Below, one piece after another: positions 1 to 62,498 of a DNA stretch of 62,498 nt. The notes beneath the pieces were generated by a model. That model was not told the DNA's origin and searched no databases. It saw only the letters and a list, made by a program, of their open reading frames with translations. The stretch is from positions 1-62,498 of the forward strand of contig CAYHRJ010000001.1 of the NCBI GenBank assembly GCA_964359095.1, written 5' to 3'. The DNA comes from an uncultured Gammaproteobacteria bacterium. GTDB taxonomy: Bacteria; Patescibacteriota; Patescibacteriia; UBA9934; GWF2-40-263. The position numbers and the translations under genes are program-made. Within the stretch, counting starts at the first letter, position 1, and each line of letters starts with the position of its first letter.

Positions 1-803
1 CCGATCTCTTTGAGTCCTGTGACGACATAGCCAATCTGTCCGCACTCGAGTGTGTCCGCCGCGATGAGTCCGTTTGGCGTCACAGCACCCACTTCCAGTA
101 AATCTAATTCTGCGTGCGTGGCGATCATCCTGACTTTCTGTCTTTTTCTAAGAGCGCCGTCCACCACACGAACATACGCCATCACTCCGCGGTAGTCGTC
201 GTAGAAAGAATCAAAGATGAGTGCGCGTGTTGGAGCAGCAGGATCACCAGAGGGAGAAGGAATCCGTGTCACAATCGCGTCCAACAATGCCAGCACGCCT
301 TCACCCGTCTTCCCACTTACACTCAAAATCTCCTCGCGCTTACAACCAATGAGTTGCATCATCTCAGCCGCGCGCGCCTCAACATCTGCTGCAGGCAGAT
401 CTATCTTGTTCAGCACAGGAATAATCTCCAGTTCTTCCTCAAGCGCCAAGTAGAGGTTACCAATCGTCTGAGCTTGCACACCCTGTGTTGCGTCGACCAA
501 GAGAATCGCGCCTTCGACCGCGGCCAACGATCGAGAAACTTCGTAGGTGAAGTCCACGTGACCGGGGGTGTCGATTAAATTGAGCGTGTAGGGAGTAGCG
601 TGTAGGGAGTAGGACATCCTTGCAGGCGCCAGCTTAATCGTAATTCCTTTCTCCCTTTCCAAATCCATCGAATCCAAAATCTGCGCCTTCATATTTCGTT
701 TGTCCACCGTCCCAGTCAATTCCAAAAGCCGATCCGCCAAGGTCGACTTTCCGTGATCGATATGCGCGATGATGCAAAAATTTCTGATGCGAGACTGATC
801 CAT
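1..803 (-). CDS. lepA: Elongation factor 4 (LepA) GTPase, N-terminal part. The C-terminus lies left of the window.
   Basis: The minus-strand frame is open to the window edge, with ATG at 803-801. The translation [27 protein letters not shown]...[11 protein letters not shown]...LNKIDLP carries the G1/G3/G4 GTPase motifs in LepA order. Confidence 0.9.
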
Positions 804-868
804 AATCGAAGGTATCCTAACGGAAACAGCGCCGACCGTCGAGGAAAAATCCCGTTTGACAACAAAAA

Positions 869-890
869 TCCCGTTTGCATGCAAACGGGA
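869..890 (-). terminator. Intrinsic terminator downstream of the PLP-enzyme gene
   Basis: Perfect 22-nt palindrome tcccgtttgca|tgcaaacggga. On the minus strand it is followed by TTTTTGTTG. Confidence 0.7.
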
Positions 891-900
891 ATCGAGATGA

Positions 901-2151
901 CTACACGGTCTTGAGCGCCTGCTCAAGGTCGGCGATGATGTCGTCGGCATCCTCCAGCCCAACCGACAGGCGGATCATCCCTTCCGAGATACCGAAGCGA
1001 TCCAGGTCGGTGGGAGTGATGTCCGAATGGGTGTGTGTGCGCGGATGTTCGGCAAGCGACTCGGTGCTTCCCAGCGACACGGCGAGCTTCACGATCTTGA
1101 GCGCGTCGAGCACGCGGTACGCTTCCTCGCGCCCTCCGCGAACCGTGAAAGAGAGAAGCGATCCATGTCCCGAGCACTGGCTGCGAGCGCACACGCTTTG
1201 TTCACCACCAGACGTATCCGGGAAGAAGAGCTCTTCCACTACCGGGTGCTTGCGGAGGAACGCGACGATCTTCTCGGCCTTCTTCTCGGCCGCTTCCACG
1301 CGCACCTTGTACGTTTCCAGGCTACGCAGCAGCATCCACGCCGTATGCGGATCGGCCATGGTACCGAAGATGGTACGCGTCACCTTAACGCTCGCGATCA
1401 ATTCGGCGGAACCACACACGATGCCGGCGATGAGATCGCTGTGCCCGCCGATCGACTTGGTGGCCGAGTGAACCACGAGATCGGCACCCAGCGCGATCGG
1501 CCGGTAGAGCACCGGACCAAGCACCGTCGAATCAACGACGAGCATCGGCCGCGATGCGCCCAGAGCGCGCACGACCTGCGCAATTCCCTTCACGTCGACG
1601 AGCAAAAGCGTTGGGTTCGCCGGCGACTCGATGTAGACGACCTTCACCTTCTGGTCTTTGCACTCACACGCGGCGATCATCTCGGCCACTTCCTCACTGG
1701 AGGCCGTAGCCGGGAACGACTGCGTGTGGATGTTGAACGCGGGGAGCATATGCTCCATGAAGTAGTCCGTTCCGCCGTAGACCGGCGTGGAATAGAGCAC
1801 CATGTCCCCGGGTCGACACAAGGTGAAGAGCGTCGTGATGATGGCAGCCATGCCGCTGGCGCACAGCGCGGACTTCTCTGCGCCCTCGTACATCGACCAA
1901 CGCTCTTCGAAGATCTGAAGGTCGGGGTTGACGAGGCGCGAGTAGATGAGTCCATCTGGCGCGGTCGGATGTCCGTCGTCGAGACCGTACGCCTGCCGGA
2001 ACCAGTGGGCCAGCTGGCCTGCCGATTCCGCCACAAACGTGGAAGTGGCGAACAGGGGCGGCTTCACCGCTCCTTCACTGCGCGCCGGATCATATCCGCC
2101 GTGAAGCGCGAAGGTTTCGGGAGATACGGATGCGGGTAGGTCTTTTGACAC
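901..2151 (-). CDS. PLP-dependent Cys/Met metabolism enzyme (cystathionine gamma-synthase, methionine gamma-lyase or O-acetylhomoserine sulfhydrylase family)
   Basis: Contains the [18 protein letters not shown]-lysine motif and has the family-typical length. The ORF extends to a TTG at 2199. A GTG at 2151 is preferred as the start because it is preceded by AAGGAGGG five nt upstream. The gene is GC-rich relative to its neighbours. Confidence 0.85.
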
Positions 2152-2222
2152 GTACCCTCCTTTATTGCTGGGCGCCTCAACACTAGAACTTACCGACAAT
2201 TAAATCAATGCAGCGCTTGATC

Positions 2223-2680
2223 TTGTCATCCCGACCGAGGAGTCCAACGACGAGCGGAGGGATCTCTAGACCGATGTCTATTCTGTCATCCCGACCGAAG
2301 GCCTGTTCTACAGGCCGAAGCGGAGGGATCCCTAAAGCGCTTCCGACAGATCTTGCCACTCCGGATTCTCCTGGTTGATCAACCATTCTTTCTTTTCCCT
2401 CCTCCACTTCTTCAGTTGCTTCTCACGTTCGATCGCTTCCAAAATGTCACCACAGCTCTCCGCATAGACAAGGTTCGTACAGTTGTATTTGGTCGTGAAA
2501 CCAGGAACCAATTTCTGCTGATGTTCAAAAGAGCGACGTTGAATATTATTCGTCACTCCGATATATAAAACAGTGTGCGAAGGGTTGGTCATGATGTAGA
2601 CGAAATATTCACGATCGCTCATAAGACACTCGAGATCCCTCGGCTTCGCTCCCAGAGGTCGCTCCGCTCGGGATGACAAA
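2223..2680 (-). mobile_element. TIR-bounded 458-bp GIY-YIG cassette, copy 1
   Basis: Starts TTGTCATCCCGACCGAGG and ends GCTCCGCTCGGGATGACAAA, the approximate reverse complement. By eye it is identical to 2696-3153. Confidence 0.6.
2332..2622 (-). CDS. GIY-YIG nuclease family protein (UPF0213-like), 96 aa, copy 1
   Basis: MSDREYFVYIMTNPSHTVLYIGVTNNIQRRSFEHQQ... carries the GIY...YIG...R..EH motifs. The internal ATG at 2622 is taken as the start. The longer 182-aa ORF reads through the repeat. Confidence 0.85.
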   Translation of the reverse strand: MSDREYFVYIMTNPSHTVLYIGVTNNIQRRSFEHQQKLVPGFTTKYNCTNLVYAESCGDILEAIEREKQLKKWRREKKEWLINQENPEWQDLSEAL

Positions 2681-2695
2681 TGGAGGAACCTCAAT

Positions 2696-3153
2696 TTGTC
2701 ATCCCGACCGAGGAGTCCAACGACGAGCGGAGGGATCTCTAGACCGATGTCTATTCTGTCATCCCGACCGAAGGCCTGTTCTACAGGCCGAAGCGGAGGG
2801 ATCCCTAAAGCGCTTCCGACAGATCTTGCCACTCCGGATTCTCCTGGTTGATCAACCATTCTTTCTTTTCCCTCCTCCACTTCTTCAGTTGCTTCTCACG
2901 TTCGATCGCTTCCAAAATGTCACCACAGCTCTCCGCATAGACAAGGTTCGTACAGTTGTATTTGGTCGTGAAACCAGGAACCAATTTCTGCTGATGTTCA
3001 AAAGAGCGACGTTGAATATTATTCGTCACTCCGATATATAAAACAGTGTGCGAAGGGTTGGTCATGATGTAGACGAAATATTCACGATCGCTCATAAGAC
3101 ACTCGAGATCCCTCGGCTTCGCTCCCAGAGGTCGCTCCGCTCGGGATGACAAA
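2696..3153 (-). mobile_element. TIR-bounded 458-bp GIY-YIG cassette, copy 2
   Basis: Direct repeat of 2223-2680 after the 15-bp spacer tggaggaacctcaat. It ends 4 nt before the stop codon of the beta-CASP gene. Confidence 0.6.
2805..3095 (-). CDS. GIY-YIG nuclease family protein, 96 aa, copy 2
   Basis: The translation is identical to copy 1. Confidence 0.85.
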   Translation of the reverse strand: MSDREYFVYIMTNPSHTVLYIGVTNNIQRRSFEHQQKLVPGFTTKYNCTNLVYAESCGDILEAIEREKQLKKWRREKKEWLINQENPEWQDLSEAL

Positions 3154-3157
3154 ACAG

Positions 3158-4561
3158 TTAAACTTCATGACTACTCTGATACTCCGGGATCACCACCTCT
3201 GTCCCCAGCTTGTGTCTCAGGTGCGTAGCGAAGACCTCCTTGGCTTCTGGGTCGCCGTGGACGAGAAAAATCTTTTTTGGAATTACGCCGTCTTCAGGGC
3301 GCAGCCAGCGGGTGAGTTTGTTCATGTCGCCGTGGGCGGAAAACGCGCCGATAGCGCTGACTTGTGCATGAACAGGAATGTCGTCGCCAAAAATTTTGAC
3401 GCGTTTGGCGCCTTCATAAATTTTGCGCCCGAGCGTTCCTTGCGCTTGGTATCCAATGATGAGAACGCGATTTTTGTGATCAGGTAAATAACGCCGCAAG
3501 TGGTGCATGATGCGTCCCCCGGACATCATGCCGGAACCAGCGATGATAATCATCGGTGGAGTCGTGTTGTTGATCTCTTTGGATTCCTCACGGCTGAGCG
3601 TCTCACGCAGATTGGGGAAGCTGAAAAAATCTTTATCTGGTTGCGCAATGAGCGATGCATCAAACTTCAAATAATTTTGAAAGTGGCGATAGAGTTCTGT
3701 CGCACGGATCGCCATGGGGCTGTCGAGAAAAATGGGAATCTTCGTTTTGAGATCCTTCTGCAGCAACTGATCGATCTCGTAGAGCAATTCTTGTGTTCGC
3801 TCAATCGAGAACGCAGGGATCATGAGCACGCCACGGTCGTGGATGGTGTGCTGAATGGCATCGCGCAACATCGAGGAGCGCTGTTCGATAGGTTCATGTT
3901 CACGATGACCGTACGTAGATTCACAGATGACAACGTCTGCGTGAGACATCGGTTCCGTGTCTGGCAGAATCGGTACGTTATCGTTTCCGATGTCCCCTGA
4001 ATACACAAGACGTTTTCCTTCCTCGCCCACCATAGCTCCATTCGGAGCGACGGCGGGAGCGTCAAGAGAAATATAAGACGATCCAAGCACGTGTCCAGCT
4101 TCATGAAACATGACGACGATGCCAGGCGCAACCTCGAGATGCTCGTGATAACTGACGGCCTTCACTTGTTCAAACACGCGATTCACGTCTTCCATTTCAT
4201 ACAAAACTTCAGAGCCACACTTCTCTGCTTCCTCTTTCATGATGTGATGCGCGTCCTCGAGAACCAATTTGGCAAGACCAACGCACGGCTCGACCATGTA
4301 GATCGTTCCGGTAAATCCTTGACTCACAATCTTGGCAAGACGTCCAGTGTGATCTGCATGTGGGTGAGAGACAAAAATCGCCTCGATCGTCGAGGGATCA
4401 AACGCGAACGCATCTTTATTTTTTGATCCGCACATGTGCTCGCCTTGAAACATCCCGCAGTCAAAAAGATACTGTCGGATTTTGCCATTTGCATCCTTCA
4501 CCTCAACCTGGTGGCATGACCCTGTAACCTCTCGCGCCGCGCCGTGGAAGGTTAATTTCAT
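3158..4561 (-). CDS. MBL-fold beta-CASP ribonuclease/nuclease (CPSF/RNase J-like)
   Basis: Carries the HPHADHTG (HxHxDH) motif, and 467 aa is typical for the beta-CASP family. The C-terminal HGD motif is present. Confidence 0.8.
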   Translation of the reverse strand: MKLTFHGAAREVTGSCHQVEVKDANGKIRQYLFDCGMFQGEHMCGSKNKDAFAFDPSTIEAIFVSHPHADHTGRLAKIVSQGFTGTIYMVEPCVGLAKLVLEDAHHIMKEEAEKCGSEVLYEMEDVNRVFEQVKAVSYHEHLEVAPGIVVMFHEAGHVLGSSYISLDAPAVAPNGAMVGEEGKRLVYSGDIGNDNVPILPDTEPMSHADVVICESTYGHREHEPIEQRSSMLRDAIQHTIHDRGVLMIPAFSIERTQELLYEIDQLLQKDLKTKIPIFLDSPMAIRATELYRHFQNYLKFDASLIAQPDKDFFSFPNLRETLSREESKEINNTTPPMIIIAGSGMMSGGRIMHHLRRYLPDHKNRVLIIGYQAQGTLGRKIYEGAKRVKIFGDDIPVHAQVSAIGAFSAHGDMNKLTRWLRPEDGVIPKKIFLVHGDPEAKEVFATHLRHKLGTEVVIPEYQSSHEV

Positions 4562-4998
4562 ACAACCTTATGTTCATTAACGGTAAGCAAGACGGAAAAA
4601 ATCGCGATCGTGAGAATCGTTGCTTGTGAGACAAGGCATAGCAAACACCAGGTCTCAAGAATAAACGCTTCGATCCCTGAGAGATACAGGGCGAAGAGAA
4701 AGCCGCCAATCGATGCGAGCGTGAGAAACTTTGTGAGACTTTTATCCTGAGGATTCTTGAGCTTCATCGCGGCTGCTACGGCAAGAAACAGATAGCCGAT
4801 AACACCCACGAGCGACACAGGGATCCCGAACATGATCGAATACGGCCCTTTGTTCACAACGTCACAATTCAACTCCTCACCGATTGTGCAGAACTCACCT
4901 GAAGCAAACCCTTGATTGTGCAACAAAGAATAAATTGAAACACCAAGTCCCAATAATGAGAGAACGAACAACGTGGTGATAATCTGCTTCTTTGACAT
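4558..4998 (-). CDS. Vitamin K epoxide reductase (VKOR) family membrane protein
   Basis: Multi-pass membrane protein with a loop cysteine pair (FCTIGEELNCD) and a CLLC active-site motif in a transmembrane helix. Confidence 0.75.
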   Translation of the reverse strand: MSKKQIITTLFVLSLLGLGVSIYSLLHNQGFASGEFCTIGEELNCDVVNKGPYSIMFGIPVSLVGVIGYLFLAVAAAMKLKNPQDKSLTKFLTLASIGGFLFALYLSGIEAFILETWCLLCLVSQATILTIAIFSVLLTVNEHKVV

Positions 4999-5001
4999 AG
5001 A

Positions 5002-5388
5002 CTACTCAGATGCTGGTAACTCACAGCCTGTTTTCTCTGCGAGAGCCGTAAGACTCTGCTGGCCACTCAATCGGGATGCATCAGAAAATACCCACGTGGG
5101 ATAACCTTCAATGCCTGCGTCTGTGCATGTTTGATTCATGCTCTTGCTGGCTGTGGAACACTCAACATACGAAACACGATCAAACGCACTTCCAAAAAGT
5201 TTCTTCTGGCTCTGGCAATGCGGACACCACCACGCGCCATACATTTTCACACCGTCGTCCGTGAGACACTGCGCAAAGCTATCATAGGGAGATGGAGCTG
5301 CTTCTTGCGTAGTCGCAAACGCAATGAGTCCAACGACCACAAGAACAGCCGCGCCGTAGAGATAGTAAGCTGATTTGGAATTTTTCAT
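5002..5388 (-). CDS. Thioredoxin-like protein, N-terminal membrane anchor (VKOR partner)
   Basis: Has an N-terminal transmembrane segment and a WWCPHCQ CxxC motif. It lies immediately upstream of the VKOR gene in the same operon. Confidence 0.75.
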   Translation of the reverse strand: MKNSKSAYYLYGAAVLVVVGLIAFATTQEAAPSPYDSFAQCLTDDGVKMYGAWWCPHCQSQKKLFGSAFDRVSYVECSTASKSMNQTCTDAGIEGYPTWVFSDASRLSGQQSLTALAEKTGCELPASE

Positions 5389-5442
5389 AGTGACCTTATT
5401 ATACTTGAAAGAAAACGAAAAGACGACTATCCTCTGCTCGTT

Positions 5443-6498
5443 ATGAAGTTAGACTGGAAAAATCTCCCACGACCGATTATCGCTCTCTCACCAATGGCCG
5501 ACATGACTGATTCGGCATTTTGCCGTACGGTTCGGTCAATAAGTCCAATGAGTCCTATCGGTCCTATTGGACTTATTGTATTTCGAGAAATGGTCAGTGC
5601 TGAGGCGGTCGTGCGACGCAACAACAAGACGCTTGCCATGACCGATATCCACGAAGACGAACGACCAATCGTTCAGCAACTGTTTGGTTCTGATCCTGAC
5701 ACCATGGCTGAGGCTGCACGCATCATCGAGGAACAACATCACCCTGAGGGTTTTGATGTGAACATGGGCTGTCCTGTTTACAAGATCGTCCACAACTTCA
5801 ACGGCGCAGCGTTGATGCGAGAACCGGAACTCGCGACGCAGATCATCAAGAAAATGAAAAAGGCGATCACGGTTCCCATCTCGATTAAGATTCGCACAGG
5901 TTGGGATGATCCACGAGAATGCTTTGCGTTTGCAAAAGTCATCGAGGAAGCAGGAGCTGACATGATCACGATTCACGGACGAACAAAAACTCAAGGATAC
6001 TCCGGACAGTCTGATTGGAATTTGATCGGCGAACTCAAAAAGACTTTGTCGATTCCCGTTCTCGCCAATGGCGATATCCACACAGCGCCACTGAGTCTCA
6101 AAGCGCTCGATCAAACTCAAACAGACGGTATCTTGATCGCTCGCGGCGCACTGGGCAACCCGTGGATCTTCTCACAGATTACGGACGCGCTCGCAGAAAA
6201 GGCGCCAACACAAATCACACTCGAGGAACGCATCCGTGTCATTAAGCAACACCTCGCTTTTCATCTGGAACAATATGGTGTTCAAGGAGTTGTGACGTTT
6301 CGCAAACATCTCTCCTGGTATTTCCGCGGTGTGCCAGGAGCTCGCCCGTTCAAGGAACGACTCCACACAGCAGGAACACTTGAAGCTGTGCACGAGATTC
6401 TCAACGAGATTCTCTTGGATGGACTTCTGCACGAGGCCCTCAGCGACCGCGACGCAGTTAACCCCGTCGCTGCTGAACGTGTGTTCATGACAAAATAA
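5443..6498 (+). CDS. dus: tRNA-dihydrouridine synthase
   Basis: Dus-family TIM-barrel motifs: LSPMADMTD, VNMGCP, IHGRT. Confidence 0.85.
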   Translation: MKLDWKNLPRPIIALSPMADMTDSAFCRTVRSISPMSPIGPIGLIVFREMVSAEAVVRRNNKTLAMTDIHEDERPIVQQLFGSDPDTMAEAARIIEEQHHPEGFDVNMGCPVYKIVHNFNGAALMREPELATQIIKKMKKAITVPISIKIRTGWDDPRECFAFAKVIEEAGADMITIHGRTKTQGYSGQSDWNLIGELKKTLSIPVLANGDIHTAPLSLKALDQTQTDGILIARGALGNPWIFSQITDALAEKAPTQITLEERIRVIKQHLAFHLEQYGVQGVVTFRKHLSWYFRGVPGARPFKERLHTAGTLEAVHEILNEILLDGLLHEALSDRDAVNPVAAERVFMTK

Positions 6499-6507
6499 TT
6501 CGCTCCA

Positions 6508-6598
6508 CGAACGCAGGCTCCCACCGTCGCTTCCGCCGTCGCCAAGGCTATGGCGGACAAGAAAGCTACGGTGGGCAGGAAAGCCTGCGGCTACCTCA
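6508..6598. repeat. 91-bp imperfect palindromic element (PE-A), intergenic copy
   Basis: 88/91 identical to 8056-8146. The arms caggct/agcctg, cccaccgt/acggtggg and tccgcc/ggcgga can pair. Confidence 0.85.
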
Positions 6599-6628
6599 TC
6601 TACCTGATCCACCTCTTCCACCTTTTTT

Positions 6629-7543
6629 ATGACTTTCGGCCTCCTCATTTTCTCTGATCCATCCATGGAACAGTTCACCGGCGCTGAACGATTTGAACAA
6701 GCGGCTGCTTCTTCTGGTCATCAGCTTGTAAAAATCTACGAACCGTTTTTGTCTTTTTTCGGTAAGCGAATCCTGCATGAGAACCAACCACTCCCTCACC
6801 TCGACGTGATTATCTCTCGACCAAACTTTATCGAGGAACCGAGTCTCAGAACCTATGTCGTCCAGAGGCTTCTGACAGCTGGATACAAAATCATCAATGC
6901 ATCTCCAAGTGTTGCCTCAGCTAAAAACAAAATCACTCAGCATATTATCTTTGCTGAGCACGATCTTCCCTGTCCACGATGGGGCGTGTGTCGACGACCA
7001 GAAGACGCACTCAGGATCGCACAAGACATAGGTTTTCCAGTGATTCTGAAAGTCGCATTTGGGACGCATGGCAAAGGTGTCTTCTTCGCTCCTGATGCTC
7101 AGACGTTTCAACCGATCGCCGAGTACCTCGCCATCCGCGATGGCAATCCGATGATCATCGAAGAGTACATTGCCGAGGCGCAGAACAAGGACTTGAGAAT
7201 CTTTGTGCTTGGTGGACGCGTCCTTGCAGCAATGGAAAGGGAAGCGCCAGAGGGAGATGTACGCGCCAATACATCAAACGGTGGAACAGGGTCTCTCACA
7301 ACGCTCACGCAAAAGGAACTGGATCTCGCTGAACGGGTAGCAAAAATTTTTGCTCTCGAAATTGCTGGCGTGGATGTCATCCGTTCATCAAGAGGTCCAT
7401 TGTTGCTCGAAGTAAATTCGAATCCCGGATTCAAAGAGCTAGAGAGGGTAACGGGCGTGGACATTGCGGGAGCAATCATTCATTACGCTGCAGAGGTCTC
7501 TACAATACATATTCCTTGTCAATCGACCTCAACCTGGATATAA
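6629..7543 (+). CDS. RimK-family ATP-grasp ligase (alpha-L-glutamate ligase-like)
   Basis: ATP-grasp signature regions: GFPVILKVAFGTHGKGVF, IIEEYI, DLRIFVLGG, EVNSNPG. An alternative start is the ATG at 6665 (MEQF). Confidence 0.7.
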   Translation: MTFGLLIFSDPSMEQFTGAERFEQAAASSGHQLVKIYEPFLSFFGKRILHENQPLPHLDVIISRPNFIEEPSLRTYVVQRLLTAGYKIINASPSVASAKNKITQHIIFAEHDLPCPRWGVCRRPEDALRIAQDIGFPVILKVAFGTHGKGVFFAPDAQTFQPIAEYLAIRDGNPMIIEEYIAEAQNKDLRIFVLGGRVLAAMEREAPEGDVRANTSNGGTGSLTTLTQKELDLAERVAKIFALEIAGVDVIRSSRGPLLLEVNSNPGFKELERVTGVDIAGAIIHYAAEVSTIHIPCQSTSTWI

Positions 7544-7560
7544 TTTTGCCACCTTAATAT

Positions 7561-7634
7561 TCCAGAGTCGTCTAAAGGCAGGACAGCTGGCTCTGAACCA
7601 GTCAATCGGGGTTCGAATCCCTGCTCGGGAACCA
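7561..7634 (+). tRNA. tRNA-Gln (anticodon CTG), CCA encoded
   Basis: Manual cloverleaf: acceptor tccagag/ctcggga with one A-G mismatch at 4:69, D arm gtct/ggac, anticodon loop cTCTGaa and T arm cgggg-ttcgaat-ccctg. It is a close paralog of the tRNA at 32598. Confidence 0.7.
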
Positions 7635-7671
7635 AAAAACGACTCTGACATCACGTCGGAGTTGTTTTTTC
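7635..7671. terminator. Hairpin with T-run between convergent tRNA-Gln and dnaX
   Basis: aacgactc...ggagttgtt imperfect stem followed by TTTTTT. Confidence 0.5.
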
Positions 7672-9237
7672 TTACACCACGCTTCCTCCAAACTCTGCGA
7701 GTAGTTCTTGCACGGCTGCCTCCTCTGGTCTCTTGGACTGGATGGCTTTGATCTTCATCCTCCTTCCCAAAACTCTTTCAAACACATCCTCGATGGTCTT
7801 TCTGTTTTTATCCTGATTCACGGTTTGAACGTACAGGTCATATTCAAACCCAAGTTCTACTTTGTCGTCCACTACACCACGCACTTCACACGATTGCATA
7901 AACAAAGGTAGAGACGCGTTGCACGACTTGATCTGTTCATAGACCTGCGGCCATTTTTCTTTGACATCTTCGATGCTGATGACGGGAATTGTGTCGAAGA
8001 CTGTTTCGGATGTGTCATTTTGATGGAGCACGGGGACAGGAACCACCTCTTCAATCGAACCCAGGCTCCCACCTTCGCTTCCGCCGTCGCCAAGGCTATG
8101 GCGGACAAGAAAGCTACGGTGGGCAGGAAAGCCTGGGGCTACCTCAATAGTCTCAACTCGACTCGAATCAACCTCCTGTTTCTGAAAATCATTTTTTGTT
8201 TCTTGTCTTACTCCGCAAATTCTGATAATAGAGAGCTCCACAGGAAGCTGTGGGATATGTTCTGAACGAATCAATCGCTCGGCGGCAAGAAGTTCCTCAA
8301 TCGCTCGGCAGAGGAACACAGGGTCGAATGATGTTTCTTTTTGAGAGACCGACTCCAGTAACCGATCACGTAACCAAGAGGTCGTGTCTGCGAGAAACTG
8401 ATGAAGATCGACGCCTTGATCAAGATATGTGTTCAACAATGCAATGGAACCTGAGGCGTCGAGCCTCCCCAGTGCACCAACAAACTCCTCGACCAATACC
8501 AACTGTGTCGCGGGCAAAACAAGCGATGCTTCTTTCATGGTGATCTGTTTCTCCCCAAGCGCTAAAACTTGTCCAAGCAGGGACTCCGCGTCGCGCGCAC
8601 AGCCTCCACTGTGTCTGGCAATCGCTTGAAGAACGTCGACGTCCACCTTCACGCCTTCCTCTTTTACAATTCCCTCCATTCGACGCACCAGTTCCTCAGA
8701 TGAAATTTTTTTAAAATCAAAACGCGCACAGCGACTGATGATCGTCTCAGGAACTTTGTGAATCTCTGTTGTGGCAAGAATAAAAAGCGCGTGCTCAGGT
8801 GGTTCTTCCAAGGTTTTCAGAAGCGCGTTAAACGCGGAACCAGAAAGCATGTGAACTTCGTCAATGATGTAGATCTTTTTTTTGAGCGAGCTCGGAGCAA
8901 AACGAACCGACTGAATGATATTCTCTCGCACATGCTCCACGTCTGTGTGGGAAGCTGCATCGATCTCAAACACATCGAGTGCTGTTCCAGACATAACCTG
9001 CTTACAGGCGGTACAGGCATTGCACGGCTCATTTTTTTTTGGATTCAAACAATTCACGAGTTTCGCTAACAATCGCGCGAGTGTGGTTTTACCAACACCA
9101 CGCGGACCCGTAAACAAATAAGCGTGAGTCAAGGACTCAGAGCCAAATTGATTTTGAAGGGTTTTTACGACGTGGTTTTGCCCACTCACCTCTTCAAATG
9201 TTGTTGGTCGATAGATGCGATAAATCGCTTTGGACAT
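7672..9237 (-). CDS. dnaX: DNA polymerase III subunit gamma/tau
   Basis: GPRGVGKTT Walker A, a CNACTAC zinc module, DEVHMLS and the SRC motif. It carries an in-frame PE-A repeat. Confidence 0.9.
   Translation of the reverse strand: MSKAIYRIYRPTTFEEVSGQNHVVKTLQNQFGSESLTHAYLFTGPRGVGKTTLARLLAKLVNCLNPKKNEPCNACTACKQVMSGTALDVFEIDAASHTDVEHVRENIIQSVRFAPSSLKKKIYIIDEVHMLSGSAFNALLKTLEEPPEHALFILATTEIHKVPETIISRCARFDFKKISSEELVRRMEGIVKEEGVKVDVDVLQAIARHSGGCARDAESLLGQVLALGEKQITMKEASLVLPATQLVLVEEFVGALGRLDASGSIALLNTYLDQGVDLHQFLADTTSWLRDRLLESVSQKETSFDPVFLCRAIEELLAAERLIRSEHIPQLPVELSIIRICGVRQETKNDFQKQEVDSSRVETIEVAPGFPAHRSFLVRHSLGDGGSEGGSLGSIEEVVPVPVLHQNDTSETVFDTIPVISIEDVKEKWPQVYEQIKSCNASLPLFMQSCEVRGVVDDKVELGFEYDLYVQTVNQDKNRKTIEDVFERVLGRRMKIKAIQSKRPEEAAVQELLAEFGGSVV
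8056..8146. repeat. PE-A palindromic element, in-frame copy inside dnaX
   Basis: 88/91 identical to 6508-6598. It is translated as APGFPAHRSFLVRHSLGDGGSEGGSLGS. Confidence 0.85.
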
Positions 9238-9240
9238 ATT

Positions 9241-9320
9241 GGGGAGGTTGTAGGTAGTAGGTTTTAGGTGGTAGGAGGAATTCGAAATTGGATTCCTACA
9301 ACCTACTGCCTAAAACCTAA
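9241..9320. repeat. TAGG-rich intercistronic hairpin (PE-D) upstream of dnaX
   Basis: Contains the exact 18-mer TAGGTTTTAGGTGGTAGG (9258-9275), shared with 19039-19056 and 46385-46402. The right arm is attcctacaacctactgcctaaaacc. Confidence 0.8.
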
Positions 9321-9943
9321 TGGCTTATTCGTTCCACGGCAGCCCAGCCACACGCCCCTCCTGCTGGAACCAGAATGACGACCTCGTCTCCTGGGATTCC
9401 TTTGAAGTAGGACACGCTCGCCGCAAGCACGTTATACACGTCCTCCCCGCACATCACAACCGGCACCTGTGTGGAAGCATCGACGGCGAGCCTTCCCACC
9501 AAACGGGTGCGTGCGATCGGCGCAATTTGCTTGAAGACACTCGTGCCGTCTGAACGAATGACGAGTTTCAACATGTCTCCTTCGACGAGCTTAGATTTTG
9601 AAGCGTAATTTTCTGGCACGGCATAGCGTGCACCATCGGCACCGACCATGGCTTGCCCATCAAACACGCCCTCCAACACTCGAGATCCCGCCGTAATCTC
9701 GAGCTCGGCTTCTGTCCGTTTTTTGTTGGATACAAAGTCAACCATCTGTCGCGTTGCACGCGTGGTATCGCCTTCTTCGAGCAGTTGAATAACATGATTC
9801 ATGCTATCTCGCACAGCCTTCAACATCTGCAGCGCCAAACGACCACGGACTTCACCATGCTCCGCGCGATTGGCATGAAGCGAGACATCAGGCTCCACTT
9901 CAAATGTCTCTTCTTCAATTTCTTCATCCGAAAATGTGTACAT
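9317..9943 (-). CDS. Hypothetical protein (acidic N-terminus)
   Basis: 208-aa ORF, tightly packed between dnaX and the ATPase gene. No motif recognised. Confidence 0.6.
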   Translation of the reverse strand: MYTFSDEEIEEETFEVEPDVSLHANRAEHGEVRGRLALQMLKAVRDSMNHVIQLLEEGDTTRATRQMVDFVSNKKRTEAELEITAGSRVLEGVFDGQAMVGADGARYAVPENYASKSKLVEGDMLKLVIRSDGTSVFKQIAPIARTRLVGRLAVDASTQVPVVMCGEDVYNVLAASVSYFKGIPGDEVVILVPAGGACGWAAVERISH

Positions 9944-9945
9944 AA

Positions 9946-12495
9946 TTAGAATTCACCTGGCCTGGTGTTGACCGGCCCCAAATTCACCATCTGCATCCTC
10001 TCTGTGAGATCTGCCGTAACAATCGCGCGGTCACGTCCGTACTTGAGGCGCGAAAGCTCCTTGATCGCGGTTGCGAGTTCGACATCTCCTTTCGGCGGCG
10101 GTTTGAAGTTGAGCGTAAATGGTTTGATCTGCGCGTTGTCGACAATCATTTTCACGTACCATGTAAACTTATCCGAGTTGATCATATCATATCCAGAAAA
10201 GTCCGGCGCATAGAGTTTCTCGAGCGTTTCCACGTCTTCTGGTCCAATGCGCGCGACAAAGTTTGTTCCCACGTTTCCAAATACCGCGTCGCGAATTTTC
10301 GTGTCATTATTTTTGACTAGCTGTCCGATGTACTGGTGAGCAATAATGAGATTGAGACGATATTTGCGTGCCTCGGACAAAATCGTCGCGATCGAATCCG
10401 TGATGAAATTTTGAAACTCATCGATATACAAGTAAAAATCATGACGTTGCTCCTCAGGAATATCCGCGCGTGTCAGTGCTGCCATCTGGAGCTTGGACAC
10501 AATGATAAGTCCAAGCAACTCCGCGTTCACATCACCTGTTTTTCCCTTGGAAAGATTCACGAGCAAAATCTTTTTCTTATCCATGACTTCACGGAAGTCA
10601 AAGCTCGATCGTGTCTGACCAATGATGTTTCGCATCATTTCATTTTCAACGAATCGACCGACTTTTGAAATCAGATACCCAAGCATTTCTGATTTATGAA
10701 AATCGGAGGTCTTGTCTACCTCGTTAATCCAATAGGACTGAATGACTGGATCGGTAACTTTTGCTCGCCATTTCTGCTGGAAATCCACGTCGGAGAACAT
10801 GCGTGGAATTTCCGCAATCGTGCCTGGATTTTCCGTGTCCGCCATGAGGGTGAGCATCACGTTTCGCATGTGGTGCTCAAACATGGGGCCGATCATCTCT
10901 GGTGGAAACAACTTGTAGAAAATCGCGACCATTTCTTGAGCAGCAAAATCTTTCATGCTTTCGTCCTTGGCTTCCAGCATGTTGAGACCCATGGGACGGT
11001 CAACGTCTGATGGGTTGAACACAATCACATCATCGACACGCTCCTTGGGGATGTTGCCAAGGATCAGCTCGATGAGATCGCCGTGCGGCTCGACGACCGC
11101 GACGCCGTGACCAGCGCGAATGTCTTGCAGAGCCAGGCTCGCAATAAGCTGAGACTTACCCGATCCAGATTTACCGATGATATACGTGTGTCGCGTTCGA
11201 TCAAGCGACTTCATCCATACAGGTGTCTTGATCCCGCGGAACATGTTGTAACCAAGTTCGATGTCGCCATCTTCAGGACCAGGAACATTCGACGGAGCCG
11301 ATCCTTTTCGAGCGAGCAACCATTGAATATTGGGCGTCTCGGTCCACGGCGTTGGCAAATGCCAAACGCTCGCCATCTCCTCGGCATTCAACACAATCGT
11401 GTTGCGTTCATCGAACGTCCGATAAATAAAATTCTGAATGATGCGTTTCTTCCGATGCGGAACAACCTTCACGAATGAGTTGCCATACTCGTAGATGTTG
11501 AACTGAGCAAAGGCATTCAACATGTTTTGCATGAGCGTCTGTGCTGCATCTGCCGTTGAGGATGCACTCACCAAACGCACACACACGTCCATACCAGCCT
11601 TACTCGCTTTTTCCTGAAGACCCTTGACCATCTGATCTTCCAGTGGAGAAAGACGATAATCTTTTTCTGGTTCTTTTTGTTTCTCTCCACCCAATCCTGC
11701 CAGTTCCAAGTAATCGGTTTTCTTTGCCTTCTTCCCTTTGATCGCTTCGTCTAATTTCATTCCTTGCTGCATGTTTGAGGCTATCTTGATTCCCAGCTTC
11801 CGCCACGAACCACGTGAAGATCGCACCAGGAACTGAAACGCCGCACCGTCTCCTTCCGGAATCTTCGAGAGAACATTCGTGATCGCGCTCAACGGATCTT
11901 TTTCAAGGGTGGTGTACGTCTTGATCGGAAAAGCATTTTGTCGACGAAACACGAGATGGCTTCCGACAATCACACCTTTGGGCTGAAAGATGTTGTAGTC
12001 CTCAACTTCCTCAATATACACATCTGAATAGGCAGCCGAGATTTGTTGTTCAACAAGGTTGCGCATTGCAAACGGAACCGAGATGTAAAACTTGATCAAT
12101 TTTTTTTGCGAGACAATTTCAAAGGAGACTTCGTCAGAACGTCCAAACAACCATGCGTGAAATCCGTGCTGTGCCTTGAGTCCGCCTATGGCAGAGAAAA
12201 AAATCTCAGCCGCCGCGACAGCTTCTTTGACTTGTTCTTTTGTTCCCCCGCTCTTGCTTTCTTCTTCACGACGAAATTTTGGCAGAGTCACCAACAGCGT
12301 CACGCGATTAAACGTGGCTTGTTTGGCGCGTGCGTAGCGACGAAGAAAAAAACGAATCACAAACAAAAGGCCAATGACGATCAGCAGACCGCCCATGAAC
12401 CACAAAATCAATCCAGAAAGATAAAGATCCCCCTGTGTCACAACTCGCACAGGATCGGTGTTTGTCTGCAATCCAAATTGAAATAAACTCATCAC
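9946..12495 (-). CDS. VirD4/TraD-like (type IV coupling protein family) membrane-anchored P-loop ATPase
   Basis: Has an N-terminal transmembrane segment, a GKSGSGKS Walker A, YIDEFQNF Walker B and an AHQ motif. 849 aa. Confidence 0.7.
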   Translation of the reverse strand: MMSLFQFGLQTNTDPVRVVTQGDLYLSGLILWFMGGLLIVIGLLFVIRFFLRRYARAKQATFNRVTLLVTLPKFRREEESKSGGTKEQVKEAVAAAEIFFSAIGGLKAQHGFHAWLFGRSDEVSFEIVSQKKLIKFYISVPFAMRNLVEQQISAAYSDVYIEEVEDYNIFQPKGVIVGSHLVFRRQNAFPIKTYTTLEKDPLSAITNVLSKIPEGDGAAFQFLVRSSRGSWRKLGIKIASNMQQGMKLDEAIKGKKAKKTDYLELAGLGGEKQKEPEKDYRLSPLEDQMVKGLQEKASKAGMDVCVRLVSASSTADAAQTLMQNMLNAFAQFNIYEYGNSFVKVVPHRKKRIIQNFIYRTFDERNTIVLNAEEMASVWHLPTPWTETPNIQWLLARKGSAPSNVPGPEDGDIELGYNMFRGIKTPVWMKSLDRTRHTYIIGKSGSGKSQLIASLALQDIRAGHGVAVVEPHGDLIELILGNIPKERVDDVIVFNPSDVDRPMGLNMLEAKDESMKDFAAQEMVAIFYKLFPPEMIGPMFEHHMRNVMLTLMADTENPGTIAEIPRMFSDVDFQQKWRAKVTDPVIQSYWINEVDKTSDFHKSEMLGYLISKVGRFVENEMMRNIIGQTRSSFDFREVMDKKKILLVNLSKGKTGDVNAELLGLIIVSKLQMAALTRADIPEEQRHDFYLYIDEFQNFITDSIATILSEARKYRLNLIIAHQYIGQLVKNNDTKIRDAVFGNVGTNFVARIGPEDVETLEKLYAPDFSGYDMINSDKFTWYVKMIVDNAQIKPFTLNFKPPPKGDVELATAIKELSRLKYGRDRAIVTADLTERMQMVNLGPVNTRPGEF

Positions 12496-13016
12496 ACCTC
12501 CTTGTGTTGTTTTTGTTCCTCCTCACTTATGAGAAGAATTTTATCTGTTTTGATCTTTGCCTCCTGCTCCAAAAAAAATCGATTCACTCCTGGAATGATC
12601 TTCATCCAGTCACGAATGAGCTGAAAAATTTTCTTAGCGTTTACTTTGACAGCCCGAACAAGCTCACGAACTTTTGAAGCCGTTTCTTCGCCTTTTGTTT
12701 TAAATTCCTGCTGCTTGTCAGGCGGCATTGCAAGATAGATGTCTGTGAGATTCTCCGACAAAATGCTCTCGATTTCTTTTGCGAGTCGGTCGATCTTGGC
12801 TTTTGGTTGGACAGGAGTGACACGCAGTGAGGAAGGAGCGGAAATTTCAGCCTGTCCTCCCTCGGACTCAGCCGCAACTGTTGCTTCAGATCTGGCTGGC
12901 TCAGCTCGTTCGATCGGCTCAGGAGTGCGGATTTGCTCCTGAGGAATTTTAACCATGTCCGGCGATTCAGCCTGAGATCCAACCTTCGCTTCTTTTGTTT
13001 GCAGAGGCGTATTCAT
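12492..13016 (-). CDS. Hypothetical protein
   Basis: 174-aa ORF whose stop overlaps the start of the ATPase gene by 4 nt. The N-terminus is low-complexity. Confidence 0.55.
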   Translation of the reverse strand: MNTPLQTKEAKVGSQAESPDMVKIPQEQIRTPEPIERAEPARSEATVAAESEGGQAEISAPSSLRVTPVQPKAKIDRLAKEIESILSENLTDIYLAMPPDKQQEFKTKGEETASKVRELVRAVKVNAKKIFQLIRDWMKIIPGVNRFFLEQEAKIKTDKILLISEEEQKQHKEV

Positions 13017-13035
13017 CGCGTCTATTTTACCACAA

Positions 13036-13065
13036 AAAGAAAAAACCGCGGGTTATCCCCACGGT
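13036..13065 (-). terminator. Intrinsic terminator after cysS
   Basis: accgtgggg/cccgcggt stem, then TTTTTTCTTTTT on the minus strand. Confidence 0.6.
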
Positions 13066-13067
13066 CT

Positions 13068-14477
13068 TTAGGCTTTTTTCACTTTCGATCCATCGGCTGT
13101 ATCCTCAATCACATATCCGAGCTTCTCAATGTCCACTCTCAGCTCGTCTGAACGCTTCCAATCCTTTTGTTTCCGAGCTTCCTCGCGATCGTTCACCAGC
13201 TGTTGAACCTCCAATGGGATTTCAAGAGCATGTCCGACATAGTCCTTTAGCCGCAGACCCAGCACCTGATCCATACGCAAAATCGACTCCGCCTTAGCAT
13301 TCGTTGGAAGATCCGCATTCACCAATTCCCATACAACCGCCAAGGTTTGTGGGGTATTGAGATCGTCATTCATGGCTGCAAAAAATTTTTCTTCGATCTC
13401 TGCGCAACCCACATCAGGCTCATCCCAACCGCGAACGGTTTCTCGGAGTTTCGTAAGCGCATTTGCTGCAGCATCAAGCGCTTCAAAGGTAAAGTTAATC
13501 TGTGAACGGTAATGCGCTCCCAACACAAAATACCGAAACGCAAGCGGGTCATAACCTTTAGCAATCAAATCATCGATCGTGTAGAGGTTTCCAAGCGACT
13601 TAGACATCTTTCCATTGTCGACGGTGAGGAATTCGCTGTGCATCCACACGTTGGCTTCAAGCTCACCTTCCGCACCTTGCGTCTGCGCGATCTCGTTTTC
13701 ATGATGAACACCAATATGATCCACGCCGCCTGTGTGAATATCAAACGGAACATCGAGATACTTCATCGACATCGCCGAACACTCAATGTGCCAGCCAGGG
13801 AAACCAACTCCCCACGGAGAATCCCACTGCATTTCACGCACCGCCAAATGTCCTGAGCTTGCTTGCAGTGAGCTTGTCGAACCTGTCGAAGGGCTCGACT
13901 TCCACAACGCAAAGTCTGTCGCGTTTCGTTTCTCTCCCATGTCGACGCGAGCTCCCGCGAGTTTGTCCTCACTCTTTTGTCCAGAAAGCCTCCCGTAGGA
14001 CTCAAGCTTCGCCGTATCAAAATAAATCCCGTCAGACGTTTTATAGGTAAACCCATTTTTCTCGAGCGCCTGAATCATGTCGATCTGCTCGGCAATATGC
14101 TCTGTGGCTTTTGGATAGATGCTCGCGTGCTTCATGTTCAACCGATCCACATCTTTCAAAAACGCGTCTGTGTAAAACTGCGCGATCTCGTGTGCGGTCT
14201 TCCCTTCCCGCCGCATCGCCACTATCATTTTGTCCTCACCTTCGTCCACGTCACCCGTGAGATGTCCAACGTCGGTGATGTTCATAACCTGCTTTACCTC
14301 ATAGCCATTTGCTCTCAATGCACGCGAAAGAACATCCACGAACAAGAAATAGCGCATGTTCCCAATGTGAGCAAACCAATAAACCGTCGGACCGCACGCA
14401 TAAAGCGAAACCTTGCCTTCATGAATCGGATTAAATTCCTCCTCCTGCCGCGTGAGGGTGTTGTAGAGATGAAGCAT
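13068..14477 (-). CDS. cysS: Cysteine--tRNA ligase
   Basis: HIGN (AHIGNMR) and KMSKS class I motifs, with CysRS-typical length. Confidence 0.92.
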
Positions 14478-14515
14478 ATCAAGGTCAGTATATCGGTTGA
14501 TTCACAAAAACAAAA

Positions 14516-14547
14516 GCCGCCCTTGATGAGTTAGGGCGGACTTTTTG
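14516..14547. terminator. Bidirectional hairpin terminator
   Basis: gccgccc...gggcgg stem flanked by A-runs and T-runs on both sides. Confidence 0.6.
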
Positions 14548-14548
14548 C

Positions 14549-15325
14549 TTATTCTCGAATGTCTGAGTTACCTTCCTGATTCTCTTGTCGATGCTCCCTC
14601 TTCACCTCGCGAGGTGTTTGTTCCTCGAACAGATGAATGCGGTCTGCATCGATCTCAGTGAAATACTCATTGGAATCCTTGTTCACATCTCCTTCTGCAT
14701 GGATTCTGTCACCGACCTCGATGGCTGATTCGTCCACTTCCTCACCATCCTCGTTGATGACGGTGTCATCGTTGTAAGTGATGAAAATATATTGTTCCTC
14801 ATCATCTTCTTCACTATCCTTGGGTCGCATCGCCTTCACGAGAATCGTATTGGCGCTCGTGTCGATCTCGACGACTTCGCCGACATGGAACTTCGGTTGT
14901 GGCGGTCGGTTGGAGATAAATTCTGCGCTGATCGTGAGCTCTTCGAGATTCACGTCGCCTCGGACAAAGATTTCCTCGCCTGCGGCAAGATCATCCGCGC
15001 TTGCATCTTCACCTCCTAGCTGATACTTCGTTTCGTCAGTGACGCTGATCGTGACCGTGTCGCCATCGTCAATACCTTGTTCCTCACTCACTTCCGGTGG
15101 AACGCGCATCAACGTTGCTTGGATTGTTCCTGAATCGTCGTCAGAAACAGAGACACTCACAATCTCCACAGCAAGACCAGGACGATTGCCATTGCCTTCA
15201 TGATGACACTTTTCTTTCTCCTCATCTTCATTGGCGAAGACGAAATAACTTGGAAGCAGAATTAGAGCAGCAAGCGCAAGAAAAGCTGCTGGATATTTTA
15301 ACGATCGAAGTGTCGCTGTTTGCAT
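14549..15325 (-). CDS. Secreted acidic repeat protein, function unknown
   Basis: Signal-peptide-like N-terminus and repeated D/E-rich modules. It is the last gene of the sigma and anti-sigma-like operon. Confidence 0.6.
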   Translation of the reverse strand: MQTATLRSLKYPAAFLALAALILLPSYFVFANEDEEKEKCHHEGNGNRPGLAVEIVSVSVSDDDSGTIQATLMRVPPEVSEEQGIDDGDTVTISVTDETKYQLGGEDASADDLAAGEEIFVRGDVNLEELTISAEFISNRPPQPKFHVGEVVEIDTSANTILVKAMRPKDSEEDDEEQYIFITYNDDTVINEDGEEVDESAIEVGDRIHAEGDVNKDSNEYFTEIDADRIHLFEEQTPREVKREHRQENQEGNSDIRE

Positions 15326-15336
15326 AAGAAAAATGG

Positions 15337-16002
15337 TTATGGTCGAGTGTCGAGATCGCTAGCACGCGCCTTTCTCTCAAACAAACGAACCTGTTCATCT
15401 TCTGAAAGCCCATGTCCTTCGACGCGCGATCGAAGGTGTGCCGGCTCTCGACTCTTTGCCTCACCCTTTTGTACACGCGCAGACAGCTCGACGTAACGGG
15501 CGTTGTGAATGGAGAGTTCTTCAATCATCTGTGCACGCAGTGCTGGATCCTGAATCTCAGGAGCAAACTCTACTACGGTTTGCTCTAGTTGATCTGCTGC
15601 GGCATCAAGCGCCTCCTGCACCTGCTCAGGCTGACGTGAAAGGTGATGTTCCCCTTCTGAGATACGTCGCTCCATCATACGCGAATGAAACTCGGCTCGT
15701 GCTTCCGGTGTGCGAGCGAGTGATTTTTCGACGGACTCAATAGACTGTTTAACCTGATACAGAGGATGACCTTCAACGACCTCAGGACTTTCATAGGCAT
15801 ACACTCCGGTTCCCATCGTAAACACAACGACGAGTGCCGTGAGTCCCACAGCACTCCAACGAAAAGAGCTTGAATGAAAAGACGTCTCTGGATACAAACA
15901 GGCGTGCTCCTGGGACAGCTTCAACCACAGGGCATCACGAAATGCTTTGGAAGGTTGTCCTTTTCGTGCAAGACGGTTTAGTTGTCGTTTGAGGAAAAAC
16001 AT
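15337..16002 (-). CDS. Putative anti-sigma factor-like membrane protein
   Basis: Single transmembrane segment after a short N-terminal domain. It starts 1 nt after the ECF sigma gene stop. The assignment is by position only. Confidence 0.5.
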   Translation of the reverse strand: MFFLKRQLNRLARKGQPSKAFRDALWLKLSQEHACLYPETSFHSSSFRWSAVGLTALVVVFTMGTGVYAYESPEVVEGHPLYQVKQSIESVEKSLARTPEARAEFHSRMMERRISEGEHHLSRQPEQVQEALDAAADQLEQTVVEFAPEIQDPALRAQMIEELSIHNARYVELSARVQKGEAKSREPAHLRSRVEGHGLSEDEQVRLFERKARASDLDTRP

Positions 16003-16003
16003 A

Positions 16004-16507
16004 TTAGGCCTCCTTCAAAAGTGATCTCAGTTTGAGAACAGCTCGATGTGTGGCGACTTTGAGTGCATCTGACGATCGTCCTAGAATCTCCGCCATCTCT
16101 GCATATGCATACCCCTCGATGTACTTGAGTGTTACGAGGCAGCGTTCTTCGATCTGGAGCTTGCCAAGCGCAGTCTCAAGCTTCGTGTGCTCCTCCCATT
16201 CCTCCATCGATCGACGACCGTCTTCTCCTACAAGCGTAAACGAGACATCCTCGAGATCCACTTGCGGTTTCTTGTCGCGGAAATAATTCGCGAGGTGATT
16301 ATGTGCGATGCGATAAATCCAAGCTGAGCGAGAAATGGCTTCGTCGTATTTTTCAAAATGCTGGAGAGCCTTGATAAAAATTTCCGACACGATATCTTGC
16401 GTCACGGTTTCATTGCGACCCACGCGAAAAAAAACGTATCGATAGATACGGTCAAGGTTCGCTTGATAAAATGCTTCAAAGGACCGTTTATCCATGACAG
16501 GTGTCAC
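16004..16507 (-). CDS. ECF-type RNA polymerase sigma-70 family factor
   Basis: Region 2 (IYRYVFFRV...DIVSEIFIKA) and a region 4 helix-turn-helix (YAEMAEILGRSSDALKVATHRA). Confidence 0.85.
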   Translation of the reverse strand: MTPVMDKRSFEAFYQANLDRIYRYVFFRVGRNETVTQDIVSEIFIKALQHFEKYDEAISRSAWIYRIAHNHLANYFRDKKPQVDLEDVSFTLVGEDGRRSMEEWEEHTKLETALGKLQIEERCLVTLKYIEGYAYAEMAEILGRSSDALKVATHRAVLKLRSLLKEA

Positions 16508-16549
16508 AACAGACTATACACGGATAATCGAAATTGGTAAGTCTGTCAA

Positions 16550-16575
16550 GACACGTCGCTCGCGAGCGACGTGTC
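16550..16575. repeat. Perfect 26-nt TCGCGA-centred palindrome (PE-B)
   Basis: gacacgtcgctcgcgagcgacgtgtc, flanked by the direct repeat tcaaga. It abuts the stop codon at 16574-16576. Confidence 0.9.
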
Positions 16576-17146
16576 AAGAGTAGTGTCCGTATCCTCGATC
16601 TTCTTTTCCTCCACCAAAGAGAGCCATGGCGATCACCGGCAACAGAACCCAAGCGGCTCGAGCGATGTCGCTCAAAAATAATGCTCGCGTGAATTGAGAA
16701 AGGACATCCACAAGATCGGTAGGAAAAAAAGAAAGAGTCACACTAACAAGCAGTCCCACGTGAAGAAACGAAAAAATCATGACTTGCCAAAGTTTGCCCT
16801 GCGTCGCGCCATGACCAAGAGTGCGCATGAGAGCTGAATGTGAGAGAAAAAAGAATAAGAGGATGAAGATACCAAGAAACACAGTGACGCGCAACGCAAA
16901 CGCATCGTTCACAGAAATGTTCGCACTGAACTCCGACACAAACGGAATGTAATTCACGATCGCAAGCGACATATAGATCGAGACAAGAATCACGATGATG
17001 CGATCACGACCAAGCGAGATGCCGTAGATGAGAGACGCGACAATAAAAAAGATCAGGATAAAGAGATCCCAGGTTGGATTGAGCCAGTTGATGCTCTCAA
17101 GTGCCCTCTGCGCAGCAGCTTGATCGAAGATGGCGGTTTGTAGCAT
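16574..17146 (-). CDS. Integral membrane protein, unknown function
   Basis: 190 aa with 5-6 hydrophobic helices. Confidence 0.6.
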   Translation of the reverse strand: MLQTAIFDQAAAQRALESINWLNPTWDLFILIFFIVASLIYGISLGRDRIIVILVSIYMSLAIVNYIPFVSEFSANISVNDAFALRVTVFLGIFILLFFFLSHSALMRTLGHGATQGKLWQVMIFSFLHVGLLVSVTLSFFPTDLVDVLSQFTRALFLSDIARAAWVLLPVIAMALFGGGKEDRGYGHYS

Positions 17147-17178
17147 AGCCTCCTTTGTTGCTTGTCAGTATATCACGG

Positions 17179-17769
17179 TCAGACTCTCCCGTCTTTGATG
17201 TTCTTGGAGGATCCGCGAGCGAGAACACGGTCGAGGAGGTTGACATCGTCAACATTGAGCGTAGCCAACGCAATCTGCACACGACCACCAAAATCAATCT
17301 CTGTCCCATCCTGTGCAGACAATGCAACAGCTGTCGCTCGATGATGGCCTTCCAAACACACGATCGCGCCAGAGTCTTCGCGCTTCAATCCAATGAACGT
17401 CGTCGATGACGGAAACTGCTTCATCATGCCGGACACTTTTTCATGGTCGCTGAAAAATGTCCGCTGTTCTGGAATAGCGACAAGATCAGCAAACGAGTGA
17501 ACGTTGGGTTTGGGCAATCGCGACTGCCAGCCCGTAAATGGACCAACCAACATGGCAGGGATGTCATGCATGGGATCGGTGAATTCGTAGATCACCCAGT
17601 CACGATCTTCTGCCTGAATCTGCGAGGCACTGAACCGTCTCCACGACTCCCAAGAATCCCAACCTTTGATCGTGGTCGCGCAATGAATCCACCCAGGATC
17701 GTTTCCCTCACGTTGTTTCCAGTCTTGGAAGACAGACTCCCAAGTAGTTGGTTTGATAAATTTCGTCAT
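17179..17769 (-). CDS. Hypothetical Trp-rich protein (196 aa)
   Basis: Start placed at the internal ATG (MTKFIKPTTWE). The upstream 112 codons of the 308-aa ORF are Cys/Arg-rich, cross a palindrome and a terminator, and look noncoding. Confidence 0.6.
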   Translation of the reverse strand: MTKFIKPTTWESVFQDWKQREGNDPGWIHCATTIKGWDSWESWRRFSASQIQAEDRDWVIYEFTDPMHDIPAMLVGPFTGWQSRLPKPNVHSFADLVAIPEQRTFFSDHEKVSGMMKQFPSSTTFIGLKREDSGAIVCLEGHHRATAVALSAQDGTEIDFGGRVQIALATLNVDDVNLLDRVLARGSSKNIKDGRV

Positions 17770-17805
17770 AGCGATGAGTGAAGGATAACAGAACGAGCCA
17801 CTCTT

Positions 17806-18170
17806 CACCAAAACAAAACCCGCCGTTGAGTGGCGGATGTTGTTTGGACCCGGGCTCGCTGAATTTACAGCTGGTGGACCACGTCGTTCGCGAACGACGT
17901 GGTGGACCCGACGGGATTTGCACGGCGAGGACAGTGAGTAGAGAGACTGATTTTTCTCAGTTTCTCTCGAACGACGCAGCCGTCCTGTTCGAACGAAGTG
18001 AGAACAACACCCGTATTGGTCGGTGCTAACTCGACTAGGGTTACCAATTACCCTCACGGGCCCATGAGCCCGGGAAAAATAAAATCCCCCAACGTCAAAG
18101 ACCAAATGGCCTTTGTATTGAGGGAGTTTATTGTTAGCACCGACACTGTGAGGGCAATGCCCTAGTCGTA
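17806..18170 (-). ncRNA. Candidate structured noncoding RNA or long cis-regulatory leader, class unresolved
   Basis: No credible ORF. A TTGACA at 18204-18199 with TCTACT/TACTGT -10 candidates lies upstream. An intrinsic terminator (ccgcc-N7-ggcgg plus a T-run) lies at 17836-17806. The region has many local hairpins and crossing long-range complementarities. Confidence 0.35.
17878..17903. repeat. Perfect 26-nt TCGCGA-centred palindrome (PE-B) inside the ncRNA candidate
   Basis: accacgtcgttcgcgaacgacgtggt. The 20-nt core is flanked by an 8-bp direct repeat, ggtggacc on the plus strand. Confidence 0.9.
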
Positions 18171-18230
18171 GCTACAGTAGACCACGTCCTAGATCATTTG
18201 TCAAAGCTGATCTGTGGAAAATTCTTCTGT

Positions 18231-18274
18231 AAAAAATAATAGCCCCGTGCCAAGCCTTGAGGTTGGGTCGGGGC
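18231..18274 (-). terminator. Intrinsic terminator after the 81-aa ORF
   Basis: gccccg...cggggc stem followed on the minus strand by TATTATTTTTT. Confidence 0.65.
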
Positions 18275-18286
18275 GAGCGAGGATGG

Positions 18287-18532
18287 CTAGAGCAGGGCGG
18301 AGAGTGGCGAACCCTTAACAGTCTCATCGAGCAAAGCGTGCCATCGAAGGGCCAGCTTCAGTCGGCGGCCGCGCTCTGCAGCTTCTGGTCCAACTGTCTC
18401 TGTGGACTCACCCACAATCACATCCTTGGTCAGGTATGCACTGAGGGCATCGAGCTCCTCGTCCGAAATATCTCCACCTGATCGAAAGTGGTCAAGCAGT
18501 CGCTCTGCGTGATCGGCACCGGTGATTTCCAT
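18287..18532 (-). CDS. Hypothetical small acidic protein (81 aa)
   Basis: GC-rich ORF with an AGGAG six nt upstream of the ATG and its own terminator. Confidence 0.55.
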   Translation of the reverse strand: MEITGADHAERLLDHFRSGGDISDEELDALSAYLTKDVIVGESTETVGPEAAERGRRLKLALRWHALLDETVKGSPLSALL

Positions 18533-18638
18533 GATGATCTCCTAGCAGGATTCAAACATATTGGATCGTAGTTGTCAATCTCAGCTCTCTCAAAATCAAA
18601 CAAAAACAGCCTTTCAGCTGCTTTCTCTGATCTAGCTT

Positions 18639-19004
18639 TTACTCAGCCATGGCGACCGACGGTGTGGAGCTAGAGAGATACGTTGGCATCTCGGACTCGA
18701 CGAAGCCGAGCATCTTCACGGAGCGGGCGACGTGATCGAGTGACTGCACTTTGCGCGCTTCGAGTTGTAAGTTTTGTTGCAAAAGAGAGAGTTCGCTGAT
18801 TTGGGTTTCTAGCTCGCGCATTTGATAGCCTTTGGTGGTCGCGGCGTTCACTTGGATAATCTGAGTGATGAGGAGCAAGCCAACGATCACAAGAGACGCG
18901 ATATTCAAACCAACGACATGCTCGCCGAGAAAAATTCCTAGACTCTTTTTTTGTGAAAAAGATTCTCCAGAATAAAGAACAGATTGTGCGGGGATCGAGT
19001 ACAT
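18639..19004 (-). CDS. FtsL-like cell-division membrane protein (single TM plus coiled coil)
   Basis: Lies directly downstream of mraZ-rsmH. Has one transmembrane segment followed by a leucine-zipper-like helix. Confidence 0.6.
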   Translation of the reverse strand: MYSIPAQSVLYSGESFSQKKSLGIFLGEHVVGLNIASLVIVGLLLITQIIQVNAATTKGYQMRELETQISELSLLQQNLQLEARKVQSLDHVARSVKMLGFVESEMPTYLSSSTPSVAMAE

Positions 19005-19032
19005 ACAGACAGTGGGGATGTCTTAGTTATGA

Positions 19033-19112
19033 AGGTAGTAGGTTTTAGGTGGTAGGTGTTAGGTTTTGGAAAATTCCGAAAACCTACAACCTAATCACTA
19101 AACCCTACAACC
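19033..19112. repeat. TAGG-rich intercistronic hairpin (PE-D)
   Basis: Exact 18-mer TAGGTTTTAGGTGGTAGG at 19039-19056. The right arm aaacctacaacctaa...ccctacaacc overlaps the 3' end of rsmH. Confidence 0.8.
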
Positions 19113-19974
19113 TTGTTTTCTCGGCAACGCGCAGTTTGGCTGAGCGAGCGCGAGGGTTCTTTCTCACCTCCTCTTGGGAAGGAGTGATCACGTGCTTGTT
19201 CACGAGGCTCAGATCGGCACGAGACTTGAGGAACCGTTTCACCAGGCGATCTTCCAGAGAATGGAAGCTGATGATGGCGATTCTCCCGCCTGGCACAAGC
19301 AGGTCGACGAAGTCTGGAAGGGCTCGCTCGAGCTCTCCGAGTTCGTCGTTCACCGTGATCCTGAGTGCTTGGAACACTCGGGTTGCACCGTGCGTTCTCC
19401 CCTGTCTTCTAAGCGCCTTTGAAAGACACTCGACAAGGGAAGCCGTCGTTTCGATCCGTGCGACTTTTCGACACTCGACGATCGCCTCTGCTGCCTGCGC
19501 AGCTTTTGGTTCCTCACCATAGAGTCGGAACACACGTGCGAGTTCCTCTTGCGACCACTCGTTCACGATCACCTCGGCGGTGAGCATTTGTGATTGGTCG
19601 AAGCGCATATCAAGCGGACCGTCGTTCACAAACGAGAATCCTCGAGTCGGATCGTCCACATGAACGGACGAGAATCCGAGATCCAGGAGAATTCCGTTCA
19701 CACGATCGAAACCGTGATGAGCGGCGTGAGTCTTTGCGTGTGAGTAACTATCGCGCACCAACACGACAGCATCACCAAACCCCGAAAGCCGCTCACGCGC
19801 AGTCTCGAGATTTTTGGCATCACGATCAATGCCGAGCAGACGGCCGCCAGGGAAGACACGCGCAAGCAATGCTTGTGCATGTCCCCCCAGCCCCACTGTG
19901 CCGTCTATCAAAAAGTCGTTCGGCTCCGGCTTGAGGTTTTCAATCACCTCGGTAAGGAGGACAGGTTGGTGCAT
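19105..19974 (-). CDS. rsmH: 16S rRNA (cytosine1402-N4)-methyltransferase
   Basis: MHQPVLLTEV...DGTVGLGGH...DLGFSS...SFHSLEDR motifs. Start set at the internal ATG at 19974. Confidence 0.9.
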   Translation of the reverse strand: MHQPVLLTEVIENLKPEPNDFLIDGTVGLGGHAQALLARVFPGGRLLGIDRDAKNLETARERLSGFGDAVVLVRDSYSHAKTHAAHHGFDRVNGILLDLGFSSVHVDDPTRGFSFVNDGPLDMRFDQSQMLTAEVIVNEWSQEELARVFRLYGEEPKAAQAAEAIVECRKVARIETTASLVECLSKALRRQGRTHGATRVFQALRITVNDELGELERALPDFVDLLVPGGRIAIISFHSLEDRLVKRFLKSRADLSLVNKHVITPSQEEVRKNPRARSAKLRVAEKTRL

Positions 19975-20068
19975 AAAAATTCCGCCCCCTGTTAGGATGC
20001 CGGGATTGAAGTGCTTCTCGTGGAAAGGTTCATTAACCACGAGACACACTCCAAACCGCGCACCCAAA

Positions 20069-20500
20069 CTACACTCCGAGCTCACCCAGTTTTTCAGCGA
20101 CCGCATCTGCGTCGCTCTCAACTTTCTTCTTGTACGCATCCCATCGCTGTTCATCCCAAATCTCGACGCGATTATAGAGGCCGGCCACGACTGTGGTCTT
20201 CTCTAAACTGGCGTACACACGAAGATACTCCGGCAACACGACGCGTCCCTGTTTATCCATTTCCACATCCATGGCACCCGCAAGCATGAGACGGGCGAAG
20301 GCGCGGCTATTGGATTGCCCCAGGGGCAAACTTGCGAGTTTCTGCGCGAGCTTACCCCACTCCTCCTTGGGGAACAGGAACAGCGACGTGTCCAGACCTC
20401 GCGTGACAACGGCCCCCTTTGCAAGGTCTTTGCGAAACTTTACTGGAATCGCAAGACGTCCTTTTTCATCGATTGTATGTTTATACTCGCCTATGAACAT
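20069..20500 (-). CDS. mraZ: Transcriptional regulator MraZ
   Basis: MFIGEYKHTIDEKGRLAIPVKFR, then a second SpoVT/AbrB-like repeat (DKQGRVVLP). Start set at the ATG at 20500. Confidence 0.9.
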   Translation of the reverse strand: MFIGEYKHTIDEKGRLAIPVKFRKDLAKGAVVTRGLDTSLFLFPKEEWGKLAQKLASLPLGQSNSRAFARLMLAGAMDVEMDKQGRVVLPEYLRVYASLEKTTVVAGLYNRVEIWDEQRWDAYKKKVESDADAVAEKLGELGV

Positions 20501-20557
20501 ACTGGGCCGCTTGGGTGGGATTAAACAAAAGTGAGCACCAATCGAGACCATGCTCGA

Positions 20558-20615
20558 TCGATCCCCACTTATCTCCACCTATCACCATTCTAAACCACTC
20601 GATGACACGGGTCAA
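20558..20615 (-). promoter_or_regulatory. mraZ (dcw) promoter with three 10-bp-phased TGGNG direct repeats (candidate MraZ operator)
   Basis: On the minus strand: TTGACC-17 nt-TAGAAT, followed directly by TGGTGATAGG TGGAGATAAG TGGGGATCGA. Confidence 0.65.
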
Positions 20616-20640
20616 CCAAACTTACCCACAGCTCACAAAC

Positions 20641-20662
20641 AAAAAAGCCCAGGACCCTGGGC
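20641..20662 (-). terminator. Intrinsic terminator after the 215-aa ORF
   Basis: gcccagg-gtc-cctgggc, then TTTTTT on the minus strand. Confidence 0.7.
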
Positions 20663-20694
20663 AATGATAACGTCCTTAAAACAGAAAAAATCTT

Positions 20695-21342
20695 TCAGCT
20701 TAATCCGTCGAAAACTCGTTTGTAAATAGACTCAATTCCCTCTTGCATGCGTTCATCACTGAGTATCTTTTCAACATGACTCATGACCAAATCAATAACT
20801 TGAGCATTCGCGCTCAACGTCATCCAAAAATCCCGGTAATGATCAAGGGTTGGTCGTTGCTGATAAAGCGTTTTCTGAATCTGACTATACGCATGCATGA
20901 TTTCAGGATCTTCATCATGCGGTCGCTTAAGAAACTGAATGTTAAGTATCATCTCCACTTTCCCGTCCATCGCCTGGTAACTTTGAATATCCTCAACGAC
21001 CTTTGCAGCGGAAATGAACTGCCATACCTGATTGCCTTGCTCTGCTTTTTCTTCAGGCCACGGAGAAAGTCCGACATAGTGCGGGTAAGCGTGATGGTCA
21101 TAGAGCAGATGCGTGGCCCAACCTTTCTCAAAATCGGAAAGTCCCACAGCAAAAGGATCATGAGGGCTGGTACCTGCGTGAGTGAGATGCCGATCGATCT
21201 TCGTCATGTATCGCGAGTCTGGATAAATCGTCCCAGCGTAGTAAGCCGCCTCATCAACGACTCCAAGACGATCCTTCAAGTCACGAGCAAAACGAACATG
21301 TGTGAGCTCCATGGCCATATCTACTTTTTTACCGTTAGCCAC
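20695..21342 (-). CDS. Hypothetical His-rich protein (possible metal-dependent hydrolase fold)
   Basis: 215-aa ORF with several conserved-looking His/Asp clusters (YPDSRY, HLTHAG, HLLYDHH). No firm family call. Confidence 0.5.
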   Translation of the reverse strand: MANGKKVDMAMELTHVRFARDLKDRLGVVDEAAYYAGTIYPDSRYMTKIDRHLTHAGTSPHDPFAVGLSDFEKGWATHLLYDHHAYPHYVGLSPWPEEKAEQGNQVWQFISAAKVVEDIQSYQAMDGKVEMILNIQFLKRPHDEDPEIMHAYSQIQKTLYQQRPTLDHYRDFWMTLSANAQVIDLVMSHVEKILSDERMQEGIESIYKRVFDGLS

Positions 21343-21911
21343 TGACCTAACTGCAAAAATTGATTATGCGCGGAAAAATAGTTTAGCCACTCCTCCATTT
21401 GCTGATCCATCATCTCCGATAACGCCTTCTTGTTCTTCGCATCGAGCATCTTGGGGACGTAGAGTCGCCAGTAGTCGGACATCATCGTTCGTTTGATTGG
21501 CCGAGGTTTCTCGGCGATCACGCCCTTCTCGATAAATGTAAACAACTTTTGCTTGCCTGCACCATAGACGTACGCGACGGTCATGCGCCATTCGCATCTT
21601 CGAGACTTTGCTCCTCGGAGCGCTCGAAGGATCCCGTCAATGCCAAGCGTCTTGAGCGAAAACTTAATATGCGTCATGGGAAACCCACCGAGCTCCTCGA
21701 TAAAAAATCCTGAGTCCTCAACCATGCAGGGCTTCTTGAATTTCTTAAACGCCTGCTTGGCCTTCTCAAGGGCAATCTCGGCAGGATCTTCCGATCGACT
21801 TTCGATCAGATCGACCTTCAACTGTTCTACACGAATTCCAAACGGCTTGAGCGTTGCTTGAGCGTTCGCTACTTTTCCAGAATTTGAAGTGACGAAAAAA
21901 ATGGTTTTCAT
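21321..21911 (-). CDS. Non-canonical purine NTP pyrophosphatase (HAM1/ITPase family)
   Basis: FVTSNSGKVANAQ...ESRSEDP...VEDSGFFIEELGGFPM matches the ITPase motif order. Confidence 0.7.
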   Translation of the reverse strand: MKTIFFVTSNSGKVANAQATLKPFGIRVEQLKVDLIESRSEDPAEIALEKAKQAFKKFKKPCMVEDSGFFIEELGGFPMTHIKFSLKTLGIDGILRALRGAKSRRCEWRMTVAYVYGAGKQKLFTFIEKGVIAEKPRPIKRTMMSDYWRLYVPKMLDAKNKKALSEMMDQQMEEWLNYFSAHNQFLQLGQWLTVKK

Positions 21912-21926
21912 ACTGTCAGCATTCTA

Positions 21927-23294
21927 TCATGTTCCAATCGACTGTTTTCCTCTCAACGTCCTGTGATACTTCACTGCAAACCTGTGCGCTTCATCACGCG
22001 CGCGCTGGAACAGTTCTTTGCCTCGTGAGATGACGCGTTGTAGATCTTGATTGTCATGATCATACACGAGTCGATCTTGCTTGCGATCAAATCCTTTTGC
22101 GATACCAATAATCGGCACTTCCACGCCAAGTTCGTCCAAAACATCCTGCACGCGATTCACCTGCGGCTCTCCTCCGTCGATGATCATGAGCTCAGGAAGC
22201 TCCCAGGCTCCCACTGCACTCCCACCCCCCTTGATCCCCCCTCCGCCTTCGCCAAGGCTTCGGCGGACAGGTCGGGCAGGGGGGAAGGCTCTTTTCAAGC
22301 GTCTTCTCATCACTTCCTCCATGCACGCCACGTCGTTGGCTCCCTTGACCGTCTTGATCTTGAATTTGCGATAGAGGTTCTTCGCGGGTTTCCCTTCCAC
22401 AAACACCACCATCGATCCCACGGCAGATGTTCCCGAGATGTTACTGATGTCGTAGCCCTCGATGCGTCCCATGAGATTGACGGTGCCGTCTGTCTCCTTC
22501 TTGGTAAACGGCAGCTCGTAATCTTCTCGAGAGATGAGCGCGATGTCTTGGATGTGCGTCAGCGCGCTCAGCCGACGAACAAGCACAGCAGCTTTCTCAA
22601 ACTGAAGTTTCTTGGCGGCGAGCGTCATCTCTTTTTTGAGCTCGCGCTCGAGCTTCGCCTTCTTCCCATCAAAAAATAAAATCAGCTGTCGAATCACATG
22701 TCGATAATCCGTTTTGCTAATCGTCCCAGTACACACTCCTGGGCATTTCCCGATCTGCGCATTGAAGCATGGACGACGCTGTCCAGGCTCACACGTGGAC
22801 CAAGGAATACCGCGACGGATCATGTCCAAGGCCATTTTCAAAGAACGACTGCTGGTATACGGACCGAAGACGCGCAAAAAATTTTTTCCGGCGGAGCCTG
22901 ATCCAGCCTTTAGGCGGGACTTTCCCAACGTGAGTTCATGTCCACGAATCAACTGCGGACGCGGATAGGGCTCGTCCGTGATCACCAGATACAAAAACGT
23001 CTTATCATCGCGGCCAAGGATATTGTACTTGGGTCGCCGCGCTTGGATCTCGTTGGCCTCCAAGACCAATGCCTCGATCACAGTTGGCGTCTGGTGATAA
23101 TCGATTCTGGCAATCTGTGCGACCATCTCACCGATTCTGTCATCGTGAGCTTTTACAAAATACGAACCCACTCGTCGTTTCAGGGACGTGGCTTTGCCAA
23201 TATAAAGCAGATGACCTGCACGATCGTAATAAAAATACACACCCGGGCCATCAGGAAGTTTACCGTTTTTCAATTTGATTTCAGCTGGAATCAT
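21927..23294 (-). CDS. uvrC: Excinuclease ABC subunit C (short form, no C-terminal (HhH)2 domain)
   Basis: GIY-YIG domain (GVYFYYDRAGHLLYIGKATSLKRRV), a UVR-like helix (QFEKAAVLVRRL) and an endonuclease domain ending AHRFAVKYHR. Start set at the ATG at 23294. Contains an in-frame PE-A copy. Confidence 0.85.
   Translation of the reverse strand: MIPAEIKLKNGKLPDGPGVYFYYDRAGHLLYIGKATSLKRRVGSYFVKAHDDRIGEMVAQIARIDYHQTPTVIEALVLEANEIQARRPKYNILGRDDKTFLYLVITDEPYPRPQLIRGHELTLGKSRLKAGSGSAGKNFLRVFGPYTSSRSLKMALDMIRRGIPWSTCEPGQRRPCFNAQIGKCPGVCTGTISKTDYRHVIRQLILFFDGKKAKLERELKKEMTLAAKKLQFEKAAVLVRRLSALTHIQDIALISREDYELPFTKKETDGTVNLMGRIEGYDISNISGTSAVGSMVVFVEGKPAKNLYRKFKIKTVKGANDVACMEEVMRRRLKRAFPPARPVRRSLGEGGGGIKGGGSAVGAWELPELMIIDGGEPQVNRVQDVLDELGVEVPIIGIAKGFDRKQDRLVYDHDNQDLQRVISRGKELFQRARDEAHRFAVKYHRTLRGKQSIGT
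22202..22290. repeat. PE-A palindromic element, diverged in-frame copy inside uvrC
   Basis: Shares cccaggctcccac...tccgccttcgccaaggcttcggcggacagg...gggcagg with 6508-6598. It is translated as RPVRRSLGEGGGGIKGGGSAVGAWE. Confidence 0.75.
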
Positions 23295-23330
23295 ACTCAA
23301 AATCCTATCATGACTCTTGCCACGTCGCTC

Positions 23331-23373
23331 GCCACGATCGTTCGCGAACGACGTGGCTCGCGAACGACGTGGC
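23331..23373. repeat. PE-B palindrome (imperfect) with tandem half-site
   Basis: gccacgatcgttcgcgaacgacgtggc followed by a second tcgcgaacgacgtggc. It lies in the divergent uvrC/cupredoxin intergenic region. Confidence 0.8.
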
Positions 23374-23410
23374 TTGCGATTCAAGAACATGCCTGCTACC
23401 CTTCCTGCAT

Positions 23411-23950
23411 ATGAAATATTTCCTTTCTTTCTTGACAGTCCTTGCGCTTGTCGGCGCCGGATGCACTGCCAAAACTGATTCACAGACATCTGCTGAAGCA
23501 AACGCGGACACACAGCAGGTCGTTGAACAAGATATCAGCGAGCCGTCGGAAGTTGACTCTGGTGATACAGACACAACAGACGGAACCGTCGATGTGGAAC
23601 TGATCACACAAGATGTAGAGACCGGATCTACGACGAATGAAAACGGCGTGCCCGTCTTCGAGGTCGTGCTCGGTGCACAAGCAGACGTAGAAGTCGACAT
23701 GGAAGCAGGAAACTTTTTCTTTGACACAAAAGAAATCAAGGTCTCACCTGGTGACCGAGTCAGCATCACCTTCACCAAGAACTCGGGGTTCCATACCTTC
23801 GTCATCGATGAGATCGACTTAAACTTCACTGTCACGGAAGGCGAAGTTCTGAACTTCACCGCACCAACGGAACCAGGATCCTATCCCATTTACTGCGACA
23901 TCGGCTCCCACCGCGCGTTTGGGATGGAAGGAATGCTGATTGTGGAATAA
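23411..23950 (+). CDS. Cupredoxin (plastocyanin/azurin-like blue copper) lipoprotein
   Basis: Lipobox LVGAGC. Copper ligands are FHTF...YCDIGSHRAFGM (His, Cys, His, Met). Confidence 0.8.
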   Translation: MKYFLSFLTVLALVGAGCTAKTDSQTSAEANADTQQVVEQDISEPSEVDSGDTDTTDGTVDVELITQDVETGSTTNENGVPVFEVVLGAQADVEVDMEAGNFFFDTKEIKVSPGDRVSITFTKNSGFHTFVIDEIDLNFTVTEGEVLNFTAPTEPGSYPIYCDIGSHRAFGMEGMLIVE

Positions 23951-23973
23951 AGATTTTGATAAAGATCATCTGT

Positions 23974-24044
23974 AATTGCGAGGTTGCAACAACCGAAGCA
24001 ATCTCTTCCGGGATTGCTTCGTCGAAGACTCCTCGCAATGACAC
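23974..24044. repeat. Solo hairpin module related to the GIY-YIG cassette ends (PE-C)
   Basis: The minus-strand sequence gtcattgcgaggagtcttcgacgaagcaatc parallels gtcatcccgaccgaggagtccaacgacgagcggagggatc at 2225-2264. The loop core is the same and the arm changes are compensatory. Confidence 0.6.
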
Positions 24045-24063
24045 AACGGGCTTTCCCGTTTTT

Positions 24064-26571
24064 TCATTTCTTGAGAACCCGTTTCAAATACTGCCCCGTA
24101 TAACTCTTCGCATGCCGCGCAACATCCTCTGGCGTCCCTGCGATAACGACTTCCCCACCCAAATCTCCACCCTCAGGTCCAAGGTCAATAACCCAATCCG
24201 CGGTCTTGATCACGTCCAGATTGTGCTCAATTACAATGACTGAATTCCCTTTGCTCACGAGTTCATGGAGAACCTCGAGGAGTTTCTTCACATCCTCGAA
24301 GTGGAGTCCTGTCGTTGGTTCGTCCAAGAGGTACAACGTCTTTCCCGTCTGACGTTTGGCCAGCTCTGTGGAAAGTTTCACGCGCTGTGCTTCACCGCCT
24401 GAGAGTGTCGGTGCGGGCTGGCCGAGCTTCACATAGCCAAGCCCTACACGTTTAAGTGTTTCAAGTTTATCAGAGACAGCTGGGACGTCCTTGAAAAAAA
24501 CAGCGGCCTCTATCACCTCCATCTCGAGAACCTGAAAAATTGTTTTTTCCTTGTAGATGATCTCGAGCGTCTCACGATCAAACCTTCGACCTTTGCAAAT
24601 ATCGCACGTCACGTACACGGTCGGCAAGAAATGCATCTCGATGGCGATCAGTCCATGACCCTCGCAATTCTCGCACCGGCCACCAGGACGATTAAAACTG
24701 AACCGTCCTTTTTTGTACCCACGATAGCGAGCCTCTGCTGTCGAAGCAAACATGTCGCGAATCGGATCCCATGCGCCGGTGTACGTCGCGGGGTTGGATC
24801 GTGACGTGCGACCGATCGCTCCTTGATCGATCAAGATCGCCTTGTCGAGATACTCAACTCCGAGCAACGCCTCATGTGCGCCTGGAGTGTGCTTAGTTGC
24901 GTAGAGTCGCTTGCTGATTCCCTTGTACATCGTCTCATACGCGAGAGTGGATTTTCCCGAGCCTGAAACTCCTGTGATACAGACAAACCGTCGCAACGGA
25001 ATCTCGACGTTGATGTGCTTCAGATTATTTTGTGAGGCGCCCTTGATCTTGATCGCGTCCTTGCCAGGAGCACGGCGTTCTGTTGGAACATCAATTTTTT
25101 TGTCCCCACGCAAATACGCAGCGGTGAGCGATTTCTTGTCATCAATCACCTTCGACATCTCACCTTGAACAATGATGTGACCGCCATTCACTCCAGCCCC
25201 TGGACCAATCTCGACCATGTAGTCGCTCGCCAAAATTGTATCCTCATCATGTTCCACCACGATCACGGTGTTGCCGATGTCGCGTAGTTCCTCGAGTGTT
25301 TCAATCAAGCGATCATTGTCGCGCTGATGAAGTCCGATCGTTGGTTCGTCCAGCACGTACATGGCGCCAACGAGTTTCGAACCAACCTGGCTCGCGAGTC
25401 GGATACGCTGTGCCTCACCACCCGAGAGCGTCCCAGCCATGCGGTTGAGTGTCAGATAATGAAGACCGACGTCCAACATGAACTGCAGACGATTCTGAAT
25501 TTCTTTGAGGATGGATGTAGCGATCTGCGTTTGTTTCTCTGTGAGCGTGAGACTCTGAAAGTATTCAACGGCCTCCGCAATCGACATCCTCGTTATGTCG
25601 ACAATGGACTTGTGCGCCGGCAACCACACAAATAACGACTCTTTTCTCAACCTCGCTCCTGAGCACAACCCACACAGCTCTTCGGAGAACAGCTCCGCGG
25701 TTCCAAGTCCTGTACATTCAGGACAAGCCCCATACGGTGAGTTAAATGAGAACAAACGCGGCTCAATTTCAGGAAAAGAAAATCCGTCTTTTGGACAACT
25801 AAACTTGGCAGAGAGCATCTGTTCACTCTCATCTGGATAGATGATCGTCACTACATCGTTTCCACGATCCACGGCAATCTCGAGCGCGTCAGCAAGTCGC
25901 TGGCGCGCATCTTTGGGTGTGGTTGAAAAAGATGCGACCGTAATCGTATCAATCACAATCTCGATCGTGTGCTGCTTGTACCGTGCAAGTTTGATCTGCT
26001 CATCCAATCGAAACTCTTTCCCATCGATACGCACACGAGCGAATCCAGAATTGTAGAGATCGTACAACATCTGGTAGTACTCACCTTTTCTTCCTCGCAC
26101 CACCGGCGCAAGAATCTTGATAGATCCTGTCGTTCCATTTGCTTTCTCGAGAACTAAGTCCACCATCTCTTCATTGGTCAACTTCTGAATGGCTTCCCCA
26201 CAGGTGACACAATGTGGTGTTCCAACACGAGCAAACAACACGCGGAGGTAATCGTAAATCTCTGTGATCGTCGCGACCGTCGAACGTGGGTTACTGCCAT
26301 GTGCCTTCTGATCAATCGAAATCGCCGGCGACAACCCTTCGATCTCATCTACGTCTGGCTTCTCCATCTGTCCCAAAAACTGCCGCGCATACGCAGACAA
26401 CGATTCCACATACCGACGCTGTCCTTCGGCAAAAATCGTATCAAACGCCAAAGACGACTTCCCCGACCCTGAAACGCCGGTAAAGCAAATGAGTTTATTG
26501 CGCGGCAACTCTAAACTGATATTTTTCAGATTATGTTCCCGCGCACCCTTGATAATGATTTTGTCTTGCAT
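24064..26571 (-). CDS. uvrA: Excinuclease ABC subunit A (835 aa, apparently lacking the insertion domain)
   Basis: Two ABC modules ([18 protein letters not shown], 2x LSGGEAQR), zinc modules and a UvrB-binding region. Confidence 0.92.
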
Positions 26572-26573
26572 AC

Positions 26574-28598
26574 CTATTTCTGTTTCAACTCCTTTCTGAG
26601 CAGCACAATTTCATCACGTAGGATCGCCGCAGTTTCAAAATCAAGTTTCTTCGCAGCTTCCTTCATCTCATACTCTTTTTCATTGATGACTTCTTTGATC
26701 TCATGCGGCTCAGCTGTCAGCTCAAGTTTCAAGATCGCTTCCGTAGATTTCTCATCGCCACCGAGCATGGTACGAATGTCGTGAATCTGTTTTTCGATCG
26801 ACTTGGGTGTGATCCCATGCTTCTTGTTATACGCGAGCTGAATTTTCCGACGACGATTTGTTTCCTTGATGGCACGCGTGAGCGATCCTGTCATCTCATC
26901 GGCATACAGAATCACCTCGCCTTTCACATTACGCGCTGCACGACCGATCGTTTGAATGATAGACGTTTCGGAACGCAAGAATCCTTCTTTGTCCGCGTCC
27001 AGAATCGCAACGAGTGTCACCTCGGGAAGATCGAGTCCTTCACGCAACAAGTTGACTCCCACAATGACGTCATAGACTCCGCGGCGCAAGTCAGAGAGCG
27101 TGGTGATGCGATCAAGTGTCTTCACGTCTGAGTGCAGATACTGCACCTTGATGCCTTTCTCAATAAGAAACTCCGTGAGATCCTCAGCCATTTTTTTTGT
27201 GAGCGTTGTGACCAGGGTTCGCTCCTTGTTTGGAACGCGCTTCACGATCTCGGCAATGAGATCTTCTACTTGGCCAGGATAGTCGTCCTTCGATGTGACT
27301 CCTCGCACCGTAATCACAGGATCTACAAGTCCTGTCGGTCGAATAATCTGCTCCACAACTTTCCCTGAATGTTCTTTCTCGTACTTCCCTGGCGTGGCGC
27401 TCACAAATACCACTTGCCCCATCCGCTGCTCAAACTCAGTAAACTGCAGTGGGCGATTATCCTTCGCGCTCGGCAAACGAAAACCATGCTCGACCAGTGT
27501 GTTCTTGCGCGCGCGGTCACCGTTGTACATACCGCCGACTTGGGAGACAGTCACATGACTCTCGTCGATCATGAGCAAGTAATCTTTTGGAAAATAATCA
27601 ATGAGTGTGTACGGTGGCTCACCAGGTGCGCGACCATCAAAGTGACGAGAATAATTTTCAATGCCATTGCAATAACCGACGTTCTGAATCATCTCGAGAT
27701 CGAAACGTGTGCGACGAGAGAGACGCTCGGCTTCGAGAAGCTTTCCTTCCTTGTCGAATCGATCCAGTTGTTCTTGAAGTTCAAACCGAATACCACGCAC
27801 AGCTTGAGCCTGCCGTGGTTGAGAGACGACATAGTGCTTGGCTGGAAAAATCCAAACGTCCTTTAACTCTTCGCGGATTTTGCGCGTGATGGCGTCGAGC
27901 GCTTGCATCGACTTGATCATCTCGTCTTCGTACACCAACCGATACACGACCTCCTCCTGCATCGGCATCACCTCGACAATGTCACCGCGTGCTCTGAAAT
28001 GGCCGCGTGTTAGATCAGCGGTCGTACGCTCAAACTGCATGTCGGTGAGACGACGCAGTAAAAAATTTCTATTCAAAGGGCCTTCAGGCCCGTCCGAACG
28101 ATCGCCCCTGAAGGGGCTTTGAATATGAAGGACTGACCGCTCATATTCTTCCGGACTCCCCAGCGCATAAATGCACGACACACTCGCCACGATAATCACG
28201 TCCCGCCGAGACAGCACAGACTGCGTCGCTGCGTGACGAAGCCGATCAATCTCTTCGTTGATCATGGCTTCCTTCTCGATGTAGGTGTCTGTGCGCGGCA
28301 TGTACGCCTCGGGTTGGTAGTAATCGTAGTAACTCACAAAATACTCAACCGCGTTCTCAGGAAAAAATTCTCGAAACTCGTTGCACAGCTGCGCTGCAAG
28401 TGTTTTGTTGTGAGCGATCACAAGTGTGGGTCGTTGCACGTTCTGTATGACGTTGGCCATCGTGAACGTCTTTCCTGATCCTGTGACACCAAGCAATGTT
28501 TGCGCACGTTCTCCACCCAAAACACCAGCCGTCAACTGTTCGATGGCCTTGGGCTGATCGCCTGCAGGTTGGTAGGGAGAGAGGAGTTTGAAATTCAT
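26574..28598 (-). CDS. uvrB: Excinuclease ABC subunit B
   Basis: [13 protein letters not shown], helicase motifs and a C-terminal UVR domain ([12 protein letters not shown]). Confidence 0.93.
28075..28120. repeat. GC-rich twin-hairpin segment, in-frame inside uvrB
   Basis: gggcc-ttca-ggccc and cccc-tgaa-gggg hairpins, encoding [15 protein letters not shown]. Confidence 0.6.
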
Positions 28599-28644
28599 AG
28601 CGAATTTCCCCCTAGAACGGTTGTCCTAGGGGGTGGAATCTGTG

Positions 28645-28678
28645 CCTGCCCGCCGTAGCCCAGCAGGGCGAAGGTGGG
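28645..28678. repeat. Truncated PE-A copy (outer arms only, inverted orientation)
   Basis: The reverse complement, cccaccttcgcc...gctacggcgggcagg, matches the PE-A arms. Confidence 0.55.
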
Positions 28679-28826
28679 TCTTCACGACGACCAGAATACC
28701 ACTAACTCACTAAACTGCCCATTCCACGGAGGCTTAACCCCCGCGGCGCGGAGGCTAAGCCTCCGCAGCTATTGAGGAAAATAGAAAACGACCACCGTGG
28801 AGGTCGGTGATCGTGAGTAGCTTGTC

Positions 28827-29252
28827 TCAATTGGCGATGTCCTCCGGCGCCTCGTGCGTGAGGCCGCCGATCAGACGAAGCGCAGCAACTTGAGCAAGTT
28901 CGGGAGCGCGTGAGTGGAACTTCACCGGAAGCCTACATTGAATCCAGGCGATGAACAGACGCTGAGCCGGTGACAGCATGGTTCCGGGAAGCTCCCGAGC
29001 CACATCCACGACCCAGGCATTCCAAGCGTGAAGGGTGTTGAGGAAGAACGCTGCATACACACCGTTGCGCGTTCCGGAAAGCCGTCGCCAATTCTCGGCA
29101 TCGCGATGAAGTGGATACGTTTCCGCCATGTACGCGTAGATAACATCATCTCCCAGCTTGGCTTCGTAGATTGCAGTGATGACAGCTTGCACAGCCGCGT
29201 CTCGCTCACACACAAGCCGAGCTCGGCCATCACGGGAAAGAAGTGCATCCAT
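28827..29252 (-). CDS. Hypothetical protein (141 aa), GC-rich orphan
   Basis: Start set at ATG 29252 (MDALLSRDG), which is preceded by AGAGGAG six nt upstream. Confidence 0.55.
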   Translation of the reverse strand: MDALLSRDGRARLVCERDAAVQAVITAIYEAKLGDDVIYAYMAETYPLHRDAENWRRLSGTRNGVYAAFFLNTLHAWNAWVVDVARELPGTMLSPAQRLFIAWIQCRLPVKFHSRAPELAQVAALRLIGGLTHEAPEDIAN

Positions 29253-29335
29253 GATTACTCCTCTGTTGGAGGTTATCATGGGCACTCAGACAAATCAAAA
29301 ACAGCTCAGACGTAACGTCGGTGCTGTTTTATCGA

Positions 29336-29656
29336 CTAGTTCGCTATCTTGCCTAAATCTCCTTGTAATCTTTGCATTTGGAATTTGAGTGTGTTGACTG
29401 TTGTCTCCTTTGCATAGGCTTGGTCAGATAAGCCATCCCGACGCAGGCGTGCTGCCGCTCGATTAGCTTCATCAACACGAGATTGAATTTCGCGGATCTG
29501 TCCCATCAATTGTGTGCGATCTGCTTCCTTATTTACAGGAACATGCTCAAAAGGACGTGCGGGGTGCTGAGGCGGTCGATTCCCTGGTGCCTGCCAATTG
29601 GCGAACTGATTTTTTCCATCGCGATTATCTATTCCCATAGACCAATAGAATATCAA
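29336..29656 (-). CDS. Hypothetical protein (106 aa)
   Basis: ORF only, with a coiled-coil-like C-terminus. No motif recognised. Confidence 0.4.
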   Translation of the reverse strand: MIFYWSMGIDNRDGKNQFANWQAPGNRPPQHPARPFEHVPVNKEADRTQLMGQIREIQSRVDEANRAAARLRRDGLSDQAYAKETTVNTLKFQMQRLQGDLGKIAN

Positions 29657-29688
29657 ATTTCAGCCAAAAAGTCAAATTGTGGCGCATG

Positions 29689-29937
29689 TTAGTCTTGTGA
29701 TCCTGCCTCGCCCGTAGGACGGGCACGGCCGAGGGTCGCTACACTGTATCCCAGGTTCTTCACGACTGTATGAAGATCGTCCTCATGAACATGTTCCTCA
29801 TGATCCACTGCCGCACTTGCCAGCGCGTAATTTACATTCGCGGATTTCACTCCTGGTTGTTTGCCAAGCTCAGACTCGATGTTCACAGCACACGACGCAC
29901 AGTGCATGCCTGTAATTTTGAAAGTGGTGTGTCTCAT
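29689..29937 (-). CDS. Heavy-metal-associated (HMA) domain metallochaperone, CopZ-like
   Basis: GMHCASC (GMxCxxC) motif near the N-terminus. Confidence 0.8.
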   Translation of the reverse strand: MRHTTFKITGMHCASCAVNIESELGKQPGVKSANVNYALASAAVDHEEHVHEDDLHTVVKNLGYSVATLGRARPTGEAGSQD

Positions 29938-31079
29938 AAACTTTTCGTTACGACCATGGTTCCACGCACCATCCCCATCGCACAGCTAAACACGTACTCG
30001 CCAGGATCTTTTGGTGTAAACGTGACAAGGTTGTCACCAGGTTTCAACCGCGTGCTGATTCCGAGTCCTCGTGAGACAAGCGTTTCTGCGCAACCCATGA
30101 ACTCAGGCGCAAAAATTTCCCATTTGACTGGGATGTCCTCGACGACCTGCAACACATCTGGTGCGTAGAAGCCACTACTCAATTCCATTTGAATAATCTG
30201 TTTGCCATCTACGATCATCACGGCTTGCTCAGCCGCCTTGAGTTTCTCCCGTGTCACATCACCAGGCGACGAAACGCCGAGCAATGTCATTCCGTTCAAG
30301 AGCTGCGACAATCCGATGACGAGAACAAGAATGCCAGCGATCTGCGTAATACGTTTTAGTGTCCGACCATGAGCAATCGACGTCGCCGTCCCCAAACCAA
30401 GCAAGACCGGCAGCGTTCCAAGCGCGAACACAATCATAATCGACGCGGCGATATTAGGATTTCCTGTTGACAGAGCAAAGAGCTGAACAGACTGAGTAAA
30501 TCCACATGGCAAAAAGAATGTAAGTGTGCCCAGCACAAACGGGATAGCGGGATGATGTGAATCTTGCAACTTGAGAATCCGTCTGGCCATCCACAGTGGT
30601 GGATGCAATCGAAAAAATCCAGGGGAAAGAAGGTCGAGCAAGTTAGCGCCCAAGCCTAACATCAAAATAGAAACAAGTATCACAAACAGGGCGTTCAATT
30701 CTGTGGACAACGCTATGACAGAACCTATGGCACCGACCACGGCACCAAAGACTCCGAATCCGATCAGTCGCCCTAGATTAAACAGAATGTGCGGACGAAG
30801 GCGATCATGGATAGATTCTCTTGTATGTGTTTTTGCATGGTTGGCTGAGAGAGCAACAATAAGACCTGAAAGAATAGCGGTGCATGACGAGACAGAAGCC
30901 ACCAAGCCAATGAAAAAAATGGCAATCAAGCCCTGAGCATCGTTAATGCTGGGGGAGACAGAGAGAAAACCAAACTTGTTTAAGATGTACCAGAGAGCCA
31001 CGACGACCAAGAGAATCCCGACTGATCGTCGAACGTGGAATGCGTGTCCAGACATAAAATCAAAAAAACAGAAGAACAA
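29934..31079 (-). CDS. TauE/SafE-like permease fused to a C-terminal cupredoxin-like domain
   Basis: About 7 transmembrane helices, then a soluble domain ending EYVFSCAMGMVRGTMVV. It overlaps the HMA gene by 4 nt. Confidence 0.6.
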   Translation of the reverse strand: MFFCFFDFMSGHAFHVRRSVGILLVVVALWYILNKFGFLSVSPSINDAQGLIAIFFIGLVASVSSCTAILSGLIVALSANHAKTHTRESIHDRLRPHILFNLGRLIGFGVFGAVVGAIGSVIALSTELNALFVILVSILMLGLGANLLDLLSPGFFRLHPPLWMARRILKLQDSHHPAIPFVLGTLTFFLPCGFTQSVQLFALSTGNPNIAASIMIVFALGTLPVLLGLGTATSIAHGRTLKRITQIAGILVLVIGLSQLLNGMTLLGVSSPGDVTREKLKAAEQAVMIVDGKQIIQMELSSGFYAPDVLQVVEDIPVKWEIFAPEFMGCAETLVSRGLGISTRLKPGDNLVTFTPKDPGEYVFSCAMGMVRGTMVVTKSL

Positions 31080-31162
31080 TGAGTTAGAACCTCACGGACT
31101 TCTTGTGTTCATTCGAGCCAAATACGACGAGCAAAGCCCTCATGCGTGAAAAGCGTTTCATG

Positions 31163-31657
31163 TTACTTCAATCTATCCAATCCAATCTCTCGCATCGATC
31201 GCGCGACTTCATCAGGAACTTTGCTTGACCAGTCCCCACCTGTTTTTACCAAGGTACGCACGGCTGTTGAACTGAGTCCGGGAACTTCCTTAATGGCTTT
31301 GATCGGCAATTTCCCTTCAAAACATTTCTTCGTTTGTTCGTTTCCTGTCCATACCGCATTGATATGACCTGCGAGCTCCATCACCTGCTTCACCCACGTC
31401 GCGTCATCAGCATGATCAGGTAATTCGATAAAGTTGATATCAAACATCGGGATAAGATCTTCATCTTGAAGGGCGGCCTGGATCATCTCCTTGCGTTCTT
31501 GCGCTGAGTAAGGATTCTCAGCAGATCGAGATCGGTCAGAACTCCCAATCCCAATAATAATTTTACCGCAGAGTTTGGTCATGCCTTGCACCACAAGATG
31601 ATGACCGTTGTGATAGGGCTGAAAGCGACCGATGAAAAGACAGGTTGGTTTGACCAT
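31163..31657 (-). CDS. Nicotinamide-nucleotide adenylyltransferase (archaeal/NadM-type cytidylyltransferase fold)
   Basis: GRFQPYHNGH (HxGH) motif. 164 aa. Confidence 0.75.
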   Translation of the reverse strand: MVKPTCLFIGRFQPYHNGHHLVVQGMTKLCGKIIIGIGSSDRSRSAENPYSAQERKEMIQAALQDEDLIPMFDINFIELPDHADDATWVKQVMELAGHINAVWTGNEQTKKCFEGKLPIKAIKEVPGLSSTAVRTLVKTGGDWSSKVPDEVARSMREIGLDRLK

Positions 31658-31706
31658 ACCACTCTATTTTGCCATAACGCAGCGCCTATGCCAAGCTATG
31701 TGTTGT

Positions 31707-32510
31707 ATGCTTGGTATTTTCGATTCTGGCTTTGGCGGGCTCACCGTCTTGAAACCGATTCATGAGCGACTTCCTAGGATCTCGACGGTTTATCTCGGTG
31801 ATAATACACGAGCACCATACGGTGTTAGGTCGCAAGAGGAAATCTTTCAGTTCACGCTTGAAGGCGTGAGATTTTTGTTTGAGAAAGGCTGTCCGCTAGT
31901 GATTCTCGCGTGCAATACAGCCTCATCTCAGGCGCTGCGAAAAATTCAACAAGAAGTCTTGCCTCGAGAATTTCCTGATCATCGCGTCCTGGGCGTCATC
32001 CGTCCAGCTTCGGAGTATCTCGCCAAGCATGGTCGCCGCGTGGGGATATTCGCGACTCCTGCAACAGTCGAATCAAACGCTTACGTCCACGAGCTCTACA
32101 AACTAAATCCAAACATCAAGGTGACTCAACTAGCGTGTCCTGGACTCACGGACCTGATCGAATCCGGACAACAAGAAGACGGAAACTGCGATCGACTGGT
32201 AAAGCACTTTGTGGACGAACTTCTTGACAAAGATCCACAGATCGAAGAAATCCTTCTCGCATGCACGCACTATCAACTCATCGAAAACCTGTTCCGCAAA
32301 CATGTTCCTCCTAACATTCACGTGTTGACGCAAGGTAAGATCGTGGCTGAGAGTCTGGCCACATACCTCACGCAGCATCCAGAGATCAATGATCGACTTG
32401 AACAAACTGGTTCAAGAACGTACTACACCACCAACGAAGATGAGATCTCACATCTAGCCTCACTCTTTTACGGAAGAGACATTCAGTTTCAAAAGGCTCT
32501 CTTGAAATAA
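31707..32510 (+). CDS. murI: Glutamate racemase
   Basis: MLGIFDSGFGGLTV...LACNTAS...LACTHY motifs. Start set at the ATG at 31707. Confidence 0.9.
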   Translation: MLGIFDSGFGGLTVLKPIHERLPRISTVYLGDNTRAPYGVRSQEEIFQFTLEGVRFLFEKGCPLVILACNTASSQALRKIQQEVLPREFPDHRVLGVIRPASEYLAKHGRRVGIFATPATVESNAYVHELYKLNPNIKVTQLACPGLTDLIESGQQEDGNCDRLVKHFVDELLDKDPQIEEILLACTHYQLIENLFRKHVPPNIHVLTQGKIVAESLATYLTQHPEINDRLEQTGSRTYYTTNEDEISHLASLFYGRDIQFQKALLK

Positions 32511-32597
32511 AACACAAGAATGCTTATTATCCTTGGCGTACTCTAATATATTCGGGGAGATGGCCTTTACGGACTCGGCCATACCCCCATCGTTCGC

Positions 32598-32671
32598 TCG
32601 GGGATCGTCTAACGGCAGGACAGCAGCCTTTGAAGCTGTGAATCTTGGTTCGATTCCAAGTCCCCGAACCA
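32598..32671 (+). tRNA. tRNA-Gln (anticodon TTG), CCA encoded
   Basis: Perfect acceptor tcgggga/tccccga, anticodon loop cTTTGaa and T arm cttgg-ttcgatt-ccaag. Confidence 0.88.
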
Positions 32672-32797
32672 CAACACGTCCAGAATTGGCGCCTCGCTTG
32701 TGCTTCGAAAGAAAATCACCTCACCGTAGGATTACCTACGACTCGGCGATTTTCTTTCTCCAGCACGGCGCGATGCATCCAATTTTGGACGTGTTGT
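32671..32797. repeat. 127-nt long imperfect hairpin starting at the terminal A of tRNA-Gln
   Basis: Pairings include acaacacgtccagaattgg/ccaattttggacgtgttgt, gaaagaaaatcacc/ggcgattttctttc and cgtagg/cctacg. Confidence 0.8.
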
Positions 32798-32809
32798 ATT
32801 AGGTGAACC

Positions 32810-33724
32810 CTACACTTTCAAAAATCTCCTCATCGCCAAGATCGTTGAAAAAATTGAGACGAGGACTAATCCTAAATATTCTAGACCAAAGATCACCAGG
32901 CCATTGCTTGTAAAGTATTCCATAAGCCCAGCGGACTCGGTTCCAAAATAGACGCCAAATTGAGGTTCAAGAAAAGCCAAAATTGGAAACAATATTCCCA
33001 TGCTTGCTCCTACCGCGATGAGACTGAGCAGCATCATCTCCAAGTAAAAGGGTGCTTTGATAAACCAATTGCTGGCACCGACCAGTCGCATAATCCCGAT
33101 CTCTTCACGATGGATGAAAATCCCGATCCGAACCGTGTTAAACACAATGAGAATCGCTATCAACAAGAAAATAATCGAGAGCGCAATGCCGAAGGTACGA
33201 ATGCGATCAGTGGTAGACCGAATGCGCTCCACGATCTGCTCGTAGTCAGAAAAATCTTTATCACGGATGTCATCACGAAACTGTGGGTTTTCCAGCGCGT
33301 CTAAAATAAGATCAAAATCTCCTACTGAGTTGGCCTTGATGACAAGCGTGGGTCCAAACGGATTCTCACCGAGCTCCTCCAAAGACGCCATAATCTCTTC
33401 GTCGTTTGCATGGCGCAGAACAAATTGATCGTACGCTTCCTGTGCCGTGATCGTCTCAACATCTCTCACTTGAGCAAGTCCTCGCAAATACGAAACAGCG
33501 CTATCCACCGTTTCCTGCTCAGCATACTCCTCAAAATACACAGACACTTCAATGCGATCCTCGACTAGTCCAATCGCCCGCTGCGTTACCACGTTTAAGA
33601 CAAGTAGGATGTTGACGGTGAGAAGCGTCATGATGAGCATGCTAATGGTGATAATCGACAACCAAAAATTCCTCCAGAAATTTTGAAAAGCGAATTTGGT
33701 GACGCGGTAACTGGATACGAGCAT
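32810..33724 (-). CDS. ftsX: Cell division ABC transporter permease FtsX
   Basis: FtsX topology: one TM, a periplasmic domain, then three TM. It follows ftsE. Start set at the ATG at 33724. Confidence 0.85.
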   Translation of the reverse strand: MLVSSYRVTKFAFQNFWRNFWLSIITISMLIMTLLTVNILLVLNVVTQRAIGLVEDRIEVSVYFEEYAEQETVDSAVSYLRGLAQVRDVETITAQEAYDQFVLRHANDEEIMASLEELGENPFGPTLVIKANSVGDFDLILDALENPQFRDDIRDKDFSDYEQIVERIRSTTDRIRTFGIALSIIFLLIAILIVFNTVRIGIFIHREEIGIMRLVGASNWFIKAPFYLEMMLLSLIAVGASMGILFPILAFLEPQFGVYFGTESAGLMEYFTSNGLVIFGLEYLGLVLVSIFSTILAMRRFLKV

Positions 33725-33725
33725 A

Positions 33726-33806
33726 GGTGGAAAAGGTGGGGAGGTGGGGAGGTGGGGAGGTGGTTCCGGATTCCGAACACCGCTCCACCCTTCCACCTCT
33801 CCACCT
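33726..33806. repeat. G-rich hairpin with 3x GGTGGGGA octamer between ftsE and ftsX
   Basis: ggtggggaggtggggaggtggggaggtgg opposite ccacccttccacctctccacc. Confidence 0.75.
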
Positions 33807-34485
33807 ATAACTTATATCTTCCCTCTTCAACATCCGACGTAATCTTTCCATCCTCAAGAGTGATCACGCGTTTCTTGAGCGCATTCACGACTTCCCTATC
33901 ATGGGTGACAAGCGCAACCGTGGTGCCAAACTCGTTGATCTTTTTGAGCAGGTCAACAATTTCACGTGTGTTGATAGTGTCAAGGTTTCCTGTCGGCTCA
34001 TCGGCAATAAGAACTTTTGGCGAATGAACAAGCGCTCGACCAATCGCGACACGCTGTTGCTCGCCGCCAGAGAGCTGTCGTGGGTAGCGATCCATCATGC
34101 CTTCGAGATTAACAATTTTGAGAACGCTTGGAACAACCTCACGAATCCGATGCGGTCTCTCACCAGCTACTTGAAGCGCAAACGCGATGTTCTCGTAGAC
34201 GGTTTTCAACGGGAGCAATTTGAAATCCTGAAACACGACACCAATTTGTCTGCGCAACAAAGGGATGTCGCGATCGTGAATATTCGTGATTTCCCAGCCG
34301 CCAATTTCTATCGTCCCGCGTGTCGGTCGCTCCTCAGCAAAAAATAATTTGGCAAGCGTAGATTTCCCTGTGCCACTTTTTCCAACAATCGAAACAAATT
34401 CTCCAGGACGAATATGGAGGCTAACACCTTCAACGCCAACGACGTTTGGTGGATAAATTTTTGAGACATTTTTAAGACGAATCAT
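33805..34485 (-). CDS. ftsE: Cell division ATP-binding protein FtsE
   Basis: GKSGTGKST, LSGGEQQR and LIADEPTGNLD motifs. Confidence 0.9.
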   Translation of the reverse strand: MIRLKNVSKIYPPNVVGVEGVSLHIRPGEFVSIVGKSGTGKSTLAKLFFAEERPTRGTIEIGGWEITNIHDRDIPLLRRQIGVVFQDFKLLPLKTVYENIAFALQVAGERPHRIREVVPSVLKIVNLEGMMDRYPRQLSGGEQQRVAIGRALVHSPKVLIADEPTGNLDTINTREIVDLLKKINEFGTTVALVTHDREVVNALKKRVITLEDGKITSDVEEGRYKL

Positions 34486-35318
34486 TGCAGATAGGTTACG
34501 CGCACATCGATAAGTCCCGCACCGAGAGAAACAAGTTTCGCAAACGCGACTTTATCCAAATCAATTATCCGATCCGGATGGACGCTGCGATCTGGCCCAT
34601 AATCGTTAACCTTCACCGTAACTGATTTTGTTGGATCATCGATCCGCGTCACGACGAGATAACTTCCTTTTGGATAATCCGGCGACGCTGCGCAGTCACA
34701 ACCTTTGTAACCGTACCAACTCGCCTCACCGACTTCTGGAATTTCGTCATCCTCAAAGATTGCAAGACGCGCATATGGCAAGTGGATGAGTGCTCGCACA
34801 GACTGCGTCTCTGGATTGTCCGATGACGGCAATTCCTCCCACTGACTCTTCACGCCGTTGTAATAATATATCCGACGACGACCGTGGAGCGTCTCGAGAT
34901 TCTGCTCGGCTTCTGGATACTTGATCTCAAGAAAAAAGAAATCACTAATGTCGTAGGATTCTTTATTCAGGATATCAAAAAGATAGATGTTACCCAAGAG
35001 GGAAGGTTTTAGGTCGTCCTTCGACGGTGAGCTCGGGACGGTCGAACCGTAGGTAGTAGGAGGTAGGAAGGATTCAAGCGTATCCTCCATGATGGAAGAA
35101 TCGAGAGTCTTGATATCCACACGTGTAGAGACGTTCAGTATGTCAGGACGAATGCCGAGGCGCATCAGACCATCACTTGACTCTAGCGTGTACCCTTTGA
35201 CAATTGTTTCGACATCGAATGTCGTTGAGACGATGATTTCCAATTCCTGTGCGAACGTAATGGAAGAAAAAAAGCCAGAGAAAAAAAGGATCGAGGATAA
35301 TAAAAATAATCTTGTCAT
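34482..35318 (-). CDS. RlpA-like double-psi beta-barrel (septal ring lytic transglycosylase family) protein
   Basis: The C-terminal EASWYGYKG...VKVNDYGPD...IIDLDKVAF matches the RlpA DPBB pattern. It has a signal peptide. Confidence 0.7.
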   Translation of the reverse strand: MTRLFLLSSILFFSGFFSSITFAQELEIIVSTTFDVETIVKGYTLESSDGLMRLGIRPDILNVSTRVDIKTLDSSIMEDTLESFLPPTTYGSTVPSSPSKDDLKPSLLGNIYLFDILNKESYDISDFFFLEIKYPEAEQNLETLHGRRRIYYYNGVKSQWEELPSSDNPETQSVRALIHLPYARLAIFEDDEIPEVGEASWYGYKGCDCAASPDYPKGSYLVVTRIDDPTKSVTVKVNDYGPDRSVHPDRIIDLDKVAFAKLVSLGAGLIDVRVTYLQ

Positions 35319-35350
35319 AGTTACTTCTGTCCTCTATGATACCGTCCAAC

Positions 35351-35424
35351 GCGGGATTAGTATAGTGGCAGTATGTCAGCTTCCCAAGCTGAAGGCGCGG
35401 GTTCGATTCCCGTATCCCGCTCCA
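35351..35424 (+). tRNA. tRNA-Gly (anticodon CCC), CCA encoded
   Basis: Acceptor gcgggat/atcccgc, anticodon loop tTCCCaa and T arm gcggg-ttcgatt-cccgt. Confidence 0.85.
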
Positions 35425-35453
35425 ACCTTCGCTAAAGCTACGGCTGGCAAGCC
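35422..35453. repeat. Mini PE-A copy (arms only) overlapping the CCA of tRNA-Gly
   Basis: ccaaccttcgct|aaagctacggctggcaagcc, compared with the PE-A arms cccaccttcgct...aaagctacggtgggcaggaaagcc. Confidence 0.55.
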
Positions 35454-35459
35454 AAAAAA

Positions 35460-35487
35460 GGAGTCTCACGTGTGGGAGACTCTTTTT
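35460..35487 (+). terminator. Intrinsic terminator after tRNA-Gly
   Basis: gagtctc-N8-gagactc followed by TTTTT. Confidence 0.7.
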
Positions 35488-35520
35488 GCGTAATATCTCA
35501 GCTAGTCAAAGACAGGTCTG

Positions 35521-35549
35521 TTGACAATTCTCGTTTTTTCCAGTAACCT
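35521..35549 (+). promoter_or_regulatory. Sigma-70-like promoter of the orphan ORF
   Basis: TTGACA-17 nt-TAACCT. An AGAGGAG SD follows at 35569-35575. Confidence 0.5.
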
Positions 35550-35581
35550 GACATGCGGATTTCAACTTAGAGGAGTTTCTC

Positions 35582-35959
35582 ATGCACGGTAGTTCACATA
35601 AGGATTCGCCATTCTCTCACCCCAATGCCGAGAGGATCGGTATGAAAAGGGGTTACCTCACACAGCAGGCGGTGGATCTGCGCAACGGCATCGGTGCCCT
35701 GCGGATGGGACTCAAGAGTCGCGACCTTGGCTACGCTCCCATCCCAGACGAGATCGACATGATTATGGAGGATCTCACGCGCATTCACGGCAATCGAGTC
35801 ATCGAGGGAACGTCGGTCAACCCGAGCTCAGGCGATGTTCGCTTCCTTCTCACACGCCGCGAGCACGGTCGATTCTACTGGACCATGGTCGAGATCGTGC
35901 GCGACACGATCACTGCCATCCTCTACCGCAACCCTGTGGATGAAATACTCACGACCTAG
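35582..35959 (+). CDS. Hypothetical protein (125 aa), GC-rich orphan cassette
   Basis: Has its own promoter-like sequence, a strong SD (AGAGGAG 6 nt upstream) and its own terminator. Confidence 0.55.
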   Translation: MHGSSHKDSPFSHPNAERIGMKRGYLTQQAVDLRNGIGALRMGLKSRDLGYAPIPDEIDMIMEDLTRIHGNRVIEGTSVNPSSGDVRFLLTRREHGRFYWTMVEIVRDTITAILYRNPVDEILTT

Positions 35960-35966
35960 CCCACGC

Positions 35967-35996
35967 AAGACCCACTCCTGGGTCTTTTCCTTTTTT
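35967..35996 (+). terminator. Intrinsic terminator of the orphan ORF
   Basis: aagaccca-ctcc-tgggtctt followed by TTCCTTTTTT. Confidence 0.75.
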
Positions 35997-36062
35997 AGCG
36001 CGTTTGTTATCATTCTGCCGCCGAACGACGATGTAGCTCAGCCCCGACGGTCGGGACTTGAA

Positions 36063-36137
36063 GCCGATGTAGCTCAGTGGTAGAGCAGTACTTTCGTAAA
36101 GTAAAGGTCGTGGGTTCAATCCCCACCATCGGCTCCA
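36063..36137 (+). tRNA. tRNA-Thr (anticodon CGT), CCA encoded
   Basis: Acceptor gccgatg/catcggc, D arm gctc-agtggta-gagc, anticodon loop tTCGTaa and T arm gtggg-ttcaatc-cccac. Confidence 0.85.
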
Positions 36138-36169
36138 AAATATCTCCATGCATGTGGAGATATTTTGTT

Positions 36170-37099
36170 TTAACTTTCTCCCACGTATCTTTTGACCTTG
36201 GCTGTTTCCAAATACTCCTTCACGATTTCTTCCAGAGTAACCTTTGGAACCGTGATGCTGAGCAGATGAATCTGCGTGTCCTCTGCTGCTACGATCCGAT
36301 CTTTTGCTTTAAAAACAGCGTACCCTTCTGGCAAATCAAGAACGTCCGTTGTATTTCCAATCTCAAGTACCTCCACAGCCGCAGACCAACTCTCTGGAAT
36401 AATGGAGAGCTTGATGTATCCAAGATCGACTTCTAGTCCTGCATCAAACCCGGCGTTTATTTCCTTCGCCACTGTCGCAAAATCCTCGCCTCCAGCTACC
36501 CGCGCATAGGCAGCGTCGATGGTGTCTTGTCGTGATTGTTGCAGAGCTTTATCTGCGAGAATCGCCTCAGACATTTGGAGCGCGAGCACAATGGACTCAA
36601 TCACACGACTCTTGAACTCCTCCACTGTCCAGCCAAACGTATCAGTTAAATCCTGAACAAATGCCTCCTCAGATTCCTGTGATGCCAGCACGTCTTGATA
36701 ATACTTCTCAACACGCTGCGTATCGATTTCAAGACCGCGTGCTGTAGCGAACTGACGGATCACCATTTTGTTCACAAGTGTGTCCGCAATCGCGATCTCA
36801 AGCTGATCCGCCGGTGGAGTGCTGCCTTCTTGACCCTCAAAGTATTTTTTGAGTGCATCATACTCAGCCAAGAATTCTTTCATGCTCACGGTGTCACCAT
36901 TCACAGAAAGAGCTGGGAACGGAAACACCTGAGCTATGGTGCGCACAAACCCATCATCAACAGGTCGGCTGTACACTTGCTGGCTTGCCCCACCAAGCGC
37001 GACCACGAGAATCACCACAACGGCTATCGATCTTCCTCGTCTCGTGGAAAGAAATTTTTTTATACGCGATTCAGGTTTCTGTGGTTGTTCATCATTCAT
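36170..37099 (-). CDS. Parvulin/PpiC-type peptidyl-prolyl isomerase with SurA-like N-domain, membrane anchored
   Basis: Has an N-terminal transmembrane segment. The C-terminal GGEDFATVAKE...DLGYI...PEGYAVFK matches the rotamase pattern. Confidence 0.6.
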   Translation of the reverse strand: MNDEQPQKPESRIKKFLSTRRGRSIAVVVILVVALGGASQQVYSRPVDDGFVRTIAQVFPFPALSVNGDTVSMKEFLAEYDALKKYFEGQEGSTPPADQLEIAIADTLVNKMVIRQFATARGLEIDTQRVEKYYQDVLASQESEEAFVQDLTDTFGWTVEEFKSRVIESIVLALQMSEAILADKALQQSRQDTIDAAYARVAGGEDFATVAKEINAGFDAGLEVDLGYIKLSIIPESWSAAVEVLEIGNTTDVLDLPEGYAVFKAKDRIVAAEDTQIHLLSITVPKVTLEEIVKEYLETAKVKRYVGES

Positions 37100-37565
37100 A
37101 CGTCACAAGGTCATTAAAAATATTTCGATCGAAGAAGTAATACCACCACTTCAGCGGATTCGCAAGGTTGTCTGCTCCAAACGATGTATCATCTGTCTGC
37201 TCGTCGATCACGTAGCCCAGAGGATCTGTCGGATTGGTTGTATCTTCGTCCAGGGAATCATTCTGCCCATCTTTGATCACCACCACTGTCTCACCTAGTT
37301 TTTTCAAGCCGAGCTTCAAACGTGCCTCACGTTCGATGAACGATTCCGTCTGCATCGCGGTTTGAAGATTCAACATCTCCTGATTGGTGGTCACCAAATC
37401 ATCGGTCTGTGCTTGAAGCGCAGCAATTTCTGCATCGATCGTACGACTGCGCACCCATTCGCGACCAAGAGACATCCCCAAAAAAATGATCACCGAAAGA
37501 TTCACGACGATAAGAAATCGTGAACGAATCAATCGTTGCATGAAGGGAGATTTATTTGATGTCAT
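37092..37565 (-). CDS. FtsB/DivIC-like septum formation initiator family protein
   Basis: Single transmembrane segment followed by a coiled coil (IDAEIAALQAQTDDLVTTNQEML). Confidence 0.6.
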   Translation of the reverse strand: MTSNKSPFMQRLIRSRFLIVVNLSVIIFLGMSLGREWVRSRTIDAEIAALQAQTDDLVTTNQEMLNLQTAMQTESFIEREARLKLGLKKLGETVVVIKDGQNDSLDEDTTNPTDPLGYVIDEQTDDTSFGADNLANPLKWWYYFFDRNIFNDLVTYE

Positions 37566-38061
37566 GGGATGATGTGGAGGAGGAACGTAAGTCGTTTATG
37601 AGATCAGCAAGATGTGCAGGACGCACGACGTGGGGGACGACGATATCCGCTGATGCGCCATGAAGTTCGAGACGCACCAGCCCAAAGCGAAAAAGCGTTT
37701 GAACAAGGCCTTTCAACTGATAACTTACCTCATCAATCTGATCATACCGTGCCTCGGTCACGACACGATAAAACAGTCCCTTCTGTTCGTGGTCAACCAC
37801 ACGACTGTCCGTGATCACAAAAACCGTTCGATCCCACATGATGTACTGCCGAAACAATAGGATCACTCCCGAGATTAACCAAAGAAAAAAGACGACGAAG
37901 CCGAACGCCCCCTGCTTCCACAGGGGGAACAGAAAAAAGAATGGGAGCACAAGCCAGATCACGCAAAAGAAAAATCTTAGAAACCTAGGCATGAGAGCTC
38001 CGTGGACAACCTCGAGTACTTCTTCCCGAGCTTTAAGTTCTAAAAATTTAGGTGCTTGCAT
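37552..38061 (-). CDS. Bacterial PH-domain (YdbT/DUF304-like) membrane protein
   Basis: Two transmembrane helices followed by a PH-like beta-rich domain. Start set at the ATG at 38061. Confidence 0.5.
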   Translation of the reverse strand: MQAPKFLELKAREEVLEVVHGALMPRFLRFFFCVIWLVLPFFFLFPLWKQGAFGFVVFFLWLISGVILLFRQYIMWDRTVFVITDSRVVDHEQKGLFYRVVTEARYDQIDEVSYQLKGLVQTLFRFGLVRLELHGASADIVVPHVVRPAHLADLINDLRSSSTSSHDIK

Positions 38062-39388
38062 ATCTATGATGAAGAGCTTTACGCACAGCAACACGATCAT
38101 CCCACGGAATCTTTTTTCCGCCCGCGACCGCCATGACTGGTTCACTTCCCTTCCCTGTGATGAGCACAAGATCGTCTGGCTCAGCCAGATCGATCGCGAA
38201 CTGAATGGCTTCTCTACGATCCAGAATCCTAAATAGATTCACGCCTTCGTGCTTCCCAGCCGCGCGAGCGGCGTCAGCAATGTCATTGATAATCTCCATG
38301 GGATCATCATCGTAAGGATCTTCGTTGGTCACAATCACAAAGTCCGCATGCTCAGCCGCCATCCTCCCCAAGATCATTCGTCGAGCTACGTCGCGCCCAC
38401 CACCAGCAGAACCAAGAAGATGAATGAGTCGTTTGTGGTGAATGAGCTTCAGTGTCTCACAGACAGCCGTGAGCGCGGCTGGCTCATAGGCATAATCTAC
38501 GATCACAGAAAACGGCTGACCTTCGTCCATGCGCTCAAGACGTCCGGGAACAGACTCAAGAGACTCAACAGCATGTTGAAGCTCCACCTGAGAAACACCT
38601 AAGAGCTTCACCGTCGCCATCGCGGCGAGCGCGTTCTCGAGATAAAACCGTCCGATGGGTTTGAGATGGATGATGACGTCGCCAACGGAGAACGTTGTAC
38701 AGGATCCAGTAAAACTCACGTGCTCAGCAACCACAGGAGTCGTGTTGAGTTGAGTGGCAAGAGAACCAGCCTCCTCAAGAGCAAAGCCGCCGAAGCGATC
38801 AGCATCGAACCCAAGAAAATAATCCGCGTGTGGATCCATGAGATTCACGATAACGGACTTTTCGATCTGATTCCCATCGATCACCTTCCGCCTCAATTTC
38901 CCGAGACCCTCAAAGAGTTTCCCCTTCGCTGCCTTGTACTTCTCAAATCCTCCATGCGCCTCGATATGCTCTGGCGTGAGATTCGTGAACACCGCAACGT
39001 CATAGTTGATCCCGATGTGACGCGATTGTGCGATCCCCTGCGAAGACGTCTCGATCACAGCATAGCGACATCCAGCGTTCACCATCTCACGCAGCAACTT
39101 CTGCGTCTGGAACCGTCCAAGCATTGTCATTTTTTTGTCGTTCACCCACTCACGATCCGCCACTTTGAAACTCGCCGTAGTTGTCCACCCAACGCGATAC
39201 CCTGCGTGCTTAAGAATGCGACCAATGAACTGCACGGTCGTAGATTTTCCATTGGTGCCTGTGACACCAATCACGATGAGCTTCTCAGATGGATGGCCAT
39301 ACAAAAAAGCCGCTACGCGAGCTAGCAGGTAGTGGTACGCCGAAATGACGGATTCTGGAATAAACCTTCGTATGACAGACTTCAACAT
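38048..39388 (-). CDS. murE: UDP-N-acetylmuramoyl-L-alanyl-D-glutamate--(meso-DAP or L-Lys) ligase
   Basis: Mur ligase motifs GVTGTNGKST and the central and C-terminal domains. It lies next to murD. Confidence 0.88.
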   Translation of the reverse strand: MLKSVIRRFIPESVISAYHYLLARVAAFLYGHPSEKLIVIGVTGTNGKSTTVQFIGRILKHAGYRVGWTTTASFKVADREWVNDKKMTMLGRFQTQKLLREMVNAGCRYAVIETSSQGIAQSRHIGINYDVAVFTNLTPEHIEAHGGFEKYKAAKGKLFEGLGKLRRKVIDGNQIEKSVIVNLMDPHADYFLGFDADRFGGFALEEAGSLATQLNTTPVVAEHVSFTGSCTTFSVGDVIIHLKPIGRFYLENALAAMATVKLLGVSQVELQHAVESLESVPGRLERMDEGQPFSVIVDYAYEPAALTAVCETLKLIHHKRLIHLLGSAGGGRDVARRMILGRMAAEHADFVIVTNEDPYDDDPMEIINDIADAARAAGKHEGVNLFRILDRREAIQFAIDLAEPDDLVLITGKGSEPVMAVAGGKKIPWDDRVAVRKALHHRYAST

Positions 39389-39400
39389 AGACTGCCGTCG

Positions 39401-40879
39401 TTAAGATTTCGTCGAGGCTTTTTGTAATTTGTGAAACTCTGCGTCAAACTGATCACCGCGATCAAATTCGTTTTTGAAAATGCCAAAGCTGGAGGTTCCT
39501 GGTGAAAGCAAAACAACGTCACCGAGTTTGGCATTCTCCACGGCTGCCTTCACAGCCTTGGCCATGGAGTCCACGCGGACAGTCGGAGCACCGTCACCGA
39601 TGGCGCGCTCAAAATCGTCAGCGGCTGTCCCATCAAACACAACCACAAACTTGCACTGTTCTCCAATCATTTTTCCAAGCTCTGTAAAACTCAAACCTTT
39701 TGAACTTCCACCACCGATCAGAATAATATTTCCTCCCTTGCCAAAACGCGTGAGCGCGGCCATCACACCTTCTGGCGACGTGCCTGTTGTGTCGTTCACA
39801 AACAACACACCATCAACTTCGCCCAAAATTTCCTGGCGACCAGGGAGGCCAGCAAACGTCTTGAGCGTTGCGTGAATATCATCGTCCAAGACTCCTGCCT
39901 CGTGAGCAGCGAGGGAGGCGCACATCGCGTTCATGATGTTGTGCTCACCTTCAAGTTTCAAATCATGAACATGTGCAAACAGCTTTGTTTCTCCACCGAT
40001 GCGACGAATAAGATTGTCACCGTCTCGGTACACGCCGTTCATACCTTCTGGAAGCATGCGCGCAGAAATCCAGAGCACACGCTTGGAAGGAATACGCCCA
40101 GCGATGTCATGCATGATTTCTTGGTCCGCATTAAAAATAGCCACTTGATCAGACGTCTGCTCCTGAAAAATCAATTCTTTGGCACGAACATAACTCTCAA
40201 AAGAATCGTAACGATCCAAATGATCTTTATACGCATTGGTGAGAAGCGCGATGTCAGGTCCACGTCCAAGGCCTTCAATACTCTCAAGAAGCCACGAGGA
40301 AAGCTCAAGGACAATGGGCACAGGTGTTTTTTCTTCTAACAACCAATCCAGATCCTCCAATGGAGAGCGTGCGATGTTTCCAGCGATCACCGTTTTAGGA
40401 TGGATGTGCTTTAGCATCTCGCCCAAGAGTGCTGTGGTCGTGGACTTGCCACGCGTTCCTGTCACAGAATAAATCGGAAACGGGCAGTAGCGAAAAAACA
40501 AAGAGATGTCGCTCTCAACGGAAATGCCATGTTCTTTTGCGAGCAACACAAATTCTGATTCACGAGCCACGCCGGGATTTTGCATGACCAAATCGACATC
40601 AGTAAAATTGTCTGCGTCGTGCTTTCCCAGCACAAACACTGGTTGATAAATATCTCGGTCTTTGTATGCAGTGCGATACTCAGTGTAGGCCGACATGATT
40701 TCCTCCACGGAGTCTCGAAGCTCTTCTTCGTCCTTGAGATCAGTAATGACCAACTGCGCGCCGTGACGCATTAGCCACTTGGCCGCACCAATGCCGCTTC
40801 CCTTTTTGTGCCGACCCAAACCCATGACCGTTACTGCAGCGTCTTGAAAATTTTTGATGGATGAGAGATCGAGGGGCAT
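39401..40879 (-). CDS. murD: UDP-N-acetylmuramoylalanine--D-glutamate ligase
   Basis: N-terminal Rossmann-like domain and the SVTGTRGKSTT motif. Confidence 0.88.
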   Translation of the reverse strand: MPLDLSSIKNFQDAAVTVMGLGRHKKGSGIGAAKWLMRHGAQLVITDLKDEEELRDSVEEIMSAYTEYRTAYKDRDIYQPVFVLGKHDADNFTDVDLVMQNPGVARESEFVLLAKEHGISVESDISLFFRYCPFPIYSVTGTRGKSTTTALLGEMLKHIHPKTVIAGNIARSPLEDLDWLLEEKTPVPIVLELSSWLLESIEGLGRGPDIALLTNAYKDHLDRYDSFESYVRAKELIFQEQTSDQVAIFNADQEIMHDIAGRIPSKRVLWISARMLPEGMNGVYRDGDNLIRRIGGETKLFAHVHDLKLEGEHNIMNAMCASLAAHEAGVLDDDIHATLKTFAGLPGRQEILGEVDGVLFVNDTTGTSPEGVMAALTRFGKGGNIILIGGGSSKGLSFTELGKMIGEQCKFVVVFDGTAADDFERAIGDGAPTVRVDSMAKAVKAAVENAKLGDVVLLSPGTSSFGIFKNEFDRGDQFDAEFHKLQKASTKS

Positions 40880-40920
40880 AGGTGGGGAGGTGAAAGAGGT
40901 GGTAAAGGTAGATGAGGTGA

Positions 40921-41577
40921 TTAGAAACGACCGAATAATTTAGCGATCCTAACTAGCACCATCGCCTTCACAATCTGATAAGACATGCGCACATATTGTA
41001 GCACAGCGCGAAGCAAACTGACTTTTTGGTACTTTCGACGAATCGTAAGACCATTTAGCTTCACGACTCCCGAGCTTAAATTCCTTGAACGACAATAATA
41101 ATTGAGCGTCACTTCGACCATGAAGCCTTTCAAAAATCGTTGCGGGACTCTTTCAAAAACAAAACGCTCCATAGCACGTTCTCCGGAAATCAACGGGAGA
41201 TGCTTGGTGAGCGCTGTCACTAGGTGCCCACGATCTCGCAGGCCGATATTCATAACATACGTTCCATTGACCACAGGAGACACAAGATTTTCCACATGCT
41301 GAGAGGTGAGTCCAATGAGATCCGCATCAAAAAAGACAACGATGTCCGCTTCGGTTTGCGAGACTCCATAGCTCATCGCTTCGCCTTTTCCACGGTTGGG
41401 AAAAATTTCGTGCACAGAAGCACCAGCCGCTCGTGCGACATCCGCGGTCTTGTCCGTTGATCCATCTGAAATCACAAGCACATCATGAATAAACGGTGAG
41501 GACTTAAGAATTTTCACAACCTGTCCGATTGTAGGCTCCTCATTGTACGCAGGAATAATGGCTGCAACTTTTTTCAT
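40921..41577 (-). CDS. Family 2 glycosyltransferase
   Basis: AAIIPAYNEE...VISDGSTDKT...FDADL (DxD) motifs. Confidence 0.8.
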   Translation of the reverse strand: MKKVAAIIPAYNEEPTIGQVVKILKSSPFIHDVLVISDGSTDKTADVARAAGASVHEIFPNRGKGEAMSYGVSQTEADIVVFFDADLIGLTSQHVENLVSPVVNGTYVMNIGLRDRGHLVTALTKHLPLISGERAMERFVFERVPQRFLKGFMVEVTLNYYCRSRNLSSGVVKLNGLTIRRKYQKVSLLRAVLQYVRMSYQIVKAMVLVRIAKLFGRF

Positions 41578-42245
41578 AACAGAGTATTTCGTCGACGCAA
41601 CGCGCTCAGCTGTGAGAGGATAGATTGCTTGAGTCCTTCGCCTTGTGCCTGAAGAAGCTTCACGACTTCTCCCTCCTCAACAGAATACAGTACGTGCGAT
41701 AACGACTGCCTCATTCGCTCAAGATACATTAGCGCGAGAAGATACTCTTCCTGTGCCACCGTCTGACCCAGACGATCATTGTGCATCTCTTCACACAGCG
41801 CGGCAAAGATTTTGATGGGAACGAGATTCACGTTCGCGTACACACGAAAAAAATTTCGACGATGCACACCACCACGATCGTATCCATTTTTCGCAACCGT
41901 ACGCAGATGACCGGTCCACACACGAGTACGCTGATACAAGGGATGCTGACGAATGCTTAATACAAATCTCTCTTCACTCTCATCGTCTTGTTCCGATCCC
42001 TCTTGATGGCAGTGCGCTGTATGGCAAGGCTCGTGGAGCATGTTCATCCCGAGTTTGAGTGTCAGCTCCGCATCGGATTGTTCTTCTGTATCTAACTGTT
42101 CCTGCAAAATTTCTGCTTCCACGCTCATGGGTTCCCCCTTAGAACTGCTTCCATACTTCGCATACAACTCTTCAAGTTCATCCTCAAACAAGTCGACCTC
42201 GTCGCGATGGAACAGCCATGGATAATCTTGATTATTAAAAGACAT
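41574..42245 (-). CDS. Hypothetical protein (acidic N-terminus, His/Cys cluster)
   Basis: 223-aa ORF overlapping the GT2 gene start by 4 nt. Confidence 0.5.
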   Translation of the reverse strand: MSFNNQDYPWLFHRDEVDLFEDELEELYAKYGSSSKGEPMSVEAEILQEQLDTEEQSDAELTLKLGMNMLHEPCHTAHCHQEGSEQDDESEERFVLSIRQHPLYQRTRVWTGHLRTVAKNGYDRGGVHRRNFFRVYANVNLVPIKIFAALCEEMHNDRLGQTVAQEEYLLALMYLERMRQSLSHVLYSVEEGEVVKLLQAQGEGLKQSILSQLSALRRRNTLL

Positions 42246-42259
42246 ACGTCTGTGGGGAG

Positions 42260-44902
42260 CTAAGCTTCCACGGGAAGTTTAGCTCCAGTCTTGAAAAGAA
42301 AAAATTCCTTCGTAAGTTCAATGGCCACGAGCTTCATCATCCCGATAAACAGGAGCAATCCCCACGCAGAGAGCGTTAACGGAACGATCTCAAACACAGA
42401 CTGAAAAAATGGATGAATAAGTGCCAAAGCCATCAATCCAAATCCTATTCCAACTCCCGCAAGCAGCCAAGGGTTAGAAAACGGATTGATGCGGAAGATC
42501 GTGCGACGAAAACTTTTGACAGCGAAAATGTACAAAAGTGAATCAATACCCACAGCCGCAAACATGATGGAACGAATCGTTTCAATGTTCTCACCGGTCT
42601 TCAGAAGCCACAGGTACAAGATGAATAAGACGACGTCCGTGATGATCCCAATCACGAAAATAATCGTCAGCATTTCTTGATTGAGCACAGGTTCACGGCG
42701 AGGACGTGGCGGCAACGACATGACATCCTTCTCGCCTGGTTCAAGTGTGAGTCCCACGTTTGGCAGACTATCCGCCACGAGATTGATCCAAAGAATTTGC
42801 GCAGGCAGGAGTGGGATCGGAAGCCCCATAAAAATCGATCCGCTGATGAGCACGATCTCCGTAAATGAATCAGCGAGCAGGTACACCGTGGTCTTTCTGA
42901 TGTTGTCGAAGATCACACGGCCTTCCTCGATCGCAGCCGTGATTGTACCAAGATTATTATCGAGAATCACCATGTCAGACGACTGCTTGGCCACTTCCGT
43001 CCCAGAGCCCACAGCGATGCCAATATCCGCCGCCTTAAGAGCAGGCGCATCGTTCACCCCATCGCCCGTCATCGCCACCACCTCACCACGTGCCTGCCAT
43101 GCGTTCACAATTCTGATCTTGTGACGCGGTTCAACACGGGCGTAGATCGTAATCAGATTCACTCGACTTGCAAACTCCTCATCACTCCACGCATCCAACT
43201 CTGCACCAGTCACGACAGAATCTGGTCCCGCCATGAGTCCAGCTTGAGCTCCGATCGCGCGTGCTGTTTCTGGATGATCACCGGTGATCATGATCGTACG
43301 AACTCCTGCTTTGGTCGCTGCCTCGATCTGCTCACCCACCGACGCGCGCAACGGATCATGCAAGCCAACGAATCCCAAAAACACAAAATCGACTTGATCA
43401 GAAGCCGTGACGGTTCCCTGCGGTGAAGACTGATCCTTTTGTGCAAGCGCAATCAGACGAATACCTTGGCGCGTAAGGGTGAGCTCCTGTGCTTCAAGTC
43501 CGGCAAGTCGATCCTGCGTAAGTTTCACCGTCTCGCCCCCAAGCTCCATCTGGCTGCAACGCGGAAGGACGGAACTCGAGGCGCCCTTGAGCAACGACCG
43601 AGATCCTTCCTCCCATCGGTGGACAGTCATCATGAATTTCTTTGCCGAATCAAACGGAACTTCTGCGACTCTTGGATGCAACGTGAGCAGTGACTCACGA
43701 TCCTTGCGCAGACCCACGTAGGCATCGAGCAAGGCACGCTCAGTTGGCGTCCCTCGCGCTTCCCCATCAGACGAGAGGATGGCGTCATTGCACAAAGCCA
43801 TCACCATGAGCATCGACTCAATTGTCGATGAGGACTCTGGGAGTGCCTCGATCGCGTGGCTCTCGTTCGCTGTCACAAAATGCGTCACGCGCATCTGACC
43901 TTCGGTGATCGTCCCTGTTTTGTCTGTACAGATGACAGACACCGAACCGAGCGTCTCGGCAGCCACGAGTTTACGCACGAGAGATTTGCGCTTGAGAATC
44001 CGCTGCATGCCGATCGCCAAAATAATCGTGACTGAGACCGCTAATCCTTCTGGAATCGCCGCAACCGCGAGTGCGACGGACACAGAGAACATCTCCAGAG
44101 CTGAGCGACCAGTGAGCACGCCCACAACAAATAACACGACAACCAAAAAAAGCATGAGTCCCGCAATCCACCGAGCCATCTGTTTCAATTGCTGCTGAAG
44201 CGGCGTCACAGCCTCTGGTGTTTTTTCGACAAGCGTTGCGATTCTCCCAAGCTCTGTCTCCTTTCCCGTTCCGACAACCACGGCTCGACCGCGTCCTGCC
44301 ACCACAGACGTTCCCGCATAGACCATGTTTGTACGATCACCCAAAGCGGTCTCTTGGTCGAGAGGATCAACCTGCTTTTGCTCAGGCACAGATTCACCCG
44401 TAAGTGTGGCCTCGTTCACCTGAAGTTCAACGACCTCGACCAACCGTGCGTCAGCGGTCACTCGGTCACCGGTGTGTAGAATGAGGATGTCCCCTGGCAC
44501 TACGTCGCGCGCATCGATGTCAACTTCCGTTCCCTCTCGTAGCACCAATGCGCGAGGTTGGATGAGAGACCGCAAACGCTCAAGCGATTTATTCGCCTTG
44601 TACTCCTGCACAAACCCAACGATCGTATTCAGAACAACCGCCGCCATAATCACCCCCGCATCGACCCATTCAGCCAAATAGGCACTGGCTCCAGCCGCAC
44701 AGATCAAAATCAAAATAAGCGGACTCAAGAGCTGTCGCGCAAGAATCGCTGTCCATCCATCTCCTTTTTTCTCCGGAAGCGCATTTCGACCGTATTGTGT
44801 TTTTCGAGCAGCAACTTCTGCCGCATCAAGTCCACGCGATGTCGTGGCCAAATTTTCAAGGACGAGCTCAGCCGAGTATTGAAACCAAAGAGATTCAGAC
44901 AT
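42260..44902 (-). CDS. P-type cation-transporting ATPase (type II, Ca2+/Mg2+-like)
   Basis: CTDKTGTIT phosphorylation site, TGES, MITGDH and [11 protein letters not shown] motifs, with about 10 TM helices. Confidence 0.9.
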
Positions 44903-45000
44903 AGTGGTTCTATTCTACCCGCTCTTCAGACAAAACCAAACCATCGTCTGACCAGTTGCCTGTCAAATCAAAACCTGTTATATTTTCCGGCGTCAAACAT

Positions 45001-45075
45001 GCGCTGGTAGCTCAGGGGTAGAGCAAGAGCCTTTTAAGCTCGTGGTCGTGGGTTCAAATCCCACCCAGCGCACCA
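45001..45075 (+). tRNA. tRNA-Lys (anticodon TTT), CCA encoded
   Basis: Acceptor gcgctgg/ccagcgc, anticodon loop cTTTTaa and T arm gtggg-ttcaaat-cccac. Confidence 0.88.
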
Positions 45076-45263
45076 ACAAAAAGATATCAGCCCTGCTGGT
45101 GTCTTTTTGTTCATGGAGCCCTGGGTGGAATTTGAACGGGAGGGGTGCTCGAGGGGAACGGGAGTTCCCCTCGATAGGTCGATGTTGAGGGGGGGGTAAC
45201 AGCGAGCGGAGCGAGCGCCATAGGGGGAACGCCGTTCCCCCTTGGAAGGCCGGAGGCCGTGTG

Positions 45264-45320
45264 AAATTCCCACCCAGCGCACCAAAAAAGATTTCAGCCA
45301 TGCTGGAATCTTTTTTGTTT
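45264..45320. repeat. Duplicate of the tRNA-Lys 3' end plus its terminator
   Basis: aaattcccacccagcgcaccaaaaaagatttcagccatgctggaatctttttt compared with 45056-45111. The duplicate also serves as the terminator region for murG. Confidence 0.85.
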
Positions 45321-46371
45321 ACAGAGCCATCCCTTGCACCATCGTAGCGAGTTCATCTGCGACATCGGTTCTGAGTTTGTGATGCATCTTTTGTCCGAGA
45401 GACTGTCGCTGAACTGAATCCTGCAAGAGACTCTCGATTTTTTGAAGAAGTATCTCGCTTGTCGTTGATCGTTGATCCAAGACCACACAGGCATCGGCAA
45501 CGGCAGCTGCGTTTTTTACCTGCGCGGAGTGTGGCAACGGGATCATCACAGCGGCTTTCCCAAGCGCGGCGAGTTCGGTGATGGTTCCCATGCCGGCGCG
45601 GCAAACGATCACATCAGCCACGGCATAAGCATCTGACATTTCATCTTTTAGAAACTCTTTCACGAGATAATTCGGTAAAGATAGCAAAGACAATTTCTTC
45701 CCTCGACCTGTGAGATGGATGACGTTTGTCTTTACAAGGAGCCGCTCCACAATCTTGCTCGTCATTTCGTTCAACCAACTCGCTCCTGTTCCTCCACCGA
45801 AAATAACAATGGTTGGTTTGTTTTCATCCAATGAAAATCTCTCTTTCGCACGTGCCGCGGAACCAGAGAGCACACTCTTCCTCACAGGATTCCCAACGAG
45901 ACGCGCTTTCCGTCCAAGCGCGCGTCGATTCACCTCCCATGCAACTGTCACGCGAGCAGCAAGCGGAGCGGTAAGGCGACTCGTGAGTGTCATCCCTACG
46001 TCTTGATGATGAACCCAAACGGAAACGCCAAACAATTTCGCAGCAATCACAACTGGCACGGCTGTGTATCCTCCAGCGGAGGCGACCACGTCTGGTTTTT
46101 CAAAGCGAATAATCTGCGCCGCCTTCATGAGCGCTGCGAGAAATCTAAACGGAAGGAACAACCACTCCAAGCTCAGCACTCGAGGACATCGCGTAACAGG
46201 CAACGCAAAAAACTGAAACCCAGCTCCCTCAACAACAGAACGCTCTGGTCCATGTGGCGTCCCAATCCAAACACTCTCGATGTGTGAATCGATTTTTTTT
46301 AACGCCTCATGAACGGCCAACAGCGGCGTCACAGGACCCATGGTTCCTCCACCGGTGAATAGAATTTTCAT
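45319..46371 (-). CDS. murG: Undecaprenyldiphospho-muramoylpentapeptide beta-N-acetylglucosaminyltransferase
   Basis: MKILFTGGGTMGP G-loop and the GT28 C-terminal domain. It is in dcw context after ftsW. Confidence 0.9.
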   Translation of the reverse strand: MKILFTGGGTMGPVTPLLAVHEALKKIDSHIESVWIGTPHGPERSVVEGAGFQFFALPVTRCPRVLSLEWLFLPFRFLAALMKAAQIIRFEKPDVVASAGGYTAVPVVIAAKLFGVSVWVHHQDVGMTLTSRLTAPLAARVTVAWEVNRRALGRKARLVGNPVRKSVLSGSAARAKERFSLDENKPTIVIFGGGTGASWLNEMTSKIVERLLVKTNVIHLTGRGKKLSLLSLPNYLVKEFLKDEMSDAYAVADVIVCRAGMGTITELAALGKAAVMIPLPHSAQVKNAAAVADACVVLDQRSTTSEILLQKIESLLQDSVQRQSLGQKMHHKLRTDVADELATMVQGMAL

Positions 46372-46455
46372 AGGGAGTAGGTGATAGGTTTTAGGTGGTA
46401 GGGATCGGAAGCCGGATTTCGAACTCCGGACTTCGACTATAACCTACAACCTACA
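46372..46455. repeat. TAGG-rich intercistronic hairpin (PE-D) between ftsW and murG
   Basis: Exact 18-mer TAGGTTTTAGGTGGTAGG at 46385-46402. The right arm is tataacctacaacctaca. Confidence 0.8.
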
Positions 46456-47583
46456 TGCTTTCGACACATTCAGCATCACTCCAACTGCAGCCATGGAAAT
46501 GGCGAGTGATGTTCCTCCGTAGCTGATGAATGGCAGTGGAATGCCGGTCATTGGCATGAGAGCCACCATGGAGGCGATGTTCACAAGTGCCTGAATCACA
46601 ATCCATGCAGCAATACCCACAACCACGTATTTGGAAAAGTTGTCTGGAGCGCGAGATGCAATCGAAAGCGCTCGCCAAAGAAAAAACAAAAACAGGAAGA
46701 GCACGAGAACACAAACAACAAACCCCATCTCCTCTCCGATCACGGCAAAAATTGAATCGCTCCCGACCTCTGGAAGGTATTGAAATTTTTGTCGCGAGTG
46801 ACCGTAACCGACTCCGAGAAATCCACCTGAGCCGATCGCGAGCAACGCCTGGTTGATGTGATAACCGATGCCGAGTGGATCGAGCTCTGGGTGGAGAAAT
46901 GTCGTGAGACGTGCGGTGCGATAGGGAGCCGTGGTGATGAGCAAAGCCAATCCTGCGATGCCGGCGGTGATGAGACCCAGGACGTGGGTCATAGGAGCGC
47001 CTGCGACAAAGTAGACGACCAGCGACATCGCCACAATCACGGACATCGTTCCCACGTCCGGCTGCAAACCCATGAGCAACATAATCGCTCCCAGCACAAG
47101 GACGAATGGAAGAAATCCTGCATGCACATCACGAACAGCGTGCTTATCTCGCCCACCAAGCCAGGCGGCTAAATAAAACAAAAACGTCAGCTTCACGATC
47201 TCGGAAGGTTGAATCGAGAACACACCGCCAATCGAGATCCAGCTGTGAGCCGTACCGATCCCGGCGGATAGTCCAGGAATGAACACGAGAATCAGCAGAG
47301 CGATCGAGAGAATCAGCAAATGCCATGCATGCGATTTCCAAAACGTATACGGGATGCGAGAAAAAGCCAGCAGCCCAGCGATTCCTGGAATGAATCCGAA
47401 AATGATCTGGTGCTTGAGAAAATAATATGAATCAGAAAACTCCGTGTACCCGCTTGGTGCAGAAGCGGAGAGCAGCATCGTGAGTCCAAACAAGATGATC
47501 GTTCCAACGATCCCCAGTAAGAGGTAATCCATTGAACCAGTGGATCGATTCATGTTATTTCGCGAGAGCATCAAGGAGAACAA
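46444..47583 (-). CDS. ftsW: SEDS-family peptidoglycan glycosyltransferase FtsW/RodA
   Basis: 10-TM SEDS protein between mraY and murG. Alternative ATG starts are at 47571 and 47553. Confidence 0.88.
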   Translation of the reverse strand: MFSLMLSRNNMNRSTGSMDYLLLGIVGTIILFGLTMLLSASAPSGYTEFSDSYYFLKHQIIFGFIPGIAGLLAFSRIPYTFWKSHAWHLLILSIALLILVFIPGLSAGIGTAHSWISIGGVFSIQPSEIVKLTFLFYLAAWLGGRDKHAVRDVHAGFLPFVLVLGAIMLLMGLQPDVGTMSVIVAMSLVVYFVAGAPMTHVLGLITAGIAGLALLITTAPYRTARLTTFLHPELDPLGIGYHINQALLAIGSGGFLGVGYGHSRQKFQYLPEVGSDSIFAVIGEEMGFVVCVLVLFLFLFFLWRALSIASRAPDNFSKYVVVGIAAWIVIQALVNIASMVALMPMTGIPLPFISYGGTSLAISMAAVGVMLNVSKACRL

Positions 47584-48613
47584 AAGAAACGCCCACGGCC
47601 GCGGCGATCATGGAGATCACCCAGAGTCTCATCACGATTTGAGGTTCAGGCCAACCGATCGCCTCAAGGTGATGATGGAACGGGGAGGATTTGAACAAGC
47701 GCCGTTTGAAAACATGCCGGAAAAAAAGTTGAACGAGAACCGAGAGTGATTCGATCACAAAGACAAAACCAATAATCGGCAAAAACAGCGCCGAGTTCGT
47801 AAGCATGGCGACGACTCCCAACGTGACTCCCAAGGACATGGCTCCCGTATCTCCCATAAAAAACTTGGCTGGATGAATGTTAAACCAAAGAAATGCAAGC
47901 AACGCACCCAAGACCACGCCACAAAAAACCGCCAGATCGTAGTGACCCTGAGCAAACGCGATCAAGGCATACGCTCCGAAGGATGTGAGAAGCGCTCCAC
48001 CAGCAAGACCATCAAGTCCATCTGCTTCGTTGACCGAGAAGGCGGTTGAGACAATCACGAGAATGAAAAACGGCACATACCAAAATCCGATATTAAAATC
48101 GCCTACAAACGGAATATGCAGCAGATCCCAATCGAGCTTCACCCGAAACCACCAAGCACCCACCACCGCAATCGCGGTGTAGATGAGCAATCGATGACGC
48201 ATGCGCAGTCCTCCTCCCTTGGGACCGATTCCTCGCACATTAAAATAGTCATCGATAAACCCAACGAGTGCGGAGGCAACGAGCGCGCCCAGTGGTAACA
48301 GTGTTTCAGAACGCGTGAGAAAATTCATGCGCGAAAGCAGTGAGTCTTCTGCTAGGAATGGAGCCAGATAGTAAAGGACAACTGCGAGCACGAGAACTGT
48401 CCACCAGATGAGAATGCCACCCATCGTTGGTGTCCCGCGTTTTTTTTCGTGAAGCTTGGCAAACACTGGTGCGTCACTCATAGCGCGAATCGACTTACCA
48501 ATGTTCCATGTTTGCAACGCTCGTACGAGCAGCGGCGCCCAGGCAAATGCAACCACAAACGCAACGGCTGAGAGAAGAAGCACACGAACGATTTCAAACG
48601 ATTCAAGATTCAT
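47555..48613 (-). CDS. mraY: Phospho-N-acetylmuramoyl-pentapeptide-transferase
   Basis: MraY motifs GTPTMGG, NVRGIGPKGGG, NEADGLDGLA and FMGDTGS. Start set at the ATG at 48613. Confidence 0.92.
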   Translation of the reverse strand: MNLESFEIVRVLLLSAVAFVVAFAWAPLLVRALQTWNIGKSIRAMSDAPVFAKLHEKKRGTPTMGGILIWWTVLVLAVVLYYLAPFLAEDSLLSRMNFLTRSETLLPLGALVASALVGFIDDYFNVRGIGPKGGGLRMRHRLLIYTAIAVVGAWWFRVKLDWDLLHIPFVGDFNIGFWYVPFFILVIVSTAFSVNEADGLDGLAGGALLTSFGAYALIAFAQGHYDLAVFCGVVLGALLAFLWFNIHPAKFFMGDTGAMSLGVTLGVVAMLTNSALFLPIIGFVFVIESLSVLVQLFFRHVFKRRLFKSSPFHHHLEAIGWPEPQIVMRLWVISMIAAAVGVSFVLLDALAK

Positions 48614-49008
48614 ACGTTTATGAGGATGATGAGCGTCATGGCGATCAGGAGGATGAGCTGTAACAGTGGCGTGGAGATCGCGAAAAACCACGAGAGTGTT
48701 TTCTGTCGTCGAAACGACAAAATTTCAATGAAGCAATTCAGGAGCAAAAAAAAGAACCCAAGAATGGGAATGAAAAAAATCTGATACAACGAACCGAACC
48801 GATCAACGCCAAGATAAATGTTGTAGTGAAGCGCGATGAATGGCACCTCAGAGGCAAGAGGTACCAGCCGCAAGATGGGCAACACAAACGTCACAACCAA
48901 AAATAAGATCGACACTATGAAGGCCACTCGTGTGTTTCCGCTTGACCGCCAGAGTTCCACCGCATCCTTCCCAAACTGCTCGAACGATTTTTTGTAATGG
49001 TGTTTCAC
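48610..49008 (-). CDS. Small integral membrane protein, unknown function
   Basis: 132 aa with 4 hydrophobic helices. Its stop overlaps the mraY start (ATGA). Confidence 0.55.
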   Translation of the reverse strand: MKHHYKKSFEQFGKDAVELWRSSGNTRVAFIVSILFLVVTFVLPILRLVPLASEVPFIALHYNIYLGVDRFGSLYQIFFIPILGFFFLLLNCFIEILSFRRQKTLSWFFAISTPLLQLILLIAMTLIILINV

Positions 49009-49011
49009 ATT

Positions 49012-49257
49012 TCAGACAGCGACGACCTCTTTAATTTCAGGCATGGCATCTTTCAAAGCTGCTTCTACGCCCATCTTGAGAGTGATCTGGGACATCGGAC
49101 AACCAACACAGACTCCCTGCATCTTCATGTGCACAGTACACGTTTCAGGATCATATTTCACGAGTTCAATCCCACCGCCATCTAACCGAAGCGCTGGACG
49201 GACGTGCTCGAGAACCTTTTCAATTTGTTGTTCTATCGATTCAGCCATAGTGATCAT
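49012..49257 (-). CDS. NifU-like (Nfu C-terminal domain) Fe-S cluster protein
   Basis: DGGGIELV...GVCVGCPMS CxxC motif. Confidence 0.8.
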   Translation of the reverse strand: MITMAESIEQQIEKVLEHVRPALRLDGGGIELVKYDPETCTVHMKMQGVCVGCPMSQITLKMGVEAALKDAMPEIKEVVAV

Positions 49258-49283
49258 GATAGCTTTTTTAATTCATTTCGTAA

Positions 49284-49312
49284 AACCAAAAACATCGCGC
49301 GAACGATGTTTT
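49284..49312 (-). terminator. Intrinsic terminator after rpmA
   Basis: aaaacatcg-cgcgaa-cgatgtttt with a flanking T-run on the minus strand. Confidence 0.65.
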
Positions 49313-49318
49313 CTTGGA

Positions 49319-49600
49319 TTACTTCTGAACGCTCACATTTGCAAACTTACGATGCTTCATGACTCCGTGAAAATTTGCCACTTTTTTCTGAGTAAACTTG
49401 ACGATGCCTTTCACCGCCGCGTAGAGCGTATCGTCCTTGCCGCGCAGAACGCTTTTCCCTGGATGGATTTTGGTGCCGCGCTGGCGAACAATGATTTGTC
49501 CAGAGAGTGCATACTGACCATCGGCGATCTTCACGCCCAGTCGCTGTCCTGCGGAATCACGACCGAGCTGTGTAGAACCGCCTGCTTTTTTATGTGCCAT
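49319..49600 (-). CDS. rpmA: 50S ribosomal protein L27
   Basis: [24 protein letters not shown]...[10 protein letters not shown]. Start set at the ATG at 49600. Confidence 0.93.
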
Positions 49601-49651
49601 ATTGTTGGGAATTTGGAATGAGGAATGAGGAAGTAGGAATACTCGAAAGAG

Positions 49652-49814
49652 TAGACCTGTTACCAAATAAGCTTATAGCCGAAAAATGTCAGATTCGAGC
49701 GAAAGTCGTTTGAGGAAACCGAAGAATAGCCTTAGCTATTTTGAGGTTTTCGAAAATGGCTTGCAGCCGAATATGACGTTTTGCAGGCATAAGATTATTT
49801 GGCAACAGGTCTAG
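49652..49814. repeat. 163-nt long imperfect hairpin (MITE-like or structured RNA)
   Basis: Terminal arms tagacctgttaccaaataagcttat and ataagattatttggcaacaggtcta, with further internal pairing. Confidence 0.75.
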
Positions 49815-49837
49815 TGTAGCGGAGAGGAAAAAGACTG

Positions 49838-50155
49838 TCAATCTAAGCTAGCTGTACAGCTCGCTGTGTGTCCCAATAGTGATAAAAAAACAGTCTCTTC
49901 GTGAAGATGACGATACACGACTCGAAAATCACCTGTTACGTTGATACTCCGATAGGCGCGATATTCTCCGGAAAGTTTGTGATTATTCAGGAGTGGATGA
50001 AACGGATCAAGCGTAAACAACGTTAAACGTTCCTTCACCTGCCCCTGAAGCTTTTTTGATAAAAAAAAATTGAGTCGTCCAAAAAATTGTTCGCGAATCG
50101 ATTCTGGAAATTTTTTGAGTTGCGTTTCAAACTTTTTATGAAACCTCACTTGCAT
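49838..50155 (-). CDS. RelE/YafQ-family type II toxin, C-terminus frameshifted in an A7/T7 run
   Basis: DPFHPLLNNHKLSGEYRAYRSINVTGDFRVVY is a RelE/YafQ-like core. The canonical ending ITIGTHSELYS-stop is readable in another frame downstream of the homopolymer at 49884-49890. Confidence 0.7.
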   Translation of the reverse strand: MQVRFHKKFETQLKKFPESIREQFFGRLNFFLSKKLQGQVKERLTLFTLDPFHPLLNNHKLSGEYRAYRSINVTGDFRVVYRHLHEETVFLSLLGHTASCTASLD

Positions 50156-50439
50156 ACCGATTTTAAATGCGCAATGGCATTATCAGCGGTACGAAATGTG
50201 CGACTCAAATTCTTTTTTGATGAGAGATCAGCCAATTGAGTTTTCAACAGTTTCGCCGTTCTACCATTTGGAACAACTGCTGGCACATCATCCGCGAACG
50301 TAATGCAGCGATCGCGTACAAACAATTGTAAAGAACGCGACAACACCGCGTTAAGAGAGATTCCGCACATCTCGGCCAACTGTTGAGCGTCTGCTTTCAA
50401 ACGTGGGTCTGTTTTTAATAAAATAGTTGCTGATTTCAT
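50146..50439 (-). CDS. RelB/DinJ-family antitoxin (ribbon-helix-helix)
   Basis: The N-terminal ILLKTDPRLKADAQQLAEMCGISLNAVLSRSLQLFV resembles DinJ. It overlaps the toxin gene by 10 nt. Confidence 0.7.
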   Translation of the reverse strand: MKSATILLKTDPRLKADAQQLAEMCGISLNAVLSRSLQLFVRDRCITFADDVPAVVPNGRTAKLLKTQLADLSSKKNLSRTFRTADNAIAHLKSVCK

Positions 50440-50443
50440 AAGT

Positions 50444-50491
50444 ATATCTATTTGATATTCTCATCCTATCGAATTCTGACTTCCTTGTCAA
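50444..50491 (-). promoter_or_regulatory. TA operon promoter with inverted-repeat operator candidate
   Basis: On the minus strand: TTGACA-17 nt-TAGGAT. An inverted repeat atatc-N5-gatat lies at 50444-50458, between the -10 and the ATG. Confidence 0.55.
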
Positions 50492-50570
50492 AAAAACACA
50501 TGCCTATTTGGCAAACGGATACCGGAGAAAGCTGCTGACAGGTCTATCACGATTAGACTGCCGGCGGAGC

Positions 50571-52193
50571 TCACTTTTTCAATGCTGCGGCGATAAACGC
50601 TTTGAACAATGGATGTGGACTTAACGGTCGCGACTTAAATTCTGGGTGAAACTGGACGCCGATGAAAAATGGATGGTTCTTCAACTCCACGATCTCAACC
50701 AAGCCGGAGCCTGGATTCACGCCGGTGATCATCAAGCCTTTTTTCTCGATCGCTTGTGCGTAGTCGTTGTTGAACTCGTAACGATGACGGTGGCGCTCGG
50801 AGATGACGGATATGCGGTATGCCTTGGCTGTCAGCGTTCCAGACTTCACTTTGCAGTCAAACGCCCCCAAACGCATGGTTCCGCCGTAGCGATTTTCTCG
50901 GATGTTCTTCAACTGAATAGGACTCACATGAATAATCGGATCGATCGTGGCTTCATCAACCTCCACAGTGTGAGCGGTGGTCTTGCCAAGCACATGGCGC
51001 GCAAATTCCACGCAGGCAAGTTGCATTCCATAACACAATCCGAAATACGGAACTTTTTTCTCGCGACAGTATCTGATCGCGGCGATGATCCCTTCGATGC
51101 CGCGCGTGCCAAATCCACCAGGAACAAGAATGCCATCGTAGTCTCTCAAACGAGAGATGGATTTCGGATGCGTTTCAAAATCTTCCGAGTTGATCCAGTC
51201 CAACTGAATCTTTGCTTTATTGCTCCACGCTGCAGCCTTCAATGCTTCAATCACGGAAATATAAGAATCAGACAACGTATAATCGCCCGTTGCAAAATAC
51301 TTTCCAACCACTCCGATCTTGACGGTTCGTTTTGCTGTCACTTGAACAGACGCCATCCGTTTCCATTTAATCAAATCGGTTTCATGTGGCTTCATCCTAA
51401 ACTTTTTCAAAATCGTCGCAGAAAGATCCTGAGACTCAAATAAAGCAGGAATCTCGTAGATAGAAGAAACGTCAGGTGCGGTAATAACAGCCTCAGGTTT
51501 CACGTTACAAAAACCACTCAGCTTTTCCCTCCGAGGTTTGTCCATGAACTGCTCCCCACGGCAAACAATAAAATCTGGATGAATTCCTGCGCTGTTCAGA
51601 GTCCGCGTCGCATACTGCGTCGGCTTGGTTTTCATTTCTCCCAAATGCTTAGGCACAGGCAGATAACTCACCAGCACAAACAGCACATTCTCGGAATCTT
51701 CCAAATGCATCATGCGTGCGGCTTCCAAAAATAAAATGTTTTGATACTCTCCAACCGTACCACCAACCTCAACCATGGTGATGTCCGCCTTGGCTTTCTG
51801 CGCAGCCGTTTTTATACGACGAATCACTTCCAGCGGAATATGCGGGACCACTTCCACACATTTCCCTTTGTACTCAAGATTGCGTTCTTTTTCGATCACA
51901 GTCTGATACACACGCCCCGTGGTCATGTAATTCGTGCTCGTCAAATCCGCTTCAAGAAACCGTTCATAATTCCCCATGTCCTGGTCAGTCTCATCTCCAT
52001 CATCCGTCACAAACACTTCTCCGTGTTCAACGGGATTCATGGTTCCAGCATCGACGTTCACATACGGATCGATCTTGATGGCTGTCACGTTCACTCCACG
52101 CGACTGAAGAATCTTGCCGATGGAAGCTGTGGTTACGCCTTTACCAACACCCGACATCACGCCACCAACCACGAAAATATAACGATGTTTCAT
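50571..52193 (-). CDS. pyrG: CTP synthase
   Basis: N-terminal synthetase domain (GGVMSGVGKG) and a GATase domain (GLCYGMQ, HRHRYE). Confidence 0.95.
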   Translation of the reverse strand: MKHRYIFVVGGVMSGVGKGVTTASIGKILQSRGVNVTAIKIDPYVNVDAGTMNPVEHGEVFVTDDGDETDQDMGNYERFLEADLTSTNYMTTGRVYQTVIEKERNLEYKGKCVEVVPHIPLEVIRRIKTAAQKAKADITMVEVGGTVGEYQNILFLEAARMMHLEDSENVLFVLVSYLPVPKHLGEMKTKPTQYATRTLNSAGIHPDFIVCRGEQFMDKPRREKLSGFCNVKPEAVITAPDVSSIYEIPALFESQDLSATILKKFRMKPHETDLIKWKRMASVQVTAKRTVKIGVVGKYFATGDYTLSDSYISVIEALKAAAWSNKAKIQLDWINSEDFETHPKSISRLRDYDGILVPGGFGTRGIEGIIAAIRYCREKKVPYFGLCYGMQLACVEFARHVLGKTTAHTVEVDEATIDPIIHVSPIQLKNIRENRYGGTMRLGAFDCKVKSGTLTAKAYRISVISERHRHRYEFNNDYAQAIEKKGLMITGVNPGSGLVEIVELKNHPFFIGVQFHPEFKSRPLSPHPLFKAFIAAALKK

Positions 52194-52234
52194 AAATGAA
52201 CTAGGGAGTAGGGTGAATAAAACCTATTCCCTAT

Positions 52235-52678
52235 TTACTTTTCTTCGACAATGATTTTTATATCTGCCTCAAAACCGTGAGGGAGCGAAATGTGAGCTGT
52301 GTACTCTCCTGGTTCCTTAATTGGATTCACAAGTTCGATCCAGTCCATATCAACGTCGAAGCCATCTTTCTTCAAAGCTGAGGCGATCATCTTGCTTGTC
52401 ACAGACGCAAACAACACTCCGCCCGCACTCACCTTCTCGGTCAAGAATACTTCATGACCTTCAAGTTTTCCGGCCAAGTCACCTGCAAGCGACAAGGCAC
52501 GACTGGCTTTACTGGTTGCAACTTTTTCACGCTCCTCACGCTTTTGGAGAGCCTCGGCCGTGGCTGGCACAGCGAGGCTCTGTGGAAACAAAAAATTGCG
52601 TGCGTGTCCATCGGACACCTCGACCACATCCCCCTCTTTTCCAAGCGGCTTGACGCTCGCAAGCAGGATGACCTTCAT
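52235..52678 (-). CDS. rplI: 50S ribosomal protein L9
   Basis: [32 protein letters not shown] is the L9 N-domain signature. Confidence 0.92.
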
Positions 52679-52686
52679 ACTGTGGG

Positions 52687-52695
52687 ATTATACCA
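52687..52695 (-). promoter_or_regulatory. Extended -10 element (TGgTATAAT) 8 nt upstream of the rplI ATG
   Basis: The minus strand reads catgGTATAATcccacagtATG. No SD lies between the element and the ATG. Confidence 0.45.
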
Positions 52696-52756
52696 TGTGT
52701 TTTTATCCACTTGCGTTTGCCGTCAAGAGTGCGACCAGGTTATACTCAGTATGTAA

Positions 52757-53731
52757 TTGTTACATCAAAAATCTATGAGCCCACATGGAGAACAGCAAGT
52801 TGAACAAGAACAACTCACAAAGCCTGTAAAGTTTCAGATGGAAACACCCGACGATGTCGTAGATACAGCCGGAAAAATTTGGATGATTCCAAACCAAGAG
52901 AATCAACGGCGGCGCATGGAGCGACAACAAGGCAACGCCAAAGAACTCATTGAAACGAGAATCAAAATGGGCGCGGACATGGACGAGTATCGAAGCCACC
53001 TTCTTGGCCAAATGGGTGAATTACTTGAGTTGCGGGAGGATCTCGATGCAGAGAAACAAGTAACACTCAAAAGAGAGAACATCATGCAAACAAGGGATCT
53101 TGAAAATCAACTCAAGGCCATGGCGACGTTCGACGCACGAGAAAAAATCCTAGCTCAGCTTGCAAGCGGTGCGAATGTGTCTTACTTGCTCAAACGAGGA
53201 AAAGAAATTCAATCTGATCTGGAGACAAAAATGGAGGAAGTCGATGACAAGGACGTAGAGCTTTTTGCTGCGAAAGAAGTCCTGCCACACCAGATGTACA
53301 TGCATGCCTTGAAGGAGTTAGAACAAAAACCTGATTCACTCAGCGAAATGCGCGAGGCTCAGCGTGCGCTTTTGGACGCTCGACTGAAAATAACTGGTGG
53401 AATCGGTGGAACGCATGAAACCGAGTTTACACAAAAAAAACCAACGCAATCAACACAAGAGAAACCGAAAGAAAATCCAGAAGAAAGAGCCCAGATGCTT
53501 TTAGAAAAAAAGTGGACGGTGCTCGCACAGGAACTGAAAGATACAGAGAAAGAACTTGCCTCACTGGGATTCTTACAACGACTGTTTGGAGAGAAAGGCA
53601 AGTTTTTCAAAATGCGACTTGCACGCATCAAGGCTGATCAAGAGAGAGTCTACAGACAAATTTTGCCAGCACGGCAGAAAAAACTTGGAGAAGAGTTTGA
53701 ACAGATGGCACGCGCCATGCGAAAAGAATGA
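52757..53731 (+). CDS. Hypothetical coiled-coil protein (324 aa)
   Basis: Long charged, heptad-rich ORF followed by a strong terminator. Confidence 0.6.
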   Translation: MLHQKSMSPHGEQQVEQEQLTKPVKFQMETPDDVVDTAGKIWMIPNQENQRRRMERQQGNAKELIETRIKMGADMDEYRSHLLGQMGELLELREDLDAEKQVTLKRENIMQTRDLENQLKAMATFDAREKILAQLASGANVSYLLKRGKEIQSDLETKMEEVDDKDVELFAAKEVLPHQMYMHALKELEQKPDSLSEMREAQRALLDARLKITGGIGGTHETEFTQKKPTQSTQEKPKENPEERAQMLLEKKWTVLAQELKDTEKELASLGFLQRLFGEKGKFFKMRLARIKADQERVYRQILPARQKKLGEEFEQMARAMRKE

Positions 53732-53748
53732 CAAAACTATCTGATTTT

Positions 53749-53786
53749 ATCACAAAAGCCAAGAAGTTTTTCTTGGCTTTTGTGAT
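53749..53786. terminator. Bidirectional terminator (17-bp perfect stem)
   Basis: atcacaaaagccaagaa-gttt-ttcttggcttttgtgat between convergent genes. Confidence 0.8.
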
Positions 53787-53834
53787 CCTTCGGCATTTGA
53801 TCTGGCCTCAGGATAACGCTACCAGGCTGTTGCG

Positions 53835-54065
53835 TTACTTACACTTCGTGCACTTTTTCTCAAGCAGAACGAGCAGAGCGGAAATACCTACAAGGATGTA
53901 GATAAGCTTCACAAGCCATGGCCAGCCGCCGAGCAGTGTGTCAAGAAGGTTCCAGTCGAGAAGACCGACCAGTCCCCAGTTGATGCCTCCTACCCAAAGG
54001 AGCCACCAGGCGACACAATGGATGCCGCACTTTGATGCATTCATCATAGATGACACAGTTTTCAA
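53835..54065 (-). CDS. DUF378-family small membrane protein
   Basis: The GINWGLVGLL motif and two TM helices are typical of DUF378. Confidence 0.7.
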   Translation of the reverse strand: MKTVSSMMNASKCGIHCVAWWLLWVGGINWGLVGLLDWNLLDTLLGGWPWLVKLIYILVGISALLVLLEKKCTKCK

Positions 54066-54169
54066 TTGAAAACTGCAAAGAAAAATAAATTATGCATTTA
54101 TCGTAGCATTTTGCTCACCTGAACGGGAAAATGGTTATCCACACGTCCCTCTGATATCATGAACATACT

Positions 54170-55450
54170 ATGAAATTTTCCTACGAACCTGGCGCCCTCA
54201 TTCCTGCGTCAGTGCTCCACGATCGAGCTGCGTCTTTGACAGCATACACAGCACGACTGAAAGATGCTGCTCAAAAAATCGATTATACACAACCTGAGAG
54301 TTCTCTTCGTCTCCCTTTTGACGAGCAGATCCTCAAGGAGGTTCAGCGCGTTACGACCTCGATCAAAACCAACACACTCCAGTACGTGGTGGTGATTGGC
54401 ATTGGAGGATCGAACTTGGGCACTCAGGCCGTGTATGATGCCGTCGCCGGATCGATGAATCTGCTTGTCGATCGACTCCCAAAACTGCTGTTCTTGGACA
54501 CGGTCAGCGATGAAAAAATGACGGCCGTGACTCGCACGCTTGAACGGCTCCCAAAAAAAGATGACTTCGCCGTGATCCTGATCAGCAAGTCTGGAACGAC
54601 CACCGAGACGATTGTGAATACGGAAGTCCTGTGGGTGTTTTTGCAGGAACACTTCGGCGACCCACGCTCTCGGTTTGTCGCCATCACGGATGAAGGTTCG
54701 AAACTCTGGAACCAGGCTGGCGAGAAAAAAATAACGCGCCTGTCGATTCCGTCAATCATTGGTGGCAGATACAGTGTATTCAATGCTGTCGGCTTGCTTC
54801 CTCTTTTTCTCTCTGGCATCAATGTAGACGACCTCATTGATGGAGCACGGGAAGCTGTGCAAGATAATACAAACGACGATCTCACGATCAACACAGCACT
54901 CGTGAGCGCTCTCATTACTGATCATCACCGACGTGCCGGTCGGACGATTTACAACAATTTTCTTTTCTCGCCAAAACTTGAATCGCTTGGAAAGTGGTAC
55001 AGACAACTAATAGCCGAAAGTCTTGGCAAGGACGGAAAAGGTATCACGCCAATTGTTTCGATCGGCAGCACTGATTTACATTCGCAGGCACAGCTCTATT
55101 TCGCTGGCCCAGACGATAAATACACGAGTCTCCTCTACTCCATGAGTGGTGACGTTAACCAAGTTCCACAGCATCCAGCCCTGCCTGGCTTGGTTCCAGA
55201 TATTCAAAATAAATCACTTGAGCAAGTCATGAAGGCGATTGTTGGTGGTGTGAAAGCCACGTACGAAAAACTTGAGCGACCGTATGTCGAAATCGATCTT
55301 GAAGGCGTGAATCCGTATGAGCTTGGCTATTACCTTCAATGGCGCATGATCGAGGTGATGTATCTCGCACAGCTCATGAACGTCAACGCGTTTGATCAAC
55401 CAGAAGTTGAATTGTATAAAACGGAGACGAGAAAACTGCTCAAAGGGTAA
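54170..55450 (+). CDS. pgi: Glucose-6-phosphate isomerase (short bacterial/archaeal type)
   Basis: SIS-domain motifs VVVIGIGGSNLG and ISKSGTTTET. 426 aa. Confidence 0.85.
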   Translation: MKFSYEPGALIPASVLHDRAASLTAYTARLKDAAQKIDYTQPESSLRLPFDEQILKEVQRVTTSIKTNTLQYVVVIGIGGSNLGTQAVYDAVAGSMNLLVDRLPKLLFLDTVSDEKMTAVTRTLERLPKKDDFAVILISKSGTTTETIVNTEVLWVFLQEHFGDPRSRFVAITDEGSKLWNQAGEKKITRLSIPSIIGGRYSVFNAVGLLPLFLSGINVDDLIDGAREAVQDNTNDDLTINTALVSALITDHHRRAGRTIYNNFLFSPKLESLGKWYRQLIAESLGKDGKGITPIVSIGSTDLHSQAQLYFAGPDDKYTSLLYSMSGDVNQVPQHPALPGLVPDIQNKSLEQVMKAIVGGVKATYEKLERPYVEIDLEGVNPYELGYYLQWRMIEVMYLAQLMNVNAFDQPEVELYKTETRKLLKG

Positions 55451-55976
55451 GCGAAAACGAAGAGAGAATCGTGTCAAAAATGGCGTCCTCCTGTTCAAAC
55501 GTAATCACGAGAAGCTGTGACTTGTTTTCGATAACCATAAGACGTGCAGGTGAATCACTTGTCCCGTCGCCATACAGCGACAATGTTTGCTGACCACCGC
55601 GCCCATCAATCTGCTGCGCAGCTTCACCGTTTGGATAAAAAAATCCAACATGGCTCGTCAGCCACGTATGCGCAGACTCCTCGCTCTGCACCCCACGAAT
55701 GGATAAGACGTTTGTCCCCTCTCCAGCGACAAAGACAATCTCGTCCTCGGGTCCGGCAAGATACGCGGTCTGATCCTCAAAATTCAAAGCGTAGACGGAT
55801 ACTCCGTCAGGAACAGTAAACTCGTAACCGAAACGCGTGTTTTGATACAAAGAACCTTCCACAAAACTCGGTTCGGCAGGGATGGTCATCTCCTCACTGA
55901 TCGCAACAGGTTGTCCACATCCTCCCAAGAGGACCGACGCGACCAATAGGATCAAGATGCTGGATCGCCTTAACAT
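55440..55976 (-). CDS. Putative lipoprotein, unknown function
   Basis: Start set at ATG 55976 (MLRRSSILILLVASVLLGGCGQ lipobox). The upstream part of the ORF crosses palindromic repeats. Confidence 0.55.
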   Translation of the reverse strand: MLRRSSILILLVASVLLGGCGQPVAISEEMTIPAEPSFVEGSLYQNTRFGYEFTVPDGVSVYALNFEDQTAYLAGPEDEIVFVAGEGTNVLSIRGVQSEESAHTWLTSHVGFFYPNGEAAQQIDGRGGQQTLSLYGDGTSDSPARLMVIENKSQLLVITFEQEDAIFDTILSSFSLTL

Positions 55977-56008
55977 AGATGTACCCAGTATACTCGAGAC
56001 CAGACCCA

Positions 56009-56069
56009 TTGACCCCTCCCTTCGCGAAGGGAGGGGTTGACCCCGCTTTTCGCGAAAGGCGGGGTTGAC
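56009..56069. repeat. Two tandem TCGCGA-centred palindromes (PE-B) separated by TTGAC
   Basis: ttgac-ccctcccttcgcgaagggaggg-g-ttgac-cccgcttttcgcgaaaggcggg-g-ttgac. Confidence 0.85.
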
Positions 56070-56180
56070 ATCGCTCAACTTTCATGAGATACTTTTCTTG
56101 CTTCCTCTTGTTCCCTTTGTGGTCAGAGAAGCTTCTAACTCTTTGATGGAACTTCGGTTCCCCTTGTCACTTCTCTTGCT

Positions 56181-56435
56181 ATGAAGAACAAGTTATTTGT
56201 CGGCTCCCTCCCATGGGCAACTGACGACGCCGCACTCATGGAGATCTTCTCCAAGTTCGGTGAAGTCACCTCTGCTCGCGTCGTCACAGACCGGGAAAGT
56301 GGCCGCAGCCGCGGATTCGGCTTCGTCGAGTATGCTGACGACGCCGCCGCTCAAGCCGCCATCGAAGGCGCCGACGGTATGATGATCGAAGGCCGCGCCA
56401 TCAGCGTGTCCCTCGCTCGTCCAAAAGCTGAATAA
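56181..56435 (+). CDS. RRM (RNP-1/RNP-2) RNA-binding protein
   Basis: KLFVGSLPW (RNP-2) and RGFGFVEY (RNP-1). Confidence 0.9.
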   Translation: MKNKLFVGSLPWATDDAALMEIFSKFGEVTSARVVTDRESGRSRGFGFVEYADDAAAQAAIEGADGMMIEGRAISVSLARPKAE

Positions 56436-56443
56436 GCTTTCAG

Positions 56444-56482
56444 AAACCACCCCAAGTTTGTCGAAGGGTGGTTTTTGTTTTT
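56444..56482 (+). terminator. Intrinsic terminator after the RRM gene
   Basis: aaaccaccc-N13-gggtggttt followed by TTGTTTTT. Confidence 0.75.
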
Positions 56483-56524
56483 GGTGATCTTCATGTTTTG
56501 TTATCACTTCAATCCTCGTGTAGG

Positions 56525-57253
56525 ATGGCGCTATCTGTGAACAAGACCTTGTACATTTTTATCGACGAATCTGGAAATTTTGACTTCAGCCTTAAGGGGA
56601 CGAGGTATTTTGTTCTCACTGCAGTATCGACGACCGAACCCTCACTGAGTAGAGAACGATTTTTGCAACTCAAATACGAGATGCTCAAGGATGGCTTATG
56701 CGAAGAAAGCTTTCACGCCACGGAAGATTCTCAGCTGGTTCGAGATGCTATCTTCGAACAAATAAGACGAACAGATAATTTTTCAATTGATGCAATCATT
56801 GCACAAAAAAACAAAGCGAACCCGTCGTTGTATATCAAACGTGAGATCGTCCTCCAGCACGACCCAAAGAAACAAGATATCAAGACCGTAAGAACTGAGG
56901 AAAGTTTTTATCGACTTATTTCGCAGACACTCTTAAAGTACATTTTTAACCGTTATGACAAACGTGAGGATATCGACCAAATCGTTGTGGTGCTCGGATC
57001 GCTTTTTAATGCGACGAAACAGGGCTATGTTCTAAAAAGTCTGAAGCAGTTCTTAAAAAAGACATTCGATAAGCCGTTCCGAATTTACTTTCATCCTGCG
57101 TGTTCCGACATCAACTGCCAAATCGCAGATTACTGCGGCTGGGCGATCTATGTAAGCGTGACGCGAAACGAACAAAGACCGCTTTCAGTTATTCGACCCC
57201 ATATTGCAAGCATGTTCGATATCTTCAGAACAGGAATAAATGAATTTTACTAA
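56525..57253 (+). CDS. DUF3800-family protein
   Basis: The N-terminal LYIFIDESGNFDF is typical of DUF3800. Start set at the ATG at 56525. Confidence 0.65.
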   Translation: MALSVNKTLYIFIDESGNFDFSLKGTRYFVLTAVSTTEPSLSRERFLQLKYEMLKDGLCEESFHATEDSQLVRDAIFEQIRRTDNFSIDAIIAQKNKANPSLYIKREIVLQHDPKKQDIKTVRTEESFYRLISQTLLKYIFNRYDKREDIDQIVVVLGSLFNATKQGYVLKSLKQFLKKTFDKPFRIYFHPACSDINCQIADYCGWAIYVSVTRNEQRPLSVIRPHIASMFDIFRTGINEFY

Positions 57254-57368
57254 AAAAATGACCACTCCACCTATCCCTTTCGGAAAGAGCCCGGGGGCTC
57301 GTGTCGGCGGAGTGGAACCTTTGACTGCATTATAACTCACATCTGTATCCTAGACAACCACATACAAT

Positions 57369-58193
57369 ATGACCTTAGAAAAAACAAAAATTTCCGAACA
57401 GATACAGATTTGTGAATCATTTCTGTCTGTCTCGAGTCCCAACCACGAAAAGCAACGTCAGATGCTTGTCGTTCGCGACTACCTCATGTGTCTTCTCGAA
57501 CCAAAAAAATTTTCGGTGGATCATTGTGAGAATCTGAGAAGACTTTCCTTAGAATACGGTGTGGATGGACACACGGACCTGAAAGAATGGATTCTCAGAA
57601 GCCGCGGAGACGTCGTACTACTCCATGGGAGGTTCCCGGAAAAAATACAGGAAGTGCGTATCGCCGACATCCCGCTTTGTGATCCAAACAACGAAGGTAA
57701 CTGGATGGGGTGGACAAAAGGGAAGCTAGAAGAAAAAGGCTACACAGTAACATGTCCCGTCATCATTGATGTCTGGAAAGCACCATATCAACAATGGAAA
57801 GAGGAACTCGACAGGCTGACCATCAATGAAAACGCAACGCTGGTTGGTTTAAGTGCGGGAGGGTATGCCCTCCTTCGCTATCTTGGTGAGACGGGTAAAA
57901 AAGTAAAAAAGGTCATCTTGGTTGCACCGGGAGCACCTGGAATGGACCGGAACAACGGACCGAAACTTCCAAACGAGGATGAATTTTACACGTATCAAAT
58001 CACTCCTAGGCTGAAATCTCAAATTCAAAAGCAAATTGTTATTTTTGTCTCGAATGATGAGAGCTTCATTCTGCGAGCCGTCGAGATGTACGGGGAGGTA
58101 TTGGATGCACATGTGATCAAACTTAAAAACATGGGGCATTTTTCATTCCTCATCAAGGAACTGCCAGAACTCTTAAACGAGATCGTTTCTTAA
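57369..58193 (+). CDS. Alpha/beta hydrolase (YdeN/RBBP9-like serine hydrolase) with about a 90-aa N-terminal extension
   Basis: GLSAGG nucleophile elbow with downstream Asp (NDESF) and His (MGHF) candidates. Confidence 0.6.
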   Translation: MTLEKTKISEQIQICESFLSVSSPNHEKQRQMLVVRDYLMCLLEPKKFSVDHCENLRRLSLEYGVDGHTDLKEWILRSRGDVVLLHGRFPEKIQEVRIADIPLCDPNNEGNWMGWTKGKLEEKGYTVTCPVIIDVWKAPYQQWKEELDRLTINENATLVGLSAGGYALLRYLGETGKKVKKVILVAPGAPGMDRNNGPKLPNEDEFYTYQITPRLKSQIQKQIVIFVSNDESFILRAVEMYGEVLDAHVIKLKNMGHFSFLIKELPELLNEIVS

Positions 58194-58232
58194 AGTCGAC
58201 CTCCGTCGGGAGCTAAGCTTCCGCGCTATATA

Positions 58233-58259
58233 CAAAAACCCCACCGGTGAGAGGTGGGG
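58233..58259 (-). terminator. Intrinsic terminator after the ABC exporter gene
   Basis: ccccacc-ggtgaga-ggtgggg with a T-run on the minus strand. Confidence 0.7.
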
Positions 58260-58268
58260 CGCGAGAGA

Positions 58269-60146
58269 CTAGGCGACCGCGAGGCGGACACCCTCGAGGT
58301 CTGCCAGCCGGCGGAAGGTCGGCGATGTGGCGAAGAGTTCTTCTTTGGAATGCGCGATGCACTCGATCTGGCTGTTGCCGTTTTGAAGCGTGTCCACTGG
58401 TTTGAGGACGACGAACTTGTTACAGCCCATCACGGTTGAGAGACGATGGGCGATGATGAGTGCGCTTGCGTCCATGCTTGAGAGGAGCGACTCTAGGCCA
58501 GTTTGAACCGCGGCTTGGTTCTCTGCGTCGAGCGAACTCGTTGCCTCGTCAATGATCATGAATCGCGGACGCTTAAGGGCGACCGAGGCGATCATCACCC
58601 GCTGTGCTTCTCCGCCGGAGAGCTTTACGCCGTTGCGGCCAACGCGTGTTGCAAGTCCGTGCGTCAGTCGTGGCCCGAAATCCACGCGCAAAAGTCGCAT
58701 GACTTCCCAGATCTGTTCGTCTGTCAGTTGAGCACGTTGCTCTGACGTCATGGCGTAGATGAGGTTGTCCTTGAGCGTTCCGTCGAAAAGCTTCGGCGCT
58801 TGAGGAATGTTCCCCACGAGCCGTCGCCACGACGCAAGACTCACTCCTCGAAGATCGTGACCGTTGAGAGAGATGGTTCCGTGTTCGGGATCCATGTACC
58901 TCTGAAGCAGGCGCGTCACCGTACTCTTGCCAGCACCGTTTGGCCCGATGAGTGCGACCTTCTCCCGTGGCTCAATGGTGAAACTGAGACCCTGAAGGAC
59001 GCGCGTTTGCCCGCCGTCCGTTTTGGACCGAGCGTGTTCGTAGCGATGTCCGACATCGGAAATCTCGATCGTGATCGGTTCGTCCTTGAGCACGTGCGCC
59101 TCGGGAGACTCAATCACACGGACAGGAAGAGTAAGTGCCTCGCGAAGAGACTTAAGGCTTGGCGCACACCAGTTTACTTCCCTCTCGACACGAGCAAGGA
59201 ATCGAATCTGTTGCGTCGCCATCCCAACCCAGGTGAGAATCGGAATCATGTCTGCGGCGTTCATCTCGCCTGACCAGACGCGCCACCCGGCCCACAGGCC
59301 CGTGGCCGTCGCCGCAAAGCCAGAGAGAATCGAGCGTGGCATCGTGCCACGGATGTACGGCAGCCAGATCTTGCGATCTTCGACACACACGGCACGCTCT
59401 TCTTGATCCATCTCCTCGACCTCAGCCTGATGGCGACCTGATGTCACCACGCGCTCAACGCCGAGCCAGCGTTCACCGCGTCGACGATGGAGAGCACGGA
59501 ATCGTGACTCCACCGGACCCATGGCAACCGTGACGAAACGATTTAGGTGAAGGGAGAGCAGGATGTTGGCGATCAAGATGAGCAGGACGATGATCCCACA
59601 CACAGGACTCAGAACGCACAGCATCACAAAGGAGATTGCAAAGGAAAGACCCGAATCGATCCCAACGAACAGCAGGGACTTCTGGACTTCATTGAACCGA
59701 TTCCAGCCCTTCTCCATGTTATCCGAGGTGAGCTTACTTCCTTCCTCCAGATGGAGGCCGAGATCTTTCTCGAAGAAGAGCTCATTGATACGCCTGGCCA
59801 TGGTCGCCAAGTTTTCTCCAAGCGTGAGCTCGATGAAATGTCCGGCGCGCCATTCAAAGACTGATCCGAACATGTAGGAGAACCAGATCCCCAGAACCGC
59901 CGTAAGCGCATGTGTCGCATTGTGCGTGATGAGTCCCTCGATCCCAAGCCCCATGAACCAGGGATAAGTGAGGCTCGTGATGCGGGAAAACGTGCTCCAG
60001 ACAAACACGGCGCGAATGTAGTGCCATGCCGTCTGATTCACGAACTGAGACGCGCACCACTTCAAGACGTCCACCGTCTCACCCATGGATTTTACGTAGT
60101 CCTTGAGCGTTGTATCCGTTTTGTACAAACGAATGTCGTCGTCCAC
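58269..60146 (-). CDS. ABC exporter, fused permease/ATPase (MsbA-like half transporter)
   Basis: N-terminal 6-TM domain, then [17 protein letters not shown] and IIDEATSSLD. Confidence 0.88.
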   Translation of the reverse strand: MDDDIRLYKTDTTLKDYVKSMGETVDVLKWCASQFVNQTAWHYIRAVFVWSTFSRITSLTYPWFMGLGIEGLITHNATHALTAVLGIWFSYMFGSVFEWRAGHFIELTLGENLATMARRINELFFEKDLGLHLEEGSKLTSDNMEKGWNRFNEVQKSLLFVGIDSGLSFAISFVMLCVLSPVCGIIVLLILIANILLSLHLNRFVTVAMGPVESRFRALHRRRGERWLGVERVVTSGRHQAEVEEMDQEERAVCVEDRKIWLPYIRGTMPRSILSGFAATATGLWAGWRVWSGEMNAADMIPILTWVGMATQQIRFLARVEREVNWCAPSLKSLREALTLPVRVIESPEAHVLKDEPITIEISDVGHRYEHARSKTDGGQTRVLQGLSFTIEPREKVALIGPNGAGKSTVTRLLQRYMDPEHGTISLNGHDLRGVSLASWRRLVGNIPQAPKLFDGTLKDNLIYAMTSEQRAQLTDEQIWEVMRLLRVDFGPRLTHGLATRVGRNGVKLSGGEAQRVMIASVALKRPRFMIIDEATSSLDAENQAAVQTGLESLLSSMDASALIIAHRLSTVMGCNKFVVLKPVDTLQNGNSQIECIAHSKEELFATSPTFRRLADLEGVRLAVA

Positions 60147-60169
60147 GATTCCCTCCTGGTGTGTAGATG

Positions 60170-60195
60170 ATCCCCCCTTTCGCGAAAGGGGGGAT
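60170..60195. repeat. Perfect 26-nt TCGCGA-centred palindrome (PE-B)
   Basis: atcccccctttcgcgaaaggggggat, 24 nt upstream of the ABC exporter start. Confidence 0.9.
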
Positions 60196-60403
60196 GAAAT
60201 GAACGAAAAACGGCCCCACCTCAGCGGGGCGTTTCAAGTTTTTTGCTTAAACCTTGAGACTCCACGCCGAAACAAAATAGATGTCCGAGACTGGAAAACC
60301 AGTATCAGCGGCCATGCGCATGTAGATTTGCGTTGTGATTGTCATAGCGCGTTTCGGCGTTAAAATATTAGTGAGGATTTTATATCAGAGAAACTGAATC
60401 GCG

Positions 60404-60997
60404 TCAAATTATCTGAGCAGATGCAAACTCCCAGTTCACATCCTCCCAAAAACCTTTGATGAAGCTGGCGCGGTCGTTTTTGTGGTCGAGATAGTAGGCG
60501 TGTTCCCAAACGTCCAGAGTCAAGACAGGACGAAACTCTGTGCCGACGGGAGTTTCAGCATCGTGATAGTCTTTCACAATGAGTTTGCCAGCCGCATCTT
60601 GGACAAGCCATGCCCAGCCGGAACCGAAGTGCGCGGTGGCCGCCGCAGTGAACTGTTCACGAAAGGCATCGAGAGATTGGAAATCGCGGGCGATGAGCTC
60701 GAAGAGTTTTGGAGCGTTGGGGGTTGGAGCGTTGGGGGTCAAGCAATTCCAAAAAAAGCTGTGATTAAAGTGCTGTGCCGCGAGGTTGAACACTTTTTGG
60801 TTTCGAACGCGCGAGCTGCTAATCACCTCCTCAAGACTCTGGTTCACAAACTCCGTTCCGAGAACGGCGTCATTTAACTTACTCACATAGCCAGCATGAT
60901 GCTTGCCATAATGAAACTCAAGCGTCTGCACGCTGATCCAGGGAGCCAGACTATCTTTTGCAAATGGAAGGTCTGGAAGAGTAAACATAGGGTTCAC
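60404..60997 (-). CDS. sod: Fe/Mn superoxide dismutase
   Basis: HHGKHH-type N-terminal motif (FHYGKHHAGY) and the DVWEHAYYL signature. Confidence 0.93.
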   Translation of the reverse strand: MNPMFTLPDLPFAKDSLAPWISVQTLEFHYGKHHAGYVSKLNDAVLGTEFVNQSLEEVISSSRVRNQKVFNLAAQHFNHSFFWNCLTPNAPTPNAPKLFELIARDFQSLDAFREQFTAAATAHFGSGWAWLVQDAAGKLIVKDYHDAETPVGTEFRPVLTLDVWEHAYYLDHKNDRASFIKGFWEDVNWEFASAQII

Positions 60998-61032
60998 GAT
61001 TTTATTGATATCAGCTACAGTGTATCAAACCT

Positions 61033-61446
61033 ATGACGTTTACCAGAGCCTTCTATGCGATCCTTGTGGTCGTGCTGTTCCACATCGTGTTTCTTTTTAC
61101 AGACGCCTATTTTTTGATTCAAGGAATCGACGATCCGATGCATTTCGCTGGTGGGTTTGTCATGGCCATGCTGGGACTCGCTGTCCACCGATTTGAAATC
61201 ACACGCTCACACACGAAGCACGTTTCCGTTTGGTATCGGTATTTATTTGTCATTGGGTTCACGATCCTCATCGCAGTGCTCTGGGAATTTCACGAGTACG
61301 TCCTCGACAACACACTCGCCATCTGGCTGGACTGGCCGCGCTCACAAGTCTCATTACAAGACACGATGTCGGATCTGCTCTTAGGACTGCTGGGCGGAAC
61401 GATGGCATTTATATTATTCAGAAAACAATCGTTACATCAGGGTTGA
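61033..61446 (+). CDS. Small integral membrane protein, unknown function
   Basis: 137 aa with 4 hydrophobic helices. Confidence 0.55.
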   Translation: MTFTRAFYAILVVVLFHIVFLFTDAYFLIQGIDDPMHFAGGFVMAMLGLAVHRFEITRSHTKHVSVWYRYLFVIGFTILIAVLWEFHEYVLDNTLAIWLDWPRSQVSLQDTMSDLLLGLLGGTMAFILFRKQSLHQG

Positions 61447-61568
61447 CCCCATGGCCTAGAGCGGAAAACGTGAAAATTATCAGGGTTGCCTTTCCGTCCG
61501 GTATCATGACGCTCATCTTGCTCGAATGCTTGATGCTTTGTATCATGCGATCGGCAATGACCTCCTAT

Positions 61569-61642
61569 AGGGGAGTAGTGAAGCGGTATCACGACTCTCT
61601 CCAAAAGAGTTATCCCGGGTTCGATCCCCGGCTCCCCTGCCA
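61569..61642 (+). tRNA. tRNA-Trp (anticodon CCA), CCA end encoded
   Basis: Acceptor aggggag/ctcccct, discriminator G, anticodon loop cTCCAaa and T arm ccggg-ttcgatc-cccgg. Confidence 0.88.
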
Positions 61643-61668
61643 CGTCGGTCGCGACCGACGTGGCCTGC
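61637..61668. repeat. PE-B palindrome overlapping the 3' end of tRNA-Trp; left copy of a 32-bp direct repeat
   Basis: ctgccacgtcggtcgcgaccgacgtggcctgc is identical to 62467-62498. The 26-nt perfect palindrome gccacg...cgtggc is at 61639-61664. Confidence 0.9.
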
Positions 61669-61937
61669 CACTCAGTTCGAGTAGTGGGCCTAAAGGTCGT
61701 GCCAGCGTGACAATAGAAAAGCGTCCTCTGTAGGACGTTTTTCTATTTCTGGTGTAGCGACGTGGCCTGCCACTCATGTTAAACTGAGTGATAAATCACG
61801 TCGTTTGTGGGCGACGTTTGTTTATGTGGTATTTTTACATTCTCCAAAGTCAAAAGAACCGTGATAGAGTGAACTCAAGATTCAAGATCTGACCATGGCA
61901 TGCAATTAGGAGCAAACTTCTTAATCCAATTTCTGTT

Positions 61938-62231
61938 CGAAAAAAGAAACAACCCGTAGAACCGAGAGCAGGTTTGCTTCTTCGTTCTACGGGCTCGCAG
62001 CGACTGTGTCGCTAGATAAAGGGAAGGTGTGGTTTGCCAGAGTCCGGGCTCTTTTACCCGAGACTCTGGCAAACCTCGAATGAAGGTTGGCGGACCTTCA
62101 CCCTATTCCACACCCGTCTGGACGGGTCACCAATGCGGAAAATCTGTTTGCTGTGACCGGCTGGTGCTTTACGCATTCTGGCGCCGCCTGCCCACCCGGC
62201 CGATTTTCTTCCACAAACACACAGATTCCAG
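61938..62231 (-). ncRNA. Candidate noncoding transcript (about 294 nt, hairpin-dense), class unresolved
   Basis: On the minus strand: TTGACA (62266-62261), 17 nt, TATCTT (62243-62238). A strong terminator cccgtagaac-N21-gttctacggg plus a T-run lies at 61993-61940. There is no credible ORF. Confidence 0.3.
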
Positions 62232-62341
62232 AAAAGCAAGATAATACTCTTGTAGGTTTTTGTCAAGTCTTTGCATAGCAATGTCCTTGCATATCAAACG
62301 AAAAGGTTTGAAAATCGATGTTTTGGTGAATGAAAAGAGTT

Positions 62342-62498
62342 CTAACCTTCAAAGGCTTCAACGACCTCAAGACGAAGTTCGCGGAGCTGGCCAAGACCTG
62401 GAATGGTTTCGTCCGCCCTCTTTAGAGATTCATCGCGACCAAAGTTCGCACGTCGCTTGCGAAGGCCTGCCACGTCGGTCGCGACCGACGTGGCCTGC
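62342..62498 (-). CDS. 3' end of an unidentified ORF entering from the right window edge
   Basis: The frame is open from the window edge to a TAG at 62344-62342 (...GLRKRRANFGRDESLKRADETIPGLGQLRELRLEVVEAFEG). It would read through a PE-B palindrome. The family was not recognised. Confidence 0.3.
   Translation of the reverse strand, partial: QATSVATDVAGLRKRRANFGRDESLKRADETIPGLGQLRELRLEVVEAFEG
62467..62498. repeat. PE-B palindrome; right copy of the 32-bp direct repeat (truncated by the window end)
   Basis: Identical to 61637-61668. Confidence 0.9.

Follow-up and report, generated by a model that had tools for sequence, protein, structure and literature searches.

The window analysed here is the whole stretch of 62.5 kb (62,498 nucleotides), which comes from a population of Candidatus Uhrbacteria (Patescibacteria) in the Hainich groundwater. 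At 2223-2680 and 2696-3153 it carries two 458-bp units that are 100% identical in a self-comparison of the window, with an identity that stops exactly at both ends (0 nt further), and that are divided by a 15-nt spacer (2681-2695) unique within the window. Each unit holds one gene, for a 96-aa GIY-YIG nuclease, and three hairpin modules; we call the gene ssn and the modules SRMs, after the published Ssn system with which they are compared below. A gene-less pair of modules lies elsewhere in the window. The features are the following.

901-2199, minus strand: downstream neighbour, a Cys/Met-metabolism PLP enzyme, absent at this position in relatives.
2223-2680, minus strand: cassette copy A, 458 bp, second in gene orientation.
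2225-2264, plus strand: downstream SRM 2 of copy A ('D2'), antisense, from the structural scan.
2285-2330, plus strand: downstream SRM 1 of copy A ('D1'), antisense, from the structural scan.
2332-2622, minus strand: ssn copy A, whose translation is identical to that of copy B.
2634-2677, minus strand: upstream SRM of copy A ('U' type), sense to the gene, from the structural scan.
2681-2695, no strand: spacer, near-palindromic (ATGGAGG-AA-CCTCAAT, counting the A just before it).
2696-3153, minus strand: cassette copy B, 458 bp, first in gene orientation, laid out SRM-ssn-SRM-SRM and identical to 2223-2680.
2698-2737, plus strand: downstream SRM 2 of copy B ('D2'), antisense and outermost, GTCATCCCGACCGAGGAGTCCAACGACGAGCGGAGGGATC.
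2758-2803, plus strand: downstream SRM 1 of copy B ('D1'), antisense and immediately adjacent to the stop codon, GTCATCCCGACCGAAGGCCTGTTCTACAGGCCGAAGCGGAGGGATC.
2805-3095, minus strand: ssn copy B, a 96-aa single-domain GIY-YIG nuclease (translation, PF01541, invariant residues, AlphaFold2).
3107-3150, minus strand: upstream SRM of copy B ('U' type), sense to the gene, ending 11 nt before the ATG, GTCATCCCGAGCGGAGCGACCTCTGGGAGCGAAGCCGAGGGATC.
3158-4561, minus strand: upstream neighbour, a beta-CASP / MBL-fold hydrolase with an RNA-specificity domain; up to and including this gene, the order agrees with that of related Uhrbacteria.
23972-24003, plus strand: left half of the gene-less doublet, whose tag is degenerate (GTA for GTC), GTAATTGCGAGGTTGCAACAACCGAAGCAATC, z -2.4 as an ssDNA hairpin.
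24012-24042, minus strand: right half of the doublet, a solo SRM whose ATTGC/GCAAT arms mark another subtype, GTCATTGCGAGGAGTCTTCGACGAAGCAATC.

Each unit starts with TTGTCATCCCGACCG and ends with CGCTCGGGATGACAA, which pair as a 15-nt inverted repeat with 93% complementarity. The initial annotation of this DNA had described two identical 458-bp units around a 15-bp spacer, with near-reverse-complement ends and no transposase, placed 4 nt after the stop of a beta-CASP gene. Exact sequence comparison agrees on every one of these points, and the GIY-YIG nuclease gene is the sole gene between the repeats. The spacer and the end tags that abut it make a 22-nt inverted repeat, 91% complementary. The pair is no plain tandem duplication, since neither flank contains a match to the spacer. 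The identity of the units had been ascribed either to a very recent duplication or to an assembly effect; assembly could have produced it, and a simple duplication is not supported. On the other side of the pair, the PLP-enzyme gene has a GC content of 0.61, against about 0.49 nearby, and is probably foreign. The beta-CASP protein shares 80-89% identity with proteins assigned by name to Candidatus Uhrbacteria.

The presence of one 96-aa GIY-YIG reading frame per unit, also proposed initially, is confirmed by translation and by a Pfam match to PF01541 (E 2e-15, residues 6-78), the only domain found. Eight residues (Y9, Y20, G22, R30, E33, H34, E67 and N86) are invariant in an alignment of 31 homologues and all of them are kept here, including both motif tyrosines, the arginine and the metal-binding glutamate, so that the catalytic core is, judged from its residues, intact. 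The AlphaFold2 model consists of one compact GIY-YIG domain (pLDDT 91.8) and nothing else. Profile and fold comparisons place UPF0213, Slx1 and UvrC-N as the nearest solved structures; of the families named for comparison at the outset, Slx1 and UvrC-N are thus close, but the I-TevI profile (1mk0) is not (E 0.53). The family is very large, with 3,595 cluster representatives matching at E<=1e-10. Searches of defence and phage libraries gave only weak, motif-level matches for the 96-aa protein.

The three modules predicted for each unit were all located by a structural scan and have the form GTCATCCCGA...GAGGGATC. In gene orientation one of them lies upstream in sense and two lie downstream in antisense; the modules stand as first annotated, but the gene is on the minus strand and the directions are reversed relative to window coordinates. 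The 62.5-kb window contains six exact GTCATCCCGA sites, all within the pair, where a simple base-frequency estimate gives about 0.1 by chance; with up to one mismatch there are 13 sites for 5.1 expected. A first loose structural scan returned 19 matches against 8.8 expected, and with such a high background it served as a locator only and provides no window statistic. All six cassette modules (6/6) share the architecture GTC-ATCCC...GGGAT-C, are 40-46 nt long and enclose an inner stem-loop. D1 is the sole cassette module clearly stabler than shuffled sequence as an ssDNA hairpin (-12.6 kcal/mol, z -3.6), the folding energies of U and D2 being no better than those of shuffles. The evidence that U and D2 are hairpins is therefore the 5-bp closing stem that they share and the covariation within the family, not folding energy. 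Two homologous loci, encoding proteins 74% and 67% identical to this one, have the same U and D repeat types, the U type adjoining the 74%-identical homologue. A metagenome scan with the U-type module returned the same Hainich contig only.

The solo element first placed at 23974-24044 is real, and is in fact an inverted doublet of two modules (23972-24042) whose arms are ATTGC/GCAAT and whose core is GAGGAGTC..CGACGA. The entire doublet folds far better than shuffles (z -5.6). It sits between two convergent genes, a cupredoxin-like gene (23369-23950, plus strand) and uvrA (24064-26571, minus strand). The same ATTGC/GCAAT subtype flanks ssn genes in other Uhrbacteria (three loci: L019, L022 and L029). 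The repeats of the window amount to the cassette modules and this one doublet, and the genome is not visibly repeat-rich.

Are these repeats linked to the nuclease gene beyond this locus? We surveyed 80 homologous loci from many phyla. A tag-plus-hairpin was present within 250 nt of the gene in 60 of the 80, upstream in sense in 45, downstream in antisense in 43 and on both sides in 31. The density of hairpins was 4.1 per kb near the gene and 0.33 per kb further away, a 12-times difference, which bears out the co-occurrence with GIY-YIG genes that the initial annotation had proposed to look for in other genomes. Outward GTCAT tags closed a 5-bp hairpin followed by a C in 66% of cases near the gene, 14% far from it and 0.7% in shuffles. 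The modules of the family use 25 distinct arm types. Two positions that were not selected by the scan are nevertheless conserved, a GA after the 5' arm (84%) and a T before the GTC (80%), and in other loci the module commonly ends about 10 nt before the start codon. Our surveys and the published one (PMC11893778) support a specific association, across bacteria, between the repeats and this family of GIY-YIG genes.

The layout SRM-ssn-SRM is that of the Ssn system described by Chenal et al. (Nat Commun 2025, PMC11893778). Its SsnA protein in Neisseria meningitidis has 94 aa and belongs to cd10448; the corresponding NTS site reads CGTCATTCCCGCG..GCGGGAATC. SRMs are found on both sides of the gene in 42% of Ssn homologues (PMC11893778). 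A homologue of our 96-aa protein in Rickettsia (56% identical, E 4e-37) is preceded by a repeat, TGTCATTCCCGCGCAGGCGAGAATCCAG, nearly equal to the Neisseria NTS, which indirectly supports a link between the protein of the window and the published Ssn clade. Neisseria itself was absent among the matches listed for the 96-aa protein, and with the Rickettsia homologue as query the best 120 matches were from Rickettsia and uncultured lineages only. The published SRM pattern, HGTCWYN(0-2)YYVSBRHN(0-5)WNVSBRGN(0-2)RNCYNB, had 0 matches in the window, although a Neisseria-type NTS control matched it. This pattern spans a maximum of about 35 nt, imposes a stem type (YYVSBR) absent from these lineages, and is a search heuristic of that work, not a definition of the family (PMC11893778). 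It matched 5 of the 80 homologous loci, where tag-plus-hairpin repeats were found in 60, and surveys based on it therefore under-count the system.

We conclude, with a probability of roughly 85%, that each 458-bp unit is an Ssn-type cassette, that is, a small GIY-YIG endonuclease gene bracketed by its cognate inverted SRMs. This reading is carried by the anatomy of the units, the intact catalytic core, the family-wide association of gene and repeat, and the covarying arms of the hairpins. The lack of matches to the published pattern, the unremarkable folding of U and D2 and the scarcity of repeats in the window weigh against it.

How would such a cassette work? Characterised Ssn members are hairpin-guided, strand-specific ssDNA nickases with no activity on dsDNA; the proteins bind an ssDNA hairpin repeat made of a GTC tag, a palindrome and then a C, and nick it a few nt upstream (PMC11893778). 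The three nt before the palindrome govern cutting, the C after it governs binding, and the characterised enzyme binds ssDNA but not RNA (PMC11893778). By analogy with the Neisseria and Wolbachia enzymes, the 96-aa protein is predicted to ignore dsDNA and RNA, to bind an SRM only as a single strand in the GTC-palindrome-C orientation, and to make its nick on the 5' side of the GTC tag, a few nucleotides away. The cassette tags face outward and the unit ends 2-3 nt outside each GTC, so that the predicted nick sites fall on opposite strands, right at the unit edges. In the tandem form, two predicted sites on the same strand lie exactly one 473-nt unit apart. The nickase activity on ssDNA, the positions of the cuts and the cellular role of the protein are all inferred from the characterised relatives. 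This role could be the control of incoming or replicating ssDNA, as in Neisseria transformation, and/or the propagation of its own repeats.

A stronger reading, which overlaps with the Ssn-type cassette and adds current mobility to it, is that of an active, autonomous selfish element moving via ssDNA in the manner of IS200/IS605 or REPIN/RAYT. The gene-less U/D doublets would then be non-autonomous derivatives, and the pair a fresh transposition product or intermediate. We regard this as possible but doubtful. Several observations point towards it. The layout is IS-like, and cassettes encoding proteins of 67-74% identity retain a left end (U) distinct from the right end (D); the predicted nick sites fall on the borders of the unit; and the cassette lies exactly at the break in gene order. 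Gene-less U(+)/D(-) doublets stand beside the cassettes of two other loci (L089 and L093), in addition to the one at 23972-24042. The closest homologues sit in different, non-orthologous gene neighbourhoods, and the Rickettsia copies occupy operon gaps between sdhC and sdhD or between nuoD and nuoE, a variety of positions that fits movement over evolutionary time.

The evidence for present movement is, however, contradicted in several ways. The exact protein was found in 8 contigs from Hainich assemblies, at the same locus in 8/8, and no copies were found beyond the locus of the pair. None of the three nearest Uhrbacteria (beta-CASP 80-89% identical) provides an empty site; the gene order of these relatives breaks at the beta-CASP stop and then diverges, which leaves no position where such a site could be defined. 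Of the 80 other loci, 0 had a further copy within 2 kb, and the nuoD-nuoE position is common to R. bellii and R. conorii, which indicates long-term vertical inheritance. The apparent copy number does vary among Hainich assemblies, but such differences can be assembly effects. Moreover, no GIY-YIG nuclease is known to perform strand transfer or ligation. A blastn search of a plasmid collection with the 458-bp unit gave no match, and we found no follow-up literature on the mobility of Ssn cassettes. The minimal mobile unit proposed in the initial annotation thus holds as a cassette bounded by inverted repeats, and its recent mobility is not supported. It is unlikely, in our view, that the pair records ongoing movement or amplification through ssDNA, in which nicks at the outward tags would release or copy unit-length strands (by rolling-circle or template-switch processes, for example), the spacer would be a scar, and the one- and two-copy contigs would be real variants between groundwater wells. 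If true, this would be the first natural evidence of SRM-ssn-SRM units as active mobile elements and not as a domesticated system.

The number of copies must itself be considered. That the duplication is an assembly artefact, the genome carrying one cassette, seems improbable to us. Three of the eight contigs (L004, L006 and L007) have a single copy and no spacer, a fourth (L003) has a 100-N scaffold gap inside its second copy, and coverage, judged from contig names, is only 2-7x. Identical copies are the expected product of a short-read graph passing round a loop. The identity of the units is weak evidence for the same reason, as a short-read assembly uses one set of reads for both passes round the 473-bp loop; in two contigs (L001 and L005) both copies carry a synonymous T>C variant, which is consistent with this. 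On the other hand, the head-to-tail junction was assembled in 5 of 8 independent Hainich assemblies (the window, L001, L002, L003 and L005), from different samples, which requires that there be reads containing the end-spacer-start sequence. The spacer occurs in no contigs other than the two-copy and scaffolded ones from Hainich, and it cannot stem from mis-joined flanks, as it matches neither of them. There are thus likely at least two cassette copies, but their perfect identity could still come from short-read assembly.

The modules could also act mainly in RNA, as terminators, mRNA stabilisers or translational hairpins of the REP-like kind, their link with the nuclease being incidental. Indeed, D1 is a strong hairpin directly against the stop codon, U ends just before the ATG with a purine-rich 3' arm (GAGGGA) that resembles a ribosome-binding site, and the doublet lies between convergent genes. 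But promoter and terminator consensus scans of 2100-3300 found nothing, T-tract terminators included. Rfam returned six tRNAs only at gathering thresholds over the whole window, and no match in 2100-3300 even at E<=10; the modules are not a curated RNA family. Repeats on both strands with outward tags suit the recognition of DNA and not a single transcript, and the published Ssn enzyme does not bind RNA (PMC11893778). We therefore consider a primary role in RNA to be quite improbable. Finally, the homing-like spread suggested at first, by a free-standing GIY-YIG homing endonuclease cutting a double-stranded target at cassette-free alleles and spreading by repair, is in our view very improbable: superfamily membership, an intergenic, repeat-flanked gene and weak matches to two homing-endonuclease models (TIGR01453, E 0.002, 18.2 bits for a cut-off of 56, residues 7-38 only; phrog_5123, E 8e-4) favour it, but both matches score far below the cut-offs of those families and reach no further than the common GIY-YIG motif, the protein has neither the DNA-binding domain nor the linker that I-TevI-type enzymes need, no intron, intein or conserved target gene contains the gene, and characterised Ssn members do not cut dsDNA (PMC11893778).

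The Ssn-type cassette adds an uncultured lineage of Patescibacteria to the hosts of a nuclease-repeat system first described in 2025. It shows that SRM repeats are more varied than the published pattern captures, with longer, composite hairpins and differing left and right ends. Ssn enzymes are under development as sequence-specific ssDNA cutters, and each new nuclease-repeat pair is a candidate reagent. The pair, the gene-less doublets and the variable positions also offer a concrete test ground for the question, raised by the authors of the system, of mobile versus domesticated cassettes.

Among the known systems, I-TevI-type homing endonucleases share the catalytic motif and the small nuclease gene associated with mobile elements, but their long linker and DNA-binding domain, their dsDNA cut and their location in introns or beside their targets have no counterpart here. 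UPF0213 / YhbQ proteins (PDB 1zg2, 1ywl) have the same fold and a similar size; identity is only about 24%, however, the GFTxKY and NPxWxDL motifs of the Ssn-type family are missing from them, and 1zg2 is recognised by a profile (2.8e-6) but not by a single-sequence phmmer comparison (E 0.39). REP/REPIN-RAYT and IS200/IS605 resemble the cassette in having a single small nuclease gene between inverted hairpin repeats, inverted doublets without a gene, and recognition of ssDNA hairpins. They differ from it in their enzyme, an HUH/Y1 tyrosine transposase and not a GIY-YIG nuclease, the latter having no known joining activity; the tag here is moreover GTC(AT), not GTAG or CGTC. A literature search on COG2827, REP/RAYT, MITE and the literal repeat sequences found nothing relevant, and both the IS-like architecture and the analogy with REP elements and their transposases were already drawn in the 2025 paper (PMC11893778). 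The closest system by far is Ssn/SRM itself, which has a single-domain GIY-YIG protein of about 95 aa, a gene bracketed by inverted hairpin repeats of the form GTC, palindrome and C, repeats of the same design without a gene, and a family spread across many phyla. The present case departs from it in its repeats of 40-46 nt with an extra inner stem-loop, missed by the published pattern, in its two different types of end repeat with a doubled 3' end, in its head-to-tail pair, and in its host, a member of the Patescibacteria (CPR), a lineage not mentioned in that work (PMC11893778). With these variations, the cassette is an ordinary further example of the published Ssn system.

The cassette pair lies between the genes for a beta-CASP hydrolase and a Cys/Met-metabolism PLP enzyme, in the following minus-strand order:

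4561..3158, minus strand: beta-CASP hydrolase, ending 4 nt before unit B
2696-3153: unit B, 458 bp, with a 96-aa GIY-YIG gene at 2805-3095 (minus strand)
2681-2695: 15-nt spacer
2223-2680: unit A, 458 bp, with the same gene at 2332-2622 (minus strand)
2199..901, minus strand: Cys/Met-metabolism PLP enzyme
Layout of each unit, in gene orientation: upstream module U (sense), 11 nt, ATG to stop, downstream module D1 (antisense, abutting the stop), downstream module D2 (antisense)

The initial annotation had described two identical units with a spacer, each carrying one GIY-YIG ORF and three hairpin modules, placed 4 nt past the beta-CASP stop, and both the feature and its architecture are real and were correctly read. 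Indeed, the identity is exact over 458 bp and ends precisely at both unit borders, the encoded protein matches the Pfam GIY-YIG family (E 2e-15), and U, D1 and D2 flank the gene. The local modules consist of GTC, ATCCC...GGGAT and C; their tags point outward, and the repeated unit ends 2-3 nt beyond each GTC. An exact GTCATCCCGA occurs six times in the 62.5-kb window, always inside the pair, against about 0.1 occurrences expected by chance, an estimate from base frequencies alone; the computed chance expectation covers only matches with at most one mismatch, of which 13 were found in the window versus 5.1 expected. A 182-aa ORF at 2332-2880, spanning the spacer, is a false gene extension by read-through of the repeats. 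The gene caller likewise reported a falsely extended 175-aa product in the Hainich groundwater contig L001, and in many 130-160-aa database homologues (P0016, P0018, P0020, P0030) the N- or C-terminus is a repeat-derived peptide, for example CHSDRGVGRRAEESL, VISTERSEWRNP or LDSLRSLEMT.

The element at 23974-24044, initially described as a solo module, is also real, but it comprises two modules with ATTGC/GCAAT arms, arranged as an inverted doublet and located between a cupredoxin-like gene and uvrA, which both converge on it. In this region (window 21927-26571), uvrC, which has its own GIY-YIG N-terminus, and uvrA flank the small cupredoxin-like gene and the doublet. Six tRNA genes are found elsewhere in the window (7561, 32598, 35351, 36063, 45001 and 61569).

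Such modules do co-occur with GIY-YIG genes in other genomes. We surveyed 80 loci encoding homologues with 53-65% identity, from Patescibacteria, Acidobacteriota, Bacteroidota, Latescibacterota, Clostridia, Planctomycetota, Chloroflexota, Rickettsia and others, and in 60 of them a tagged hairpin lies no more than 250 nt from the gene. In the common design, TGTCAT-arm...arm'-TC stands just 5′ of the start codon and its reverse complement just 3′ of the stop, with an arm that varies by lineage (ATTCC, ATCCC, ATTGC, ATTTC, ATCCT and more). The upstream sense hairpin is present in 45 loci, the downstream antisense one in 43 and both in 31, and hairpins number 4.1 per kb close to the gene versus 0.33 per kb further off. 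When the search starts from GTCAT alone and scores a 5-bp stem and the following C, such a stem is closed by 92 of the 139 outward tags lying up to 150 nt from the gene, compared to 60/431 beyond 400 nt and 4/597 in shuffled sequence. Furthermore, two features that the scan does not require are conserved, a GA after the 5′ arm (84%) and a T before GTC (80%). The modules comprise 25 arm types and measure 25-60 nt (median 34), and 70 of 282 carry GCGNAGC in the loop; d(GCGAAGC) forms a DNA mini-hairpin of very high stability. The family is very large: a search at E<=1e-10 matches 3,595 representatives of clusters built at 50% identity.

The Ssn system as a whole is already published (Chenal et al., Nat Commun 2025, PMC11893778). 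SsnA of Neisseria meningitidis, a 94-aa single-domain GIY-YIG protein (CDD cd10448), binds the NTS repeat (CGTCATTCCCGCGMAVGCGGGAATCYRG) solely as single-stranded DNA and in one orientation only, and cuts a few nt upstream of it, in the variable flank; cutting is governed mostly by the 3 nt before the palindrome and binding mostly by the C after it. Homologues of three other species cut beside their own repeats, an Ssn-related motif (SRM) lies near 71% of homologues and on both sides in 42%, and Rickettsia is among the repeat-rich hosts listed. The authors likened NTS-ssnA-NTS to an insertion sequence and compared it with REP elements and their transposases (PMC11893778).

A Rickettsia homologue provides an indirect bridge from the window protein to this system: it is 56% identical to the window protein (E 4e-37), and the repeat upstream of its gene, TGTCATTCCCGCGCAGGCGAGAATCCAG, almost equals the Neisseria NTS. 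Neisseria is absent among the homologue matches listed, and PDB sequence and fold searches turned up no Ssn-family structure, the nearest structures being UPF0213 proteins (1zg2, profile E 2.8e-6), then Slx1 and UvrC-N. Among the families initially put forward for profile comparison, Slx1 and UvrC-N are related by fold; homing-endonuclease models, like defence models, match at the motif level only. The suggested homing-like spread by the nuclease is not supported. The published degenerate SRM pattern gives 0 matches in the window, while a Neisseria-type control does match, and it recovers 5 of the 80 loci, as opposed to the 60 in which our tag-plus-stem rule finds modules. Its stem definition and ~35-nt limit do not suit the surveyed lineages, and the common module type GTCATTCTGAGCGNAGCGAAGAATC fails that stem definition. 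Since the pattern is a search tool and not a family definition, we read a miss as greater repeat diversity rather than exclusion.

The data directly support the cassette anatomy, an intact nuclease core, an association of gene and repeats, and covariation of the hairpin arms. By analogy with the characterised relatives, the protein would bind the module on the strand reading GTC-palindrome-C, when single-stranded, and would nick a few nt 5′ of it. As the tags point outward and the unit ends 2-3 nt outside each GTC, nicks are predicted at the unit borders, on opposite strands; in the tandem form, predicted same-strand nick sites would be separated by 473 nt. In the cell, the system could restrict incoming single strands, as in Neisseria transformation, spread the repeats, or do both. 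The modules might also act at the RNA level, as D1 folds into a strong hairpin beside the stop codon, and U, with its purine-rich arm, ends just 5′ of the ATG. However, such roles leave the two-strand orientation rule unexplained, and we consider them possible side effects. Folding energy favours only D1 and one half of the doublet. A promoter/terminator consensus scan of 2100-3300 found none, and the ssn genes are therefore probably co-transcribed with their neighbours.

Eight contigs of independent Hainich groundwater assemblies encode the exact protein, and all of them do so at this locus. Four carry two copies and the spacer (the window, L001, L002 and L005), and three a single copy without spacer (L004, L006 and L007). 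In L003, the first copy and the spacer are followed by a second copy interrupted by a 100-N scaffold gap (L003 positions 2793-2892), with 55 nt before the gap and the last 55 nt after it, the assembler having failed to resolve the repeat. The end-spacer-start junction was assembled five times, in five separate contigs of different assemblies, and it is not a product of flank joining, because the spacer has no match in either flank or anywhere else. At least two head-to-tail copies is the simplest reading. The exact copy number and the perfect identity are not secure: coverage, judged from contig names, is 2-7x, and short-read assembly graphs necessarily yield identical copies from a 473-bp loop. 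Both copies of L001 and of L005 carry a synonymous T>C variant, the pattern that bubble-popping by the assembler would produce. Of the two origins first proposed for the identity, very recent duplication or an assembly effect, the assembler could indeed account for it, but the pair is not a plain tandem duplication; the periodic stretch measures 931 nt (473 + 458), not 946 nt. The spacer is near-palindromic (6/7 positions complementary) and, joined to the end tags on either side, makes up an inverted repeat of 22 nt. In none of the 80 homologous loci does another gene copy lie within 2 kb, and the tandem form is therefore unusual.

The host is, by sequence, Candidatus Uhrbacteria, its beta-CASP protein being 80-89% identical to proteins so named. 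Three relatives keep the gene order Dus, 128-aa gene, VKOR, beta-CASP; DNA homology with them ends at the beta-CASP stop (~window 3156), past which they carry tRNA, MetRS and other genes and lack both the cassette and the PLP gene. The latter (901-2199, minus strand) is probably foreign and horizontally acquired, because its GC content is 0.61 versus ~0.49 for the 10 kb around it. Gene order thus breaks where the cassette pair lies, and the three relatives, whose sequences diverge past the beta-CASP stop, do not allow an empty site to be defined. The PLP gene is followed by a hairpin-plus-T-run terminator, then lepA (window 1-820).

The 74%- and 67%-identical homologues (loci L089 and L093), closest to the window protein, have different neighbourhoods (a DNA-alkylation-repair gene and RuvB; an SMC-like gene and hypothetical genes) and carry the same two end types, U starting with GTCATCYCGAGCGGAGC and D with GTCATCYCGACCRAGGCC. 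Elements at these and at Rickettsia loci are:

L089 3683-3781 and 4406-4503: gene-less U(+)/D(-) doublets, directly beside the homologue cassette
L093 4389-4479: gene-less U(+)/D(-) doublet, directly beside the homologue cassette
L076 1914-2306: Ssn-type gene with near-Neisseria-type repeats, between sdhC and sdhD, Rickettsia endosymbiont of Argas persicus
L100-L105 ~2501-2773: homologue, in the nuoD/nuoE gap of R. bellii and of R. conorii

The doublets consist of a U-type module, ~13 nt and a D-type module in opposite orientation and resemble deletion products of the cassette. Cut-off module ends (..CCTCGGTCGGGATGACAC) are also repeated near the L089 and L093 cassettes. The Rickettsia cassettes thus fill gaps in conserved respiratory operons and, one position being found in one genome and the other in two species, some positions are new and others old and stable.

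The remaining novelty is modest: a Patescibacteria member of the Ssn system, long composite repeats missed by the published SRM pattern, different left and right ends together with gene-less doublets, and a head-to-tail pair whose spacer is oddly palindromic and whose copy number apparently differs among samples. The gene-less doublets are comparable to MITEs and REPINs. As for the Ssn system itself, the window modules share its exact design, GTC, palindrome and C, with the critical GTC and C positions present, the protein is alike in size and single domain and keeps the invariant catalytic-type residues, and the gene is likewise flanked by inverted hairpin repeats.

Follow-up and report, generated by a model that had tools for sequence, protein, structure and literature searches.

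The locus analyzed here raises the question of how a 91-nt palindromic repeat comes to lie in frame within dnaX, an essential gene, while a nearly identical copy occupies the spacer between the nearby genes for Dus and a RimK-like protein. The window (the whole stretch of 62,498 nt that was analyzed) belongs to a genome of Candidatus Uhrbacteria and so of the CPR, in line with the preliminary description, which had called it CPR-like, and we take this genome to be roughly of the 1-Mb class. The 88/91 identity claimed for the two copies was reproduced (blastn E 2.6e-41), and their similarity stops abruptly at either border, the flanks being unrelated. The intergenic copy has the stop codon of Dus (6498) on one side and the start codon of the RimK-like gene (6629) on the other. 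RNAfold gave -45.1 kcal/mol (z -3.8) for the plus strand of the 91-mer and -48.4 kcal/mol (z -4.0) for the dnaX sense strand, values that were equalled by no shuffle, and the structure contains the three arm pairs pointed out before (caggct/agcctg, cccaccgt/acggtggg and tccgcc/ggcgga). Two of the three differences between the copies form a compensatory G-C to C-G swap, for which the chance was estimated at ~0.7%. No terminator-like site, i.e., no intrinsic terminator, was found at either copy.

The dnaX frame does stay open through the repeat, and the segment is read as APGFPAHRSFLVRHSLGDGGSEGGSLGS. Pfam detected the DNA_pol3_delta2, AAA and lid domains in DnaX, the ATPase part covering residues 19-229, and, beyond the insert, DnaX_C (residues 420-498). 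Residues 345-420 form a linker that has a pLDDT <50 and no secondary structure and is hypervariable among orthologues, in agreement with the earlier placement of the repeat in a variable region past the ATPase domains. Because the conserved C-terminal domain requires read-through, the insert is most likely translated, adding 20 Gly/Ser/Arg-rich residues to the unstructured linker, most likely with little effect; translation and neutrality, like the manner of module insertion discussed below, are what we infer, while the anatomy of the repeat, its presence/absence states, its broad distribution, its in-frame hosts and the covariation of its stem were observed directly. Programmed frameshifting stimulated by the hairpin was considered and set aside, given a spacing of ~53 nt and an A-run that is not conserved in two related genomes (L121 and L123).

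A chimeric join during assembly could have put the intergenic repeat inside dnaX, an objection that had been raised at the outset, and the exact window DnaX protein is found on a single contig in the protein collection. However, an assembly made independently from another Hainich groundwater sample (L127, a sister strain), which is 99.78% identical to the window over 8673 nt, has both 91-mer copies, 1548 nt apart and with the same three differences. The frame is preserved with the conserved C-terminal domain downstream of the insert, intermediate insert states exist in other genomes, and the insert-bearing UvrC protein described below (P0121) is also on a 5,478-nt contig, the longest listed for it. 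The misassembly is thus not supported, and we regard its probability as negligible.

The closest DnaX orthologues, 77-81% identical, are without the insert peptide. In a codon-threaded alignment of the window with L121 and L122, the dnaX gene of L122 reads CCCAGGCTTCAGCCTGGG, in which the two arms of the outer hairpin are adjacent without anything between them (GGCTTC directly followed by AGCCTGG), so this site is empty; L123 carries a 30-nt insert at the same point, and the window carries 60 nt. Each step between these three states is a multiple of three nucleotides. The empty site of L122 could be the result of a precise loss instead of the ancestral state. The orthologue check proposed earlier therefore gave a divided answer: the inner 60 nt are an insertion, while the outer hairpin together with its flanks belongs to the ancestral dnaX gene. 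The right arm is followed by GGCTACCTC, which is GAGGTAGCC on the dnaX sense strand and gives the outer hairpin a 5' GTAG. Its interpretation as a multi-copy REP was rejected, as no further copy was found in the window or in L121-L126. When the inner module was taken out of the 60-nt insert, a complete second module was restored; 8065-8079 joined to 8110-8130 make up a complete 36-nt module with flanks, which matches the tRNA-Gly-adjacent copy of the window at 28 of 36 positions.

We consider it quite probable that the 91-mer is a nested composite of small, GC-rich hairpins, namely a pre-existing outer dnaX hairpin and two 30-nt modules. An 18-nt hairpin, CCCAGGCT-TY-AGCCTGGG, with a 5' GTAG on the sense strand, would already have been present in the disordered DnaX linker of the Uhrbacteria clade; a discrete 30-nt hairpin module would have been inserted at its apex, a second one into the loop of the first, and the complete composite would later have been copied into the Dus-RimK spacer 1.5 kb off. 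As for this last step, the element is absent from the aligned spacer of L121, and the spacer, by gene coordinates, is 2 nt long in L123 and 37 nt long in the P0005 genome. Within the DNA examined, the outer hairpin and its flanks were confined to orthologous dnaX genes. Since the outer hairpin and its flanks originally belong to dnaX, and relatives lack the element in the spacer, the intergenic copy appears to be derived; judging from these comparisons, it was most likely copied from a dnaX-type composite, and not vice versa.

That the intergenic copy is the derived one, and that the outer hairpin and flanks are common to the dnaX orthologues in L122 and L123, would also be expected if the peptide were ancestral in DnaX and a piece of coding sequence had strayed into the spacer as a duplicate, with no repeat family involved, a scenario that the preliminary description had itself set against its reading. 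The inner 60 nt are, however, missing from L122 and other close orthologues, and the inner-module family is also found in uvrC, an RNase gene, the uvrB leader, the tRNA-Gly flank and at least 120 other genomes. This scenario is refuted for the inner 60 nt and holds for the outer 18-nt hairpin and its flanks only, so that as an account of the whole repeat it is highly improbable.

Table 1. Coordinates of the repeat, its modules and their host genes in the window.
Feature	Position	Strand	Basis or remark
Beta-CASP/metallo-beta-lactamase RNase gene	3158..4561	-	Pfam
36-nt module variant in frame in the RNase gene, encodes PAVAPNGAMVGE	4022..4057	-	Covariance model
Intergenic copy of the whole composite, Dus-RimK spacer	6508..6598		Most likely derived copy; identity to dnaX copy
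Inner 30-nt module of the intergenic copy	6532..6561	+	Consensus scan, covariance model
dnaX (DNA polymerase III gamma/tau), 521 aa	7672..9237	-	ORF, Pfam, orthologue names
91-nt composite palindromic repeat, dnaX copy	8056..8146		In frame, residues about 364-391; identity, folds
Left arm CCCAGGCT of the outer 8-bp hairpin	8060..8067		Already in dnaX of L122
60-nt (20-codon) insert vs L122 empty site, two nested 30-nt modules	8068..8127		Codon-threaded alignment
Outer module, 5' half CCCACCTTCGCT, interrupted by inner module	8068..8079	+	Rejoined-module comparison
Inner 30-nt module TCCGCCGTCGCCAAGGCTATGGCGGACAAG	8080..8109	+	2 mismatches to consensus; covariance model 54.4 bits
Outer module, 3' half AAAGCTACGGTGGGCAGG	8110..8127	+	Right-half motif match 8113-8127, 2 mismatches
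Right arm AGCCTGGG of the outer hairpin	8130..8137		GGCTACCTC follows
uvrC, 455 aa	21927..23294	-	P0121; Pfam GIY-YIG, UvrC_RNaseH_dom
Left part of older C-rich/G-rich uvrC hairpin hosting the module	22219..22241		Present without module in relatives
30-nt module in frame in uvrC, peptide PVRRSLGEGG	22242..22271	+	0 mismatches to consensus (30/30)
Right part of older uvrC hairpin	22272..22288		Present without module in relatives
Module variant with an enlarged apical loop in the uvrB leader, 44-83 nt before the start codon (28598)	28642..28681	-	Covariance model 33.8 bits, E 1.5e-6
Diverged module abutting the 3' end of tRNA-Gly (35351-35424)	35422..35451	+	7 mismatches to consensus

Six module sites, three of them coding, were detected in the 62-kb contig, the one contig of the genome that was covered (Table 1). 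The true start of uvrC is internal to a longer listed ORF (21927..23513), and P0121 is 100% identical over 455 aa. A third copy of the repeat had been assigned to 22202-22290 in this gene; an in-frame copy is really there, but the homology extends only over the 30-nt module. Of the 28 core positions of this module, 25 agree with the dnaX copy, and it adds exactly 30 nt in comparison with the orthologue of L124, whose empty site reads CCTGCCAGA directly joined to GGGGGGACA; the protein alignment agrees. The older hairpin around it was seen without the module in L124/P0122 and in P0128 (FPPARGG.QGGGS). An 11-nt match, CAGGCTCCCAC (22204-22214), was rejected as homology and judged to be due to chance because it overlaps conserved coding sequence for WELP. 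Elsewhere in the gene, at 22878-22934, there is an extra LGKSRLKAGSGSAG compared with P0122, with GGCGGA-like motifs, which was scored by neither the scan nor the covariance model. The module of the RNase gene (covariance model match 4019-4060, 24 bits, E 6e-4) is a clean 12-aa (+36-nt) insertion that is absent from orthologues 92% and 82% identical. Two sites outside these genes, 28645-28678 and 35422-35453, had been taken for arm-only derivatives; the covariance model identified both as complete, diverged modules, with 45.7 bits (E 1e-9) for 35419-35454. It also placed a module at the same position upstream of uvrB in L125 (4457-4497). With the 91-mer as a query, blastn-short left the copies at 28645 and 35422 at chance level, so that a mismatch-tolerant scan and the covariance model were needed for them; in 50 Markov-chain random sequences, no match with 8 or fewer mismatches to the consensus was obtained.

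The module consensus, TCCGCCTTCGCCAAGGCTWCGGCGGACARG, comprises 30 nt with a 6-bp outer stem, an inner stem of 2 bp or longer and a conserved non-palindromic internal loop. It begins with TCCGCC and ends with CARG, without an unpaired GTAG/CGTC tag at the stem end; GTAG occurs in the AC variant only within the loop and on the reverse strand. Since the unit is 30 nt long, the reading frame is kept at each gain or loss, and since the TC form of the consensus is stop-free in all six frames, copies can survive in tolerant places. The modules are themselves non-coding and non-autonomous. Among 108 distinct copies, five of the six outer-stem pairs were changed on both sides and 99.2% of cells were paired, values reached by 0 of 500 shuffles, although the alignment was fitted to the model structure and the counts are biased towards it.

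The family reaches far beyond the CPR. At least 120 stretches of GTDB genomes, from a dozen or more phyla, contain its 28-nt core, in which 25 bases are specified; about 0.001 matches were expected by chance according to our own calculation, and the matches include complete isolate genomes of Bradyrhizobium and Bdellovibrio. The proposal of an independent, CPR-specific family therefore had to be given up, as this core is unchanged across many phyla. The exact core was also present on nine viral contigs of IMG/VR, and the 37-nt consensus gave no BLAST match in plasmid and phage collections. In Rfam 15, only tRNAs in the window reached gathering scores, and a permissive E-value yielded chance miRNA-precursor matches at the element; a full-text literature search with core DNA strings and peptides returned no paper. 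UvrD, UvrC, PyrG, MgsA/RarA, Lhr, PriA, FeoB, two glycosyltransferases and DUF255 were confirmed by Pfam as in-frame hosts. Genome-maintenance genes make up 5 in 10-15 hosts, a proportion biased by the choice of hosts by eye from a ranked list. The coding hosts carry the module in both orientations and use at least four reading frames, which argues against a peptide function. In other phyla, left and right halves of the module are piled up in nested stacks (L014, L073, L074 and L078), the arrangement predicted by nested self-insertion.

The insertion sites show what kind of process might be involved. Target duplication was seen at none of the three empty/filled pairs (dnaX, uvrC and the RNase gene). 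Direct repeats of at least 9 nt flank 6% of 117 instances vs 0.6% of controls, a weak excess, which is unexpected under a pure no-duplication mechanism. The module is preceded by GCT in 23% of instances vs 1.7% in the background and by CT in 39% vs 5%, a partial bias that comes partly from about a dozen related, non-independent Bradyrhizobium loci; the uvrC site is preceded by CCC. Clearly complementary flanks were found in 12% of instances vs 1% of controls, so that insertion at a hairpin apex is a tendency and not a rule. The boundaries of the inserts are ambiguous by 1-2 nt. It is possible, and we propose it only tentatively, that the module is inserted as a single-stranded hairpin by a trans-acting Y1/HUH-type enzyme (RAYT or IS200-like); this enzyme would use sites that have a short CT/GCT motif on their 5' side, frequently in hairpin loops, and leave no target duplication. 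In REPIN/RAYT and IS200/IS605 Y1 (HUH) systems, too, a non-autonomous hairpin is moved in trans, the hairpin is the recognised unit, there is no target-site duplication and a short specific motif adjoins the insertion; cleavage by the RAYT enzyme TnpA-REP takes place at CT dinucleotides next to the REP. IS200/IS605 ends, in contrast, have two different subterminal hairpins, whereas the whole module is one hairpin. REPINs are REP doublets that are vertically inherited within lineages. When the 2,988 ORFs of 120 module loci were clustered all against all, no linked protein family extended to more than five loci; this absence of a recurrent family speaks against tight linkage only.

Palindromes within such genes have been described before. 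REPs, which are GTAG-/CGTC-tagged palindromes of 20-40 bp, mostly intergenic but with a fraction inside ORFs, were reported within uvrA, uvrB, uvrC, uvrD, recBCD, polA, dnaE2 and dnaE in several phyla, where they occur as dimers or groups and contribute inserts of 20-30 residues (Di Nocera, De Gregorio and Rocco 2013, PMC3733652), and a 2024 review calls in-frame fusions by intragenic MITEs 'not unusual' (PMC10969869). Repeated palindromic DNA does lie in frame in coding sequence here, with a related in-frame insert in uvrC, as had been claimed, but such insertions into genes of replication and repair had been known already (PMC3733652; Rickettsia palindromic elements). The module and REPs are both imperfect palindromes of 20-40 bp whose hosts are strikingly often genes for DNA synthesis or repair; some REPs also lie inside larger palindromes, G-T pairs occur in their stems, and CGTC REPs are without a dedicated transposase (PMC3733652). 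On the other hand, the REP tag is unpaired at one stem end and the module has no such tag, REP families are mostly species- or order-specific whereas the module core is conserved nearly base for base across phyla, and the module, unlike REPs, nests into its own loop in 30-nt steps. CPR genomes lay outside the survey of PMC3733652, and the peptides SLGEGG, FGGQ, AFAKA and EALAKA are absent from its text and supplements. The 'large GCGG/CCGC loops up to 27 bp' that it reports for Bradyrhizobium GTAG-14 may be the same module as a loop variant.

Rickettsia palindromic elements (RPEs) are, as far as the review recounts Ogata et al. 2000 (PMC10969869), selfish palindromes of ~150 bp in ten families that occur in Rickettsia only, lie in frame in many unrelated genes and add a fold-compatible peptide, conserved within each family. 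Likewise, the window modules in dnaX, uvrC and the RNase gene keep the frame, are followed by conserved domains and would be read as extra peptide. Compared by description only, the module differs from RPEs in its 30-nt unit (91 nt for the composite), its use of several frames, a family that spans phyla and its Uhrbacteria host; RPE-4 and RPE-6 are themselves CGTC REPs (PMC3733652). Bacterial MITEs (Coxiella QMITE1/QMITE2, ERIC and BOX) are also small non-autonomous inverted-repeat elements, some of which overlap ORFs or are fused with them in frame (PMC5896051, PMC10969869), but they are 100-400 bp long and have terminal inverted repeats and direct-repeat target duplications, whereas the module is 30 nt long with no regular duplication. 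The arms of the module are inverted repeats by construction. QMITE2 contains a GTAG REP that is targeted by other elements (PMC5896051, PMC10969869), IS1111 inserts into QMITE2 (PMC5896051), and IS elements reportedly target REP hairpins (Tobes and Pareja 2006); these are aimed at a pre-existing palindrome as the module seems to be, but they are full insertion sequences with transposase genes.

Two explanations without a selfish mobile unit have to be weighed. Hairpins could be made or enlarged locally by replication errors (quasipalindrome template switching or slippage) and resemble each other by convergence. Template switching is documented to make hairpins and one-step compensatory changes (PMC8794818) and may keep stems paired, which would suit the compensatory pair that accounts for two of the three differences between the window copies, and short tandem-repeat arrays or flanking direct repeats are seen at some instances. 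However, the same 30-nt sequence is found at unrelated sites beyond the reach of local copying: the uvrC insert equals the consensus common to Bradyrhizobium, Verrucomicrobia and Planctomycetes, yet the hairpin that hosts it (CCCCCC/GGGGGG) bears no relation to this sequence. The inserts come as exact units of 30 nt, their internal loop is conserved and non-palindromic, and they are not derivable from nearby opposite-strand sequence; we consider a purely local origin very unlikely.

Alternatively, the hairpin might be a selected functional signal, such as a protein-binding site, an mRNA-stabilising or processing hairpin, a ribosome-pausing element of dnaX or a tag for genome-maintenance genes like those of DNA uptake. 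Neisseria DNA uptake sequences are biased towards genome-maintenance genes, which counts for this explanation, as do the conserved loop with a stem that covaries across phyla, the matching position of a module ahead of uvrB in two genomes, the copies that adjoin tRNA-Gly and lie 3' of Dus, and hosts rich in replication and repair genes, echoing Di Nocera 2013 (PMC3733652). Against it, presence or absence differs among close relatives at each site examined, coding copies lie in either orientation and in several frames, the element lacks a terminator-like tail and has no counterpart in Rfam, and the dnaX hairpin is too far from the nearest slippery run to be a classical frameshift stimulator. 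A selected signal is therefore unlikely as the general explanation; a function in some copies would be compatible with selfish spread.

Returning to insertion of a mobile module, a wider reading may be considered, which we regard as conceivable rather than probable: the hairpin of 30 nt would be a non-autonomous mobile module, spread across the bacteria in nearly invariant form. It would insert beside CT/GCT and without target duplication, often into hairpin loops including its own, giving stacked composites; it would be moved by a widely conserved putative enzyme; with its 10 essentially stop-free codons it would be a general source of insertions in protein linkers and loops; and there would be a real retention bias in the maintenance genes for DnaX, UvrA, UvrB (leader), UvrC, UvrD, PriA, RarA and Lhr. 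To our knowledge, such a module would be the smallest discrete mobile DNA unit described. If a dedicated enzyme were found, a new minimal mobile element would be defined, and this could explain why palindromes recur in DNA repair genes, a preference that has had no explanation since it was noted in 2013.

The near base-for-base conservation across distant phyla, the stacking of the module into its own loop, and a host gene, not a spacer, as the apparent donor of an intergenic copy go beyond anything we found described. The family also yields recognisable spurious or inserted peptides (SAFAKASADK, RLRQGFGGQ, VRRSLGEGG and LSAEALAKAE), which is relevant to gene callers and to builders of protein families. 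For the organism itself, dnaX, uvrC and the beta-CASP RNase gene of one CPR genome carry recent hairpin inserts that can be dated stepwise against relatives, and these inserts illustrate concretely how repeats enter streamlined genomes, namely as 30-nt, frame-neutral, stop-free units in disordered linkers and surface loops.

The 91-nt dnaX segment and its intergenic copy match at 88 of 91 positions (blastn E 2.6e-41), with no blastn similarity between their flanks. RNAfold gives -45.1 kcal/mol for the plus strand and -48.4 kcal/mol for the dnaX sense strand (both with z near -4 and no shuffle equalling the fold energy), pairing the same arms that the preliminary description had named. That description had also read the dnaX frame as open through the repeat, which must be so because the conserved DnaX C-terminal domain (Pfam, residues 420-498) lies downstream of the insert; the peptide, APGFPAHRSFLVRHSLGDGGSEGGSLGS, occupies about residues 364-391, past the clamp-loader ATPase domains (residues 19-229). 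The window is one entire 62,498-nt contig, and a misassembly at the 91-mer was ruled out for practical purposes because L127, which was assembled separately from groundwater of Hainich well H41 and is 99.78% identical to the window across 8,673 nt, holds both copies, 1,548 nt apart and with the same three differences. The best relatives of DnaX and UvrC are named Candidatus Uhrbacteria or Patescibacteria, in keeping with the CPR-like genome proposed earlier.

A 20-orthologue alignment, the comparison proposed in the preliminary description, showed that the closest DnaX orthologues (77-81% identical) lack the insert peptide and that the stretch from domain III to the C-terminal domain is free to vary in length and sequence, so that the peptide does lie in a variable region. 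An AlphaFold2 model built on this alignment has pLDDT below 50 and no secondary structure at residues 345-420. The DnaX linker of L126, from another Uhrbacteria clade, carries at ~3070-3150 an in-frame head-to-head TGTC/CGTC-type REP pair (translated VIASHAKQS...EIASVAELPRND), so that the linker is a recurrent landing place of different palindrome families. The linker of the related L121 has tandem 9-nt repeats (GCCGTAGAG/GTCGTAGAA, translated AVEAVEVVE). About 53 nt upstream of the dnaX element the sense strand reads ACA AAA AAT GAT, with an in-phase A AAA AAT run whose next -1 frame codon is TGA. In L122 this position is occupied by A AAA AAG, and a stop in the -1 frame follows three codons on; L121 and L123 lack the run. 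The window run recalls the tau/gamma frameshift site of E. coli dnaX and, if used, would yield a short product without the insert.

Comparison of the dnaX DNA of three relatives, on the sense strand at the same site, resolved the insert into 30-nt modules. L122 (protein P0005) has a bare hairpin with an 8-bp stem (GAGGTAGTCCCAGGCTTC/AGCCTGGGTGCGATTGAG, peptide VPGF/SLGA), L123 (P0006) has 30 nt more (CCCAGGCTTT/30 nt/AGCCTGGATACG), and the window has 60 nt more (CCCAGGCTTT/CCTGCCCACCGTAGCTTT, inner CTTGTCCGCCATAGCCTTGGCGACGGCGGA, AGCGAAGGTGGG/AGCCTGGGTTCG). Removing the inner 30 nt from the window leaves a second complete 30-nt hairpin, of the type of the copy next to tRNA-Gly (28/36 identical by our count), so the site has either gained two units one after the other (empty, +30 nt, +60 nt) or lost the same units, each step being ten codons and the second unit sitting within the loop of the first.

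The same comparison bears on the direction of copying between the two 91-mers. The outer hairpin and its adjoining bases (GAGGTAG... / ...GGGTKCG) belong to the normal dnaX sequence of L122 and L123 and occur nowhere else in the window and six related loci, and the spacer between the dihydrouridine synthase and RimK genes lacks the element in the L121 alignment; gene coordinates leave just 2 nt for this spacer in L123 and 37 nt in the genome that encodes P0005. Since the outer hairpin is native to dnaX and the spacer is empty in relatives, the few additional bases carried by the spacer unit are those of the dnaX coding flank. The intergenic copy was thus most likely copied from a dnaX-type composite, rather than a copy having moved into dnaX. 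Of the three differences that separate the copies, two lie at positions 6 and 80, which pair with each other, and together change G-C to C-G; we calculated a chance of roughly 0.7% for this. Stem pairing is being kept either by selection or by a palindrome-correcting replication error.

Further module copies were found by scanning the window with the consensus TCCGCCTTCGCCAAGGCTWCGGCGGACARG, half-site motifs and R1, a covariance model of the module.

Positions of the dnaX element, module copies and other repeats in the window
Feature	Position	Strand	Context
dnaX ORF	7672-9237	minus	521 aa; includes the 8056-8146 copy of the 91-mer
Intergenic copy	6508-6598		between dihydrouridine synthase stop (6498) and RimK-like ATP-grasp start (6629)
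uvrC module	22242-22271		in uvrC; 0 mismatches against consensus
tRNA-Gly module	35422-35451		adjoins tRNA-Gly; 45.7 bits
uvrB-leader module	28642-28681	minus	44-83 nt upstream of uvrB start; 33.8 bits
RNase module	4022-4057	minus	inside beta-CASP RNase gene; 24 bits
dnaX A-run	8189-8199	minus	upstream of the dnaX element
GIY-YIG repeat	2216-3152		perfect 300-nt direct repeat (2223-2522, 2696-2995), 473-nt spacing
AGGTNGTAGG-like arrays	583-613, 6593-6623, 9245-9326, 19026-19113, 40888-40918, 46372-46402		intergenic
CCACGTCGNTCGCGANCGACGTGG palindromes	16547-16579, 17875-17907, 23329-23377, 61636-61668, 62466-62498		one copy adjoins tRNA-Trp, one at contig end
Long imperfect palindrome	49652-49813		two 79-nt arms, 75% complementary, 4 nt apart

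Three of the six sites in the window are coding, and the frame is kept in all three. The in-frame uvrC copy reported earlier is borne out as an exact +30-nt insert relative to the L124 orthologue, at the apex of an older C-run/G-run hairpin (empty site CCTGCCAGA/GGGGGGACA; filled site CCTGCCCGA/30-nt module/GGGGGGATC), and the match in the RNase gene coincides with a clean 12-residue insertion (PAVAPNGAMVGE) in a protein whose L121 orthologue is 92% identical. One module, in the same linker and frame as that of the window, is present in a Doudnabacteria UvrC (L044). L125 has a module at the same place in the uvrB leader, and the L121/L125 genome carries a ~100-nt composite, a C-run/G-run hairpin that encloses a module and a second hairpin, twice in uvrC (L125, within 10001-11521; the two in-frame copies differ at one position) and also, in the opposite orientation, in uvrA (7700-7820; a single copy). 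The hairpin CCCGCCCGAACGACCGTTCGACGGTCGGGCGGG, which lies beside the module in these composites, is related to the CCACGTCGNTCGCGANCGACGTGG palindromes, which form a further palindrome family.

In the GIY-YIG repeat, a gene for a small stand-alone nuclease (Pfam GIY-YIG, E 2e-15) is present twice in tandem, and TGTC-tagged hairpins (TGTCATCCCGACCGAGG...CGGAGGGATC) of a palindrome family distinct from the module stand in front of each copy. Just upstream of the RimK and dnaX starts, the AGGTNGTAGG-like arrays give CCTACC/CCACCT runs on the sense strand, a pyrimidine-rich leader that resembles the 3' end of the 16S rRNA and not a Shine-Dalgarno site. The long imperfect palindrome lies just upstream of, and overlaps, the 5' end of an ORF resembling ribosomal protein L27.

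The core pattern TCCGCCNTCGCCAAGGCTNNGGCGGACA, with 25 specified bases, matches at least 120 stretches in a one-genome-per-species GTDB collection, against ~0.001 matches that we calculate by chance over 1.2e12 searched positions. By record title, the listed matches include Bradyrhizobium (with a complete chromosome), Bdellovibrio (a complete genome), Verrucomicrobia, Acidobacteria, Planctomycetes, Elusimicrobia, Omnitrophota, Nitrospirae, Kiritimatiellae and several CPR lineages. Nine IMG/VR predicted viral contigs hold an exact copy of the 28-nt core; they could represent prophage/host boundaries or serve to carry the module from one phylum to another. No match came from GenBank phages or PLSDB plasmids. 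Flanks vary from locus to locus among the listed GTDB loci, and the module lies between clearly complementary flanks in 12% of instances versus 1% of controls; in Bradyrhizobium the core is at the centre of CGTC-REP dimers, and at four loci (L014, L073, L074, L078) left and right halves form the stacks expected from nested self-insertion. At nine loci from Verrucomicrobia and Planctomycetes (L018, L019, L028, L039, L052, L055, L062, L066, L111), the module lies within 7-8-nt tandem-repeat arrays with the units CCCTCAG, GGGTTTC, CCGCTTA and TTGGGTT.

The module keeps its structure. Across an R1-based alignment of 108 distinct copies, 99.2% of cells are paired and five of the six outer-stem pairs have changed on both sides (UA to CG 12 times, CG to AU 4 times, GC to AU 3 times), values reached by none of 500 shuffles and compared with 30-48% pairing in slid registers, although the alignment was fitted to the model and is so biased towards the structure. 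By eye, the same pattern is seen in the Uhrbacteria variants CCCACC/GGTGGG, CCAGCC/GGCTGG and CCCGCC/GGCGGG. The internal loop TTCGCC...GCTWC and the 3' CARG are conserved, and the apical part differs in length between copies (AAG, CTGCTGG, CCTTCGGA, CCGAATGGA), often with a small stem of its own.

Open frames of at least 300 nt extend on both sides of the module in 19 of 121 listed instances. Pfam identified all ten submitted hosts as real proteins (UvrD, UvrC, CTP synthase, MgsA/RarA, Lhr, PriA, two glycosyltransferases, a DUF255 thioredoxin-like protein and FeoB); half are DNA-acting, an enrichment that is suggestive only because the ten were picked by eye from a ranked list. The module is read in at least four of six frames and in both orientations (SAFAKASAD, RLRQGFGGQ, VRRSLGEGG, LSAEALAKAE), which makes a peptide-level function unlikely. 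By direct reading, all six frames of the consensus are free of stop codons in its TC form, and the AC form has one TAG in one reverse frame. An ATP synthase alpha-like ORF (L094) has a module near its C-terminus plus repeated DPRLRGDDRGSRGDDRGS units, probably yet another GC-rich repeat family read in frame.

No protein family recurs near the module across 120 loci, and no target duplication is found at the three empty/filled pairs (dnaX, uvrC, RNase gene). GCT precedes it in 23% of instances versus 1.7% of background, and CT in 39% versus 5%, figures inflated by related Bradyrhizobium loci (about a dozen). A minority of instances (6% versus 0.6% of controls) are flanked by direct repeats of 9-14 nt. 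Template switching during replication (PMC8794818) may explain the maintenance of the stems, but cannot account for the same 30 nt arriving at unrelated sites. By analogy, the hairpin unit, the lack of duplication and the short 5' motif resemble Y1/HUH (RAYT, IS200-type) single-strand transposition, which we would tentatively, and with considerable doubt, place first among the mechanisms by which the module might insert.

In-frame palindromes are known as a kind, having been reported as REPs, Rickettsia palindromic elements (the classic case) and intragenic MITEs, whose in-frame fusions a 2024 review considers not unusual. GTAG- and CGTC-tagged REPs occur in >80 species of eight phyla, some inside larger palindromes, and intragenic ones encode 20-30 residues with a striking bias to DNA synthesis/repair genes (Di Nocera et al. 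2013); the preliminary description had expected such hits on replication and repair genes to be new, and that report had anticipated them. The module carries neither the REP tag nor the target duplication of MITEs and is therefore not filed with either. In the literature we found no description of this module or its cross-phylum conservation, of its 30-nt self-nesting, of its presence in CPR, or of a coding copy as donor of an intergenic one. The likely consequence for DnaX is an ordinary one, an insertion that the linker tolerates; what is unusual is the repeat family from which it comes.

Follow-up and report, generated by a model that had tools for sequence, protein, structure and literature searches.

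The TCGCGA-centred palindromes of this Candidatus Uhrbacteria contig were inserted with target-site duplication, and we suggest that they are very small mobile elements specific to Patescibacteria, whose autonomous partners would be cassettes joining a palindrome to a GIY-YIG nuclease gene. We regard this explanation as reasonably probable. The window, by which we mean the whole stretch of 62,498 nucleotides that was analysed, is a complete contig and holds six perfect TCGCGA-centred palindromes, one imperfect copy and one compound copy. The original prediction had listed at least eight palindromic sites; all are real, but only six are perfect, the copy at 56041-56064 being mismatched and that at 23316-23376 compound. 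The perfect palindromes (16550-16575, 17878-17903, 56012-56037, 60170-60195, 61639-61664 and 62469-62494) have arms of exactly 13 bp, and the four other perfect palindromes in the window with arms of at least 8 bp are all centred on different sequence. A constant centre with covarying arms, as had been proposed, is indeed seen: positions ±4, ±11 and ±12 vary with complementarity kept. Chance does not yield comparable palindromes, as 200 first-order Markov simulations of the window produced no arm of 12 bp or more, the largest being 11 bp. The TCGCGA hexamer is not enriched (43 occurrences observed against 34 ± 6.5 expected) and half-sites are scarce outside the palindromes, and we rejected a restriction or uptake word on these grounds. 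A search for a full-length insertion sequence between separated half-sites gave noise and decayed copies only, and Rfam holds no matching family at gathering thresholds across the whole window, or at E <= 1 around site B.

Each element is a perfect palindrome of 24 bp, in which two arms of 12 bp have the invariant TCGCGA at their junction; it ends in CCA/TGG or CCC/GGG and is abutted by a direct repeat of 3-5 bp. Class 1, the CCACGTCG class, reads CCACGTCGN-TCGCGA-N'CGACGTGG and has the direct repeat CNNG, and class 2, the C-rich class, reads CCCCTCCCT-TCGCGA-AGGGAGGGG and has T(N)NA. Our first parse, in which the element measured 26 bp with a duplication of 2 bp, or an internally symmetrical repeat of 8 bp, was abandoned for this one because tRNAs with an A discriminator forced us to assign the thirteenth arm pair (C..G or T..A) to the duplicated target, as its first and last base. 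Self-complementarity between the two central bases of the duplication hardly ever occurs. The window and 119 other genomes together gave 97 unique class 1 copies; the core is abutted by an exact repeat of 4 bp in 45 of them, of 5 bp in 9 and of 3 bp in 5, where swapped flanks would give 3.4, 0.3 and 1.4; a duplication, mostly of 4 bp, is therefore present in 59 of the 97 against about 5 expected. A duplication of 3-4 bp likewise accompanies 30 of 57 class 2 copies. The flanking repeats of 5-8 bp described earlier are thus real, non-random and found well beyond the window, but their length combined a 3-5-bp duplication with neighbouring bases that resemble the ends of the element.

Clean empty sites with a single repeat copy were found for four window loci, in relatives at 81-88% protein identity, and these orthologous sites show that the palindromes were inserted with duplication of the target, in agreement with the original reading of the repeats. 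Site A is empty in a relative at 88% identity (L135), which has a single CTTG, and filled in relatives at 98% (L121-L123). The compound site lacks the element in L125 and L126, where CAAG (read on the minus strand) occurs once. At site C the syntenic relative L140 has one ATTGACA, and it is also empty at site D, where it reads TTTCATCTTG against TTTCA, the 24 bp and TCATCTAC in the window. Two other comparisons were set aside. In L130 the tRNA at the place of site B ends in TCCACCA without a TCGCGA element, and we rejected it as a clean empty site because a different hairpin occupies the place; between L088 and the window at tRNA-Gln, the 24-bp element is present or absent between conserved flanks without a clean duplication.

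Table 1. Palindromic elements and neighbouring features in the window, with their target duplications
Feature	Position	Strand	Composition	Gene context
Site A, class 1	16547..16578		CAAG + ACACGTCGC-TCGCGA-GCGACGTGT (16551-16574) + CAAG	Between hypothetical-gene stop (TGA 16574-16576, minus strand) and ECF sigma gene
Site B, class 1	17875..17906		TGGA + CCACGTCGT-TCGCGA-ACGACGTGG (17879-17902) + TGGA	
tRNA-like gene	17900..18105	-	CCA end is the site B target; 5' limit approximate	
Compound site	23316..23376		CTTG + outer class 1 element, centre split by inner element + CTTG	Between divergent uvrC and cupredoxin-like genes
Inner element of compound site	23332-23356		25 bp; own duplication CTCG at 23328-23331 and 23357-23360	
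Site C, two tandem class 2 elements	56009..56068		TTGA between and on both sides	Between divergent genes (starts 55976 minus, 56181 plus)
Site C, first element	56013-56036		CCCCTCCCT-TCGCGA-AGGGAGGGG	
Site C, second element	56041-56064		CCCCGCTTT-TCGCGA-AAGGCGGGG, one mismatch (ninth position)	
Site D, class 2	60168..60197		TGA + TCCCCCCTT-TCGCGA-AAGGGGGGA (60171-60194) + TGA	Between SOD stop and ABC-transporter start
tRNA-Trp	61569..61642	+	ARAGORN and Rfam; last 7 nt CCTG+CCA	
Site E, class 1	61636..61670		CCTG + CCACGTCGG-TCGCGA-CCGACGTGG (61640-61663) + CCTG + CCA	
Right half-element	61747..61762		GCGACGTGG + CCTG + CCA; truncated second copy	
Decayed palindrome	61797..61818		CACGTCGTTTGTGGGCGACGT	5 nt upstream of GIY-YIG pseudogene start
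Beta-subfamily minimal GIY-YIG remnant	61824..61892	+	MWYFYILQSQKN..., truncated after 22 codons	
Decayed left half	62450..62465		ACGTCGC-TTGCGA-AGG	Abuts E'
Site E', class 1	62466..62498		CCTG + CCACGTCGG-TCGCGA-CCGACGTGG (62470-62493) + CCTG	

The family is spread throughout Patescibacteria (CPR); a phage origin was rejected, a single match having turned up in 2.9 million viral contigs. Preferred targets resemble TGG-NNNN-CCA, with a class-specific consensus, and the element therefore often lies on the 3'-terminal CCA of a tRNA gene and provides that gene with a new one: 22 of 119 copies begin exactly on such an end, in identical register. Class 2 copies also split the anticodon loop of tRNA-Trp, where they sit at TCCA (CCA anticodon), and the inserts of these anticodon cassettes bring a replacement tRNA part. 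Insertion recreates a target-like junction, which accounts for tandem and nested copies; the in-centre nesting of the compound site is matched, with the duplication CGAG, in a Doudnabacteria locus (L076). At site B, read on the minus strand, the first CCA of the element is the 3' CCA of the tRNA-like gene, which was recognised by alignment to the L130 tRNA (232-308), is interrupted by about 90 nt with decayed palindrome copies, and was called by neither ARAGORN nor Rfam in the window. At site E the last 7 nt of tRNA-Trp are the left duplication and the first 3 nt of the element, and the CCA beyond the right CCTG is the displaced original; this arrangement recurs in L026, L047, L058, L065, L087, L203 and L212, and a tRNA-Trp copy is found in several CPR classes. 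The half-element downstream has a full ortholog in L047. E' is identical to E across 35 nt and contains the contig end; a sister assembly (L136) continues past it with CCTG CCA on the far side. Most copies, 141 of 185 in a loci-level count (about 76%), are solo, with no GIY-YIG gene or tRNA nearby.

In related genomes, genes for Slx1-like GIY-YIG proteins of about 85 aa lie 27-160 bp from palindromes at tRNA genes, and their subfamilies follow the palindrome classes. The nearest palindrome is of class 1 for 11 of 14 beta genes and of class 2 for 9 of 11 palindrome-linked alpha genes; loci where both classes flank one tRNA-Trp account for the exceptions. A reciprocal test that started from beta proteins recovered tRNA-Trp, a class 1 palindrome and a beta gene in both of two independent contexts, one per protein. 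This class-specific association, the targeting of tRNA CCA ends and the CPR-wide spread all go beyond the original prediction. The associated protein consists of a GIY-YIG domain alone (Pfam PF01541, E = 9e-14), in which Y5, Y17, G19, R27, H31 and E63 are invariant and the catalytic Tyr, Arg, His and Glu are conserved. The beta protein matches PDB entries 1ZG2 and 1YWL in sequence, and its AlphaFold model (pLDDT 93.8) has Slx1, UPF0213 BH0048 and HIGLE as top Foldseek matches. Relatives carry free-standing cassettes with intact catalytic residues, in or beside a conserved gene, and the window has only the 22-codon remnant, which tblastn with beta-protein queries matched over 14 aa (78% identity, E = 6.5e-06 against a 1-kb segment) and which bears an N-terminal motif that is invariant in the family. 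The window keeps only a dead beta gene, between the two tRNA-Trp copies E and E'. Degenerate palindromes precede beta genes in L041, L110 and L026 as well. The GIY-YIG genes that are intact in the window (2335-3095) form part of a third subfamily, and no TCGCGA palindrome lies near them. No transposase was found, whether of the DDE type or another.

We propose that the class-matched tiny GIY-YIG nucleases are the likeliest mobilising enzymes. The autonomous partners would be the tRNA-gene cassettes of related genomes, each a palindrome with a gene for an Slx1/HIGLE-like nuclease of about 85 aa, class 1 palindromes being paired with subfamily beta and class 2 palindromes with alpha. In this scheme the nuclease would probably bind the palindrome, either in duplex form or as an extruded cruciform or hairpin, and would probably make the staggered cut in the target. 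Dispersed solo copies, seven of the nine in the window, would then be non-autonomous and moved in trans, or, less likely, remnants of deletion between two flanking palindromes. Some observations fit this scheme less easily. At E/E' and in L070, a unit of about 35 bp brackets the GIY-YIG segment in the manner of attL/attR, with the same duplication on both sides of each palindrome, which one would not expect from a simple transposon model. The large share of solo copies and the distance of the window's intact GIY-YIG genes from the palindromes also count against it. Among GIY-YIG homing enzymes, those that have been characterised leave 3' overhangs of 2 nt, and by analogy with these a 4-bp duplication is not simply predicted. 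Palindrome and nuclease could also be co-located at tRNA genes through a shared target rather than dependence. A more ambitious reading, which we offer tentatively and would not favour over its negation, is that the palindromes belong to a kind of prokaryotic DNA transposon not recognised before, mobilised by a minimal Slx1-like GIY-YIG structure-specific nuclease of about 85 aa; its mobile module would be no more than a cruciform-forming palindrome of 24 bp, smaller than any mobile DNA described, that homes to tRNA CCA motifs (the 3' end and the tRNA-Trp anticodon) across the CPR, its TCGCGA centre and arm symmetry reflecting a hairpin or cruciform-resolution intermediate. We found no description of this palindrome/GIY-YIG system in the searchable literature on CPR repeats, MITEs or GIY-YIG proteins.

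An alternative origin for the solo copies is that a palindrome-GIY-palindrome cassette inserted and later collapsed by recombination between its palindromes, leaving products akin to solo LTRs that are not independently mobile. Palindrome-bounded or palindrome-adjacent GIY-YIG cassettes do exist, with two palindromes in E...E' of the window, in L070 and in L087; the target duplication would survive such a collapse, and the difficulty of moving a 24-bp duplex would be avoided. However, every alpha or beta gene observed lay at a tRNA gene, none of them at the generic intergenic sites that hold the 141 of 185 copies, no intermediate such as a decayed GIY-YIG gene at a non-tRNA site was found, and recombination would have a short substrate in 24 bp. 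We consider this origin unlikely.

The palindromes also form stable DNA hairpins (11-bp stem, -11.5 to -14.5 kcal/mol), a feature that invites two explanations from structure; they are rarer in long open frames than random positions are (31% vs 70%), which speaks for the second of these. The first is that they are RNA or DNA hairpins selected by the host, as terminators, 3'-end processing signals or stabilisers, which are non-mobile, conserved for their function and multiplied by local duplication. TRNA 3' ends or stop codons precede many copies, the tRNA-Trp copy recurs in several CPR classes, and the unrelated hairpin of L130 pairs with the same tRNA end. An intrinsic terminator is a G+C-rich hairpin followed by a T tract, however, and the flanks here are free of U/T runs, so that these are not ordinary terminators, whereas canonical palindromic terminators with A/T tracts occur elsewhere in the same genomes. 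Site C and the compound site lie between divergently transcribed genes, copies are nested inside other copies, and lineages that diverged deeply share an arm sequence. With exact flanking repeats and orthologous sites that are empty and have one repeat copy, we give host-selected hairpins little credence.

The second is the analogy raised in the original prediction, that of REP-like elements moved as single-stranded hairpins by a RAYT or IS200-type HUH (Y1) transposase, to which short extragenic palindromes with compensatory arm changes, stable hairpins and avoidance of open frames all lend some appeal. IS200/IS605 elements and REPs insert without target-site duplication, and the REP/RAYT family has a conserved GTAG-type end that RAYT recognises. 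The present palindromes instead carry a target duplication and end in CCA/TGG rather than GTAG, and for both reasons the analogy fails. In agreement with the prediction, which saw no RAYT gene in the window, no Y1_Tnp/HUH domain was found among its ORFs scanned against Pfam. In 1.43 Mb of related loci there was no credible Y1/HUH match and one marginal match of 30 aa, with TnpA probes that make this a weak test. Movement by such a transposase seems to us very unlikely.

Most improbable is that the palindromes are dif- or att-like sites for a site-specific recombinase or dimeric regulator, with 10-11-bp arms around a 6-bp spacer: their layout does resemble the 26-28-bp arm-spacer-arm design of dif, lox and FRT-type sites, the GIY-YIG segment at tRNA-Trp lies between identical 35-bp units, and the middle two duplicated bases are almost never self-complementary, but the duplicated bases vary within one genome (CAAG, TGGA, CTCG, TTGA, TGA, CCTG), which disfavours a fixed crossover core, the existence of two arm classes with no relation to each other, and of arm positions that vary, disfavours one sequence-specific binder, and no recombinase gene was found in the window.

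If mobilisation by the GIY-YIG nucleases holds, minimal GIY-YIG proteins of the UPF0213/Slx1-like type, which are numerous and lack an established function, would be the engines of tiny palindromic mobile elements, and the lower size limit for mobile DNA would fall to 24 bp. The strongly reduced genomes of the CPR, usually deemed transposon-poor, would then carry an active repeat family that remodels tRNA loci, splits and replaces tRNA-Trp genes and shapes intergenic regions. Such repeats break metagenome assemblies, and the window contig itself ends inside one; in annotation, the target rules of the two classes (CNNG and TNNA next to CCA) could be used as markers. The hypothesis also lends itself to direct testing in vitro, since the enzyme has only 85 aa and its 24-bp partner is defined.

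The palindromes share features with several known systems. As in REP/REPIN and RAYT systems, short extragenic palindromic repeats with compensatory stem changes occur as many solo copies with few enzyme genes flanked by repeats; the differences are a perfect 24-bp palindrome with a 3-5-bp duplication and CCA/TGG ends in place of GTAG, and an associated gene that encodes a GIY-YIG nuclease, no HUH gene having been found. Like MITEs, they are non-coding, have inverted terminal arms (of 12 bp) and a target duplication of near-fixed length (3-5 bp), and outnumber the putative protein-coding relatives that share their ends. Described bacterial MITEs are about 50-500 bp long, and the present elements are several-fold shorter; their arms abut without internal sequence, their outer two bases vary around an invariant centre, and no DDE transposase parent was found for them. 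Elements that integrate at tRNA 3' ends likewise regenerate the gene and leave duplicated tRNA-end sequences on both sides of the insert (L070, L087, L096, L100 and E/E' of the window), but here there is no integrase, inserts measure 28 bp to about 0.8 kb, and the duplication amounts to 3-5 bp plus the element's own CCA.

Closer to the nuclease are the free-standing GIY-YIG homing genes, such as the seg genes of phage T4 and the GIY-YIG ORFs reported in non-intron insertions of CPR rRNA genes (PMC11270868), which resemble the cassettes in that a highly conserved RNA gene harbours, or has next to it, a selfish GIY-YIG gene of small size. The proteins described here are only about 85 aa long, lack the separate DNA-binding domain of I-TevI-type enzymes and, judged by the predicted structure, are closer to Slx1/HIGLE than to UvrC. 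Homing proceeds by allelic double-strand-break repair with flanking homology, gives no target duplication and scatters no 24-bp module over intergenic sites, whereas these copies stand at intergenic sites that are unrelated to one another, each with a short duplication. Slx1-Slx4, plant HIGLE and bacterial UPF0213 proteins have been described as repair or resolution factors, with a role in double-strand-break repair predicted for the prokaryotic members (PMC1564403), rather than as partners of repeated palindromes or mobile genes of tRNA loci. They are nonetheless the best matches of the beta protein in sequence and fold, with the catalytic Tyr, Arg, His and Glu kept, and they cut branched or four-way DNA; a cruciform extruded by the palindrome would be such a structure, and its cleavage by the associated nuclease is what this analogy predicts.

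A perfect-palindrome scan bore out the predicted palindromes: six are perfect, all centred on TCGCGA and with arms of exactly 13 bp, and they are non-random, arms of 12 bp or more arising in 0 of 200 Markov-1 simulations. The TCGCGA hexamer on its own is not enriched in the window. Two further copies required revision, as that at 56041-56064 is present with one mismatch, and the 23316-23376 region holds a compound copy of TCGCGA elements rather than a single palindrome. Metagenome assemblies are broken by these repeats. The contig ends (62498) within site E', the last copy in the window, an independent assembly (L137) begins at that same base (position 1), and only a third (L136, position 1657) reads through.

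Perfect 24-bp palindromes of this kind are a CPR-wide family. Scanning the class-1 core (ACGTCGNTCGCGANCGACGT) against one genome per species returned at least 119 loci, and the matches listed are overwhelmingly from Patescibacteria (Uhr-, Morani-, Peregrini-, Peri-, Doudna-, Kerfeld-, Wirth-, Woese- and Saccharibacteria, and Minisyncoccota), with a few high-G+C chance matches whose arms are short; 62 class-2 loci were drawn from metagenomes. Long open frames contain fewer copies than chance placement would give, 31% of copies vs 70% of random positions. The window is a whole contig of 62,498 bp from a Candidatus Uhrbacteria (Patescibacteria/CPR) genome, and carries a dcw cell-division cluster, uvrA, uvrC, cysS, dnaX, SOD, PGI and six tRNA genes. 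The proteins it encodes are most closely related to those of Uhrbacteria MAGs, the contig is 99-100% identical to Hainich groundwater assemblies, and strains at 98-100% identity have all palindrome copies in common. A locus labelled ‘uncultured Gammaproteobacteria’ (L118) aligns to the window, and several MAGs of that name appear to be mislabelled CPR.

Position statistics over the matches listed delimit the unit. Of 113 copies, 72 have arms of exactly 13 bp; positions 1-12 from the centre are complementary, positions 14-15 are anti-complementary (7-12% vs 25% by chance), and left -16 to -13 equals right +13 to +16 in ~70% of copies. Within the duplication, the middle bases tend not to be self-complementary, and the 13th ‘pair’ is assigned to the flank because of tRNAs whose discriminator base is A. 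Once the unit is taken to be a 24-bp palindrome, an exact direct repeat abuts the core: among the 97 copies compared with swapped flanks, from the matches listed, it is 4 bp long in 45 (3.4 expected), 5 bp in nine (0.3 expected) and 3 bp in five (1.4 expected). The predicted flanking repeats are thus genuine and well above expectation, but they measure 3-5 bp, directly against the core, rather than 5-8 bp. Class 1 reads CCACGTCGN-TCGCGA-N'CGACGTGG, with duplication C-N-N-G and flanks that lean to TGG...CCA; class 2 reads CCCCTCCCT-TCGCGA-AGGGAGGGG and variants, with duplication T-N-N-A or T-N-A. Arm covariation held as well, since positions ±4, ±11 and ±12 differ between copies, even within the window genome, yet nearly all copies keep them complementary. 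A single strand of each copy folds as a hairpin of 11 bp closed by a CGCG loop (-11.5 to -14.5 kcal/mol).

The palindromes insert, and do so with short, class-specific target duplications. As predicted, the flanking repeats are target-site duplications: at four window loci the orthologous position in a relative is empty and has the duplicated bases only once (see table). Relatives at 81-88% protein identity were obtained via neighbouring proteins. The sequence of the compound site resolves exactly into one element inserted at the middle of a second, the duplication being CTCG (CGAG on the opposite strand), and a Doudnabacteria locus (L076) carries the same nested event. Each insertion remakes TGG-NNNN-CCA-like junctions, which would account for tandem and nested copies. 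The copies are not simply terminators, since T tracts are absent from all window sites although the same genomes do contain ordinary terminators with A/T tracts, and two sites lie between divergent genes.

Coordinates of palindrome sites and associated features in the window and in loci fetched from other genomes or assemblies (L-numbers)
Feature	Position	Sequence or context	Empty site
Site A	16547-16578	minus-strand reading ..CTCTTG[24 bp]CTTGACAG..	L135: ..CTCTTGACGA..
Site B	17875-17906	abuts CCA of tRNA-like gene
tRNA-like gene	~17900-18105, minus strand
Compound site	23316-23376	..CAAG[57 extra bp]..	L125, L126: single CAAG
Site C	56009-56068	ATTGA[E1]TTGA[E2]TTGACA	L140: ATTGACA
Site D	60168-60197	TTTCA[24]TCATCTAC	L140: TTTCATCTTG
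Sites E, E'	copies 61640-61663, 62470-62493	identical class-1 copies, CCTG on both sides of each
tRNA-Trp split at anticodon (TCCA) by class-2 palindrome	L172 431-1010; L180 (reverse) 1742-2616; also L193, L198, L171, L176
Complete tRNA-Trp, then 80-170 nt on a duplicated 3' portion + class-1 palindrome	L096 4979-5160; L100 5290-5570; L065 6280-6580
Third palindrome type at tRNA-Trp 3' end	L180 (reverse) ~2536-2600	CCAGGCAACTGCCGCGGTGTC-12 nt-GACACCGCGGCAACTGCCTGG, then CCTG CCA
Tandem arrays between tRNA and beta GIY gene	L070 4203-4300; L212 1345-1445	29-nt and 25-nt periods; unit = right half-element + duplication + CCA flank
Tandem identical 95-aa GIY-YIG genes	2335-2622, 2808-3095, minus strand	each preceded by GTCATCCCGAGCGGAGCGACC leader
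Region with 300-nt exact direct repeat	2223-3157, minus strand	both 95-aa genes lie inside the repeat
46-bp near-palindrome	2665-2710	separates the 95-aa genes
AGGTTTTAGGTGGTAGG-like repeats	583-613, 9245-9275, 19026-19070, 46372-46402; inverted 9295-9326, 19083-19113	directly 5' of minus-strand starts of dnaX, ftsL-like gene, murG; on mRNA, C/U-rich leaders, CCUACCACCUAAAACCU
91-nt repeat	6508-6598, 8056-8146; core again 22242-22269	97% identical copies, one in dnaX region; small palindrome TCCGCCGTCGCCAAGGCTATGGCGGACA inside
79-nt inverted repeat	49652-49813	75% complementary, 4-nt spacer; adjoins ParE/YafQ-like toxin gene (49838-50155)

The palindromes prefer CCA-containing tRNA sites. Among the matches listed, the tRNA CCA supplies the first three palindrome bases in 22 of 119 copies (Ser, Trp, Lys, Met, Leu, Pro, Ile, Asp and Tyr), always in the identical register, and three further copies abut tRNA 5' ends. 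At CCA ends the duplication is the last 4-5 nt before CCA and is followed by a second CCA, as in the window tRNA-Trp (CCTG-[CCA...TGG]-CCTG-CCA). The tRNA-like gene at site B is interrupted in its T-arm region by ~90 nt with decayed palindrome copies, and its L130 ortholog is an ARAGORN tRNA with anticodon TGA; neither ARAGORN nor Rfam calls the window gene, which is therefore a pseudogene or has an unusual intervening sequence. In tRNA-Trp fragments, the anticodon loop is a recurrent position of class-2 copies (GGTC-TCCA-[E]-TCCA-AAACC). The duplicated tRNA-Trp 3' portions in three loci point to additional small insertions at this gene, and the third palindrome type at one tRNA-Trp extends the CCA-end insertion rule beyond TCGCGA-centred elements.

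Small GIY-YIG nuclease genes accompany some of the palindromes. In ~20 loci, a tblastn search of all fetched DNA placed GIY-YIG ORFs at distances of 27-160 bp from a TCGCGA palindrome, and these ORFs form two sister subfamilies. Beta (N-terminus MWYFYVLQS..YFYKGST) lies downstream of tRNA CCA ends (Trp, Ser, Asp), with a class-1 copy as nearest palindrome in 11 of 14 cases; alpha (M.FVYLL.S..FYIG.T) lies upstream of tRNA-Trp, nearest to class 2 in nine of 11 palindrome-linked cases; the pattern breaks where a single tRNA-Trp is flanked by both classes. Starting reciprocally from beta proteins found by homology, we recovered tRNA-Trp, class-1 palindrome, CCTG CCA and beta gene in Uhrbacteria and Peribacteraceae contexts, the former with an alpha gene upstream. 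Beside the anticodon-loop copies in L180 and L172 is encoded a ~83-aa GIY-YIG protein, and each split tRNA-Trp is followed by an alpha gene and then by either a new 5' half or a whole tRNA-Trp gene; through repeated rounds of such replacement, orphan 5' halves accumulate upstream as arrays. At tRNA-Trp, identical units of duplication, element and duplication stand on either side of the GIY segment. In the window, sites E and E' bracket ~830 bp containing a dead beta gene (a 22-codon remnant, MWYFYILQSQKN...), with a decayed palindrome and a half-element upstream of it, a layout that recurs in L070 and L087 and resembles the attL/attR ends of a tiny integrated unit. The tandem 95-aa genes of the window belong to a third subfamily without the alpha/beta C-terminal tail, and with their near-palindrome may be a further pairing of nuclease and hairpin that has no relation to the TCGCGA palindromes.

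Alpha and beta proteins match Pfam GIY-YIG, and their catalytic residues (Tyr, Tyr-x-Gly, Arg, His and Glu) are intact. A confidently predicted structure (pLDDT 93.8) has its best matches in Slx1-Slx4, HIGLE of plants and BH0048, a UPF0213 protein, and UvrC-type domains match far more poorly; for stand-alone prokaryotic members of this cluster a break-repair role has so far only been predicted (PMC1564403). We infer that cognate minimal GIY-YIG nucleases mobilise the palindromes, and the predicted fold suggests that they would recognise an extruded cruciform or hairpin. Dispersed copies would be non-autonomous. Among the matches listed, 141 of 185 copies (~76%) have no tRNA and no GIY gene nearby. 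The invariant centre and near-perfect symmetry of the variable arm positions suggest that both arms are regenerated from one, which could proceed through a hairpin or resolution-type intermediate or through quasipalindrome template-switch correction.

The analogy of the original prediction, REP elements mobilised by RAYT, fails on target duplication and ends, and no credible Y1 HUH transposase gene turned up in the window ORFs scanned against Pfam or in 1.43 Mb of related loci. The palindrome cassettes resemble homing-endonuclease cassettes in gene type and in targeting a conserved RNA gene, but differ from them in duplication and dispersal. A 2024 survey described GIY-YIG ORFs within non-intron insertions of CPR rRNA genes (PMC11270868), which are possibly the same kind of cassette as those at tRNA genes. 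Arms and duplication agree with the definition of a MITE, while size and putative parent differ. The searchable literature holds no description of the palindromes, their tRNA targeting or class-matched nucleases. We rate the palindromes as belonging with small non-autonomous palindromic mobile repeats, and there is a substantial chance that the family is a new transposon class.
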